From Octopus sinensis (lineage: Eukaryota): a DNA stretch of 64,000 nucleotides. The position numbers and the translations under genes are program-made. This document shows, piece after piece, positions 1-64,000 of the stretch (the first letter of the stretch is position 1; each line of letters opens with the position of its first letter). The stretch is taken from positions 14,012,001 through 14,076,000 of the forward strand of contig NC_043006.1 of NCBI RefSeq assembly GCF_006345805.1, read 5' to 3'. Under the pieces are notes generated by a model. That model was not told the origin of the DNA. It saw only the letters and a list, made by a program, of their open reading frames with translations, and made no database searches.

Positions 1-37
<37 letters not shown>

Positions 38-59
38 ATATATATACATATATACATAT

Positions 60-92
<33 letters not shown>

Positions 93-149
93 CAATGTCT
101 GATTAATAAATATCCAGACTGCTGCCATAGTAACAACGCTATAGCACGC

Positions 150-199
150 TATAGCATCACTTCTGAATTCGATCGGAATCGATCGGAAACATATAATTG

Positions 200-272
<73 letters not shown>

Positions 273-323
273 AGTACTCAATTATATGTTTCCGATCGAT
301 TCCGATCGAATTCAGAAGTGATG

Positions 324-328
<5 letters not shown>
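150..328. repeat. Perfect 56-bp inverted repeat around a (TA)n spacer
   Basis: 150-205 is the exact reverse complement of 273-328. Confidence 0.9.
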
Positions 329-403
<75 letters not shown>

Positions 404-512
404 CAATATTAAGGAATGGCCTTGATAGACCATTCGACCCACTAGAAAGAGCAGCTAAACTCAAACCGCTAAATAGTTGTAATTCAGAAAATAAAAACAT
501 TTGCCCTTATCA

Positions 513-610
513 TCTTTGGACTATGCATAGTTTCGACATACATATTGGCAAACCGATCTAATTAAATTAAATTAAATCTATTTGCCACTGGCCTGTCTCG
601 TCAGCAAAGA
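513..610 (-). ncRNA. Type I hammerhead ribozyme, fully canonical core
   Basis: Minus strand reads UCUUUG-CUGACGA-GACA...UGUC-GAA-ACUAUGCAUAGU-C-CAAAGA. Stem I is 6 bp, stem II has an inner UGGCAAA/UUUGCCA helix, stem III is a 12-nt palindrome, and the cleavage triplet is GUC (cut between 519 and 518). Confidence 0.85.
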
Positions 611-766
611 AGCCAGGGGAATATATATCCACGAGGCGACAGCATCGACGCCTCGAGAATATATATTCTAAATTTTCAAAATCTACCGTCACCGCGCCAA
701 CTTCTCAGCAGCAAATATATATATACACAATGTCTGATCAATGTCTGTTGCCATAGTAACAACGTT

Positions 767-1559
767 ATAGCACACAGAGCGAAGTGCTTGGCACAGACTG
801 ACCTTGAACTCTGCTGTGCAAGTGCACTAAGTTTTAACGTTCTAGCTCACTTCCGCTGTTGTTTGTAGCAGTGCTTGGAAGGAACGTGTGTAGCGTGTGA
901 TCTTCGCTTTGACCATGACAGAGAAAGTTGTCATTGTGATACCTCCTCAGATGCCAACGCAAAGTTGCAGAAAGTGTATGGAGACGTGTGTATGAGCCGC
1001 ACACAAGTGTACGAGTGGTTCAGATGTTTCCTAGAAAGCCGAAAAAATGTCGATATTGATGAACCTTCTGGGAAACCCGTAACCAGCAGAACTGAGAAAA
1101 ACATTGCAGATGTGCGTGCAGCTTTGTGAGGAAATTGTCGATTCGTCATCCATGAGTTATCAGAGGATGTGCAGATTAAGTACAGTTCAGTTCAGTCCGT
1201 TATCACTGAAGATTTGAGAATGTGGTGCGTGTCTGCCAAGTTTGTGCCAAAACTGCTTTCAGCTGACCAAAAGGACACTCGGGTTTCAATTCCACAAGAT
1301 CTCCTTGATTGTGTTGAGATCGATGAAAACTTTACGTAGGTCTCTGGGCAGGTATCATCAAGGTTTTAGCAAAATTTGATGCAGATTTTCTGCTCAACTT
1401 TTATCTATCATGATCAATGTGACGATCACACGCTACACACGTTCCTTCCAAGTACTGCTGTAAACAGCGGAAGTGAGCTAGAACGTTAAACTTAGTACGC
1501 ATGCACAGCAGAGTTCAAGGTCAATCTGTACCAAACGGCTTCACTCTGCGTGCTTTAGT
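767..1559 (+). mobile_element. Mariner-derived fold-back element with N-terminal transposase remnant
   Basis: KLQKVYGDVCMSRTQVYEWFRCF..DEPSGKPVTS...SAKFVPKLLSADQK is mariner HTH-like. It is flanked by inverted arms of about 140 bp (767-910 and 1416-1559). Confidence 0.85.
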
Positions 1560-1783
1560 TTCGTTATTATGGCAACTGTCTGGATATTTATTGATCAGAC
1601 CATGTATATACATACGACGGGTTTCCACAAAATTTTCGTCTCGCAAATTGCACAGTGTATTGGTCAAAACGTAAATATTTTACCCCTACACAATATTCTT
1701 TGCATACTGCTTCTCTTCTCAGTTAGAAATTTGAGTAACAAATGCCAAACACAAATGGTTTTTCGTTTTCATGATCCATATAT

Positions 1784-1789
1784 TTTATT
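1784..1789 (-). promoter_or_regulatory. Candidate polyadenylation signal of the Ctr gene
   Basis: AATAAA on the minus strand about 200 nt after the stop codon. The region is AT-rich, so a chance match is possible. Confidence 0.3.
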
Positions 1790-1991
1790 AAAAATTTAAC
1801 TTAAAATATTGAACATATATTCCAATACTGAAAAGAAGTAATCGGAACAAAAATAAATTTTTGTGAAAATTTTAGTGACAAATACTTCAGGTTTTGTATG
1901 AAAAATATTTAAGAACCAAAGGTTTTTCAGTTTTATCAGTGAATGTCTTAAATGTAATATGCACAGACAAAAATGCAATGTATATTTCGTC

Positions 1992-2283
1992 TTAAAATGG
2001 TGTTTCTGTTTGTTTTGTATCGACGAAATTTTTCGTATTTTCTTCTGTAGCTGAATACTTTTTCAATGTGATCATTCTTCGCTTCAAAAAAAAGCATTTG
2101 ATCCAAGGTCGAACAATGAAGAAACCGATGGCTGAGCCACTTATAACAGCTAGGAAAATCCATATATTTCCTGTCATCACACTCAGCATGAGATAATAAG
2201 AGAGTATTATTTGGCAAACATAAGCAAGAGTGCAAGAAAATTTACACGATATCGGTATGCTGTCCGGACCGCAAATATTCTTC
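1992..2283 (-). CDS. SLC31A-like (Ctr): Terminal coding exon of an SLC31/Ctr-family copper transporter (TM2, TM3, C-tail)
   Basis: Translation KNICGPDSIPISCKFSCTLAYVCQIILSYYLMLSVMTGNIWIFLAVISGSAIGFFIVRPWIK...TPF* has the Ctr TM2 MxxxM (MLSVM) and TM3 GxxxG (GSAIG) motifs. Polypyrimidine acceptor ttttgtttttcag at 2284-2296, phase 2; stop TAA at 1994-1992. Confidence 0.85.
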
Positions 2284-3143
2284 CTGAAAAACAAAATTGA
2301 ATGATGGGATAAACAGGTGAACTGTAAATAAAATTCTTTTAACTTCATGTAATAGCAATAAAATTTCTCCGACTGACTTAACGAAACAATAATCTCTGCA
2401 TGAATCGAAATGATTTCATTAGATGACGTTATGAGAATCTAATAGAAAAAAAATAAAATATTTAATGCCATGGTCAACTCCGTTACAAATAAATTTAAGC
2501 ACTTCGTTCATAAGAACAAGACCTGTAACAACATGCGCCTTCACTAGTCAGTTAAGGGGAGACAGTGTCACGTGACAACTTGCTGGGGCTGCCAGCTGGA
2601 GCCTAGTGGCAGGTATTTAAAGGGAAAAATTCAGTCAGAAAAAAAGTCAGTCTGTCACCGGCTGACACTCGCTGACGATACATCGAAGAGGCCAGGGAAC
2701 AGAAGAAAGAAGAAGAAAGAAGACATGCACCCAACACCAAAGCTGAAGACACCTCCGAAAGGGGCGGGGGGCGCCACGTCTAATCGGTAGAGGAGTAGGG
2801 GCCGAAACCGGACGTGGTTCCTCCTATGTGCCTTATTCATGCATATACTTTTATTCTTGGTTCAGTCATTGGACTGCCATCATATTGGGTTACTGTCTTG
2901 AAGGGTTTAATCGATCAAATTGACCCGAGTATTCACATTTTAAACTCTATCGGTAAGCTAAGGGAGCGTAAACAAACCAACACCAGTTGCCAAGCGGCGG
3001 GGGGGAACAAATTTCAAGCCAAGAACGCACGCGCGCGCACACACACATACACCTGTGTATGGCGCGCGCACGTTCTTGTGTGTGTGTGTGTTTGTGTGTA
3101 TTCAAGACTACTTTTAAGATTTTGCTCGAAGAACATAAATATA

Positions 3144-3551
3144 GGCGCAGGAGTGGCTTTGTGGTAAGTAGCTTGTTTACCAACCACATGGTTCCGGGTT
3201 CAGTCCCACTTCGTGGCACCTTGGGCAAGTGTCTTCTACTATAGACTCGGGCCGACCAAAGCCTTGTGAGTGGATTTGGTTGACGGAAACTGAAAGAAGC
3301 CCGTCGTATATATGTATATATATGTGTACATGTATGTATGTGTGTCTGTGTTTGTCCCCCTAGCATTGCTTGACAACCGATGCTGGTGTGTTTATGTCTC
3401 CATTACTTAGCGGTTCGGCAAAAGAGACCGATAGAATAAGTACTGGGCTTACAAAAGAATAAGTCCCGGGGTCGAGTTGCTCGATTTAAGGCGGTGCTCC
3501 AGCATGGCCGCAGTCAAATAACTGAAGCAAGTAAAAGAGAGTAAAAGAGAG
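3144..3551 (+). mobile_element. tRNA-like SINE family A (full length)
   Basis: Head ggcgcaggagtggc.gtgtggtaag..ggttcagtccc with box A/B-like motifs, central (TA/TG)n and a taaaagag tail. Other copies at about 6007-6200, 10085-10230, 19668-19742(-), 22885-23310(-), 38596-38765 and 2850-3010(-). Confidence 0.9.
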
Positions 3552-4007
3552 TATATTCTCTCTGCATTTCTGGTGGTTATATGATCAAATGTGTTACTTA
3601 CATAAGTTCCTTATTACCATTTAGCAAGAACGGGATTGGTAATGAATAAAATGAATATTTCAGCTCGATTTCTATAAACCATGGGAATTAGCCAGCAAAA
3701 CAAATCAAGACTGTAATCTTATTTCTTTCATCGTATTAAGCTTATTTCTTTAATCATATTTCATTTACGTTTGGGATTAAACCTACACTTAAACCTACTA
3801 GTCTGTTACAGACTTCTTAGAACACTAATTCCTCACTATAAGCTATATGGAAGTAACCAAATTGTTTCACAATACAAATACTCTTTGTGTACGATAATTT
3901 CTTATCTGCTAAATATTTTATAGAAATTGTCATCAGTTTAAGCTTCGACACCTGAAATTCTTACAAAAAATAGCAAAACTTTGACAGCAATAGACTCTCT
4001 CTCTCTC

Positions 4008-4043
<36 letters not shown>

Positions 4044-4209
4044 TCCTTCTTTCTTTCTCTTTCTCTCCTGCTCCATCTTTCCATTTTATTCTCATTTCTT
4101 GTCTCATTTGTTTTTATTCCCTTTTAAATTTTCTTTTGCTTTTCTCTCTTCTTACTCTTTCTTATTCTGTTTCCCACCCTTCTTTCTTTATCTCTTTCCC
4201 TCTCTCTCA

Positions 4210-4250
<41 letters not shown>

Positions 4251-4752
4251 CCTCTCTCTCTCTCTCTCTCTCTCATTCTTTCTTTCTTTCAAATCCCAAA
4301 ATTTATGTGTGAGTAAGTCTATTCTCCATACATAAAGAAATATTTTTCATCCAATTACAGCACCCGAAGATGTTTTTCTTTCTTCTTATATTTAAACTTA
4401 GTCATATATGAAAAAAAAAAACGAACATGGTTAAAAGAGGTCTTGAATGGCCAGCCTATGAGCCTATGAGCCTATGACCTATGAGCCTATGAGCCGTAGC
4501 GAATACAAATATGGCGCTTGCTAGATTTACTGGTAACTATTCTCATTTGTGGCAAATACGTAAACCTTTGATTTCAGATCCCTTAATGACGTATCTTCCC
4601 ACTCACTTCCCAACATCAATAATTACTTCTCATATCAAGGATAAATCCACATTTCACTAACGAGATCTTTTTTGTACTTATTTCATCTAATCACAGACTA
4701 TATCCACGTGAAACTTTAACATTTTACATTTGTTAGTCAATGAGACGAACCA

Positions 4753-5400
4753 CGGCAACGAGCTGGCAGAATCGTTAGCACGCCGGGCAAAATGCTTTGC
4801 GGCATTTCGTCTGCCGTTACGTTCTGAGTTCAAATTCCGCCGAGGTCGACTTTGCCTTTTATCCTTTCGGGGTCGATAAATTAAGTACCAGTTATGTACT
4901 GGGTACGATATAATCGACTTAATCCGTTAGTCTGTCCTTGTTTGTCCTCTCTGTATTTAGCCCTTTGTGGGTCGTAAAGAAATAGGTATTTCGTCTGCAG
5001 CTACGTTCTGAGTTCAAATTCCGCCGAGGTCGACTTTGCCTTTCATCATTTCGGGGTCGATAAATTAAGTACCAGTTACGCACTGGGGTTGTTGTAATCG
5101 ACTTAATCCCTTTGTCTATCCTTGTTTGTCCCCTCTATGTTTAGCCTCTTGTGGTCAGTAAAGAAATAAGAATCGTTAGCACAGCGGGAAAATTTTTACC
5201 TGTCTTTACGTTCAGTGTTCAAACTCCACCGAGGTCAACTTTTATTCTTTCGGAGTCTTAAGTAAGTACCAGTTAAGTACTGGGGTCGATGTAATCGACT
5301 TACCCCTTCCCCTAAAACTGCAGGCTTTGTACCAACATTTGGAACCAATGTCAATAAGAACCGCTAACAAAGTTACCAGGAATAAGGACTGCTTATATTT
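4753..5400 (+). mobile_element. Tandem cluster of SINE family B copies
   Basis: ggc.gagctggcagaatcgttagcacgccgggc..gagttcaaattccgccgaggtcgac repeated three times, partly truncated. Other copies at 21884-22075, 32669-32880, 33227-33560, 34690-35090(-) and 59580-59800(-). Confidence 0.85.
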
Positions 5401-6297
5401 GAAAGGGGAGCACAAGAGAGTAAATTGAGCCAACAAGTTTGTTCTACCTGCTAGAAATAGCAGTAGTTATTCCTCATACAGAACTCAACCTACAGTTTTA
5501 TATAAGAACAGGATAAACGGTGTAGTCCTACGTAATCCTAAAATGGTTGGAATATTTTCATTATAAACCTGATCGGTTATGGTTAAGCTGAGACTAAACA
5601 ACCAATATGTTTGACTAAACGCAATCTAGAAATATCTATATTTAATAATGATGATTTATTTTGTCTGATCACAATTTCCAACTAAACAACGAATTCTCAA
5701 ATTTTCACTAACATAAATTCTCACTTTTTTATCACGAACAAAGGCAAGATAATGCTATTATCTGTTTCCCATTTTCTATTGTAAACTTTAACATTTTCCC
5801 TGTCATATTAATAAATTCATATGAAAGGTATGATATAATAAGTTGCTTTTAGTGTGAAATTATAAGTATTGAAGTTATCCGAGTTATATACGCTCTATTA
5901 CGCTGCGACAAAACAATAGGATTACCTTCGACGTCTTAATAAATCACTAATACGCAAACAGCGGTTTGTTTCAATACGTACTGCATTACAAAACATATTT
6001 GTAGACAGGGGCCGTGGTTGTGTGATTAGAAATTTGCTTTCCACCCACATGATTCCGGGTTCGGTCACACACGAGGCGCCTTGGGCAAGTGTCTTCTACT
6101 GTAGACCCGAGATGACCAAAATCTTGTGAGTGAATTTGATAGACGGAAAATGAAATAAGCCCGTCATATGTGTGTTTGTGTGCGTCTCTGTATCTGTGTG
6201 TCTTATGTATGTATGCATGCATGTATATACATATACGTATATATATATATACATATATGTATCACATATATATATATATATACATATATACATATAC

Positions 6298-6351
<54 letters not shown>

Positions 6352-6889
6352 TATATATATCTATATATATTTGTATGTGTGTGTGTGTGTTGTGTGTGTG
6401 TGTGTGTATGCATGCATATATATTTATATTCATTTATATATATATATATATATAAATAAATACGCGGCGGTGCATCAGGAAGGAAAAAGGAAGGAAAACC
6501 TTAATTCCTTAAAAATAATTCTTAACAAGACATCACAACATACACACCCATTAACACAGCTGGTCAGATTCCAAACATATTGAAAGGACATTCAACACCT
6601 TACACACACACACACATACACACACACACACACATAAAGCCAGACATAAAAGCCATTCAATAAATGCTCTTAAGTCATTCCCTCGGCAGGAACAAACAGA
6701 GATTATTTGTTTTTAGACAATAGACAACTACAACTCTCTCTTTCTCTCTAATGCTTTGAACTCTATAGCAAATTATTTATAAACAAGCTTATATTTAAAG
6801 AAGACTTTACGGAAAAACCTCATATGTTCTAACCACCAAATAGAAGATAGATATAAACTGACAAGATGGAATTCGTCATCAAAACTGGA

Positions 6890-7250
6890 TGGAAGCACTC
6901 CGTCGGCTACGACGACGAGGGTTCCGGTTGATCCGAATCAACGGAACAGCCTGCTCGTGAAATTGTAACGTGTAAGTGGCTGAGCACTCCACAGACACGT
7001 GAACCCTTAACGTAGTTCTCGGGGATATTCAGCGTGACACAGAGAGTGACAAGGCCGGCCCCTTGAAATACAGGTACAACAGAAACAGGAAGTAAGAGCG
7101 AGAGAAAGTTGTGGTGAAAGAGTACAGCAGGGATCACCACCATCCCCTGCCGGAGCCTCGTAAACACTCACAACGCCCGGTCTGGGAATCGAGACCGCGA
7201 TCCTATGACCGCGAGTCCGCTGCCCTAACCACTGGGCCATTGCGCCTCCA
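6890..7250 (-). mobile_element. tRNA-like SINE family C
   Basis: Head tggaggcgcaatggcccagtggttag..ggtttcgattccc; tail gtcgtaaccgacggagtgcttcca; TSD tcaaaactgg. Confidence 0.9.
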
Positions 7251-7366
7251 CGTCAAAACTGGTAATATCTTATATATATATAAAAAAAAAATTTAATCAT
7301 TTTCTTAATTTTTTTCTAAATTGAATTTACTTCTGTGCTGTTCACACCTCCATCTGAGATACATAC

Positions 7367-7511
<145 letters not shown>

Positions 7512-7596
7512 ATTCACAAAACAAAAACAAAAGACGAAGACAGGTCGTGTAGACAACAAACAGATATATTAGTATAACGCTAGGGAAGTGAAAAAG

Positions 7597-7634
7597 TCTT
7601 TAACGTTTCGAGCCTACGCTCTTCGACAAAAGGG
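7597..7634 (-). ncRNA. Degenerate minimal hammerhead (paralog of 62105-62142)
   Basis: UUGUCGA-A-GAGC-GUAG-GCUC-GAA-ACGU-U-AAAGA. C3 and A6 are non-consensus and stem I is weakened. Confidence 0.4.
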
Positions 7635-7699
7635 GACACAGAAAGAAACAAGGAGAGAAAATAAAGAATGTATAGTGGCTAGCGATCTATCATGGCGAA

Positions 7700-7742
<43 letters not shown>

Positions 7743-7999
7743 TGTGTCTGTGTGTGTGTGCGTGTGTGTGTACGAGAGGTGTTGAGAATTTGCTGGCTTA
7801 AAGAATATAGCGAAAGGCCTCATTGGGGGCCCAACCTATCGTTTTTTTTTTGTTTTTTTTTTCCCCAGAGCTTAGAAAAGTTCAGGTATCGCTGCTATAT
7901 GTGTGTGAATCTGAGAGAGGAATATGTTGAATAAAATCCTGCTGTATTTTCTTTTACTGAAAGCCAGGAACGTTTCAGCAGCCTTCGTGTGTGTTGTGC

Positions 8000-8039
<40 letters not shown>

Positions 8040-8686
8040 GTGTGCGTGTGTGTGCGTGCGTGTGTGTGTGTGTGTGTGTGTAGGTATGTATGTCTATACA
8101 AATATGCTTTTTTTTCTCTTTGAGTTTAAATTAAGTTCTCAAAAGAGTTCTAACCAATCGCTAACAAAGCGATAAGACTTATCTGCTATTTGTAAATATG
8201 TGGTTGGGTTAGTGTGATAGTTGGACTGTCGATGCATACACCAACGTGAGTGCGTCTATTCACATAAGAATCTCAGATGGAGAATTTTTTGAATTTCTAA
8301 CAAATTTTCACTGTGCCACTAGTAGATTAGAGTTGAAGAATCCGTATCAGTTTCTTTTGCTCTTTCTTCGTGAAACCCAGTATTTCTATGGTTTGTGAAA
8401 TGTTTTGTTACATCATCTAAATCTTCTATGATGATAGGTACAAATGGCAATCTGCAAATTCCATATTAATTCACCGTAAAAGCTCTCTTCTTCCTGGGCT
8501 TGTTATTTTACATTCACATCTGCTGGGCAGCTGACCTGACCTCTACAACAGAATATGATTTTTGTTCCCTGGCCCACGAAACATTATCAGGTCTGAATTG
8601 TTGTTTTTACAGAAGTGGAACACTTCTGTAAAAAGTATTCCTTATATTTTAAATGTGTGAATACCTTATATTTTATTCCTTATATG

Positions 8687-9069
8687 TGGAGGCGCAATGG
8701 CCCAGTGGTTAGGGCAGCGGACTCGCGGTCATAGGATCGCGGCTTCGATTCCCAGACCGGGCGTTGTGAGTGTTTATTGAGCGAAAACACCTAAAGCTCC
8801 ACGAGGCTCCGGCAGGGGATGGTGGTGATCCCTGCTGTACTCTTTCACCACAACTTTCTCTCACTCTTACTTCCTGTTTCTGTTGTACCTGTATTTCAAA
8901 GGGCCGCCTTGTCACTCTCTGTGTCACGCTGAATATCCCCGAGAACTACGTTAAGGGTACACGTGTCTGTGGAGTGCTCAGCCACTTACACGTTAATTTC
9001 ACAAGCAGGCTGTTCCGTTGATTCGGATCAACCGGAACCCTCGTCGTCGTAACCGACGGAGTGCTTCCA
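8687..9069 (+). mobile_element. SINE family C
   Basis: Full length; TSD attccttatat; (TCCA)n tail. Confidence 0.9.
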
Positions 9070-9345
9070 TCCATCCATCCATTCCTTATATTTCTTATAT
9101 AAGGAATATAGATAGCAACGAGATTTAAACAGTAACTGCACGACAATGTAAGGTATACTAGCCATCTCAATATGGCTAATCACTAAGGGTGGGTGTTACT
9201 GTAGCTTGTAGCCCCAGGAGATCATCGTCTCCAGCTGGCTTTAGGCACACTTTCTGTGCGCTTATGGTATTTGCAAAGGGAGGTCATCCCTCCCTCGTCA
9301 ACCTAAGTGATACGCACGGACTGCAGTTTCTAGGAATATATATAA

Positions 9346-9842
9346 CTAGCAGTATCGCCCGACGTTGCTCGGGTTTGTAAGGGAAATAACTATATAAGCA
9401 TTTTTAGAGAGTTACTTCCCTTATAGATGCCAATTCGGGCTTTCTTAGCCATTTCTGTTTTGGTGTCTTCAAGCCATGAAGTCGTTGTTCTAAAAGAACG
9501 CTGGTCTCCTTGACAACGCTTTACGACGTTGATTTCCACAGCTTCACGAGGGAGGGAAGAAGGGGGAGAAGCAAACAGGTGCAGGTGTGACCATGGACGC
9601 CAACTCCGCCGCCATCGACACACGAAAAATTATGCATTAAAATGGAATAAAAAATTATGTTAAATTATTTTTTAAATCGTAGACTCATCGTAGACGCGCG
9701 CTAATAGCCAGACGGGCTCGATATTAATCACGACTATAAGATACCCGAATTTGGTTAAACTGCACCGCAAAATGTGGGAGTAGTTAGGAATCTAAATCGA
9801 AGGGGACAGACACTCACACAACTACAGTTTTATATATATAGA
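9346..9842 (-). mobile_element. Non-autonomous Helitron
   Basis: The minus strand begins A|TC and ends CTAG|T, with a cccga/tcggg hairpin (9358-9373) just before the 3' end. A paralog lies at 36654-37051. Confidence 0.85.
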
Positions 9843-10406
9843 TATTCCTTATATTCTAAAGGTGTAAATGTCATTCCTTATATTCACACCTTATTCCTTA
9901 TGTTTTATCATATAAAATATAATTTGTTTTATATAAATTATATTTATATAATTCCTTATGAATATAAGGAATTTATATTCATATTCCTTATATTTTAAAG
10001 GTGTGAATACCTGCTGGTTTTAACATGCCGTTGATGTGTGCGTTAGGGCAGTCCTTCCTGCGGATACCATTGTAAATAGTCTTTGTATGTATGTGTGTGT
10101 GTGTATGTGTGTGTGCATGTGTGTGTGGTGTTTTTATGTTTGTCTCCCACCATCGCTTTGACAACCGATGTCAGTTTGTTTATGTCCCCGTAAGGTAGAA
10201 GTTCAGCAAATGAGACAGAATAAGTACTAAGTTTAATGTCATCACAGTATCATCTAACGATGAGACGTGAAGCTGTAGCCAGGACACTGTTTAATGAGAT
10301 CCGTCGGAAGGATAACTCGGAAGGTACAGGTCGTAGCCACTCATAAAATAAAAAAAGGACTGGTGGATTGTTCCAGTGAAACCCTCGATAAAATGTAAAC
10401 ATAATA

Positions 10407-10809
10407 GGCGCAGCAGTGGCTGTGTGGTAAGTAGCTTGCTAACCAACCACATGGTTCCAGGTTCAGTCCCACTGCGTGGCATCTTGGGCAAGTGTCTTCT
10501 GCTATAGCCTCGGGCCGACCAAAGCCTTGTGAGTGGATTTGGTAGACGGAAACTGAAAAGAAGCCTGTCGTATATATGTATATATATATAAGTGTGTGTG
10601 TGTATGTTTGTGTGTCTGTGTTTGTCCCCCTAGCATTGCTTGACAACCGATGTTGGTGTGTTTACGTCCCCGTCACTTAGCGGTTCGGCAAAAGAGACCG
10701 ATAGAATAAGTACTGGGCTTACAAAGAATAAGTCCCGGGGTCGATTTGCTCGACTAAAGGCGGTGTTCCAGCATGGCCGCAGTCGAATGACTGAAACAAG
10801 TAAAAGAGT
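10407..10809 (+). mobile_element. SINE family A
   Basis: High identity to 3144-3551. Confidence 0.9.
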
Positions 10810-11617
10810 ATAATAGACCTGACGTAGTGATTGAGACAGAGAAGAGAAACTATGTACTGTAGTAGAAATCAGCCGCCTGGCGGATGTTAACGTAAAGCTA
10901 AAAAACATAGCGAAAAAGAAAATGCCTACGCTGAACTATTGAGTAAATTTACAGTTACTCTGCCCAGATTACAAGATTAAGCTTATATAATTAGGCTTCT
11001 CAAAACCAGAAAGGAGAAAGCTGATTCGAAGACTGCAGATCCAAGACGTGACTTTAAAAGTTTGTTAAAAACTTTCCGAAAATTTACCATTTAGGAAACT
11101 ATGCGCATTTCTAGACATGCAAATATATGCATGAGAATACATACATAAAGCAAATCCTGCAAATACTGCGCATATACACAAATACATGCAAAGATGCCCT
11201 GTTATGATGAAATTCTAATAAAGGAGCCTTGAATCTAGATTAGAAACCGGCTCCTTCTCTTTGACAAGAAATCTTGAAATAAAACTGAATAATGGCTGGC
11301 ACACACACATACATACATACATACATGCATACACGCACATGCATGCATACATACATACATACATACATACATACATACATACATACATACATACATACAT
11401 ACATACATACATTTATGCATACCATTCTTGACAGCCAATGAATTTTATATTAAACTATCGCTTAAATGTCAGATTGTCACATATCGATTTACTTTAAAAG
11501 TCATGAATAGAGAATACATCCTTATTCTGAAGAAAAAAAACATGCAAACCCGAAGAAAATGTATCGAATTGAAATATATAAAGTTATTGATAATTTATAT
11601 ACAACAAATTCTGAGCA

Positions 11618-14195
11618 AATGAAAGAGAAAAAAGAAAGTATGACAAATTTTGACGTTAAACTTGAATTTGAATTTTCATCGTGAAATTTTTGCGGAGACA
11701 TATCTCTCACTCAATCAAACAATTATTGTTTCTTTCTCTGTTCGTCTGTTTTTGTAGTTAAGCTTCTTTCTTTTTCCCATTGCTACAAAATTACGTGTTT
11801 ATAAGAAAGAATGCGTTGCATATAATTGAGAAATGAGCAGAAGAACGATGTGATTAATTTTCATTTCTATTTTTATTCTTAATAATAATAATTTAGGCAC
11901 GAACACGCACATTTTGAAGAAGATGTACATCCGATAAAACTGACCCCAGTATTTAACAAGTACTTTCTTACTGACTAAATGTATTGCGGCGATAGTGTTG
12001 AATGTTGATCCGAATGAGCATAATCCTACATTATCGATTATTTTGATATGTCGTAAATATTCCGGCTCTCTGTACTCCGAGTTCAAATCCCGTTGAGGTA
12101 GACTTAACCGTTCATCTTTTCGGTATGGATAAAATAAAGTCATAATCTTGTGCCGGGGTCGATTCTTTTTTCTCTCAATGTTTCTTCCTGTGTGATTGGT
12201 TTTCTCTCTTCTGGAAGAAATCGATATTGGCCAGATCTAAAGAGAGATGAGCACCACCAGGTCTGAAAATTCGAAAGACATTCTGCATGTCACTACAGCC
12301 CCTAAGACTCCGTCAAAGAGTTGAAGGTACAAGGCAAAAAGGATCTTCACATGCAGACTTGCAGCGGTTATCATTTTGTTAAACTACTTGTATCATTATT
12401 AACATTATTTACATCCGATGAATATTTGTCCTCATCTTGTTTGTTGTTAACACAACGTCGAATGTAAATAATGTAAATAATGTACGTAATTCCTCATCTC
12501 TTGAATATAGAACTGTACTTGTATAATGTTTTGAGCAAAAGGCCAATAGTTATAGGGGCAGTGAGCTAATCGATTGCATCGACCCCAGTAATACTTATCG
12601 GTTCAGTAAAGCTGATCTCAGCAGAATTTTAATTCGGAATGTAAATAGCCGGAAGAAATGCCGCTAGGCATTTTCTCCAACGGCTTAACGATATTGGAAG
12701 AGGCTTAATTGTTGTGGAAGAGTGTATACAGATGGGAAGACAAAGCCTGCTAGAATATTTACAGAACAGCCCAGAGAAATTACTAAGGAACAGGTGGTCA
12801 AGTATGGAATAGAAGAAAAAGAGAAGAACGAAATCCGAAGAGAGCAAGTTGCAAATGAAAGAGAGAAAAAAGTATGACAAATTTTGACGTTAAATTTGAA
12901 TTTGAATTTTCATAGTGAAATTTTTGTGGAGACATATCTCTCACTCAATCATACAATTATTGTTTCTTTCTCTATTCGTCTGTTTTTGTTGTTAAACTTC
13001 TTTTTTTTTCCCATCGCTACAAAATTACGTGTTTATAAGAAAGAATGCGTTGCATATAATTGAGAAATGAGCAGAAGAACGATGTGATTAATTTTCATTT
13101 CTATTTTTATTCTTAATAATAATAATTTAGGCACGAACACGCACATTTTGAAGAAGATGTACATCCGATAAAACTGACCCCAGTATTTAACAAGTACTTT
13201 CTTACTGACTAAATGTATTGCTGCGATAGTGTTGAATGTTGATCCGAATGAGCATAATCCTACATTATCGATTATTTTGATATGTCGTAAATATTCCGGC
13301 TCTCTGTACTCCGAATTCAAATCCCGTTGAGGTAGACTTAACCGTTCATCTTTTCGGTATGGATAAAATAAAGTCATAATCTTGTGCCGGGGTCGATTCT
13401 TTTTTCTCTCAATGTTTCTTCCTGTGTGATTGGTTTTCTCTCTTCTGGAAGAAATCGATAATGGCCAGATCTAAAGAGAGATGAGCACCACCAGGTCTAG
13501 CCCCTAAGACTCCGTCAAAGAGTTGAAGGTACAAGGCAAAAAGGATCTTCACATGCAGACTTGCAGCGGTTATCATTTTGTTAAACTACTTGTATCATTA
13601 TTAACATTATTTACATTCGATGAATATTTGTCCTCATCTTTGTTGTTTACACGACGTCGAATGTAAATAATGTACATAATTCCTCATCTCTTAAATATAG
13701 AACTGTACTTGTAACATGTTTTGAGCAAAAAGCCAATAGTTATAGGGGCAGGGAGCTAATCGATTGCATCGACCCCAGTGATACTTATCGGTTCAGAAAG
13801 GGTGAAAGGTAAAGCTGATCTCAGTAGAATTTTAACTCGTAATGTAAATAGCCGGAAGAAATGCCGCCAGGCATTTTTTCCAACGCGTTAATGATATTGG
13901 AAGAGACTTAATTGTTGTGGAAGAGTGTATACAAATGGGAAGACAACGCCTGCTAGAATATTTACAGAACAGCCCAGAGAAATTACTAAGGAACAGGTGG
14001 TCAAGTATGGAATAGAAGAAAAAGAGAAGAACGAAATTCAAAGAGAGCAAGTTGCAAATGAAAGAGAGAAAAAAGTATGACAAATTTTAACGTTAAATTT
14101 GAATTTGAATTTTCATAGTGAAATTTTTGCGGAGACATATCTCTCACTCAATCATACAATTATTGTTTCTTTCTCTGTTCGTCTGTTTTTGTTGT
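11618..14195. repeat. Tandem duplication of a unit of about 1.2 kb (2 full copies plus about 140 bp)
   Basis: Units start near 11618, 12856 and 14058 and are highly similar. A segment of about 31 bp at 12265-12296 is missing from copy 2. Confidence 0.9.
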
Positions 14196-14199
14196 TAAG

Positions 14200-14460
14200 C
14201 GTGAGCAGGTTTGGAAAGCCACTGAGGATTATGTGGAGCAAAAACCTGAGCTTCTGTGAAAAAAGGGTAATTAAAACCAGGAACAGAGAGCCTCATTATA
14301 GTAGCTCAAGATCAAGCTTTAAAAACAAACTAGTTGAGAAAATATGTGTATGGGAAGAAAGGTATTAGCTAAATGCAGAGTGTATGGAATTTGGGGTGAA
14401 ACAATGGCACAGATGGTTGCAGAGTGTCCCAAGTTAGCCCAAAGAGAACATAAGAAGTGA
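14200..14460 (+). mobile_element. Decayed RLE LINE zinc-knuckle fragment
   Basis: AKCRVYGIWGETMAQMVAECPKLAQREHKK* resembles the CCHC region of the 20.5-kb element. Confidence 0.6.
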
Positions 14461-14624
14461 AGGTATCACCAAGTTGCGAAAGTTTTCTCAAAAATGGGGA
14501 TTTTAAGCAAATAATAATTGGTATAATCAGTGTATTGAAAGAGTGCTTGAGACACAGAAATGCAAGATTTTATAGGATTTTCCAAATCAAATTCAAATTC
14601 AGGGTTGCTCAGAAAGTAACACTC

Positions 14625-14790
14625 CATGACCACGGCATTGACTTGTTTGTTCCATCTGCGCCGTGTGTGCTGGTTCCTTGTTGGATACCGACAAGCTGGA
14701 GTCGAACCAGTATCTCTGAGCTTGCCGGGTGCGACACTGTCACCATCAAGGATTTCTCTACCACCGTTATTCACATTATTTTGTTTTTTC
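14625..14790 (-). mobile_element. RLE (R4/Dong-like) LINE N-terminal fragment
   Basis: TRRRWNKQVNAVVMECYFLSNP resembles the N-terminal RRKW...N..VM.CY motif of these elements. Confidence 0.5.
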
Positions 14791-14913
14791 ATTGACACAC
14801 TTATGAGGTAGCGATTATAAAATTGTGCAAATACCAGTGTTTCTATTGTGACATCATCAATCAGGACATGGGAAGATTCCAACCGATTCCTTTCATTACT
14901 TCCCCTGATCTGA

Positions 14914-14948
<35 letters not shown>

Positions 14949-14987
14949 TATTATTATTATTATTATTATCATTATTATTATTATTAT

Positions 14988-15517
14988 TGAGTGAGAGAGC
15001 AGTTCATGCCATCAAAGTGACACTGGAGTAAAATATACGAAGCCCAATATACCCATCATGACTACCCGTCTGATAAGGGTACACCAGGCACATGCATCAC
15101 AACCATATGTGCGCGACATCACATGACCTTGCAGGTGGGGCCCAGTTAGAATTTTCTTCAGGTTGAGTAGCCCATCCCACTCAAAAGGTCCCTGAATAAG
15201 GGTTGTTTAAGGATGTTGAAAGAACCACCCATGTTTCCAGAGGTGAATTATTCAAACCCCAAAGAATCACTCTCAACACATGGCTATGATGCTCCCCCAC
15301 TACTTCTGCTCGTGATTAGAGATGCACGTATTGTCAGCCACTAAGGAACATGCTCAACTGGTTAAGGTCAAACAACTGACAAGCAAATCTGTGGTATTGA
15401 GCAGAATATTTGCTGTAGCCCATCTTTTATACCAAGACAAAACAATGTACATGATAACACTTCCAATCAGTTAAGATCAGAAGCCATGAGAGCCACTGCC
15501 TGGTACTGCATCAGGGC

Positions 15518-15603
<86 letters not shown>

Positions 15604-16460
15604 CATCATCATTGAGTGAGAGGGCAGCGTATGCCATGAAAGTGACACTAGGATACAAATATACGAAGTCCAATATACCCATTATGACTATTCGTTTGAT
15701 AAGAGCACACCAGGCATATGCATCACAACCATATATGCGCGACATATCAAGATAAACAGCGCATGACCTTACTGGTGAGGGCGCAGTTAGAATTTTCTTC
15801 GGGTCGAGTAGCCCACTCCACGAAAAAGGTCTATGAATAAGACACCCATGTTTCCAGAGGTTATTATTCAAACCCCAAAGAATTCCTCATGGTTATGATT
15901 CTCCCACACTACTTTTGCTCATGATCAGAGATGCACATATCGTCAGCCACTAAGGGACAAGCTCGAATGGTTAAGGTCAAACAACTGACAAGCAAATCTG
16001 TGGTACTGAGCAGACAAAACAATGTACATAATAACACTTCCAATCAGTTAAGATCAGAAGATATGAGAGCCACTGTCTGGTATTGCATCAGGGCAGAGCC
16101 ACTGCCTGGTATTATTATTATTATTATCATTATTATTATTAAGACGGCGAATAAGGTTTGTTTAAGGATGTTGAACGAACCACCAATGTTTCCAAAGGTG
16201 AATTATCCAAACCTCTAAGAATTCCTCTCAACACACGGCTATGATGCTCCCCCACTACTTCTGCTCGTAATCAGAGATGCACATATCGTCAGCTACTAAG
16301 AGACAAGCTCGACTGGTTAAGGTGAAACAACTGACAAGCAAATCTGTGGTACTGAGCAGAATATTTGCTGTAGCCCATCTTTTATACCAAGACAAAACAA
16401 TGTACATGATAACACTTCCAACCAGTTAAGATCAGAAGCCACGAGAGCCACTGTCTCGTA
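14988..16460. repeat. Tandem copies of a non-coding element of about 530 bp bounded by (ATT)n (14988-15521, 15613-16110, partial 16150-16460; fragment at 34352-34470)
   Basis: Shared sequence tgagtgagag.gcag...tactgcatcagggcattt with ATT tracts on both sides. Confidence 0.85.
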
Positions 16461-16724
16461 CTTATTATTATTATTGTTATTATTATTATCATCATTATTT
16501 TGAATTTTTATCACCTCTTATTTTGAATATGACAAAGCCAGACTTACTGTCGAAATATCGTTCTCCCAATAAAATGTCTATTACAATCGTCTTGACAGTT
16601 TACTTTTGTGAAGAGTTACGCCAAAACTTTTAAAAAATCATTATTATTATTATTGTTGTTGCTGTTGTTATTATTATCGCCATAGCTAGAGGTGTGTTTT
16701 TAAAGCGCTGTAAGTTCATGTTTG

Positions 16725-17108
16725 TGGAAGCGCAATGGCCCAATGGTTAGGGCAGCGGACTCGCGGTCGTAGGATCGCGGTTTCGATTCCCAGACCGGGC
16801 GTTGTGAGTGTTTATTGAGCGAAAAACACCTAAAGCTCCACAAGGCTCCGGCAGGGGATGGTGGTGATCCCTGCTGTACTCTTTCACCACAACTTTCTCT
16901 CACTCTTACTTCCTGTTTCTGTTGTACCTGTATTTCAAGGGGCCGGCCTTGTCACTCTCTGTGTCACGCTGAATATCCCCGAGAACTACGTTAAAGGTGC
17001 ACGTGTCTGTGGAGTGCTCAGCCACTTGCACGTTAATTTCACGAGCAGGCTGTTCCGTTGATTCGGATCAACCGGAACCCTCGTCGTCGGAACCGACGGA
17101 GTGCTTCC
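16725..17108 (+). mobile_element. SINE family C
   Basis: Full length; TSD aagttcatgttt. Confidence 0.9.
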
Positions 17109-17342
17109 TTCCAAGTTCATGTTTAATTCACTCGTTTTAAAAGATTCTAGACTGTGTTTTGCTGCTCTTCTGGGGCGGGAGGCTGACGTCTGTTAACCAA
17201 AGCTCCATTTGGGGGGGATGATACAAACTTTTTTTGTGTGTTCAAATTTCTTCGAAAATTTGCTTTGGAAGAATGTAAACATTGATGAAAAGCGACGAAA
17301 AGCGGGGGGAGGGAAAAATGAAGGTGGAACGGCAATTTGCAC

Positions 17343-17822
17343 GAAGAAAGAAGAAGAAGAAGAAGAAGAAGAAGAAGAAGAGAAAAGAAGAAGAGAAGGA
17401 GGAGGAGGAGTAGAGAAGGAGGAGAGGAGGAGGATGGAGAAGAAGAGAAAAGAGAGGAAGAAGAAGAAGAAGAAGAGGAGGAGGAAAGAAGAATAAGAAG
17501 AAGAAGAAGAGAAGGAGGAGGAGGGATAGAAAAGAAGAAGAAAAGAAGGAAAAGAAGTAGAAGAAGAAGTAGAAGAAGAAAAAGAAGAAGAAGGAGGAGA
17601 AGAAGAAGAAGAAGAAGAAGAAGAAGGAGGAGGAGGAGGAGGAGGAGGAGAAGGAGAAGAAGAAGAAGAAGAAGAAGAAGAAGGAGGAGGAGGAGAAGAA
17701 GAAGAAGAAGAAGAAGAAGAAGAGGAAAAAAAGAAGAAGAAGAAGAAGAAGAAGAAGAAGAAGAAGAAGAAGAAGAAGAAGAAGAAGAAGAAGAAGAAGA
17801 AGAAAGCAAAAAGAAAGCGAGA
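17343..17822 (+). repeat. (GAA/GGA)n purine-rich tract
   Basis: Direct inspection. Confidence 0.95.
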
Positions 17823-17849
17823 GGAAAGGGTAAAGTTTTCCTCACTACA

Positions 17850-19630
17850 TGGAAATCGTAGTAGCACGCAAAACAATATTGAAAGCAACAAAAATGAGGT
17901 TAGCGGTGGGAAAGAAACTTTTTGAGAATATCACGGCAACTAAGGAATCGGCTAACATCTCACTGGAGAACAAAATAGAAAAACTAGAAAAGGCAGCAAA
18001 GTATATGAAAATAAATGGAAGGAGGGCGTTCTCGATGCAACAGCCAAACGGACAGTTCTCTACAGGTGCATGAACAAAAAGACAAGGAAACTCGAAAATG
18101 CTAAACGCGACCAGGTGGGAAAAGCCTTGAAGACATATGGAAGCACTCCGTCGGTTACGACGATGAGGGTTCCGGTTGATCCGAATCAACGGAACAGCCT
18201 GCTCGTGAAATTAACGTGTAAGTGGATGAGCACTCCACAGACACGTGCACTCTTAACGTAGTTCTCGGGGATATTCAGCGTGACACAGAGAGTGACAAGG
18301 CCGGCCCCATAAAATACAGGTACAACAGAAACAGGAAGTAAGAGTGAGAGAAAGTTGTGGTGAAAGAGTACAGCAGGGATCACCACCATCCCCTGCCGGA
18401 GCCTCGTGGAGCTTTAGGTGTTTTTCGCTCAATAAACACTCACAACGCCCGGTCTGGGAATCGAAACCGCGATCCTATGACCGCTAGTCCGCTGCCCTAA
18501 CCACTGGGCCATTACACCTCCATTCTTAAAGACATATGGCAGGATATCCACCACATTGCGAGAGCGGGGCAGTACAGCGAAGTAGAGGTCGTTTTTAAGA
18601 CTGAGGAGCAGGCGATACAGAACACGGTGGCCACGTGTCGTACCGAGGAAATCGCCCTCTTCCCAAATTACATAGGAAGAAGTGCGGAACGAATTACAAT
18701 ACCTGGAGTCCCATCAGGTTTGGATTTATGGTGGACTCGCATCTGTATTTGTACGGTCGGCGGAGAGAATCTCCTGGCTGTTAAAAGATTGGAGGGAGAA
18801 TTGGGTTGGGTTGGAACTATCTTGATTTGGAACTCCACATAAAGCCAGAGCAGTTAAAGAAAGCCCAAACCTGATTTCCTTCTGGAATAGAGTAAAACTA
18901 TGGGTGACCGTGGGGGCAAAAGACCGAGGTGCCACGATTGTGGTTCAACGGGTTACTTACGGTTTCACTGCCCACAGAACCAGAACAGAAGTGCAAAAAG
19001 AAATGTCCAAACGAAGAACCACAACCCATGAGTCGACAAAAACAACAAGGACAACAACAACAGAAAGACAGAGGAATAGAAACAGAAATTGAACCCAAGG
19101 AGACAAAACAGGCAGGTATTAGAATAAAGGTGGCAGTGGGAGCAGCACCAGCAGTAGAGGCGGAAGTTACAGTAGCAGGAGCAACAACAACTACAAGAGA
19201 ACCAGAACAAACAACACCAGAAGAAAACATACACGATACGGACTCCTCTACGCATCCAAATGATGATGAGGGAGAGCCCAAAAGGTAAACAAAAAAAAGA
19301 AAGATACAGATAAAAATGGGAGAAAACCAAAAAACAACAAACAGATACTGGTGACAACACCAACACTACAAGCACCACAATCACCAACACCATCACAAAC
19401 ACCCACAACAGAATCAAAACAACAGACTTTAACGTCACTGCAACAACAACCATCCGCAGGCAGCTGAACTTCGTGCTAGTTAGGAGGACCAATGAAATCT
19501 GATGGCCTTCATATCACAAAACGAGAACGTTGAAACAGAGTGGGGGTGATCTGCAGTTCCAACACTTCTAGACTACCGGAGAGCCTAATGATGGTACGAA
19601 TGACATTATAGACTTATACGAGCATTAAGT
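17850..19630 (+). mobile_element. Degenerate ORF1 (gag-like) of an L1/Tx1-type element, interrupted by a SINE at 18138-18522
   Basis: VGKALK|IWQDIHHIARAGQYSEVEVVFKTEEQA..LFPNYIGRSAERITIPGVP, then RPRCHDCGSTGYLRFHCP (degenerate CCHC knuckle). No ORF2 follows. Confidence 0.65.
18138..18522 (-). mobile_element. SINE family C inserted in an ORF1 element
   Basis: Full length; TSD ctt(g/a)aagacata. Confidence 0.9.
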
Positions 19631-19741
19631 GGAGCTATCCGTATGACATTGGATCTCCCAGTGTAACGGCCAGCAGTGGGAATGAACCCGGAACCATGTG
19701 GCTGGTAAGCAGGCTACTTACCACACAGCCACTCCTGCACC

Positions 19742-19816
<75 letters not shown>

Positions 19817-19819
<3 letters not shown>

Positions 19820-19956
19820 GTTTGATTTTTGCTTTGTATTTGTACCACCCGGAGAACTCAAGAGACAACAAATTAGAAGTTCATGCTGGTGTTATGCCTA
19901 GGGTATCACATATTTGGCTTTGCAAATTGTATTGTTATAGAGAATGTTTAAGAAAA

Positions 19957-19957
<1 letters not shown>
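19817..19957. repeat. 140-bp unit between (ATT)n tracts (further copies at 21064-21205 and 21273-21413)
   Basis: Three near-identical copies, each bounded by ATT runs. Confidence 0.9.
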
Positions 19958-20023
<66 letters not shown>

Positions 20024-20026
<3 letters not shown>

Positions 20027-20984
20027 TAGTTTTATTTTTATAGCGTGCTTTCACTTCACTACCGAGCGCAGCTCTGTGTGCCTTGGGTATGTGCCGTGAT
20101 ATGTTGTGATGCTCTGATGGTTATTGTATGGAAAGTGTTCTGCGTAGGATGTGTGCAGTGCCTAGTAGTGCAATTTTCTGTATGTTATATGTGTTTGTAA
20201 GTCTTGGTGTTTTTGTTATGTATTTGTCTGAATATTTTTTTATCATGCCTAATGCACCTACTATGATAGGAATTGTTTCTGTTTTCAGATTCCACATTCT
20301 AGTTACCTCTATTTCCAGGTCTTTGTATTTTGATAGTTTCTCCATTTCTTTTAGAGACACGTTGTCATCTGCCGGTATTGATACATCAATTAGAAAGCAT
20401 TTTTTTTCTTCATGATCTCTGACAACTATATCTCGTCTGTTGGCCTTAATTTCTCTATCTGTGTGTATCGGCATATCCCAGAGTATGGTTGCTTTCTCGT
20501 TTTCTGTGACCTTTTCTGGTGTGTGCCTATACCATCTTTTTTCTGTTGTTATTCCATAATGTTGGCATAGCTTCCAATGTATGTAGGTTCCAACTCTGTC
20601 ATGTCTGTGAATATATTCCTTCTTAGCCAGGACTGGGCAGCTAGAGATAATATGATTTATTGTTTCTTGTCCATCTCCACATATTCTGCAGTTACTTGTT
20701 ATATTTCTTTTCATTACATGTTTTTGGTAATTTCTGGTGGGGAGGCTTTGGTCTTGTGCTGCAATTAAAAATCCCTCTGTCTCTGCTTTGAGTCCTGAGC
20801 TTCTCAACCATTGCTGGGATTTTTCTTTGTCTATTTCTTTTGCGTTTAGTTTAGTGCAGTATTTACCATGAAGGGGCTTTTCTTGCCATCGTTTTATCAT
20901 GGTTCGTTGCTGTTCTATTTTTAGTTTGGATTTCATTTGTTTTATAGCTTTTGTTGTTTCTTCATCATCTTCTTCTTCTTCGTG

Positions 20985-20985
<1 letters not shown>
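20024..20985 (-). mobile_element. 3' end of an R4/Dong-like RLE non-LTR retrotransposon (ORF remnant 20121-20936)
   Basis: WQEKPLHG...CRICGDGQETINHIISSC (CCHC), RHD, NRRDIVV..LIDVSIP..KLSKYKDL restriction-like endonuclease motifs; flanked by (ATT)n. Confidence 0.9.
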
Positions 20986-21065
<80 letters not shown>

Positions 21066-21204
21066 GGTTTGATTTTAGCTTTGTATTTGTACCACCCAGA
21101 GACCTCAAGAGACAACAAATTAGAAGTTCATGTTGGTGTTATTGCCTAGGGTATCACATATTTGGCTTTGCAAATTGTATTGTTATAGAGAATGTTTAAG
21201 AAAA

Positions 21205-21275
<71 letters not shown>

Positions 21276-21436
21276 GTTTGATTTTAGCTTTGTATTTGTA
21301 CCACCCGGAGAACTCAAGAGACAACAAATTAGAAATTCATGTTGGTGTTATGCCTAGGGTATCACATATTTGGCTTTGCAAATTGTATTGTTACAGAGAA
21401 TGTTTAAGAAAACATTATTATTATTATCATTATTAA

Positions 21437-21491
<55 letters not shown>

Positions 21492-21510
21492 TTATATTAT
21501 TATTATTATT

Positions 21511-21766
21511 CAGTAGTTTTATTTTTATAGCGTGCTTTCACTTCACTACCGAGCGCAGCTCTGTGTGCCTTGGGTATGTGCTGTGATTTGTTGTGATGCT
21601 CTGATGGTTATTGTATGGAAAGTGTTCTGCGTAGGATGTGTGCAGTGCCTAGTAGTGCAATTTTCTGTATGTTATATGTGTTTGTAAGTCCTGGTGTTTT
21701 TGTTGTGTATTTGTCTGAATATTTTTTTATCATGCCTAATGCACCTACTATGATAGGAATTGTTTC
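21511..21766 (-). mobile_element. Shorter 5'-truncated copy of the same RLE element
   Basis: Near-identical to 20024-20285; preceded by (ATT)n. Confidence 0.85.
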
Positions 21767-21811
21767 CTCTTCTTCTTCTTCTTCTTATTATTATTATTAT
21801 TATTATTATTA

Positions 21812-21874
<63 letters not shown>

Positions 21875-22106
21875 GGCGGCGTTCTGGCAGAATCGCCAGG
21901 AGGCCGGGCGAAATGCTTAACGCTATTTCGTCTGCCGCTACTTTCTGAGCTCAAATTCCGCCTGTCATCTTTTCGGAGTCGATAAATTAACTAACAGTTA
22001 AACACTAGGGTCGAAGTGATCGAATCATCCTCTCCCCCAAAATGGCTGCCCTTGTGAGAAAATTTGAAACCAATATTATTATTATTAGTATTGAATTATT
22101 ATGTAC

Positions 22107-22212
22107 CTTGGTTTCCGAAGGGAAGCTTTCAAGATTCTTGCACTTCTGTATTCTTGCAGTCCTTCAATGCAGATGGAAATGAACAGCGATAGCACAATGG
22201 CAATTGACAGAC
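22107..22212 (-). CDS. SLC31A-like (Ctr): Internal coding exon of the same Ctr gene (TM1)
   Basis: 106-nt exon between acceptor actttcag and donor gtacat. It encodes (G)LSIAIVLSLFISICIEGLQEYRSARILKASLRKP(R), resembling Ctr TM1 (FLLAMFYEGLKIAR). It ends in phase 2 (AG), and the G at 2283 completes an in-frame AGG codon. Confidence 0.85.
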
Positions 22213-22379
22213 CTGAAAGTAAATTGTAATTAAAAATTGTTTAAGTTTATCAAAGATCACATCTGCGCAATATAGATAAAGCAACGGAAAACTAAAAACA
22301 AATCGAAGAAATTTTGTGATTAATGCAATAATAAACCAAATTCAGTTAATAATTGTAATTAAATAATTATTTAAAATCT

Positions 22380-22767
22380 AAGGAGTGGCTGTGTGGTAAG
22401 TAGCTTCTTTACCAACCACATGGTTCCGGGTTCAGTCCCACCTCGGGCAAGTGTCTTCTACTATAGCCTCGCGCCGACCAAAGCCTTGTGAGTGGATTTG
22501 GTAGGCGGAAACTGAAAGAAGCCCGTCGTATATATATGTATATATATATATGCGTGTGTGTGTTTGTGTGTCTGTGTTTGTCCCCCTAGCATTGCTTGAC
22601 AACCGATGCTGATGTGTTTATGTCCCCATTACTTAGCGGTTCGGCAAAAGAGACCGATAGAATAAGTACTGGGCTTACAAAAGAATAAGTCCCGGGGTCG
22701 AGTTGCTCGATTAAAGGCGGTGCTCCAGCATGGCCGCAATCAAATGACTGAAACAAGTAAAAGAGTA
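22380..22767 (+). mobile_element. SINE family A
   Basis: High identity to 3144-3551 with a short internal deletion. Confidence 0.9.
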
Positions 22768-23487
22768 AACATATAAAGCCAGTTTTCTAAAATCTAGAAT
22801 ATCTCTTTTCTTTTCCTATCTTTTTTGTTTTTGTTTTGTTTTTTTTGCTGTTGTTCTTCTTTTGGTTTTTGTAATATCTTTTATCTTTTACTTGTTTCAA
22901 TCATTGGATTGCGACCATGTGAGGTACCACCTTGAAGGGTTAAGTTGAACAAATTGAACCCATTACTATGTTTTTTTTTAAAGTTTGATACTTATTCTAT
23001 CGGTTTCTTTTACCCTTTCATTGACTAAGTTGCCGTAACGTACACAGACCAGCACCGGTTATCAAGCAGTGAGGGGACAAACACAGACACACAGCCCCAC
23101 ATACATACCTGTATATGTCAGCATATCCACATATATATATGTGTGTGTGCAATTAGTTATGTATATGTGTATACACACACACACACACACGACGGGCCTG
23201 TACAGTTTGTGTCTACCAAATTCACTCACGAATCATTGATTGGCCCGTAGCTACAGATGTCGTGCTGTTGAATTGATCATGAAACCATGTGGTGGCGAAG
23301 TGAGCTTCATAACCAGTGAAATATACAGTAATAATATCTCTCGATAGTTTTGTCCATGTTAGCAGTATCATGTATCTTATTATCATAAGATAACATTTAA
23401 TATCTTACTGTAGTGTAATATCACATTATATCTCCTTAGTAGAGAGAATACTAACCAATTAATACGATTAAAAAAAACGATAAACGT

Positions 23488-23791
23488 CGCCCTCTTTAAG
23501 CCTAACAAGGCTCATGGGCCCGGTTTCCCGGTTTCTGTGGCGTATGTGTTCCCCCCCCCCCAGCTGGACGGGACGCCTGTCCATCGCAGCGTTACTCAAG
23601 AAACAGGAAGAGAGAGTGAGAGAAAGTTGTGGCGAAAGAGTACAAGGGTCACTACCACCCCCTGCCGGAGCCTCGTGGATCTTTTAGGTGTTTTCGCTCA
23701 ATAAACACACACAACGCCCGGTCTGGGAATCGAAACCGCGATCCTCCGACCGAGAGTCCGCTGCCCTAACCACTGGGCCATTGCGCCTCCA
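23488..23791 (-). mobile_element. SINE family C2 (C head, different 3' tail)
   Basis: C-type head plus tail gagtaacgctgcgatggac..gaaaccgggaaaccgggcccatgagcc. Other copies at 32913-33213(+), 38183-38473(-) and 43857-44140(+). Confidence 0.85.
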
Positions 23792-23800
23792 CAAATAAAT

Positions 23801-24045
23801 GCGCCCTTTTAAAGCCTTGCCAGGCTCATGGGCCCGGTTACCCGGTTTCTATGGCGTATGTGTTCTCCAGTTGGACGGGACGCCAGTTCATTGCGGCGTT
23901 ACGCATTTTTACCAGCTGAGTGGACTGGAGCAAATGAAATGAAGTGTTTTGCTCAAGAACACAACGCGTCGCCCGGTTTAGGAATCGAAACCACAATCTT
24001 ACAATCATGATGCTGACACCCTAACCATTAAGCCACGCGTCTCCA
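23801..24045 (-). mobile_element. SINE family D (different head and body, C2-type tail)
   Basis: Head tggagacgcgtggcttaatggttagg..ttcgattcc, body gttcttgagcaaaacacttc, same 3' tail as C2. Confidence 0.75.
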
Positions 24046-24377
24046 CAACCAATTAATACAGCAGACCAAAAGTTGTTAATCAACTGAGATTATATTCATA
24101 TTAAGGAGAATGAATAATCATGTCAACAACTCTGATCAAGAAAAGTTGAGTGAGGCGATGTGGGTAAATATAGGAAATTAAATTAATCAAAAATAATCAA
24201 AATAGTTACGTTTGTGAATTTGTGTTGCAAAATTCCTGATGTGACACCGTGTGTCAAAACAGATATTGTTATATTTCAGGATGGTATTTTTTCTTTTTTT
24301 TTTTGCCAAATAAACACACGCACCATATATTCCTTCTTCACTCGTTTATTACTGTTCTTATTCTGACTGATGTCCAT

Positions 24378-24422
24378 CGTCTGGAGATCTTTCGTCACAC
24401 ATCTGTGACCTCTTCAGCGACA
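24378..24422 (-). ncRNA. Minimal type I hammerhead ribozyme
   Basis: UGUCG-CUGAAGA-G-GUCACA-GAUG-UGUGAC-GAA-AGAUCU-C-CAGACG. Intact core, 6-bp stem II, palindromic stem III AGAUCU, stem I with one bulge. An AATAAA lies about 25 nt downstream on the same strand. Confidence 0.7.
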
Positions 24423-24772
24423 CTTTCCGTCTTCGCGTATGCTCCTGTTTTGCTTAGTCAATTCTAGTGGAAATGCGTGTCTTATGTTTGGCAGCATGGT
24501 GGCAACTGACAAATAACAGTTGGGGTTTGGGGGGGGGTTTATTGCTTTTGCTTTGGTTTGGGGTTTTTAGGCTTCGTTGGTATATTGTAGTGAAAAGTGC
24601 AGATCTTAGATTTCTAAAGAATTATGTAGGTCTTTTATTAGAGGCTATTTTATATTCTCCTTCGCCACCAAACTTTGCAGCATTATATGTGTGTATGCGT
24701 GTTTATATATGTGCGTGTGCTTGTATATGTGTCAGTGTGTCTGCGTACCTTTGTGGGGGAGGTGTGGAGTGG

Positions 24773-25133
24773 TGGAAGCACTCCATCGGTTACGACGACG
24801 AGGGTTCCGATTGATCCGATCAACGGAACAGCCTGCTCGTGAAATTAACGTGTAAGTGGCTGAGCACTCCACAGACACGTGTACCCTTAACGTAGTTCTC
24901 GAGGATATTCAGCGTGACACAGAGAGTGACAAGGCCGGCCCTTTGAAATACAGGTACAACAGAAACAGGAAGTAAGAGTGAGAGACAGTTGTGGTGAAAG
25001 AGTACAGCAGGGATCACCACCATCCCTGCCGGAACCTCGTGGAGCTTTAGGTGCTTTCGCTCAATAAACACTCACAACGCCCGGTCTGGGAATCGAAACC
25101 GCGATCCTACGACCGCGAGTCCGCTGCCCTCAC
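24773..25133 (-). mobile_element. SINE family C, slightly 5'-truncated
   Basis: High identity to 8687-9069. Confidence 0.9.
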
Positions 25134-25227
25134 CAGGAGGTGTAATAGTCTTAACACAGAGCTGATTAAAAAAAAAACTATCGATATTTTCTATAGTAGG
25201 GATAAAACTAAACCTTAACAAACTAAT

Positions 25228-25334
25228 AATCTAATGCATGTATGTATGTATGTTTATGAACATTATAGGAAAATCAAACAGAGAACATTTGTAATGTTTT
25301 GTAAATCTCTATTGTTCCACTCATCAGTTAGATT
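25228..25334 (-). ncRNA. Decayed hammerhead ribozyme
   Basis: Stem I AAUCUAA/UUAGAUU, CUGAUGA core and long stem II (GUGGAACA/UGUUCAU, AUAGAGA/UCUCUGU) are retained. G12 is lost, U16.1 is changed to C, and an (ACAU)n run has expanded in loop III. Confidence 0.55.
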
Positions 25335-25777
25335 CGCAAGATGACAATGAGTTTGCTTTATTCATACTTCAAAAATCTCAATATTCCCATGCTTTTATTC
25401 AAAACCATTGTTATATATCCTTATGCATTTATAACAGCTGAAAACGGTATGATAAGTGCAGATCTTAGATAAGTGTATGCATGTATGCGTGTAGTTTCTT
25501 GGTTTTGGCGTTATCAGTGTCAGCCATTGTCACAAATGCTAAATCCAACATACAGAAAAGTACCTATTATTATTTATTTTTTTTTTTTTTTGTAAACCGG
25601 GCTGAATAACGTTAATTTGGTGAGTAAAAGGGAATTTCTGTATATATGACAGAAGAACAAAATAGTTACTCATGTAGGCAAAATTTCTTCGACATTATTG
25701 TAAACTATATGTTCAAAAATATCTTTTAAAACAGTCCACAATGCGTGCACGTCAGTTTTATGCACGTCGTATTTATG

Positions 25778-25856
<79 letters not shown>

Positions 25857-26062
25857 AATTATTGTATACAGTGCTCAGCTGCACCACAACTTGTCAAAAC
25901 GTGCGTATAAAGCATATGCAGTAATGTACAAATGTCTGGGAAGTGAACAGTGTATGAGTCAGATACATGCTTGCGTGTGTATGGAGGGGAGAAAATCAGG
26001 TGTAGTGTTGGCGAATCTCAGGAAGCATGGAAGTTTTGAAGGATGCAGTGTATGTAGATTTT

Positions 26063-26096
<34 letters not shown>

Positions 26097-27129
26097 TGTA
26101 TGTATGTATGTATGTATGTATGTATGTATGTATGTATGGCCGGCTGGCCGGCTAGCTGGATGGATGGATGGATGGATGGTTGTTTTAATTGTTCTCAAAG
26201 GGAGCTTGCTTCTTACAAAGTATCAAGGATCTATAACTTGGATATGATATATAAGAACAAGTGGCCCTCTGCCTCAAATCCTACGTTACTTTTTTTTCTC
26301 ATATTCCCTCCTACACATTTATTGATATAGCTGAATACACCAATAATTTCAGGTATTAATGTAAATACACAATTTTGGTAAAGAAGCTGTAAGTTTCGAA
26401 GAATTGCCCTAAGTATTTTTTTCACAATTATTTTCAAAGAAATATTCATATACGTAAAGCAATTGATCTCTATGACTGTACATGTGGTTTACTCTTGCCG
26501 AAAGACTTTACGGGAATGCTACATCAATATTCCTTATGTTCACAAGTGTACGTATTCAATATCAAAAGTATTTTTCATTTTTATCCCTGGGTAGTCTTAC
26601 ATATGAATGGTATTGAATGCTGTTTCGGCAACAACGCCATGCAGTACTGAAACATATTAACTTAATAACATTTTTATAAGTACCTTGAGGGTTGAAGGAC
26701 TTCATTGCTCTTTTCGTTGATTAGATATATTTTAGCTATCCCCCGCTCTTGATTACAAAAGCATAAATTTCGGAAACTGATTTGATGTAACAGTCACGAT
26801 TCTAAGAGAATCTACACTTCGTGTTAATGCTAACATCATCCTCAAATTTACCGGGGACATAGCCATGCATACCATTATTTATTATGCAGAAAGAGAGTAT
26901 ACCTCTCTCAAGGTTTAGTTGAGGTATGTTAAGAAATTCGTAGAGTGTGAAAACTATTTCAGGAAGCTTAGCCTGTATGTATGTATGTATGTATGTATGT
27001 ATGTATGTATGTATGTATGTATGTATGTATGTATGTATGTATGTATGTGCATGTGCAGATTTGTATGTTTTGCTTTATGTATGCATTATCAGGCATATAG
27101 TTGCATATCTAGACATGCTCATATATATT

Positions 27130-27705
27130 TAAATGCTAAACTTCCGAGAAGTTTTACAGATATTTACAGTTCTATTATTAATAGACTGGATCAGTAAGCT
27201 TTCTCCTTTCTGGTTTTGAGAATCCTAATTTCTCAAGATTGTTATCTAGACAGTGTGTTACATATTTCAGGGCCCCAAAATTACAGGTATAAATCTTTAC
27301 TTGTAATCTAAATAGAGTAATTGCAAATTTCTCAATAGTTCAGCATAGGTGTTCTCTTTTACACTGATCTTCCAGCTTTAAGTTAACATCCGCTAGGCAT
27401 CTAATTTCCACAACTGTGCACAGTTTCTTTTCTCTGTCAATAATCATTATATCAGGTCTGTTGTGCTTACATTTTATTGAGGTTTTCACTGGGACATTCC
27501 ACCAGTACACCTTTTTATTATGAGTGGCTATATCTTCTACCATATTGTGGATTCTTATTTCTTTGTCCTCGAGATTATCCTTCCGACGGATTTCATCATA
27601 GAGTTTCCTAGCTACATCATGGCTCATCGGTAGATAATACCGTCATGACATTTTCGGACAGCTGCTTATAATGTGGGTGAATCCGAATATAGATGCATCG
27701 GTTAG
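27130..27705 (-). mobile_element. 3' fragment of a second RLE LINE family
   Basis: YYLPMSHDVARKLY...YWWNVPV..CKHNRPDIMIIDREKKLCTVVEIRC endonuclease motif. Paralogs at 44575-45530 and 10235-10330. Confidence 0.8.
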
Positions 27706-27749
27706 GATGCGAAAATAATTTTTATATATATGATGGTAATAAAACAAAG

Positions 27750-28190
27750 GAGGTAATTCATACGTTAAGTTTTGTTCTTGCGCTGGAAAATTCGCTGGGT
27801 AGAGGTTTGCTTGTGGTAGACTGGTTAGTTTCGTTGGGTAATTAGGGCGGGGTGAGTATTATTTAGGTGCGGAGTTCCTAGTTTAATGAAGCACATTTTT
27901 TCGTACGTGTGTATTCAATTTTTTTAATATTCTACGATTAGTTATCACCGGCGGTGTAGATGAAGGAGGTAACGCTAAAAGGGTGAAAAGGGTGCTAACT
28001 CGTACCAAATTTTGGGTGGTTTAAAATTCATTATGGCTAATAATTATCTTATTGCTAGAGTTTAGGAAGTTCTTAGTGCTAGGAGGGGTCCTATGTATGT
28101 GCAAAGTGTATTATTATAGAATGTTGAAGGCGAGTAGGTTTGCGGGGTGACTATTTGTGTGTAAGTGTTTAAGGTATTTCCCAGTTAATT
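27750..28190 (-). mobile_element. Possible highly decayed Penelope-like linker fragment
   Basis: The minus strand contains FKPPKIWYELAPFSPF, resembling the KIIWFNPPFS linker motif; the rest is degenerate. Confidence 0.25.
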
Positions 28191-28217
28191 ATACTTATAT
28201 AAGTATAATATCTGTGA

Positions 28218-28530
28218 GACCTTAGGCAAGTGTCTTCTACTATAACCACGGCCCGACCAAAGCCTTGTGAGAGGATTTGGTAGAGGGAAACTGAAAGAAG
28301 CCTATCGTATGTGTGTGTGTGTAGGTGTGTGTATATGTTTGTGTGTCTGTATTTGTCCCCCCAACATCGCTTGACAACCGATGCTGGTATGTTTACGTCC
28401 CTGTAACTTAGCGATAGAATAAGTACTAGGCTTACAAAGAATAAGTGCTGGGGTCGATTTGCTCGGCTAAAGGCGGTGCTCCGCCATGGCCGCAGTCAGA
28501 TGAGTGAAACAAGTAAAAGAATAAAAGAAT
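28218..28530 (+). mobile_element. 5'-truncated SINE family A variant
   Basis: Starts at ccttaggcaagtgtcttctact; same body and tail. Confidence 0.85.
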
Positions 28531-28859
28531 TGTCGCAACATCCATTCTGACAGATGAAGAAAACTTACTGAAATGGGGAGGAATATTCTTCTTCTAAATC
28601 ATTCAAGTTGCTATTGATGCTAAAAGATTATACAGTTGTCACCCAAAAGCGAATATGACATAAGAACGTGCACCATACTTCCGGTTATTGTACTGATGCC
28701 CATGCAGAGAATGTTACCAAATATCTTGAGCAAATCTAGGTTTCCAGGTTAGGAGATAAGGAAACGAAAGCGAAGTTAATTTGCACTGGGGGAATATTAC
28801 ATAGAGACGTCAACGGAAATAAGTTCCAGAGACACAGACACAGACACACACATATAAAC

Positions 28860-28921
28860 ATATATTCCTTCACATATATTTTACATATATAGTATATATA
28901 TATATACATATATATATATAC

Positions 28922-28966
<45 letters not shown>

Positions 28967-28975
28967 TATATACAT

Positions 28976-29007
<32 letters not shown>

Positions 29008-29338
29008 CATATATATATACATATATAAATATATAAATACATATATATATATACATACATATGTATATATATACATATATATTATACATATATATATCTA
29101 TATATATATATATATATATACATTATATATACCTATATATATATATATATATATATACATATATATATACATATATTATACATATATATATATATATATA
29201 TACATACATACATATATATATATATATACATATATATACATAATATATATATACATATATATATACAATATATATATATATATATATACATAATATATAT
29301 ACATATATTATAATATACATATATATATCTATATATAT

Positions 29339-29383
<45 letters not shown>

Positions 29384-29385
29384 TG
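28860..29385. repeat. Degenerate (TA)n/(TACA)n tract; similar tracts at 31830-32510, 46950-47190 and 50070-50170
   Basis: Direct inspection. Confidence 0.95.
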
Positions 29386-29654
29386 GAAAATAGGGAATAA
29401 TGCCGTAAACGGAGAAAATATCGTTATATATATATGTGCGTGTGTATGTGTGTGCGTGTGTGCGTGTGTGTGGTGTGGTGTGTGGTGTGTGGTGTGGTGT
29501 GTGTGTGTGTGTATGTGTGTGTGTGTATACAGTGCGTTTACACCTATTTGTCCACAGTGAGAAATTTTCTCCGTGACAAAATACAGTGACTGACTTTCTT
29601 ACGAGTTCGAATATGCCTCAAGCATATACGAACAGGTAACAAGTTTGTGTGTAT

Positions 29655-29685
<31 letters not shown>

Positions 29686-29793
29686 AAAATATATATGTAT
29701 ATATTATATATATTAATTAATTTTTTTCTATGTTTTGGTTTATGTTTTTCACTGTTTGATTTGCCTAATAGTGGTTTTATCTCTAATTTAATA

Positions 29794-29824
<31 letters not shown>

Positions 29825-29831
29825 CAAATTA

Positions 29832-29916
<85 letters not shown>

Positions 29917-30202
29917 AGCTGTGCGTGCGTATGTTAGCAAATGTGTAAGTGTGTGTATATGCGCGTCTGTGTGTGTATATGTGCATCTGCGTGTGTCACG
30001 CCGATTAATTTCAACAAATGATGTGTAAACACAGGGTGTGCATGATTATTATTTATTTTCTCGAAGACAAATGTACTGAAAAGCAACGAAAGAATTCGCC
30101 TGAAAGAATTAGAAAATCATAATGCATAACTGTAATTACCGCAAAACATTTAATCTACACCACTACCTTTTCTGTCTCAGCGCTGGCTTCTTTTAAGAGA
30201 AT

Positions 30203-30249
<47 letters not shown>

Positions 30250-30253
30250 AATG

Positions 30254-30295
<42 letters not shown>

Positions 30296-30390
30296 GTGAT
30301 GATAATAACAGCATCAACAATAATAAAATATAATAATAATAATAATAATAATAATATAATAATGGTGATGATAATAATAATAACAATAAC

Positions 30391-30453
<63 letters not shown>

Positions 30454-30577
30454 AATAATTTCTTTTATAGATAATGGAATAAGTTACCTATAAATTTTAA
30501 TTTATTTCGAAAGAAAGTTCAATAATTTTATATGTTTCTGTTACAATGAGTACCATACTTGCAGCGTCAAATTAAAG

Positions 30578-30615
<38 letters not shown>

Positions 30616-30810
30616 TATATATTAAATTAGAGATAAAACCACTATTAGGCAAATCAAACAGTGAGAAACATAAACCAAAACATAGAAATAAAATTAATTA
30701 ATATAATTAATTTTTATCTCTAATTTAATATATATATTTATAATGTAAAATTAGATTTAATCCTAAATCTAATTTTTCCCAGTAAGTTTGGATTTACTCC
30801 CTAATATTAT

Positions 30811-30886
<76 letters not shown>

Positions 30887-31083
30887 TAAACGAATGCTTC
30901 TGAAAATAAATCTGGAAACAGAATTTCCCTATATAAATACAAAAGCATATATACATACAAATATATACATACATGCCTACATACATATATACATGTATTA
31001 TGTACGTATGTAAATACGAAAGCATTCATAGATACGCATATATTCATATATACATATACACACACGCGTGCACACACACACAC

Positions 31084-31129
<46 letters not shown>

Positions 31130-31178
31130 TATATATAAATCAGTTTATAAATCTGATTGATGATAAAGGTAGATATAT

Positions 31179-31211
<33 letters not shown>

Positions 31212-31269
31212 ACATTATTGGTGAATTGAAGAAATGGAGCTGAACGCAGATTGAACAGAAATCGTTTTA

Positions 31270-31359
31270 TTTCATTCTACACGTGTTTCGAAAGGCACAA
31301 ATTACCAAAATCCGATTGAATAATGGGACCACATTGTGTCTTTCTCTTCAGGAAGAAAA
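31270..31359 (-). ncRNA. Type I hammerhead ribozyme in the left arm of the 478-bp palindrome
   Basis: Reverse-complement copy of the motif at 31541-31629, with one extra base in stem II. Confidence 0.75.
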
Positions 31360-31540
31360 AAGGAAATCCGTTGGAAAAACAAAAACAGAACAGAGGCGGA
31401 GCAAAAAACAAATCGAACTGTGCTCCTAAGAGCCCCTGGCGAAACTGATAAACAGTTTCGCCATGGGCTCTTAGGAGCACAGTTCGATTTGTTTTTTGCT
31501 CCGCCTCTGTTCTGTTTTTGTTTTTCCAACGGATTTCCTT

Positions 31541-31629
31541 TTTTCTTCCTGAAGAGAAAGACACAATGTGGTCCCATTATTCAATCGGATTTTGGTAATT
31601 GTGCCTTTCGAAACACGTGTAGAATGAAA
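31541..31629 (+). ncRNA. Type I hammerhead ribozyme in the right arm of the 478-bp palindrome
   Basis: UUUUCUUC-CUGAAGA-GAAAG(A)CACAAU...AUUGUG(C)CUUUC-GAA-ACACGUGU-A-GAAUGAAA. Intact core, palindromic stem III, GUA triplet (cut after 31621). Confidence 0.8.
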
Positions 31630-31865
31630 TAAAACGATTTCTGTTCAATCTGCGTTCAGCTCCATTTCTTCAATTCACAATAATGTTTTAATTTCAATTA
31701 TCCGCACCAACGCACGGTTGCAACGCCAGATGGTTGTACCTCCAACCGTGCTGTTTACTGCTGTGATTTTTGCTACTAAGGTATCGGTTAAACTTTTGAT
31801 TAATCTACTACAAGATTATTCATCTTTCTATTTCACATAATATATATATATATATATATATATAT

Positions 31866-31910
<45 letters not shown>

Positions 31911-31940
31911 ATATATATACTATAATAAATAATTATATAT

Positions 31941-32007
<67 letters not shown>

Positions 32008-32347
32008 ATAATAGGAGAGGAAAAATTATAAAAAGGCAGAATGCTGAATTGAAGGTAAATTTTAATAAAAATGGGTGTATGGAAAATTTAAATTCTGCCT
32101 TTTTATAATTTTACCTCTCTATCATTTCTCCACATGCGGTCAACACAACCCCACCATTTATTGATTTATATAATAATATATAATATGTATGGTGGTGCCC
32201 CAGCATGGCCGCGGCCTTCGGGCTGAAACATTTTTAAGGATTTTAAGGATATATATATATATATATATAATAATATATATATATATTATATAATATATAT
32301 AATATATATTATATATATAATATTATATATTATATATATATATATAT

Positions 32348-32393
<46 letters not shown>

Positions 32394-32401
32394 ATATATA
32401 T

Positions 32402-32466
<65 letters not shown>

Positions 32467-32912
32467 TAATATATATAATAATTATATATATAATAATATA
32501 TATTAGTAATTTGCTGAGGCTTATTTTCTGTCTAATACCCCCAAACGGAAATGCAGATTAATGCGAGTCCTTAAAAGCAAGTACATAACTACTTTATTAG
32601 TTTTATGTTAAAGAAATATAACCTTAGTAATCCTAGTAAATCTCGATCAATATTATCTATCGTTAGAAGACGGCAAGCTGGCAGAATCGTTAGCACGCCC
32701 AGAAAAGTGCTTAGCGGCATTTCGTCCGTCTTCACGTTCTGAGTTCAAATTCTGCGAGGTCGATTTTGCCTTTCATCCTTTCGGGGTCGATAAAACTAAG
32801 TACCAGCTGAACACTGGGGTCGATGTAATTAACTTACTCCTTCCCTCGAAGTTGCTGGTCTTGTGTCAAATGTTGAAACCAATGTTATTTATCACTAGTA
32901 TCTAAGGCGGAA

Positions 32913-33213
32913 GGAGGCGCAATGGCTCAGTGGTTAGGGCAACGAACTCGCGGTTGGAGGATCGCGGTTTTGATTCCCAGACCGGATGTTGTGTGTGTTT
33001 ATTGAGCAAAAACACCTAAAAGCTCCACGACGTTCTGGCAGGGGGTGGTGGCCACCCCTGTTGTACTCTTTCGCCACAACTTTCTCTCACTCTCTCTTCC
33101 TGTTTCTTGAGTAACGCTGCGATGGACTGGCGTCCCGTCCAGCTAGGGGGAACACATACGCCACAGAAACCGGGAAACTGGGCCCATGAGCCTGGATAGG
33201 CTTGAAAAGGGCG
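32913..33213 (+). mobile_element. SINE family C2
   Basis: TSD gtatctaaggcggaa; inserted at the head of a family B copy. Confidence 0.85.
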
Positions 33214-33583
33214 ACGTTTATCGTATCTAAGGCGGAAAGCTTGTAGAATCGTTAGAACGGTGTTAAAGGATTTGAATTATTTGTTCCAATACTTTATATT
33301 CTGAGTTCAAATCCCACCAAGGTGGTGAGCTTTGCAATTTATCCGTACGGGTCCGATGTTTTTGGAGCCAAAAGCATTGACTAACACCTCCCTCTCAAGT
33401 CACTGACTTTGGACCAAAATTTGAAACAATTAAAAGCGACAGCACGCCGGACAAAATGCCTAGCTGCATTTCGTCCGTCTCTTCATGATCTCAGTTCAAA
33501 TTACGCCGAGATCAACTTCACCTTTCATCCTTATGGAGCCGATAAATTAAGTACTAGTGCCTTCACTAGAAAAGATTATTGTG

Positions 33584-34350
<767 letters not shown>

Positions 34351-35389
34351 TAGTGAGAGAGCAGTGCAGTGCATTTTTTGCCAAGTCAAAACAATGTACA
34401 TGATAACACTTCCAATCAGTTTAGATCAGAAGCCACGAGAGCCACTGTCTGGTACTGCATCAGGGCATTTATTATTATTATTGTTGTTGTTGTTGTTGCT
34501 TAGCTACCAGAACTAGTAGCATGCAGGACAAAATGCTTAGTGGCATTTCTTCTGAAAAAAATATATTACCTTACACTTTTTACGATGCTCTAACGGTTCT
34601 GCCAATTCGTCGCCCTCACACATTAAATTATCAAAAATTGCTTCTAACATAGGAACAAATTTAGAAATATTCTATAGGCTCAAGGCATAAAATGTTGGTG
34701 GAGGGGGTAAGTCGATTACATTGACCCCAGTGCCCAACTGGTACTTATTTTATCGACCGCGAAAGGCTGAAAGGGAAAGAGGACCTCGGTGCATTCGAAC
34801 ACAGAATGTAACGACGGTCGAAATTCCACTAAGAAATTTTCCTGCATGCAAACGATTCTACTGGCTCGCCACCATCAAGGCCAAAAACATTGGTCTTAAG
34901 TTTTGGCTCGGAGCAAGCAAATTCGGGTGAATAGGGTAAGTCGATAACTCAACTAGTACTTAATTAATCTACTCGAAAGCATGAAAGGGGAAGTTGGCCG
35001 CGGCGGAATTTGAACTCAAAAGGTTATAACGGACGAAATGCCACTAAGCATTTCGCACGGTGTGCTAATGATTCTGCTAGCTCGCTTTCAAGGCCAAAAA
35101 TATTGTGGGAAAGAAATGGTTGCTTTAATTAGATGATTTAGACTGGATTTGAACTCAGAACAGAAAGAACAGTAATGAAAACAAAAATGCAAAGCAGTTT
35201 TCTGATACTGTAACAAATTTTGTCAGTCCACCGCCTTTCTCTTTGAATAACAAATGGTTTCTAATTCAGGCACAAGGCCAGCAATTTAGAAAGAAAAATG
35301 TGGGCCAAAACCATCGTCTCCAGTATTTGATTGCATTATTTTATTGATTCCGTAAGGAATTACTGGCAAAGTTGACCCCGCGGGATTTT

Positions 35390-35816
35390 AACTTAAAATG
35401 AAAGAGGCCGGAACAAATATCACAAAATAGTTTTTCCGATACATTATTTACAATGGACGGGTAGGTGTTTTCACCTTGTTTGTTGCTATCCCACCGTTTT
35501 GGCTGATGTACTCTGCATCTTTCATCAGGTGTCCTGATGGAATTTCGAACCCAACGCTTTTTTATTACTAAGGGGGCACACTGTTCACATTCCTAAGATA
35601 TGTTGCTGATGTTGGGAATAAGAACAGTGTACTCCATTAGTTAAATAAAAGGTCGGGTTCAAAATTCCATCAGAACACCTGATGAAGGCTGGAGAGTACA
35701 TCAGCCAAAACGGTGTGATAGCAACAAACAAGGTGAGGACACCTATCCGTCCATTGTAAATAATGTATCGGAAAAACTATTTGGGGTATTTGTTCCGGCC
35801 TCTTTCATTTTAAGTT
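35390..35816. mobile_element. Inverted pair of Penelope-type pseudo-LTR fragments inserted in a SINE relic
   Basis: Imperfect arms of about 170 bp with a spacer of about 85 bp; each arm carries a hammerhead relic. A 13-bp direct repeat tagtttttccgat lies at 35428-35440 and 35822-35834. Confidence 0.6.
35674..35719 (+). ncRNA. Decayed minimal hammerhead (second, more decayed copy inverted at about 35480-35540)
   Basis: AACAC-CUGAUGA-A-GGCUG...CAGCC-AAA-ACGG-U-GUGAU. G12 and U16.1 are mutated. Related fragments at 12.4 and 13.6 kb preserve ACGUU-GUGUU, which restores stem III and stem I. Confidence 0.55.
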
Positions 35817-36653
35817 AGGGTTAGTTTTTCCGATGCTCTAACGATTCCGACAAGCCGTCGCCTTCCTTCCTTGCACGAAGTCAGAACGGGAACAGTTGAT
35901 TTAATTAAGTTACCTCGGTGGAATTTGAAGTCAGAATGTAAAGAGCCGGAACAAAATACAGTATGCAAATCCACTTTTAAAAGTTAGTAATTGTTTCTCA
36001 TTTAAAGAACAATGCCAGCAATTTTGATGGAAGGAGATTATCGGATATCGACATCCTCAGTACTTGATGAGTACTATTCTTATTCTATTTTATTTCATTC
36101 TATTGACATCAGTGAGATTTGAACTCAGAGCGTAAATGCTGGAACAAATGCAGAATGACATTTTCCCGACATTCTAACGATTCAGCCAACTCACTGCCGC
36201 CTTCAAATAGTTATTAATACTAAAATCTATACGTTAACCAAAATCTGTTGTTAACGAAACTAATCAAAAGCGCATAACACTCGTTAACTCGTAGTCTATC
36301 AACGTGGACTCTTTGATCAATACTAACCTGTACCTTCCTAACCAGTCTTAACCGACAATTATCGTAAGCGCGTCATATTAGTCTTTTTTATATTACGCTT
36401 GCAATACGATGGTTCTCTTACAATGCTATCTCCTACCACTACTCTTGCGATGTCTTTGTTGATCACTTTGCTTAAACTTCCCACTCCAGGAATCCACACC
36501 TTTCAAGATACTGTTTTTTTTTCAGTAAATTGCCCATAAAAGTTTAAAAAACTGAACATTAAACGCATCAAATTTATGCAACTGCTTCTTTCTTTGTCTA
36601 GAAGAGCCATGATAGGCTTTGGATACTTCTCTCCATAATAAAATTATATTTAA

Positions 36654-37051
36654 CTAGCAGTATCGCCCGGCGTTGCTCGGGTTTGTAAGGGAAATAACTA
36701 TATAAGCATTTTTAGAGAGTTATAGCCAAAAAATAGCAAAAAAATGCATTAAAAATGGGGAAAAAATGATGGTAAATTTTTTTTTTTAATCGTTGACTCA
36801 TCGTAGACATTTTTAGAGAGTTACTTCCCTTATATAATAGCGAAAAAATGCATTAAATTGGAAAAAATGATGGTAATTTATTTTTTAAATCGTAGACTCA
36901 TTGTAGACGCGCGCTAATACCCAGAAGGGCTCTATATGAATCACGACTATAAGATACCCGGTTTTGGTTAAACTGCACCGCAAAATGTGGGAGTAGTTAG
37001 GAATCTAAATCGTAGGAGACAGACACACAACTTCACTTTTATATATAAAGA
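36654..37051 (-). mobile_element. Non-autonomous Helitron (same family)
   Basis: A|TC...hairpin...CTAG|T termini; carries an internal tandem duplication of about 100 bp. Confidence 0.85.
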
Positions 37052-37352
37052 TGGTGGATTAAAGGCTGATATACTTAAATGTGCGAAGCGCGATAACTTT
37101 AATTTATCAATACCATACCTATATCGTGTTGAGGTAATCATTGTTGAACAGGTTAACTAAGCCAACGAAGCCAAGGGAGAAAGCTTAAAACATTTTTTTA
37201 AGAATTGACCCACTAGAGTTTTAATTAATTATTTTGTTTAAACAATAAAATTGGCAAAACTTTTGCTTTCAATACAATCAAATTAATTTCACTTTTCAGA
37301 AGAATACCCTATGTTCATTTGCTTTGCCAGAAATAGCAACGAATTTTCTTCG

Positions 37353-37797
37353 GGATTTTTCGGTTTGAACGGCAGTTTTTCCTTGCGGTTTCATATGAAA
37401 TTGTCACCCATAATTATGACCCTAGTATCGATCTATTACAGTTCAATCTGTTTTAGGGTTAGAGTTAGGGTTAGTTAGGGTTAGGGTTAGGGCTAGGGGT
37501 GGGGGGAAGGGTATCTTTTTTTCTTCAGAAATGTAAATAAACCCAATCTGTTTCTTAGACGAGGGACATATTCATACGGCACAGAATGTTTTCACCTCAA
37601 TAGACATCATTGATTGGTTGAAGTTTCAGAAATTGAAGAAAAAAGAACAACAAATATCTTATAAACTATAGAATTTTCTCAATAAAGCCAAGAGAAAAAG
37701 ATGTTTTATAAACACATTCTACCAGTATACGAAGTTTAAAAGGGTTTAGCTACGTGGAATTTATTTTTAAGAACTGCCGATCAAACCGAAAAGATCC
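37353..37797. mobile_element. MITE with about 28-bp TIRs, an 8-bp TSD and an internal TTAGGG-like run
   Basis: TIRs ggatttttcggtttgaacggcagtt / aactgccgatcaaaccgaaaagatcc. TSD tttcttcg at 37345-37352 and 37798-37805. Confidence 0.8.
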
Positions 37798-38182
37798 TTT
37801 CTTCGTATTACAACCTACTGTTTTGAAAAATAGAAGGACGTTTGATAATGTAGTCTTAGATATACTATGCCTCAAAAAAGACCAGGTACTCATGACTGAA
37901 TTTCGTTTGATCATAGAAGCGTTCCACTAAAGTCGACCAGGGGCTAAGCAACGACAATAATTACAATAATAATCTAGATATAAATGAACTACAAGAAAAT
38001 ATGTTTATACATACCGTGTAGAGTAGACATGCACCATTCAGAAAATATTAGACTTGTTGGGGTCCGAATCGCCAAAATCATACTCTAAAATCAAAATATG
38101 ATTTATTATAAAATGTAAAATATAGAAATGAAGTACATTTAATTATTCTGAATCACAATGTTGTACATAAAACATATTATCA

Positions 38183-38473
38183 AGCTTAGCCAGGCTCAGG
38201 GGCCCGGTTTCCCGGTTTCTGTGGCGTATATGTTCCCCCCAGCTGGTCGGGACGCCAGTCCATCGCAGCGTTACTCAAGAAACAGGAAGAGAGAGTGAGA
38301 GAAAGTTGTGGCGAAAGAGTACAGCAGGGGTCGCCACCACCACCCTGCCAGAGCCTCGTGGAACTTTAGGTGTTTTTGCTGAATAAACACACACAACACA
38401 CAGTCTGGGAATCGAAACCGCGATCCTCCGACCGCGAGTCCGCTGCCCTAACCACTGGGCTATTGCGCCTCCA
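38183..38473 (-). mobile_element. SINE family C2
   Basis: Aligns to 23488-23791. Confidence 0.85.
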
Positions 38474-39514
38474 CACATAAAATATATCCTGAAATTTATA
38501 TACTGCCAACAGAAAGTATGTAATGTTTTTGTTTTTTTTATGGAAAAACAGAAGGAAGAAGCTGTTCCCATTGAAACTAATAATTAATGAGATCCGATGG
38601 CGGTGTGTTTACGTCCCCGTAACTTAGCGGTTCGGCAAAAGATTCCGATAGAATAAGTACTAGGCTTACAAAGAAAAGTTCTGGGGTCGATTTGCTCGAC
38701 TAAAGGCGGTGCTCAAGCATGGCCGCAGTCAAATGACTGAAACAAGTAAAAGAGTAAAAGAGTGAAAGTGTAATAATGAGATATTGATTTATGCGATATG
38801 ATCTTGCTTCTAGTTATTAAAATGTGAATGATTAATTAATATAGAGATTATTTTAAAATTTACAAACTAATTTCAATGGTGATTCGTGTTATGTTGGATT
38901 TTCATAAGCTACATGTGATTCGAAGCAAGATAATGAAGAGGCTTAGCATTAAAGACTTAATGAAAATATATGAGGAACTATCTAATTAACAATGTTAGAA
39001 TTTTGTATTTACTTTACATTCTTTCTAGTGGTACGCAGAGAATGGTTAAGAAGCTCGCTTCGGAACCTCGACGTCCCAGGTTCAGTGCCACTACGTGGCA
39101 TCTAAAGCAACAGTTATTTTCGATGGCCTCGAGCACATTGATGTTGTTTTAAGTGAAACTGGGTATATTGTGTGAATGGAGTCTATGATTTACTCTGCTG
39201 GTATGCCAAGTTTTCGCTAAAGCCGAATGCTTAAGGTGTTTGCTCGCAAACATGAGTTCTCAGGTTCGGACCCGCTACGAAGCGTCTTGAGCGAAATTTG
39301 GGAAGATTCGAGTAGACCCCACCCCTACTGTGTGATTAAAATTAAGTTTATGGAAACTATAAAGAATCCTGTTAGGTGGACTATAATTCAGAGAGTCAAC
39401 CTTGTTACACACTGTATCCTCATTCTTCCAGAGACTAATGTTAACTGTACAAGTACCAGTGAAAAGCGCAGCTCCTTACACGTTAATACAGGAGCAACTA
39501 ATTCAGTCGATCAG

Positions 39515-39898
39515 TGGAGGCGCAATGGCCCAGTGGTTAGGGCAGCGGACTCGCGGTCATAGGATCGTGGTTTCGATTCCCAGACCGGGCGTTGTGAGTG
39601 TTTATTGAGCGAAAACACCTAAAAGCTCCACGAGGCTCCGGCAGGGATGGTGGTGATTCCTGCTGTACTCTTTCACCACAACTTTCTCTCACTCTTACTT
39701 CCTGTTTCTGTTGTACCTGTATTTCAAAGGGCCGGCCTTGTCACTCTCTGTGTCACGCTGAATATCCCCGAGAACTACGTTAAGGGTACACGTGTCTGTG
39801 GAGTGCTCAGCCACTAACACGTTAATTTCACGAGCAGGCTGTTCCGTTGATTCGGATCAACCGGAACCCTCGTCGTCGTAACCGACGGAGTGCTTCCA
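39515..39898 (+). mobile_element. SINE family C
   Basis: Full length; TSD aattcagtcgatca. A further 3' fragment lies at about 61700-61850(-). Confidence 0.9.
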
Positions 39899-40478
39899 CA
39901 ATTCAGTCGATCAAACAATTGAATTGACATCGTCGAGCAATGGAGATCACCCATTATTTGACAAACAATTTATTTTTTCAAAGCGGAAATTTGACTATTT
40001 TGGTTTGTTTTAGTTTTGTTTTTTCTTTCAATCGAGATATGTCCAAAAACAGCTTATTTGTACTAATTTTAAGACGAAAGAAGTCAGTAAGTTCTGAGCT
40101 GAGAAACTTTGCCTGCATATGATATCAATTTCATTAGAAAGAATGAGATGTATTGGTTATTAAATATACCTAAAATATCTTCTTCTAAAGATAAAGTAAA
40201 TATTTCCTTTATCTATAGTATTATCCTGCTAAGATCTACAAACACAGCGTATTAAAGCAACAGTTCCTTAACTATGGAACGACAGCAGAGACATATATAT
40301 ATATATATATAAACACTTTTGTGTCACTTCAAGGCTTTACATAAAGAACAGAAAGTTTACAAAACTCAGTGAAAAAGAATTTAGTGAAGAAGCCAAATAG
40401 GTGCTTAACTTTTTGTTGGAAATGTGTTGCTACGAGAGTAAAATTTGGATGCTTTGAAGCTGATAAAATGTTATATAC

Positions 40479-40555
40479 CTTTCAACAAATAGCTCTTGTG
40501 AAAAAAATACCATACACGCAGCAACATTGGGATAGGCTTATCCGAGGAAAATATT
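40479..40555 (-). CDS. Candidate upstream Ctr exon (pre-TM1 segment)
   Basis: 77-nt segment with acceptor ccatctactcaacag and donor gtatat, ending in phase 1 on G as required. It encodes IFSSDKPIPMLLRVWYFFHKSYLLKG, loosely like Ctr2 FIFSDTAVLLFDFWSVHSPAG. Weak similarity only. Confidence 0.3.
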
Positions 40556-41847
40556 CTGTTGAGTAGATGGATGAATTGACAAGCAGACAAACAGACAGAC
40601 AGATTAAATAAATTGCATTGTTGAAAATGCTGAAAGAAGTATTGAAAAGTTTTAAAATACCGAAACCAATCAGAAGAGATGTCTACGTATCTGTCTGATC
40701 ACTATAGCATTTACCTGGCAGCATGACGCACGAACACTTTCATATCGTATGCACTCTTACTATAAACGCACCTCAGACAAACTCTGTGTATTTTTCAATA
40801 TAAATTGCTGAATCGATATTTGAAAGGATTCATGCATAGATCGCACATCTAACACCATGGTTCAGAATTTGCAATGAAGCTGCCAAACTTTCATCAGTAT
40901 CTGTACTTTGCCATTTCTATTTGTTATATATTTGATTTTGGAATGTTTCGGGAAAGGTGATGTCATAAAACATCAATAGAAGTGTGAAGGTGTAGAAAGA
41001 GTAACGAAGTGAGACGGTAGGGTGAGGATTAGAGGATTTAATTTTGGAGATAATAAGAATTGTCAGTTAAAACCTATGAAAAGGTAGTCGGTTTGAAATT
41101 TTTAAGCTAACCAATAAGTAGCACACTAATAAGAGGTGCGACGTAGTAATTTCATTTAACTATTATTAAAATTACTTCAGAAAAATCGATATTCATGTAA
41201 GTAATTATATTCTTTAAATATGTTCATTTACTTCGTAGTCACTTCAGAGATTTAAGGTTTGTAAAATTCATCGTAATTTTTAAGATGTTCTCTAAAATAC
41301 TTAGTTTTGTTTCGTTGTTATTTTAGTTTTTTTTTTTTTTAGTCTTCAAATCATCTATTTAAAATACTTCAGAAAATTTAGAGCGGTGGAGAAAAACGCA
41401 GATCAAACGGCAAAATTATTAATTTTAGATATATTTTTCAAGATTTTTTAAACTAACGAATACTCAGAGCCTGGAATTTATAACTTCACTTTGCTATTGT
41501 CAGTCTAAAAGAGTTACTCCATGGCACTGTTCGCTTAACGAATCATATTCTCTAAAATGTTCTTTAAAATATCATTTATTATAAAATTTTATTAAATTTT
41601 TTATTCAGTATTTCCTTAGCTTCCATTTCAGATATTAGGAGAACGGTGGGAAAAATACATATCAAAGAGCAAAATTATTATCATCAATACTATTATTATT
41701 ATTATTATTATTATTATATTATTATTATTATTATTATTATTATTGACATTATGTTGTCTGACGAACGTAGTCTTTCGAAATATTTGCCTTTTCAACTTTT
41801 TTGAAGTAGCTGAATGTTAGTCTGTTTGTCTGTGTTTATGTATGTAA

Positions 41848-41993
<146 letters not shown>

Positions 41994-42775
41994 TGTATAG
42001 AAATTAAATATAAATTACAAAATGGGACTCAGTCGGGAACCGGATCATCTTAGCAATTTCGGCTGATTAATCCTGATATCGCTCCGATACGGCCAGCCCC
42101 AAAGAAAAACTAAGCTACGAGCATTAGATTTCTTGGAAAGAGGATCGAATGTATACGAAACAAGGACAGGATGCCACACGAATAGAAATACAAGAAACAA
42201 AAAATAGAAATAAAAAACAAGAATAGTAATAACGGGACATATATATATATACATATACATATATATATATACATACATACATACACTCTAATATTGAACA
42301 GTGCAGCGTGCTCAACACCGCATTGATGGATAAGTTTTATTTGGGAGTATTTGGAGGGGGGGTAACAAGGCTACCAACGGTTTCATGCAAGAAATAATCT
42401 CAACATATTTCAACCTTACTACATGGGAACGCTGGCACTCGTCTCCGTTTTGGATGGGAACACACGAAGTTATATAAGTCTATTCGAGATTTCAGGATAA
42501 TTAGACAACTCATGGAAGGTACCTTTGCATTACCTCTGGAACTGCGTTCACCATGGATTGACTTGTTCCTTTACAATCTGAGAACGCACGTGCACGTGTA
42601 AATTTATAAAATATAAATACACAAATATGTACACGTGCACATCCATACAAAACACAATATATATATATATATATATATACACATACATACACACATACAT
42701 ATGTATACATATATTAATATAAGCTTATACATATATAGACACACACACACACTCACCACACACACACACACACAC

Positions 42776-42828
<53 letters not shown>

Positions 42829-42853
42829 ATATATATATATATACATATATATA

Positions 42854-44404
42854 CAAGGTGATATCAAAAGTTTCCCAGACTAGTTATGTTTCATAAAAAA
42901 TAACTTATTTACCTAAATAGTCACCTTGCGAACAACATCAGCACTGTCGTTGATTATCCCAGTGTCCCTGCCACTTTTGGAATACGGCCTGGAAGTCGTT
43001 TTCGTAAGCGAGTCGAGGACCTTATGCGACCTGCTCTGGATCTCGACAACGGTGTTAAAACGGCAACCTTTGAGCTGTATTTTCATCTTGCGGAAGAGAT
43101 GGAAGTCCACGGGTGCTAGATCTGCCGAATAGGGCGGATGCGCAAGCGATACAATGCAGTTTTTGGCGAGAAACTTACGATGAGGAGAGATCGGTAACAG
43201 GGCGCATTGTCGTCGTGAAGAATCCACTTCTTCGCGCTCCACATATCCGGTCGCTTTCGCCAAATGTCCTCCCTCAAACGCTTCAGAATGTCTCAGTCGA
43301 ATTCTCGATTGAGGGTGTGGCTCCAAGGGACGAATTCTTGATGTACAATACCGCAAGTGTGGAAAAAACAGTGAGCAGGCTCTTAATTGAGCTGCGGATC
43401 TATCGTGTCTTCTTCGTGTCTCTAACACTGCGACGGCTGCTGCTTCGTATCCGGGTCGCATCCGTCGACACAACTCAACATCGTGGACATGAAGAATGGG
43501 TCACCTGTGGCACGCTGACGGAGATCTTGATAGACTTCGACGCGATGTTCTTTCTTCTCGGTGGTCAGCAGGCGGGGGACAAACTTGGCAGAGACGTTAG
43601 GATTGTCTGCACGGACCCATACGACGGGCGAACAGCATCAGCAATGTCGTTGATTATCTTCCGACAATCCTCATGCACAATCTGAGGAAGGTTCTCCACA
43701 TTTCCAGGCGTGCCGCTCGTCGTAGGTCTTCCAGATCGCTCATCGTCTTCTAGGGACGTTCTTCTGTTTTTGAAATGCTCCTGCCACTGGAAACATTGAG
43801 TACGACCCATTGTTTCGTCGCTGTAATTTTGTCGAAGTATGTTCAAAGTCTCTGGAGCAGCGGTCTCGCGGTCGAGGGATCGCGGGTTCGAATCTCAAAC
43901 CGGGCGATGGGTGTGTTTATGAGCGAAAACACCTAAGCTCCATGCGGCTCCGATAGAAGGTAATGACGAACTTCTGCTGACTCTTTCACCCCAACTTTCT
44001 CTCACTCTTTCCTCCCGCATCTTGCAGCTCACCTGCGATGGACCGGCATCCCGTCCAGGTGGGGAACCTATACGCCAAGGAAACCGGGAAACCGGCCTTT
44101 ATGAGCCAGGGATGGCTCGAGAAGGAACAAACAACAAACAAACAAAAGTCTCTCTGTAGCAGACTTCCTAAGTTTAGCGCAAAATTTCAGGTTGGCTCTT
44201 TGTTCCAATTCCTTGTCCCTGGCAAAATTGCATACACGTGATCACAAAAACATAAATTTCACAACTTGCGAAGTAAAAATAGCAACGTCAGTCGACACAC
44301 TGCCTCATGAAGGTCACTGATAACTCTCACTGCGCACGCAACTGTGTTCTGCCATCTGTTGCCGCGCTACAGAACTTGTCCGGGAACTTATTAATACCAC
44401 CTCG
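42854..44404 (-). mobile_element. Near full-length degenerate mariner transposon interrupted by a SINE
   Basis: N-terminus KFCAKLRKSATETLNILRQNYSDETMGRTQCFQW..DDERSGRPTTS and C-terminus HPPYSADLAPVDFHLFRKMK. Imperfect TIRs caaggtgatatcaaaagtttcccagactagtt / aacttgtccgggaacttattaataccacctcg, with TA on the left. Confidence 0.9.
43857..44140 (+). mobile_element. 5'-truncated C2-related SINE inside the mariner
   Basis: (CAAA)n tail; TSD about aaagtctct; splits the transposase frame. Confidence 0.85.
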
Positions 44405-44423
44405 TTTATACACATATGTGTGT

Positions 44424-44521
<98 letters not shown>

Positions 44522-44574
44522 GTGTATGTCTGTAAGTATTTGTGCATGTATGTATATCATGATTCAGCTTATAT

Positions 44575-45530
44575 ATATTTAAATGTTTAAACTTCTGGTA
44601 AGTTTTACAGATTTGTTACAGTTCCTGTGATGACTTGGATCTGTAGTCCTCGACTAATCTTTCTCCTTTCTGGTTTTGAGAAGCCTAATTTCTGAAGATT
44701 GGTATACAGGTATAAACCTGAACTTGTAATCTGGTTAGAATAACTGTAGATTTCTCAATAGCTCAACGTTGTATTCTCTTTTACACTGAACTTCAGCTTT
44801 ATGTTAACAACCGTTAGGCAGCTGCTTTCCACAACTGTACACAGTTTCTCTTCTCTATTCCAAATCATTATGTCAGGTCTATTATGTTTACATTTTATTG
44901 ATGTATTCACTGGGACATTTCACCAATACTTCTTTTTATTATGAGTGGCTATGGCTTCCACCATACAGTAGGTTCTTATTTCTTTGTCCTCGGAGTTATT
45001 CTCCTGACAGATCTCGTTATACAGTGTCCTAGCCATAACATCACGTCTCATCGATAGATAATACCGTGATAACATTTTCGGATAAATGCTTGTGATATGG
45101 ATGATATCTTCGGTGTTGTGATATGGTTGATATCTTCGGTGTTTACTCCACAAAGTCTGCATCGTTTGTCACATTTTACTGCTTTTCTTGCATCACCTTT
45201 ATGCATCAGATATTTGGTTGATATTTCCTGTACCTGGATTGCAAACGCATACCCTTCAAAGTGGGAGGTAATAATCCGGTTGTTGGTCCATGACTGCTTT
45301 GATGATCAATGTTACTATCATCTCGGAGCTTTCTAGTAACATGTCCATTCATGGTATTCAGCTCATATATGCTCGTCCTTTCATCTGATAATACGTTGCG
45401 ATAGAGTCGTGCGACTTCTTTGGGCATGTAGTCTAGGTTATCAGACAAGGAATGCTACTCAAGGAACTGCCTTCTAAGTCTTCTGATGTTATCAATCTCA
45501 TGTGTGCGAACTTGATCAAGAGATGCACTT
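44575..45530 (-). mobile_element. Longer degenerate copy of the second RLE LINE family
   Basis: Aligns to 27130-27705 (RYYLSMRRDVMARTLYNEI...); multiple frameshifts. Confidence 0.8.
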
Positions 45531-45641
45531 CGACACTTGGTGATCAAAAGATATTGCCGAAAGGATGTGATACGACACTCAAAGGCAGTTTGGATCGACG
45601 TTAAGCCTCTACCGCGTTGTTTTCATTTTAGGTGCTTGTTA

Positions 45642-45672
<31 letters not shown>

Positions 45673-46559
45673 TGTATGTATGTATGTATGTATGTGTATG
45701 TATGCATGTATGCATGTATGTGTTGTAGGGAATTAGTAATAATGATACACCCCTTCCACGTGACGAATGGGATAACCACAATTTTTGTACAAGTAAAACA
45801 ACAATCATGTGTATATACATATATACAACGTATACACTGACAATTATGGACAAAAAGGTAATCTGGCGCCAAAGCATTAGATAATGCACATATGCACCCT
45901 TTAGACGACAGTAACAGGGAGACACACTTATACACTGAAAACCTGTGCCCTTGCACACATATGTACTTGAATAACTTTTATAAACATGACTGAATTTATA
46001 GTGGCGATGTAGGTATAAGCATACATTATTATATTACAAAAAAACAAATATACCTTATAGAAATATATATATATATGTAAATTATATTTGAAAATTATTT
46101 AAATATATTATAAACATTTGAATAAAAAGTAAAAGAAATTTTAAAAAAAACAGACAAAACAAAAATAGTTGTAAAAATAGTTATAAATCTAGGTTTCTAA
46201 AAATATCTATACATAAAAAATTAAATTTAAAAATTATATAAAAAGGATTATATGTATATATATATATATATATAGGGGAGACCATAATCAAATGTGTGGT
46301 TTATTATGTATATTTATATACTGGAATGCTTTTGTACGTATGTGTAAAGTATCCACCTACGGAAGATGCATTTTTTAGATCTGAGCGTATATATAAATAA
46401 ATATGCACTTTTGACAATTGGAACTACAGTATATTACTTACGGGCAAAGAATACATAGATGCGTACTTTTACAAACTTTAATTATATAATGAATTTAATA
46501 TCATATATACACCGTAAAATATATGTATATATACATATACGTACATACATATATGGATA

Positions 46560-46634
<75 letters not shown>

Positions 46635-46965
46635 TACTTGTGTACACATATGCACAACCACACATAAACTTATAGATATACATGTAGCAGTACAAAAAAC
46701 TCATACATACGCGTAAGATTAAAATAACTTAATACATATACAGGTATGTAGGAATATATAATGATGCGCTTGCAAACAGACAATACATAGAACATATGGA
46801 CATAGGTCTACAAGTACATTATATATATATATATATATATATATAGAAGGATATATATATAAACACCCACACCCACACACACATATATACACACACATAC
46901 ACACGGATACAAATAGATACTTACAGATAATGGTATATTATGTATATATATGTATATATATATTA

Positions 46966-47062
<97 letters not shown>

Positions 47063-47070
47063 AATTATTA

Positions 47071-47452
<382 letters not shown>

Positions 47453-47461
<9 letters not shown>

Positions 47462-47559
47462 CGCGTTTCATGACAATAAATCTATCGATATTGCTAAAGT
47501 AGAAGGTCTCGAAATTCAATACTTTATCGATCCGACTATGCTGCCAATCTTCAGGTCTA
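47453..47559 (-). ncRNA. Type I hammerhead ribozyme with long stem II
   Basis: UAGAC-CUGAAGA-UUGGCA...UGUCAU-GAA-AC-GCGU-GU-A-GUCUA. Inner helices AUCGAU/AUCGAU and AAAGUA/UACUUU. A U-U mismatch closes stem II. Confidence 0.65.
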
Positions 47560-47968
47560 GATTATATAAAACTATTTTACTATTTACAACCTATATAGAG
47601 ACATGATAATCAAAATTATATATTTAGTAATCATCGAAATAATTTATCTTAACTAAAAACGAAATAAATCATAAAAAATAAGAAAAAGGAAAAAGAAATT
47701 TAACTTATCTTTTTGGTAAGTCCCCTTACTCGCCTCGAATTAATCATGGCTACTGAGTGAACAACGTATATTCCATCTTAGAGAGATCCAGTGTAAGGGA
47801 GATAATTCTTATTAACTTTTATCTCTCCTTTTATCTACCCTACACTGGAGCACTCTAGGATGGAATATTACTTAAATACTTATAAAGAAACAGTACACCC
47901 TCATAAACAAATAACGAAAACTCCCAATACTTTTCATAACCATAACAATAATGGTAAACAGGACAATC

Positions 47969-48019
<51 letters not shown>

Positions 48020-48325
48020 TAATAATAATAAAATATACATAAACTTAAGCATGATGAACACTTATAACATAAATAAAATTCATAATAAGAATAAAATTCA
48101 TAGAAATTACCACGTTTCTAAGGACACTAGTATACATGACCCCCAAAATACTGAAAACGTAAACCCCAACTATATAATTAAAGATACTAATAGGAACATA
48201 AAGATAACAATAAAAAAAACCATGATAATCAGAGTAAGACAGCTAACAATAAGGATAAGAATAACTATGATAATATAATTAATAATGATAATAACAACAT
48301 AGTAGAAAAGAAACCAATACCATGT

Positions 48326-49100
48326 ATGAGAAAAAATAACTTTTTGAATACAAATCAATGCTCGACCATGGAAGATAATGATAAAACCATTTGGATAATA
48401 ATTCCCTTTGCTAAGCATTTAAAGACGGACTTTATAAGATCTATCAGAAAGATTATAAAAAAGAATTTTTTAAACACCAGATACGCAAAAGTATTTAATA
48501 ATAAACATATCAGATTTGGATTTTCAGTTTCTCTCAACCTTTTTAGGATAATATCTTCATTTAATAAGATGGAACTAGATCAATTCTATGAAAATAAAAC
48601 TACAAAAACTGAACCTAGAACATACAAAAAGAATAATAAACTATACAATGGCATAATTAACATTATGAATTCTCTTAATAACCACAATACTTATAAATCA
48701 ACAAAATCTACAAATAGCACCATATCACCCACACATATAAATTGCAACTGTAGAAACCCGAACACTTGTAAATTAGACAGAGATTGTAAAAGGAAAAATG
48801 TTGTATACCAAGCAACAATTATAACACAGGATTCCTCTAATTATCTTTATATCGGATACACACAAAACTCAATCAAATCGCGAATTTGTAACGACGAATC
48901 GACCTTTTGGGACCAAAGAAAAATGAACAGTACTGGACTCTCAAACAAAATTTAGTACCTAAAACAAACAATGCTGATTTCTCAATTCATTGGAAAATTC
49001 TATAATCTGCACCTTCTTACAAGATTAACAATAAAATTCGTAGATTATACCTTGAAGAAAGCTGTAATATAATGAAAATAAATGGAAACCTAGTAAACCG
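48326..49100 (+). pseudogene. Penelope-like element GIY-YIG endonuclease remnant
   Basis: CNCRNPNTCKLDRDCKRKNVVYQATII...YLYIGYTQNSIKSR...STGLSNKI*YL..FSIHWKIL...RLYLEE..LVNR matches the Penelope linker and GIY-YIG pattern. It contains stops and a frameshift; no RT was seen. Confidence 0.8.
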
Positions 49101-49580
49101 TTTGTTTTTTTTTTTTTTCGTGTAAACACATGACAAGATTCCTTTTCACTCATCTAAAATAACTAATTATTATCCTTAATGATGTTTTATGATAATTTTT
49201 AACATCACACTATATACTCCTTTATCACACTATATAACACAGTAACTTTTTTTAATTTAATATTTCCTAATTTCGTTAATTATATTATTTAATTATGATA
49301 ACTGAAAGACTTTTTATGTATATAGCCAATGGGTATCATGTGTCTCTCTATTTATTGATACGCATGCATATATGAAATTTTGCTTGTCTATATGTTTTTA
49401 AACATCTGTTTGTACGTGTGTATATAGATGTGTATATTTTGATTTGTATATATTCGAATTCAATCACCCATTTACTTGCATGTATGTACTAGCAAGATCT
49501 GTTACTGGTACACGGATAAGGGTATATCGGAGTATAGGTGAGAATATATTTTTATTACATATAGAGATATGTGTATATAT

Positions 49581-49660
<80 letters not shown>

Positions 49661-49810
49661 TTATTTATTTTATAGAAGGAGCTTCTACAGGACTAGAACT
49701 GTTTCATTCAAAAGAAATCATCAATAATTGAGTACCTTATTTACTGTGGTTAACCCCGACTCAACCCGGGACATATATATATATATATATATATATATGA
49801 ATTGATGCTA

Positions 49811-49994
49811 TGTTGCCAACTTAACGTCGCAGTACTATGAAAGGGAAGAATGCTACTGCTATTTAGCCCTAAGAAACGCCGTTTCCAGTTAGTTATGCCA
49901 CATTTTTTGTGTTTTTATGTTTTCAAATGGGGAGATAAGCACCTCCATCCAGTATACTTCCCTTTCATGGGACTGCCACATTAAGATGGCAACA
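49811..49994. mobile_element. Small MITE with TA TSD
   Basis: Imperfect 38-bp TIRs tgttgccaacttaacgtcgcagtactatgaaagggaag / cttccctttcatgggactgccacattaagatggcaaca, flanked by TA. Confidence 0.6.
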
Positions 49995-50088
49995 TACCAT
50001 CACTTTATCGTGTTGCTACTGTATAAATCTCTCTGAGATATTTAGAAATGTAATATTTCTATTATATATAATATATATATATATATAA

Positions 50089-50173
<85 letters not shown>

Positions 50174-50514
50174 GCAAAAATTTAGATTCAAATGAATATG
50201 ATACTTAATTTAGATGTACCAGAATTCTGTATGGTGTTATCTATATGTTTTCTACATTAATTCCTTATATGGAGCTCTGACATCCCCTTTACCCCATTTC
50301 TATAATTAGAAAATCTTTATTGTCTCCTTTCATTTGTTCTTCCCTCTCAGAACCTTACAGTAGTCTGGAACAACTGAATCTTAGTCAGTCAGTTGATGGG
50401 CTCCGCTACCTCAAATGTTCTTAAAATTTAAATCCACATCTTTGTCTATATATCTACCTTCTCTATAACGTTGCCGCTTGATATGATAATTTTTGTATTA
50501 ATGGAAAACCTCTA

Positions 50515-50607
50515 TAATTGGCTGATGAGTGCTCAGCATTTTTAAACTGTCGCAATACTTACAACATTTAATCAAATGATGTAGTACGAAACGATCGTAC
50601 CAAATTA
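50515..50607 (+). ncRNA. Type I hammerhead ribozyme
   Basis: UAAUUGG-CUGAUGA-GUGCU...AGUAC-GAA-ACGAUCGU-A-CCAA(A)UUA. Intact core, palindromic stem III, GUA triplet (cut after 50599). Confidence 0.75.
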
Positions 50608-50685
50608 CCGGAGTCATTCTTGTTGCTTATTTTGATGAATATATATATATACATGTATGTGTATATGCATGCATGTGTGTATGCG

Positions 50686-50736
<51 letters not shown>

Positions 50737-51797
50737 AATAATATCACATTATCTGTATTTATTTGTATCCGTGTGTATGTACGTATATTTGTGTATATAT
50801 ATATCTTCCTATTTATATGTATTCTCTTGTAGACCTATCTCTATATGTTCTCTGTATCATCTGTTTGTAAGCGTATCATTCTATATCATTATATATCATT
50901 GTATATGTATTAAGGTATTTTAATCTTAAACGTATGTATGAGTTTTTTTATACTGGTATATGTATATCTATATGTTTATCTGTGGTTGTGCCTATGTGTA
51001 TACATGTGAATATATATATATATATATATATATTAAGGAAGTTATTTCCGAGTCCACAGGGGAGAGAGGTTCAATTTAGTTGTACTAAAATGAATTACTC
51101 ACTGTATTATATACATATATATATATAAATGTATTATATACACATATATTGATAGGTTTAAGAGATATAATCACCCTCGAGCAACTCAATCATCATTGAA
51201 CGACATTATCCACAGTAGGACTAAATATTAAAAAATTATCAAAATTAATACCTTCAATTTTTATTCTAAATCATATACATTACGTTATATAGACTACATT
51301 ATATAGACTATATAATGTAACGTACATGATTTAGAATAAGAATCATGCGTCACGTACTTTTACAGCTGCATGCTTCTTCGAAATCTTGAGCATCAATCAG
51401 GCGACGATTTTCACAGACAACCGTATACACTATTTCTATGTGATCGTCTTTCATTGTTGTAGAACATCATTTAACATTGAGATTGTCTTCGATAGATATT
51501 TCTCTCGATTTCAGTCGATATGACCACATTTAATATTAAGAAACCTTCCTGTAGTCTTGTTTCAACATTAACAATAATTCCGATAAGTTATTTCCAAATT
51601 TTAAAATGAAAACCTACAAACACTTAGAGCTAAATACTTCGTTATTCAACTTGCGAAAATCGCCAAGTGAGCTAGGCATGCATTCATTGTGGTATGTGTA
51701 AATTAATAGCTTACTTACGTAGCATGTAGTGATTTGTCTATTATTAGTCCGAAAGCCAATATTACTTATACACAGCACTATATTCATGAGTACACAG

Positions 51798-52028
51798 GGG
51801 CGGCGAGCTGGCAGAAACGTTAGCACGCCAGGCGAAATGCGTAGCCGTATTTCGTCTGCCGTTACGTTCTGAGTTCAAATTCCGCCGAGGTCGACTTTGC
51901 CTTTCATCCTTTCGGGCTCGATAAATAAAGTACTAGTTTCGCACTGGGACCGACGTAATCGACTTAATCCCTTTGTCTGTCCTTGTTTGCCCTCTCTGTG
52001 TTTAGCCCCTTGTGGGTAGTAAAGAGAA
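51798..52028 (+). mobile_element. SINE family B
   Basis: Full-length copy. Confidence 0.9.
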
Positions 52029-52044
52029 AATATATATATATATA

Positions 52045-52560
52045 AATGAGGATGAACGCTATCGTTAGAGTTTAAAACTATCGCAGAGAAGGGCCTTGAA
52101 GTTGAAATATTGGAAGGTATTAAGTTGCTTCCGCATCAACAAGTAAGATTGGAATTGTTTTCTTTTGCTTCAAATTTCGATGTATTAAAACTATTATTTA
52201 ATTATGGTGAGAATATGGCTTCCAGTTGCAACAACTGTAAAATTTATAGCACTTGCCCATCGTGTATACTAATATTTCTGGCATCCATCAGGCTTCATTA
52301 CAAGGCATATGAGAACGTTTATGAACTTTATAAACTCATCTGCACACTATCAGTTATCCAAGTTCAATGTGTGAGGATGCTTTCAAAGTTAAAGATTATA
52401 AAGACAAGGCTAAAAAGTTCGCTGTCTGAGGAGAACTTGGAAGCGTACATGTTGCTATCCGTTGAAAAGGAATTCTTAGATGAATTGGATACCGAAGCAG
52501 TTATTGACATTTTCGCTTAATCATCTAGTGAACTCAAACGATTGTTCTTAATATAGTGTA
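52045..52560 (+). pseudogene. hAT transposase C-terminal dimerisation-domain remnant
   Basis: YENVYELYKLICTLSVIQVQCVRMLSKLKIIKTRLKSSLSEENLEAYMLLSVEKEFL follows the hATC pattern (CER.FSKLK.IKTRLRS). Confidence 0.8.
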
Positions 52561-52814
52561 TTGCATGTGATACAAGTTTTGTACGTTTGAATTATCTGTC
52601 AATGTGTAAAGTCTGCAGTACAATTAAACTATTTAAAAATATCCACCAATTATTTAAGATTTAAAAAAATTGGTACATGTATATGTTTTCCTTTTGGCTT
52701 CGCCGAGGTCGCGAACGGTATACCTCGTCGACTGACATCGCTTGTTGTGTCTGTCCGCTACATCTCACTTTGGAGGTGTCCTACATAACACCCACCCAAA
52801 AAAAATTACACAGA

Positions 52815-52879
<65 letters not shown>

Positions 52880-53104
52880 TAATTTTTCAATTTCCATTTT
52901 CTTCAACATAGAACTATTATTTTGACAGAATTTTATCACAGAAATTTTTTTTTTTTCGTTTTCAATTTTTCCCAGAAAAAAAATTCTAATGCTCTCCTTT
53001 AGATCCTTCCCTTGCGTATAGATCGAATGCTCTTCAACAGGAATTTTAATATTATCCACAGCATGTAGTCCATCATTGTATCTTCGCTCGACACTGTTCT
53101 TAAC

Positions 53105-54832
53105 TGTGTACTTTTATTTTTTTATCAGCCACTAGGGGCCCGACACAGATGGGATGGTACAAGAACAGACAAAACATGCAGCGGGGAAAAAAAAATAAAG
53201 CGAATGAATTGATGAGGTGGTGTTATATGGATGTGTGGATGCAATGGCTACTCGAGCAGTTACATTTAATGCACTTTTAAATCTTTTTTTTTTTCATAGT
53301 TCATCAAAAAATGTTTTACTTTAAAATATCTGTCGCTTACTTTTAGTGCTTTCACCTCTGTATTCAGAGGCTGGAGACAGGGTATCAAACCCCACGTCCT
53401 GCCCTATGAGGTCCACATCAAACCCAAAAGTCTTTAACTTTATATATTTTTTCCAAGTCCAACAGGACGCATTTTTTGTTGACGGGGAAATCCCCAGCAG
53501 GTGGTTTTACCCTTGTTTTCTTCCATTTCGTTAACATTTTCTCTATGTTCACGCTTTTGTTATAAAATGTTGTGTATGCTGTTTGTTTGGTTTTCTGTGG
53601 GGGCCTAAGTGGTTTGGTTGTGTGTGTGTTTTCTTGCTTATGTGTGTCTGTGAGCATGTGTATCTTTGAGTACCTGTCCGGCTAGGCCGGACTGAATTTT
53701 TGTTTTTCAGTTCTGTGGACGGGAGTGATATGTCCATGAATAGGTGTTTTCGTGTTTATTTTCTGTGGGTGTTTTCTCTTCCTCTTTAGTTGGGGTACCT
53801 TTTATCTCCTTTTTCCTCGTATCTTCAGCAACGCTCCTTGTTTCTGTCGTAGGCTTTTCGTTCAGCGGCTCCTCCATAGAGTTTTCGGTCTGGGGCTTCG
53901 TTGTCTTCTCAGCCTGGATCTCCGCCACATTCCTCTAGGCTTGGGGTGGCTTGTAGTCGGGGCAGCGAATCTTTATGTGTCCTCTGCGTCCACATAGGTA
54001 GCAGTTGGTCTCCTTCCCTATACGACTACCTTTAGCGTATTTTCCTCTGGTATGCTAATCTCGTATGGCAACTATTCGAGGTCATGGTGTGTGGCCTGGA
54101 GCAAGATTCCTAGGTCATATCTCCATCAATTCACATGTTGTGTTCTTCCAACATGCATTAGTTTTGCATCTTCCTGGGTGGCAAACATAATGGCAGCCAC
54201 CAACAACACTCCTTTTATTTCTGGTGGAATCCTTCTGATTCTTATTCTCGCGTTTCGTCTTCCCATGTAGGTCGGCAGTGTTAAGTCTGCCGACCTTAAC
54301 ACTCTCGTGGAGTGCTTCACTGCTTCTTCTTCGGTGACGAACCGCACTTCCATCGTGCCGAACTTCTTTCCACTGTTAATGAAGGTTGCCTCCGCCATTA
54401 CCAGCAGTAAGCATCTCTCTATGTCTCTCTCATAGGCCACTTCTATCCTCCGCGATGAGGTCGCTTGCGTCCTGTAGACCACGGTTCTTTTCCTTTTCTA
54501 TTCTACACTTTCTTCGGGAAGGGCTACCTTCAACGCTGTCCCCTCCTGAATAAACTGTTTACATGCATCCAGCATATCCTGGTGAACGAGGCAGCGACAT
54601 TCTTTCCCGCTCCTGCGGCAGTCGCATAGCTTGGTGTGGTGTCCACTTCCATACTGAGATGGGAACCAATTTTCACCCCCAAATGGGGGAAAAACACAAG
54701 AAACAAAACTGCCAAACAGACTACATATAACAACTTCACAATTGTTCCAACAATGGGCAGTCTTGCGCGAGTAAACCCTCAATAAAATATCAAACAAGCA
54801 ACTGAATCACAAATGATTTGACAAAAGAACTC
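53105..54832 (-). mobile_element. ORF1-only L1/Tx1-like element, unit Z
   Basis: MEVDTTPSYATAAGAGK, GKKFGTMEVRFVTEEEA..PTYMGRRNARIRIRRIPPEI. 5' motif gagttcttttgtc; 3' aataaa at 53113-53118. Confidence 0.65.
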
Positions 54833-55630
54833 TTCTTTGATTCTTTATTGCCTACAGGGGGCGAAACATAGAAGTGCAAGGACAGACAGAGTCAATACAC
54901 GAGGGGACATAAAATATAAAACGATAAAGGGCGGCGAGCTGGCAGAAATGTTAACGCGCCGGGCGAAATGCCTAGCGGTATTTCGTCTGCCGCTACGTTC
55001 TAAGTTCAAATTCCACCGAGGTCGACTTTGGCTTTCATCCTTTCGGGGTCGATAAATAAAGTACCAGTTTCGCACTGGGACCGATGTAATCGACTTAATC
55101 CCTTTGTCTGTCCTTGTTTGCCCTCTCTGTGCTTAGCCCCTTGTGGGTAGTAAAGAGAAAAAATATATATAAATGAGGATGAACGCTATCGTTAGAGCCC
55201 CATCCTCAAGCATTCACGTTATTACTGTTCAATACGGTTTTAGTTCATTAAATTCCACCACCGGAGGTAGGGTTTCAAACCTCACCTCTACCCCCAGTGA
55301 ATCAATATACGATTTGAAGTGTTTTTTAAAGTTTCATATTTCAGATTATCTACCACTTTGTTTTTCTTCTCACGTCTTTGGTTAATTTCTCTGGAGGAGC
55401 TAACTCCACTTTCGACCGCTCCCTTTCTATATAATGTTCATTTCGGGCATCCTACTTTCCATCCCGAACGGGAGAAAATACAATAAAAACACAAGCTTGC
55501 TAAACAAGCTGTGTGCTTTTGAAAAGAAACACAACAAATTTTACAATAATAGTAACAATTTTTAGTAGTTCGAAGTACCTGGCCAGAAGCCTTCAACAAA
55601 TTAAACCACTCAACGATTGACAAAGAACTG
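54833..55630 (-). mobile_element. Internally deleted related element, unit Y (contains a SINE at 54930-55161)
   Basis: Same 5' motif (55630) and a related 3' end with aataaa (54844-54849). Confidence 0.5.
54930..55161 (+). mobile_element. SINE family B
   Basis: Full-length copy sharing its 3' flank with the 51.8-kb copy. Confidence 0.9.
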
Positions 55631-57311
55631 TCCTTACTTTTTGCTTTATGGCTATAAAGGTCTTACACAGAGGGGACAGCACATGGTGGGGACAAAAAAC
55701 GAAACGAATGAAATTATAGGATGAAGGATGAAATGAAGTCGCTCGGCCTCCGCCTCCGAGCGACTTCATTGAACTTGTAGCAACACCATTTGCATCACCC
55801 TTTGTAACAGCCAATTTGATATATCATTTGAACACAATTATTTACGCAATAGTTAATCCCTCTCTTTTCCCAAAATGTCTATATTATATATATTTTTTAA
55901 ATGTCCACGTACCTTATTTTTTTCGGCATTGTGTGGTGTCTATTTTTTGGGACCACCATTCACATCACAATTTTGTATATACCTATGCACCTTCCACAGG
56001 TTCTCCAGATCCATCAGCACACAATAATTGTTCTCGGGCAGACCCCCTTACACCGACTATATCCACCTTGACTATTCAATCCAACGAATTTACTTCGTTA
56101 TCCAGTTCCTCAATCTGTCCATTGTACATTAATATGAATTCTTCATTACAGAGCGATGGTGAGTAGTTTTGAGGCTCCTGTGTGTTTGCCATGTTTTTTG
56201 TCAGGCTGGGCATGGCGAGAGTTGGTGTCTGTGGGGCGTGGTTGAGGTAGAGTGGGTGTGGGTGAGGACCGTGTGGATGTGGTTTGGTGTCATCTTTTAC
56301 CTTGTGTGTCTTTTTCCTTCTCTTCCTGCTCTTTTTCTCCACCATTTCCCAACTGGTGTCTGATTCTTCCTCCTTCTCAACACTTGTGCCTGTCTTCTGT
56401 GGTTCCACCTCCCGTATTTCTTCCTCCACAGGCAGTGTAACACCAACCACTTTTTCCTCCTGTCTCTCCTTGTTCCTTTCTAGTAATGGAGGACACTCCA
56501 CTTTAATGTGACCTTTCACGCCACATTTATATCATTGTGGAAACCTCCTTTCCACTCGGATACTTTCGACTATTTTTACCAATACCTCCTACGCGACCTG
56601 TACCACCATTTCAATGGTTTGTCCCTTCCAATGCGTGTGGGACGTTCTGGTGGCCTGCAGAAGCACCACCTTCTCTTCCATGCCCAGTAGTATGGCAGCC
56701 ACCAGCCAGGCTACATTCATTTCTGGTGGTATGCCTTCCACTCGCACCCTGGAAGTACGTCTCCCAAGGTACATGGGTAGAAGTACCACTTCATCTGTCT
56801 TCAGCCGTGTGGCCGAATACAGTGTGGCAGTAGCTATCTCCCAAAATGCACCTCCACCGTTCCAAATTTTCGGCCTCTGGCAAGGTATGCTATCTCATGT
56901 CAGACTGACCTCAGTGCCTTTTCCACCCGTGCTTCCGACACCTCTTCAATTTTCTTGTTGCTCTGGCGTAAGTTATGTATACAATCCTTCTTTCTTCCTT
57001 GTCCTTTAATATTGGGCGGGGACACCTTCATATCGTTCTCCTCCCATCAATCATTTCCTTGAACTCACACAGCTCTTCCAGTTTCATTTCTTCAACTTTT
57101 TTTTCTCTAGCTCCCCATTTCTTTGTCCATCTTGTTTAAGTATTCAACTAATTTCTCCTCAGACGAATCACATTCTAGGGAAGAATACCTCAGCTTCTCC
57201 CAATTTCTCGCTCGACGCCCCTCCATTATACAAGGGAGAAAACGTCGCTCCACCAGGACAGCCAAAAACACGTGTGTACCAAACCAATGCAACTGAACGA
57301 CAAAAGAACTG
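55631..57311 (-). mobile_element. ORF1-only L1/Tx1-like element, unit X of a tandem array
   Basis: VGKALRSV*HEIAYLARGRKFGTVEVHF..LLPMYLGRRTSRVRVEGIPPEM..CGVKGHIKVECP. 5' motif cagttcttttgtc. Confidence 0.65.
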
Positions 57312-58440
57312 TTTTTAACAGCCTACCTCGTGTCTGTTTACTTATTTATCCGTAATGGAACAGTCCACTTATCTCATTTTGTGGATGTCCTACACAAAAG
57401 CATAGTATGCTGCTATTTTGAAAATGTTATAAGGGTTTTATAAAAAAAATAATGGCAAGAGCAGAGAAAAAAGAATATTAGATGGAAGTATAATATTAAA
57501 TGTAGGAGAAATTAAAACCATGTAAATTTATTCTTTATTTTTAGCAATCGAAGTGGTGGTGACAGAATTCTTGGCATATGTTCGTTTAATTAAAAACAAT
57601 AAATGAACAGGTTGTTTGAAACAAATCTCTTTCGTAAAAAGCAAACTAGCAAACAAATGGTGTATATGTATGACGACATGGTTCTGAATACGATTCTGTG
57701 ATTTTCATGAGAAGGCAAAATTATCTCATTGACAGTAAAATGTCTTCATTTAAAATAATGAAATTAGTTTATAGATTTATTGGTCTTTATTTTTAGTTTA
57801 GGTAAACGTTTTCAAAATAACAGTACACATCCAAAATAACAGTACACGTCGAAAATAACAGTACACTATAATATATATTCACCAAAGTATTTATTTAAAC
57901 ATTCATTCTGAATTTACAATTGGTATTACTGTATACAGCCAGTAAGATGCACAATACATGTACATTGTAATTATTGAAAAATAGGCGCACTTGGAGTATA
58001 TGTAATCTGGAACCTCTCTCCGCCCACCTTTTTAAAAAAATTTTTTTATGGAAACCCACGTTTTAGGCAATGGAGATTCCTATTATGAAAAAAATTTTCA
58101 AAAATCGCAACAAAAAAACAGTGCACCAAAAAAACACATTTGAATTGCATTTTTTTGTTTCTATTTACGTATTTTTGAAAAGTTTCTTTATTCGTTATAA
58201 AAATTAAATGATAGCATTGTAGTTGCGAGTGGGTCCCCTTAGTCCCCTGGCAACCGATATTTCTAGACCCATTCCGCTACTGCTAACCAATCCCCCAACG
58301 CTTATTATGCGTATATATACTCATGCATGCACACACTAATATGCATGCGTGCATGTAGGTGGCAAGGCATTTTATAAGTGTTTTGAGTGCAGATCAGAAA
58401 GAAAGCAAATGACACAGATAAACACAGATTATGACATAAT

Positions 58441-58870
58441 AGGCGCAGGAGTGGCTGTGTGGTAAGTAGCTTGCTTACCAACCACATAGTTCTGGGTTCA
58501 GTCCCACTGCGTGGCATCTTGGGCAAGTGCCTTCTGCTATAGCCCCGGGCCGACCAATGCCTTATGAGTGGATTTGGTAGACGGAAACTGAAAGAAGCCT
58601 GTCGTATATATGTATATATATATATGTGTATATATATGTATTTGTGTGTATGTTTGAGTCTGTGTTTGTCCCCCTAGCATTGCTTGACAACCGATGCTGG
58701 TGTGTTTACGTCCCCGTCACTTAGCGGTCGCAAAAAAGAGACCGATAGAATAAGTACTGGGCTTACAAAAAAGAATAGTTCCCGGGGTCGATTTGCTCGA
58801 CTAAGGCGGTGCTCCAGCATGGCCGCAGTCAAATGACTGAAACAAGTAAAGAGTAAAAGAGTAAGAGTAA
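58441..58870 (+). mobile_element. SINE family A
   Basis: Full-length copy next to the gap. Confidence 0.9.
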
Positions 58871-58896
58871 TAGAAAAGGAGAGAGAAAGGGAAAGA

Positions 58897-58996
58897 NNNN
58901 NNNNNNNNNNNNNNNNNNNNNNNNNNNNNNNNNNNNNNNNNNNNNNNNNNNNNNNNNNNNNNNNNNNNNNNNNNNNNNNNNNNNNNNNNNNNNNNN
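58897..58996. other. Assembly gap (100 N)
   Basis: Run of N. Confidence 1.
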
Positions 58997-59129
58997 AGGG
59001 GAAAGAATCATTTCAGGTTAAATTTTTTTCTTTATGTTGAGAGATCTTTGAATGAAAAGAGGGAAAGAGGACATATTTCACACACACACACACACTAACA
59101 CACACACACACACTAACACACACACTTGC

Positions 59130-59560
59130 GCCGGCTATCTCGCGCCCTCTACCAATAAAATATTGTTCAGCACTGTCGCAGAAATCACAAAGGCCTGTCC
59201 TACGTTGAGCATCAATATATTCTCCTCGACTTGCGTTAGCGTCTTGAGTTAAGTTACAGTTTAATCTTAAGAAGCCTGTTGTGAGTCTCATTACGGCGAT
59301 TCTGAACCTCCTTCTTCATAGCCCAAGTTTTAGCTCCACAAAGAAACATACTCTCTGCGCATGTTCTGAAGAATGATAGCGCTGATAACCTTGAATTACT
59401 TGATTGACAGATGTTTTGAAGCTTGTTACAGATATTTTCGATTAGTCCTTTACACACCAGAAGTCTTTTTTACTCTTAGCAACGTTGGACTCAAGGAACA
59501 TGAAATCGCTCACCTGCCGGGGTTGTTTATCATCGTTGGAACAACTTGGCAATTGGCTTT
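59130..59560 (-). mobile_element. RTE-like LINE post-RT fragment
   Basis: FFRTCAESMFLCGAKTWAMKKE..HNRLLKI resembles the VESVLLYG.ETW pattern. Confidence 0.6.
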
Positions 59561-59934
59561 ACTCTTCAGTGATGGTCACCTAGTCAGTTTTCTTTATATT
59601 GGTTTCACATTTTGGCACAAGGCCAGCAATTTCGGGGGAGGGCTTAAGTCGATTACATCGACCCCGTGTCCAAGTGGTGATTATTTTAACGGCCCCAAAA
59701 GAATGAAAGGCCAAATCGACTCCAGTGGAATTTGAACTCAGAACGTAGAGACGAACGAAATGCCGCTAAGCATTTTGACTGGCGTACTAACGATTCGGCC
59801 CGCGTGCTGTCCTCTAGTCTTCTTTATATTGAGAGACAGACAGACATTGGCTGAAATATTCTCAAGAGATAGCAACAAGTCTTCCATCTCACACAATGGT
59901 GTATTGTAAAGAGAGGATCATTAGTAAACTCAGG

Positions 59935-60403
59935 GTCAGAGAATAGTTATGGAAGACCGTCGCGTAACAATCCAGGAAATTGCTCGCAAAGTGGGAATAA
60001 GAACAGGATCAGTGCATTTCATTTTAATGGAGGACTTCTGCATGTGGAGAATGTCGGTGAAATTCATCCCCAAGGTGATGGCGGTGCAGCAGAAGCAACT
60101 CCGCGTGGAAATCGCTCAAGACATGCTGTACTGTACAAACCACGACACAGACTCATGAAGATCATCACAAGTGATGAGATATGGTTTTGTGGCCTCTGTT
60201 CGATGCAGTCGGTCATCTTGCGTGAAGCCGAAAGTACAACTAGCGCGCACTACACGTCTATACTCTACGCATAATGACCGTGAAATGACGCGGCCTACAG
60301 GCGCGAATGCGCATGAAAGGTAGCGTCACCCAATGGATTTTTCCCGCATGACATTAGTTTTGACTGGAAAAAACGAAGTTGGATACTTTGTGAACGTCCC
60401 TCG
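59935..60403 (+). mobile_element. Mariner fragment
   Basis: EDRRVTIQEIARKVGIRTGSVHFIL..SVKFIPKVM..KIITSDEIWFCG, ending in a TIR-like ggatactttgtgaacgtccctcg followed by TA. Confidence 0.8.
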
Positions 60404-61086
60404 TATACGCTTTTAAAACTATAAAAGGTGTTTTTCGAGACGAATAACACAGTTTAGATAGATATGCTTTAAGTATGATACACAAATTGCCAATTTAAAT
60501 TAATACGTATATTATACATATATATGTATTTATACATGCATATAAATATATATATATATATATATATGTACACGAACAAAAACGCCCCCGTCAAACATTT
60601 AAACCAAATTTTCTCAAAACAACCTGTCCGACCGTCACATAGGCCTCCCCTTTGAGAAACACTGATTTAACCTAAATTTGAGACACCAGCAAAAGAAGAA
60701 ATAAAGATAGACTTTTTTCTATTCCAAAGAAAACGATTTTATCACACAAATATGCACCGACGAAGAGTTTAAAGTACCAGTAATGATAAGGCTGTTGACT
60801 GGGAGAACACAAACATGGTTTAAACAGTAAGCTTGGCCGGAAAGAAACGTGCCTTTAAGCAGTACAAAAAAACAAAAAATGGAAAGTGCACTTATATACA
60901 GGTTGACGGAAAAAAAGCAGGACAAAAACGCTTTGTCGATCGCATTCTCACCTGGAATCGATTTTGTAATTTTTTGGCAAGACTTATTACACCGCCCTGA
61001 TACCATCGGTATCTACATACCAAATTAAACGCAAGTGGATGGAGATGCCCGAGATCGAGAAGACACACACACAGACAGAGAGACAT

Positions 61087-61128
<42 letters not shown>

Positions 61129-61143
61129 AAAGGAAGGTACAAA

Positions 61144-61698
61144 CTTAGATGGTCGGGTCATCTCTTATGTATGAGCGATATCAGAATTCTGAAGCAACTT
61201 CTCTTACGCCAATTCCCCACAGGAAGGTTAGTTGGAGGGTCACTCTTGCGCTTTAAAGACAGACTAAAAAACAATCTGAAGCAATGCAACATTCCCTTTT
61301 CTTCCTTGGAAAACAAAACATCAGAAAGAAGGACCTGGCGCCAGTCCTGCTTCTCCTCAGTTCAAAGATTTGAGCAAAGTTGACTCCAACATCAGGACCA
61401 ACTTCGTGCAAGCATGAAGGCCAGCTGGCAGAACGAAGCTCCTCTTAATGGAATCCTTTCCTGTCATAGTGGTTTTGTCGTACGAAGCAAAGCAGGCCTT
61501 GCTATTCACTCAAGAAACCCCCTGGTAAAATGATCCACAAGCACTCAAGCAAATTGAGTCAACTACTTGCTCCATCTGCCAAAAATTTGCAAGGCACCAG
61601 CAGGCCTCAAGAGACACATACGTGCCCATAGAACATGATTAACGTTTTATTTTAATGAACCCTCGTTTGTCGTTCACGACTAGAGAATCCATGATATG
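61144..61698 (+). mobile_element. 3' end of an RTE-clade LINE
   Basis: LRWSGHLLCMSDIRILKQLLL..G.R..G..LRFKDRLKNNLKQCNI..RRTWR, followed by C2H2-like KAPAGLKRHIRAH. Confidence 0.85.
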
Positions 61699-61857
61699 AA
61701 CTAGCGCTCTGTCAGTTACGACAACGAGGGTTCCAGCTGATCCGGTCAACCGATCAGCCTGCTCGTGAAATTAATGTGTAAGTGGCTGAGCACTCCACAG
61801 ACACGCAGAGAGTGACAAGGCTGGCCCCTTTGAAATACAAGTACAACTCATTATGTA

Positions 61858-61888
<31 letters not shown>

Positions 61889-62104
61889 TGTATGTATGAA
61901 TGTATGTATGTATGTATGTATGTATGTATGTATGTATGTATGTATGTATGAATGTATGTATGTATGTATGTATGTACATACACACACACACATATATATA
62001 TATAGGCATATATAGGGAGAATTCACGAAAAAAAACAAAAGACGAAGACAGGTGGTGTACAAAACAAACAGATGTATTAGCATAACGCTCGGGAATTGAA
62101 AAAG

Positions 62105-62142
62105 TCTTTTACGTTTCGAGCCTACGCTCTTCTACAGAAAGA
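62105..62142 (-). ncRNA. Minimal hammerhead variant (U at position 6)
   Basis: UCUUU-CUGUAGA-A-GAGC-GUAG-GCUC-GAA-ACGU-A-AAAGA. All three stems are intact and stem III is the palindrome ACGU; A6 is replaced by U. Confidence 0.55.
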
Positions 62143-62733
62143 AGCAAAGAGAGAAACAAGGAGAGAAAAATTGTGCGTAGTGGCTACCGATCTATCATAT
62201 ATATAGGTATATATATTTATGTATGTTTGTGTGTATATAAAGTATGTACATAGAATGTATATATTTCTGTAGTATTTGATGTATTTAAATATATCTTATC
62301 TATTAAAATTTACATGTGTGTATATATATATATATATATATCCTGGCATTTTGCAAGGTTTTAGTGAGTAATTTTATATTTAATGTGTTGACACAGACAT
62401 CACTGTTTGACACTCTTTTTCAGATCTGTTTTTATTAATCCTAATTATCTTCATTCTCATTACAGGGAAAATTTCATTTGATTAATAATTACTTTCGATT
62501 CACCGCATTTAATATATTTCATGCAGAAAATCTCTTTGAAAATTTTACATGTATGCCTCTGTGTGTGTGTGTGGTGTGTGTTGTGTGTGTGTTGTGTGGT
62601 GTGTGTGTGTGTGTGTGTGTGGGTGTTAGTGTGTTGTGTGTGGTGTGCGGTGTATGTGGTGTATATGTGTGGTGTGTGTGTGTGCAGGCACACACACACA
62701 CATACATACATACATACATACATACATACATAC

Positions 62734-62831
<98 letters not shown>

Positions 62832-62839
62832 TTTTCCGA

Positions 62840-62913
62840 TGGCCAGATAACTGAAGAGATAGCGTCGTGGATTTCCACCTCGGCATCCGAAACTCGTAGT
62901 TTTATCATGGCTA
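62840..62913 (+). ncRNA. Type I hammerhead ribozyme
   Basis: UGGCCAGAUAA-CUGAAGA-GAU(A)GC...GUGG-AUUU-CCAC...GCAUC(C)-GAA-ACU-CGU-AGU-U-UUAUC(A)UGGCUA. Long stem I, intact core, imperfect stem II, GUU triplet (cut after 62901). Confidence 0.65.
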
Positions 62914-63017
62914 CCGAATAATTGTCACATATTACATTTACACATATATATACCGGAGTAAGCACATAAATGTGAAACAAGGTGGGGAAAAGAGTACTCA
63001 AATACCAGAGGTAGAGT

Positions 63018-63134
63018 AATATACTTTATTTAAAAGCAGTAGAAATATAACAAAAGCTTTTCACTTTCACGGGAACGCGAAACTCTGAGTAACAGCTTTT
63101 GTTATTTCTACTGCTTTTAAATAAAGTATATATT
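63018..63134. repeat. Short inverted repeat containing the 3' half of a hammerhead-like motif
   Basis: Arms 63018-63058 and 63094-63134. The spacer has ACG-GGAA-CGC-GAA-ACUCUGAGU-A-ACAGC but no CUGANGA strand. Confidence 0.5.
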
Positions 63135-63498
63135 CTGGGTTCAGTCCCACTACGTGACATCTTGGGCAAGTGTCTTCTGCTATAGCCTCGGGCCGACCAA
63201 TGCCTTGTGAGTGGATTTGGTAGGACGGAAACTGAAAGAAGCCTGTCGTATATATGTATATATATGTATGTATGTGTATGTATAGTTTGTGTGTCTGTGT
63301 TTGTCCCTCAGGCATTACTTGACAACCGATGCTGTGTGTTACGTCCCGTCACTTAGCGGCTCGGCAAAAGAGACCGATAGAATAATAAGTACTGGGCTTA
63401 CAAAGAATAATAAGTCCCGGGGTCGATTTGCTCGACTAAAGGCGGTGCTCCAGCATGGCCGCAGTCAAATGACTGAAACAAGTAAAAGAGTAAAAGAG

Positions 63499-63500
<2 letters not shown>
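63135..63500 (+). mobile_element. SINE family A, 5'-truncated
   Basis: Starts at ctgggttcagtccc. Confidence 0.85.
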
Positions 63501-63556
<56 letters not shown>

Positions 63557-64000
63557 CAGAAAGAGAGAGAGGAAGTGGGAATCGAAATGGGATATAGGAT
63601 AATTCTGAGCATTCATATCTCTGGAACCGAGTAAACTGAAACTCCATAGAAAACTCCTCGAGAGAATTATACTTGTAAATCATATGATACGCTTTTGCCA
63701 TGCTGAATCAGCCTGAAATTTTATGTTAAGTGTACACGTGTCTAAGGAATACTCACACCTTCATTCAGGAGTGGGTAATATTGTTGTTCGAACAATCGAG
63801 ATCTCATCGTCGTCGAACAACGGAGATCCAAAAGCATCACCACTCTAAGCTTTTTGCGTACATGTCTTTGTCCGTATAATGTCTCTTTGTCATGGGGGAC
63901 ACGAAGACACGCTAGCGGAAACTCAGAGTAGCAACACAGCGAGTCATGAATTCTCAATGAATATATAAACATACATATACAAATGTATATAAAGATGTGT

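What the first reader, a model, noticed from the sequence alone, without database searches (positions are those of the whole stretch)
513..610. Fully canonical hammerhead in sense orientation 1.4 kb downstream of the Ctr stop codon
Seen: no core deviation, GUC triplet, 6-bp stem I extendable by CCC/GGG after an internal loop, and a 12-nt palindromic stem III long enough to fold as a monomer hairpin. It lies on the same strand as the copper transporter. Established: ribozymes in 3' UTRs or just downstream of genes can destabilise mRNA or aid termination. Inference: if the 3' UTR or read-through RNA reaches 519, it would be cut. It may equally be a recent neutral insertion.
Basis: partly seen in the sequence, partly recalled or inferred. 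Interest (0 to 1): 0.7.

Follow-up and report, generated by a model that had tools for sequence, protein, structure and literature searches.

The report
Transposon-type hammerhead ribozyme in octopus
A genuine hammerhead (self-cutting RNA) motif lies downstream of an octopus copper-transporter gene, but it is one of several carried by short insertion-like sequences here and is missing from the same spot in a related octopus, so it is most likely an ordinary mobile-element relic, not a regulator of the gene.

Summary
Window 610->513 (minus strand) is a complete type I hammerhead: 6-bp helix I, CUGACGA, G10.1-C11.1, GAA, 12-nt palindromic helix III, GUC, with cleavage between 519 and 518. It is on the strand of the Ctr gene, 1.38 kb past its stop codon. 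Chance is very unlikely. Rfam scores it below threshold (19.6 bits against 34) because helix II is 63 nt long.

The window is Octopus sinensis. The motif sits in a 315-nt, 39% GC, strongly self-paired unit. That unit lies in a 626-bp block bounded by direct repeats of a mariner-type element's end. Joining the two flanks reproduces the O. bimaculoides sequence without a gap, so the block is lineage-specific.

Four more intact-core type I hammerhead motifs turned up in the DNA available: three in the window and one in O. bimaculoides. All have a palindromic helix III and a 54-63-nt helix II, and their flanks are unrelated.

The only two AATAAA signals lie 203 and 400 nt after the Ctr stop, about 1 kb before the ribozyme.

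Verdict: a retrozyme/Penelope-type mobile-element hammerhead, probably neutral for Ctr. Only the long helix II is unusual. Self-cleavage and genome-wide copy number were not tested.

The parts
605..610 (-). Helix I, 5' strand (UCUUUG)
   Evidence: Six Watson-Crick pairs with 513-518
598..604 (-). Catalytic core C3-A9 (CUGACGA)
   Evidence: Read directly from the sequence; aligned to the RF00163 consensus
535..597 (-). Helix II, 63 nt. GACA/UGUC (G10.1-C11.1), an internal loop, then a 42-nt distal hairpin (UGGCAAAU...GUUUGCCA).
   Evidence: Folds alone at -22.7 kcal/mol, z = -5.5 against shuffles. This is the 57-nt insertion relative to the Rfam model.
532..534 (-). Core G12 A13 A14
520..531 (-). 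Helix III: ACUAUGCAUAGU, a perfect 12-nt palindrome (A15.1...U16.1)
   Evidence: Coral (ACAGUACUGU) and mussel (ACGCGCGU) retrozyme hammerheads show the same kind of palindrome (PMC7229834 Suppl. Table 2).
518..519 (-). Predicted cleavage site: after C17 (519), before C1.1 (518); triplet GUC = 521-519
   Evidence: Position worked out from the motif. Cleavage itself was not tested.
513..518 (-). Helix I, 3' strand (CAAAGA)
503..512 (-). 3' side of loop 1 (UGAUA) and distal helix I (AGGG)
   Evidence: Constrained fold
611..619 (-). 5' side of loop 1 (GGCU) and distal helix I (CCCU)
   Evidence: Constrained fold
399..713 (-). 315-nt unit that carries the hammerhead, between a short (TA)5 tract and (TA)37
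   Evidence: GC 39%. MFE -106.2 kcal/mol against shuffles -77.1 +/- 4.8, z = -6.05. No other copy in the window, L001 or L002.
119..744 (.). 626-bp block present in O. sinensis and absent from O. bimaculoides: partial repeat of the mariner end, the hammerhead unit, (TA)37, a 179-bp palindrome, and the second repeat
   Evidence: Synteny break. Joining the two flanks aligns with O. bimaculoides without a gap. The O. bimaculoides gap at this spot is the minimal N10, while other gaps in that locus run from 157 to 3,278 N.
716..773 (.). Direct repeat, copy 1 (end of the mariner-type terminal inverted repeat, with a 9-11-nt deletion)
   Evidence: the repeat finder families D5 and D6: 29 nt at 93% and 31 nt at 77% identity to copy 2
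77..147 (.). Direct repeat, copy 2. This is the copy collinear with O. bimaculoides.
325..398 (.). (TA)37 microsatellite next to the 3' end of the unit
150..328 (.). 179-bp palindrome (89-nt arms, 93% complementary) centred on (TA)n
   Evidence: the repeat finder I1
725..1612 (.). Mariner-type non-autonomous element with roughly 200-bp terminal inverted repeats, lying between Ctr and the ribozyme; present in both species
   Evidence: Inverted self-matches. HTH_48 domain of Mos1 transposase: weak in ORF 875-1129; E = 8.6e-16 in one of the 98 ORFs scanned, whose identity the tool did not report. 89-90% identity to L001.
1784..1789 (-). First AATAAA after the Ctr stop (203 nt downstream)
1587..1592 (-). 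Second and last AATAAA before the ribozyme (400 nt after the stop, inside the mariner repeat)
1992..2283 (-). Last coding exon of Ctr ('probable low affinity copper uptake protein 2')
   Evidence: Pfam Ctr
50518..50603 (+). Hammerhead B: CUGAUGA, 59-nt helix II, helix III ACGAUCGU, GUA triplet
   Evidence: RF00163 18.6 bits; descriptor hit
31546..31624 (+). Hammerhead D1: CUGAAGA, 54-nt helix II, helix III ACACGUGU, GUA triplet
   Evidence: RF00163 14.9 bits; right arm of a 460-bp palindrome
31275..31354 (-). Hammerhead D2: inverted twin of D1, in the sense orientation within a Ctr intron

Best explanation
Window 513-610 (minus strand) is a true type I hammerhead ribozyme motif. It belongs to a short, AT-rich, highly self-paired, non-coding insertion of the kind that carries hammerheads in animal genomes: non-LTR retrozymes and Penelope-like-element derivatives.

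Shown here:
- The motif is complete and statistically non-random.
- It lies in a 315-nt structured unit inside a 626-bp block bounded by a roughly 60-bp duplication of the target.
- O. bimaculoides has the empty site.
- Several unrelated insertions near (TA)n tracts in the same locus carry hammerheads of the same build: intact core, palindromic helix III, 54-63-nt helix II.

Inferred:
- The unit arrived by retrotransposition or by a microsatellite-associated rearrangement after the split of the two Octopus lineages.
- In its parent element the ribozyme cuts long or multimeric transcripts to unit length, leaving 5'-OH and 2',3'-cyclic phosphate ends that a tRNA ligase can circularise.
- As a single copy here it has no role for the host. 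It would cut only the rare Ctr read-through RNA, or RNA from some other transcription, that crosses it. The cut falls between 519 and 518, most likely during transcription, because the finished RNA prefers another fold.
For: Motif and statistics.

Species and orthologous locus: the window is 100% identical to O. sinensis GCA_006345805.1. The O. bimaculoides ortholog aligns through the Ctr exon and the mariner element, then breaks at window 716. The joined flanks align without a gap. The O. bimaculoides gap at that spot is the minimal N10.

Flanking direct repeats.

Unit properties: GC 39% and z = -6.05.

Other copies: B, D1/D2 and C have intact cores. Their helix III sequences are palindromic and differ from one another, and helices I and II also differ in sequence. 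Helix II is 59, 54/55 and 63 nt. C is absent from O. sinensis and D from O. bimaculoides. In the window, A, B and D each lie within 250 nt of a (TA)>=8 tract; 20% of random positions do.

Literature:
- Canonical metazoan type I hammerheads have a 6-bp helix I, a 4-bp helix II and a palindromic helix III. They occur in retrozymes and Penelope-like elements, often as dispersed single motifs or as inverted pairs 100-700 bp apart (PMC4209133; PMC7229834; PMC7761336).
- Penelope-like elements favour (TA)n targets (PMC8557442).
- O. vulgaris has recently active Penelope families (PMC13282606).
Against: - No second copy of the 315-nt unit and no tandem array was found in about 112 kb of Octopus DNA. 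Family membership of the unit itself is therefore not shown.
- No reverse transcriptase or GIY-YIG ORF is nearby.
- Helix II is far longer than in described retrozyme or Penelope-type hammerheads, and loop 2 is replaced by an internal loop, so the usual loop 1-loop 2 contact is uncertain.
- The hammerhead fold is not the minimum-energy fold: -34.2 against -36.8 kcal/mol in 131 nt, and -98.3 against -106.2 in the unit.
- A roughly 60-bp target duplication is long.
- Without an outgroup, loss in O. bimaculoides by recombination between the two repeats cannot be excluded.
- Self-cleavage was not tested.
Confidence: 0.75

Rival explanations
1. A co-opted host element. The ribozyme cuts Ctr read-through or nascent RNA downstream of the poly(A) site. 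This gives an entry point for 5'-3' exonuclease and helps Pol II to terminate, or trims long 3' UTR isoforms.
For: It is in the sense orientation, 1.38 kb past the stop, with an intact core and the optimal GUC triplet. It is the best-formed of the five motifs and the only one whose helix III can close as a monomer hairpin. No one-mismatch core variants were seen.
Against: It is absent from the orthologous O. bimaculoides site. Two AATAAA signals lie 0.98-1.18 kb upstream, with none closer. Similar motifs occur in both orientations at unrelated places in the locus. No transcript evidence was available.
Confidence: 0.06
2. An active small-RNA locus. The unit is transcribed in its own right, or with other copies, and yields self-cleaved linear and circular RNAs as retrozymes do. 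It is then a live non-autonomous retroelement, not a relic.
For: The core is intact and the unit is strongly self-paired (z = -6.05). GC is low. A palindromic helix III allows dimeric ribozymes (PMC4209133). Recently active Penelope families exist in the sister species.
Against: This is a single unit. One cleavage site cannot release a unit-length RNA, and no tandem partner exists. No promoter or expression evidence could be obtained, and no other copy of the unit lies in 112 kb.
Confidence: 0.14
3. A chance match. An AT-rich, hairpin-rich region between microsatellites happens to have hammerhead core letters at a three-way junction.
For: The Rfam score is below threshold (19.6 bits against 34). 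The 63-nt helix II is atypical, and wide helix-II spans are where random hits fall: the decoy median is 60 nt within an allowed span of up to 120. My rough estimate from base composition is about 0.3 strict hits per 2.7-Gb genome; this is an inference, not a tool result. The local sequence is unusually rich in palindromes.
Against: The expected count per window is at most 0.0024-0.0045 under both the Markov and the decoy-core nulls, against 2 observed with the relaxed (at least 4 bp) descriptor; the at-least-3-bp descriptor gave 6 real-core hits (5 of them credible motifs) across the three sequences against a decoy mean of 0.10. All five motifs share features the descriptors did not require: G at 10.1, GAAAC, a fully palindromic helix III, and helix II lengths confined to 54-63 nt.
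Confidence: 0.04

Closest known systems
Canonical type I hammerheads of metazoan non-LTR retrozymes (coral Acropora millepora, mussel Mytilus galloprovincialis; PMC7229834)
   Same: Type I topology; CUGANGA / GAAAY / RUH core; 6-bp helix I followed by an internal loop; 4-bp proximal helix II with G10.1-C11.1; fully palindromic helix III (coral ACAGUACUGU, mussel ACGCGCGU, here ACUAUGCAUAGU). The host unit is a few hundred nt long, low in GC and highly self-paired.
   Different: No tandem repeat at this locus. Helix II carries a further 55 nt where those ribozymes have a 4-6-nt loop 2. No circular RNA or copy-number evidence.
Minimal hammerheads of Penelope-like elements and Terminons (PMC4209133; PMC8557442)
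   Same: Dispersed single motifs in non-coding DNA; inverted pairs 100-700 bp apart (as D1/D2); palindromic positions 15.2/16.2; conserved G10.1-C11.1; strong sequence differences between copies; association with (TA)n.
   Different: Those motifs lack helix III or have a very short one. They have a 7-8-bp helix II with a small loop and an unpaired base after A9. None of that type was found here. No RT or GIY-YIG ORF is nearby.
Rfam RF00163 Hammerhead_1
   Same: Full-length alignment to all 45 model positions, with core and helix-closing bases matching the consensus.
   Different: 19.6 bits, below the gathering score of 34, because of the 57-nt insertion in helix II. Invisible in whole-window scans.
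Schistosoma Sm-alpha SINE-like element with a hammerhead (from my own knowledge; cited in PMC4209133)
   Same: A dispersed AT-rich element of about 330 bp carrying one type I hammerhead.
   Different: No convincing Pol III A/B boxes were seen on visual inspection, and no tRNA-like part was found.
Host-conserved hammerheads: the discontinuous hammerhead in mammalian CLEC2 3' UTRs and the intronic HH9/HH10 (mentioned in PMC7761336)
   Same: A sense-strand ribozyme in or beyond a gene's 3' region that could cut the transcript.
   Different: Those are conserved across species and lie inside the transcript. This one is absent from the nearest available relative and lies about 1 kb beyond the last poly(A) signal.

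Membership tests
Hammerhead ribozyme, type I | Conserved core: C3 U4 G5 A6 N7 G8 A9, G12 A13 A14, A15.1-U16.1, H17 | tested here: met
   CUGACGA, GAA, A-U and C17, read from the sequence
Hammerhead ribozyme, type I | Three helices around the core, with helix I open (type I order: I-5', core, II, GAA, III, H, I-3') | tested here: met
   Helix I 6 bp; helix II 4 bp plus a distal rod; helix III 4 bp as a monomer or 12 bp as a dimer
Hammerhead ribozyme, type I | Score at or above the Rfam RF00163 gathering threshold (34 bits) | tested here: not met
   19.6 bits in a 136-nt scan; no hit in the whole-window or 601-nt scans. The shortfall is explained by the 57-nt helix II insertion.
Hammerhead ribozyme, type I | Loop 1-loop 2 tertiary contact at the usual distances (helix I 6 bp, helix II 4 bp) | tested here: inconclusive
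   The distances are right (6 bp and 4 bp), but loop 2 is an internal loop closed by a 42-nt hairpin. Contact nucleotides cannot be judged from sequence.
Hammerhead ribozyme, type I | Mg2+-dependent self-cleavage at H17 | not testable with these tools
   Needs in vitro transcription. The predicted hammerhead fold is 2.6-7.9 kcal/mol above the MFE.
Metazoan non-LTR retrozyme | Head-to-tail tandem repeats of a 170-400-bp monomer, each with a type I hammerhead | tested here: not met
   A single unit, with no tandem partner
Metazoan non-LTR retrozyme | Low GC (<45-50%) and a highly self-paired monomer | tested here: met
   GC 39%; z = -6.05
Metazoan non-LTR retrozyme | Multi-copy family in the genome; expressed as linear and circular RNA | not testable with these tools
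   No eukaryotic genome or transcriptome collection was searchable. No second copy in about 112 kb.
Penelope-like element pseudo-LTR hammerhead | Lies in a repeat flanking an RT plus GIY-YIG ORF | tested here: not met
   Pfam scan of 98 ORFs of at least 95 aa from the window, L001 and the extra part of L002 found no RVT or GIY-YIG domain, only zf-RVT from a LINE
Penelope-like element pseudo-LTR hammerhead | Minimal architecture: no or very short helix III, helix II 7-8 bp, unpaired base after A9 | tested here: not met
Penelope-like element pseudo-LTR hammerhead | Insertion into microsatellites such as (TA)n, often with tandem or inverted partial copies | tested here: inconclusive
   A, B and D lie within 250 nt of a (TA)>=8 tract, against 20% of random positions. 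D is an inverted pair. A has a palindrome next to it that carries no hammerhead.
Host-conserved gene-associated hammerhead (CLEC2 3' UTR type) | Conserved at the orthologous position in related species | tested here: not met
   O. bimaculoides shows the empty site
Host-conserved gene-associated hammerhead (CLEC2 3' UTR type) | Lies inside the mature or regularly made transcript | not testable with these tools
   No transcript data. The AATAAA signals are 0.98 and 1.18 kb upstream.

The most novel reading that the evidence does not exclude
Octopus genomes may hold a distinct and abundant class of type I hammerheads. In this class the usual 4-6-nt loop 2 is replaced by a rod, giving a helix II of about 54-63 nt. 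These motifs fall below Rfam's threshold. They sit in short insertions of differing sequence near (TA)n tracts, often as inverted pairs, and they turn over between species. Five such motifs were found in about 112 kb. If that density held genome-wide there would be tens of thousands of copies, some of them in the sense orientation inside introns and gene tails, where they could cut host RNA.
Probability: 0.3. Interest if true: 0.5.

Novelty: new member of a known kind. Interest (0 to 1): 0.3.

Why it matters
For the Ctr gene it probably does not matter. The ribozyme is a lineage-specific passenger about 1 kb beyond the last poly(A) signal.

The case has some use as a warning. Threshold-based Rfam scans miss every hammerhead in this window, so cephalopod hammerhead content may be under-counted.

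The shared long helix II, if it holds genome-wide, would be a structural variant worth testing for activity without the classical loop-loop contact. It would also add cephalopods to the animals in which hammerhead-bearing retroelements are turning over. In the papers I could search I found no description of hammerheads in Octopus.

Tried and rejected
- Rfam at gathering threshold on the whole window, and an E-value scan of 601 nt, found no hammerhead. Only scans of about 135-150 nt showed RF00163. Motif C gave no Rfam hit at all.
- A blastn of 401-720 against the window and both loci found no second copy of the unit.
- Exact look-ups of the two small ORFs overlapping the unit found nothing on record.
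- A metagenome pattern scan (CTGANGA...GAAACTATGCATAGTC) gave one hit. It has no helix I and looks coding, so I rejected it as chance.
- ARAGORN found no tRNA-like part.
- I guessed that ORF 48326-48955 was a Penelope GIY-YIG nuclease. There was no Pfam hit and no homologue, so I dropped the idea.
- I used the LINE RT ORF to try to reach more Octopus DNA. Only two Octopus-like hits came back, on contigs of about 1 kb, which were of no use.
- I planned a covariance model of A, B and C, but MAFFT misaligned the 5' core. I used descriptors with decoy-core controls instead.
- Local alignment of the A and B flanks was no better than shuffles. The C and D flanks have no relatives.
- One-mismatch cores gave no hits, and the Penelope-type minimal descriptor found nothing new.
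- The loose type III hit at 50493-50594 is better read as type I motif B.
- The hit at 43679-43814 has 3 bp per helix and an 83-nt helix II, and I treated it as chance.

Full report
**The observation**

On the minus strand, window 610->513 reads UCUUUG CUGACGA G-ACA...UGU-C GAA ACUAUGCAUAGU C CAAAGA. Every invariant hammerhead position is present: C3-A9, G12-A14, A15.1-U16.1 and C17. G10.1-C11.1 closes helix II. Helix I is six Watson-Crick pairs and continues as CCCU/AGGG after a 4x5-nt internal loop. Helix III is a perfect 12-nt palindrome that can close as 4 bp plus a UGCA loop. The predicted cut is between 519 and 518.

The Ctr gene is on the same strand. Its last exon (about 2283->1992) is 95% identical to O. 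bimaculoides 'probable low affinity copper uptake protein 2'. The ribozyme therefore starts 1,382 nt after the stop codon.

**Is it more than chance?**

- A type I descriptor found this site and no other in the window. It found none in 400 Markov-1 window equivalents.
- A relaxed descriptor (at least 4 bp per helix, loopless palindromes allowed) gave 8 hits in 3,285 random window equivalents, or 0.0024 per window, against 2 observed.
- Real DNA has more hairpins than a Markov chain. I therefore kept the octopus sequence and permuted the core letters instead. 3,780 decoy cores gave a mean of 0.0045 hits per window.
- With at least 3 bp per helix, the real core gave 6 hits in the three sequences, against a decoy mean of 0.10.

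Rfam is less generous. It reports nothing at gathering threshold or in a 601-nt scan. In a 136-nt scan, RF00163 Hammerhead_1 aligns over all 45 model positions at exactly 513-610(-), but with 19.6 bits against a threshold of 34. The deficit comes from 57 nt in helix II where the model expects 8.

**Where the window comes from, and the orthologous site**

The Ctr protein cluster led to two loci. L002 (O. sinensis GCA_006345805.1, chromosome CM016868.1) is 100% identical to the window. L001 is the O. bimaculoides ortholog.

O. bimaculoides aligns at 89-90% identity through the Ctr exon and through a mariner-type element with roughly 200-bp terminal repeats (window about 725-1612). The alignment stops at window 716 and resumes about 1.2 kb further on in O. 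sinensis.

In O. sinensis the last 60 bp or so of the mariner repeat occurs twice, at window 773-716 and at 147-77. Between the two copies lie, in order, a short (TA)5 tract, a 315-nt unit holding the ribozyme, (TA)37, and a 179-bp palindrome.

I joined the sequence before the first repeat copy to the sequence after the second. The result aligns with O. bimaculoides without a gap, straight into the shared (GT)n tract.

O. bimaculoides has an assembly gap at this spot, but it is the minimal N10. Other gaps in that locus are sized from 157 to 3,278 N, and the two sides of this gap repeat the same 25 nt. A hidden 600-bp insert is therefore unlikely.

The block is thus present in one lineage and absent in the other. 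Without an outgroup I cannot say whether it was gained in one lineage or lost in the other through the repeats. Gain is the simpler reading.

**The unit**

The 315 nt (window 713->399) have 39% GC. They fold at -106.2 kcal/mol, against -77.1 +/- 4.8 for shuffles (z = -6.05). Helix II alone is a closed 63-nt rod (z = -5.5).

The hammerhead fold is not the minimum-energy fold: -34.2 against -36.8 kcal/mol in 131 nt, and -98.3 against -106.2 in the full unit. This is usual for ribozymes that act during transcription, but it is also a reason for caution about activity.

No tRNA-like part was found. There is no second copy of the unit in the window, L001 or L002.

**It is not alone**

Narrow Rfam scans and the descriptors brought out more type I motifs with intact cores:

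| Motif | Location | Core | Helix II | Helix III | Triplet | RF00163 |
|---|---|---|---|---|---|---|
| A | window 610-513 (-) | CUGACGA | 63 nt | ACUAUGCAUAGU | GUC | 19.6 bits |
| B | window 50518-50603 (+) | CUGAUGA | 59 nt | ACGAUCGU | GUA | 18.6 bits |
| D1 | window 31546-31624 (+) | CUGAAGA | 54 nt | ACACGUGU | GUA | 14.9 bits |
| D2 | window 31354-31275 (-) | CUGAAGA | 55 nt | ACACGUGU | GUA | not scanned |
| C | L001 24288-24379 (+), O. bimaculoides | CUGAAGA | 63 nt | ACGAUCGU | GUA | no hit |

- D1 and D2 are the two arms of a 460-bp near-perfect palindrome inside a Ctr intron, flanked by (TA)n.
- C lies in an intron, next to a partial direct repeat 315 bp upstream and between 185-bp inverted repeats.
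- All five share G at 10.1, GAAAC, and a perfectly palindromic helix III.
- Helices I, II and III differ in sequence between loci while keeping their pairing.
- Helix II lengths all fall in a 10-nt range, although the descriptor allowed spans up to about 120 nt. Decoy hits spread from 14 to 115 nt (5th to 95th percentile).
- The flanks of A, B, C and D are unrelated.
- C is missing from O. sinensis and D from O. bimaculoides.
- In the window, A, B and D each lie within 250 nt of a (TA)>=8 tract, as do only 20% of random positions.
- No copies with a one-mismatch core were found, and no short-helix-II Penelope-type minimal motifs.

**Comparison with what is known**

Cervera and de la Peña describe the canonical metazoan type I hammerhead as having a 6-bp helix I, a 4-bp helix II and a short palindromic helix III. 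They note conserved G10.1-C11.1, strong sequence differences between copies, many dispersed single motifs, and inverted pairs 100-700 bp apart (PMC4209133).

Coral and mussel retrozyme ribozymes have fully palindromic helices III, ACAGUACUGU and ACGCGCGU. They sit in 224-353-nt, low-GC, self-paired monomers (PMC7229834).

Penelope-like elements prefer microsatellite targets such as (TA)n and form tandem or inverted partial copies (PMC8557442). [quoted passage not shown] O. vulgaris has 31 Penelope-like families with recently active copies (PMC13282606).

Motif A fits this world in its core, helix I, proximal helix II, helix III and the character of its unit. It does not meet the formal definitions:
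- There is no tandem array, so it is not a retrozyme locus in the strict sense.
- There is no RT or GIY-YIG ORF nearby.
- It does not have the minimal Penelope architecture.

In short, it works like a mobile-element hammerhead, but I cannot file it in a named element family.

**Relation to Ctr**

On the Ctr strand, the only AATAAA signals between the stop codon and the ribozyme are at 1789-1784 and 1592-1587. These are 203 and 400 nt after the stop. The ribozyme lies 0.98-1.18 kb beyond them, past the mariner element.

Only read-through or post-cleavage nascent RNA would contain it. A cut there could, in principle, help termination. Lack of conservation, and the presence of equivalent motifs in both orientations elsewhere in the locus, make a selected role unlikely. 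No transcript data were available, so this remains an inference.

**Verdict**

The motif is real. It is the best-formed of a small local population of hammerheads, and it is most likely a lineage-specific mobile-element passenger (confidence 0.75).

| Rival reading | Confidence |
|---|---|
| Live retrozyme-like RNA locus | 0.14 |
| Co-opted Ctr terminator or UTR cutter | 0.06 |
| Chance motif | 0.04 |

The one feature that is not routine is the shared 54-63-nt helix II, which also hides these motifs from Rfam. Whether this marks a cephalopod-wide variant class needs a genome-wide scan that I could not run. No searchable collection here holds eukaryotic genomes, and attempts to reach more Octopus DNA through protein look-ups gave only the two Ctr loci.

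Noticed in passing
window 50518-50603 (+): A second type I hammerhead motif (B): CUGAUGA, 59-nt helix II, loopless palindromic helix III ACGAUCGU, GUA triplet. Helix I is 4 bp, a bulged A, then 3 bp. RF00163 gives 18.6 bits. It lies about 12.4 kb upstream of the Ctr start codon, antisense to Ctr, between (TA)n tracts. Its helix II does not fold as a closed rod (z = -1.5), so it may be decayed.
   Followed up: partly
window 31221-31678 (hammerheads at 31546-31624 + and 31354-31275 -): A 460-bp near-perfect palindrome (arms 96-99% complementary, 5 nt apart) in a Ctr intron, flanked by (TA)n. Each arm carries a type I hammerhead motif. The minus-strand copy is in the sense orientation relative to the Ctr pre-mRNA. 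The palindrome is absent from the O. bimaculoides locus. In RNA the two arms would pair with each other and probably mask both ribozymes.
   Followed up: partly
L001 23692-24570 (O. bimaculoides, Ctr intron): Hammerhead motif C (24288-24379) sits in a contig island between two assembly gaps. A 165-bp partial direct repeat lies exactly 315 bp upstream. That repeat holds only the 5' half of a hammerhead (CUGAGGA plus the start of helix II). 185-bp inverted repeats bracket the whole. C has the same helix III and triplet (ACGAUCGU-A) as motif B in O. sinensis, although the flanks are unrelated.
   Followed up: partly
window 725-1612: A mariner-type non-autonomous element with roughly 200-bp terminal inverted repeats and remnants of a Mos1-type HTH_48 domain. 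It lies directly downstream of Ctr, is shared with O. bimaculoides at about 89% identity, and carries the second AATAAA after the Ctr stop.
   Followed up: partly
window 150-328: A 179-bp palindrome (89-nt arms, 93% complementary) centred on (TA)n, next to the hammerhead unit and inside the same lineage-specific block. It has no hammerhead and no relatives in the DNA available. Its origin is unexplained: it could be a foldback element or a microsatellite-driven inverted duplication.
   Followed up: no
L002 48096-48510 (just beyond window position 1): About 415 bp present in O. sinensis and absent from O. bimaculoides. It starts with a poly-T run, so it looks like a retroposed element with a poly(A) tail on the other strand, and it again lies between (TA)n tracts. 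It contains CGACGAG...CGAAAC, which resembles a hammerhead core but is not one.
   Followed up: no
window 48194-48952 (+): A 253-codon open frame (ATG ORF 48326-48955) with a CxC...VVYQ...YIG pattern that I first took for a Penelope GIY-YIG nuclease. It has no Pfam hit and no homologue among 5.8 billion proteins, so its identity is unknown.
   Followed up: yes
window 20124-21074 (-): A LINE reverse-transcriptase C-terminal fragment (zf-RVT) in a Ctr intron. Apart from two closer hits of unstated origin (91% and 79% identity, contigs of about 1 kb), its relatives are 50-60% identical proteins, the named ones from echinoderms, corals and a shrimp. The family is therefore widespread.
   Followed up: partly
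window 43679-43814 (+): The weakest descriptor hit: 3 bp in each helix, an 83-nt helix II and a non-palindromic helix III, in a region of overlapping long ORFs on both strands (one, at 42913-43473 on the minus strand, looked mariner-like to me but had no Pfam hit). I judged it a chance match.
   Followed up: no
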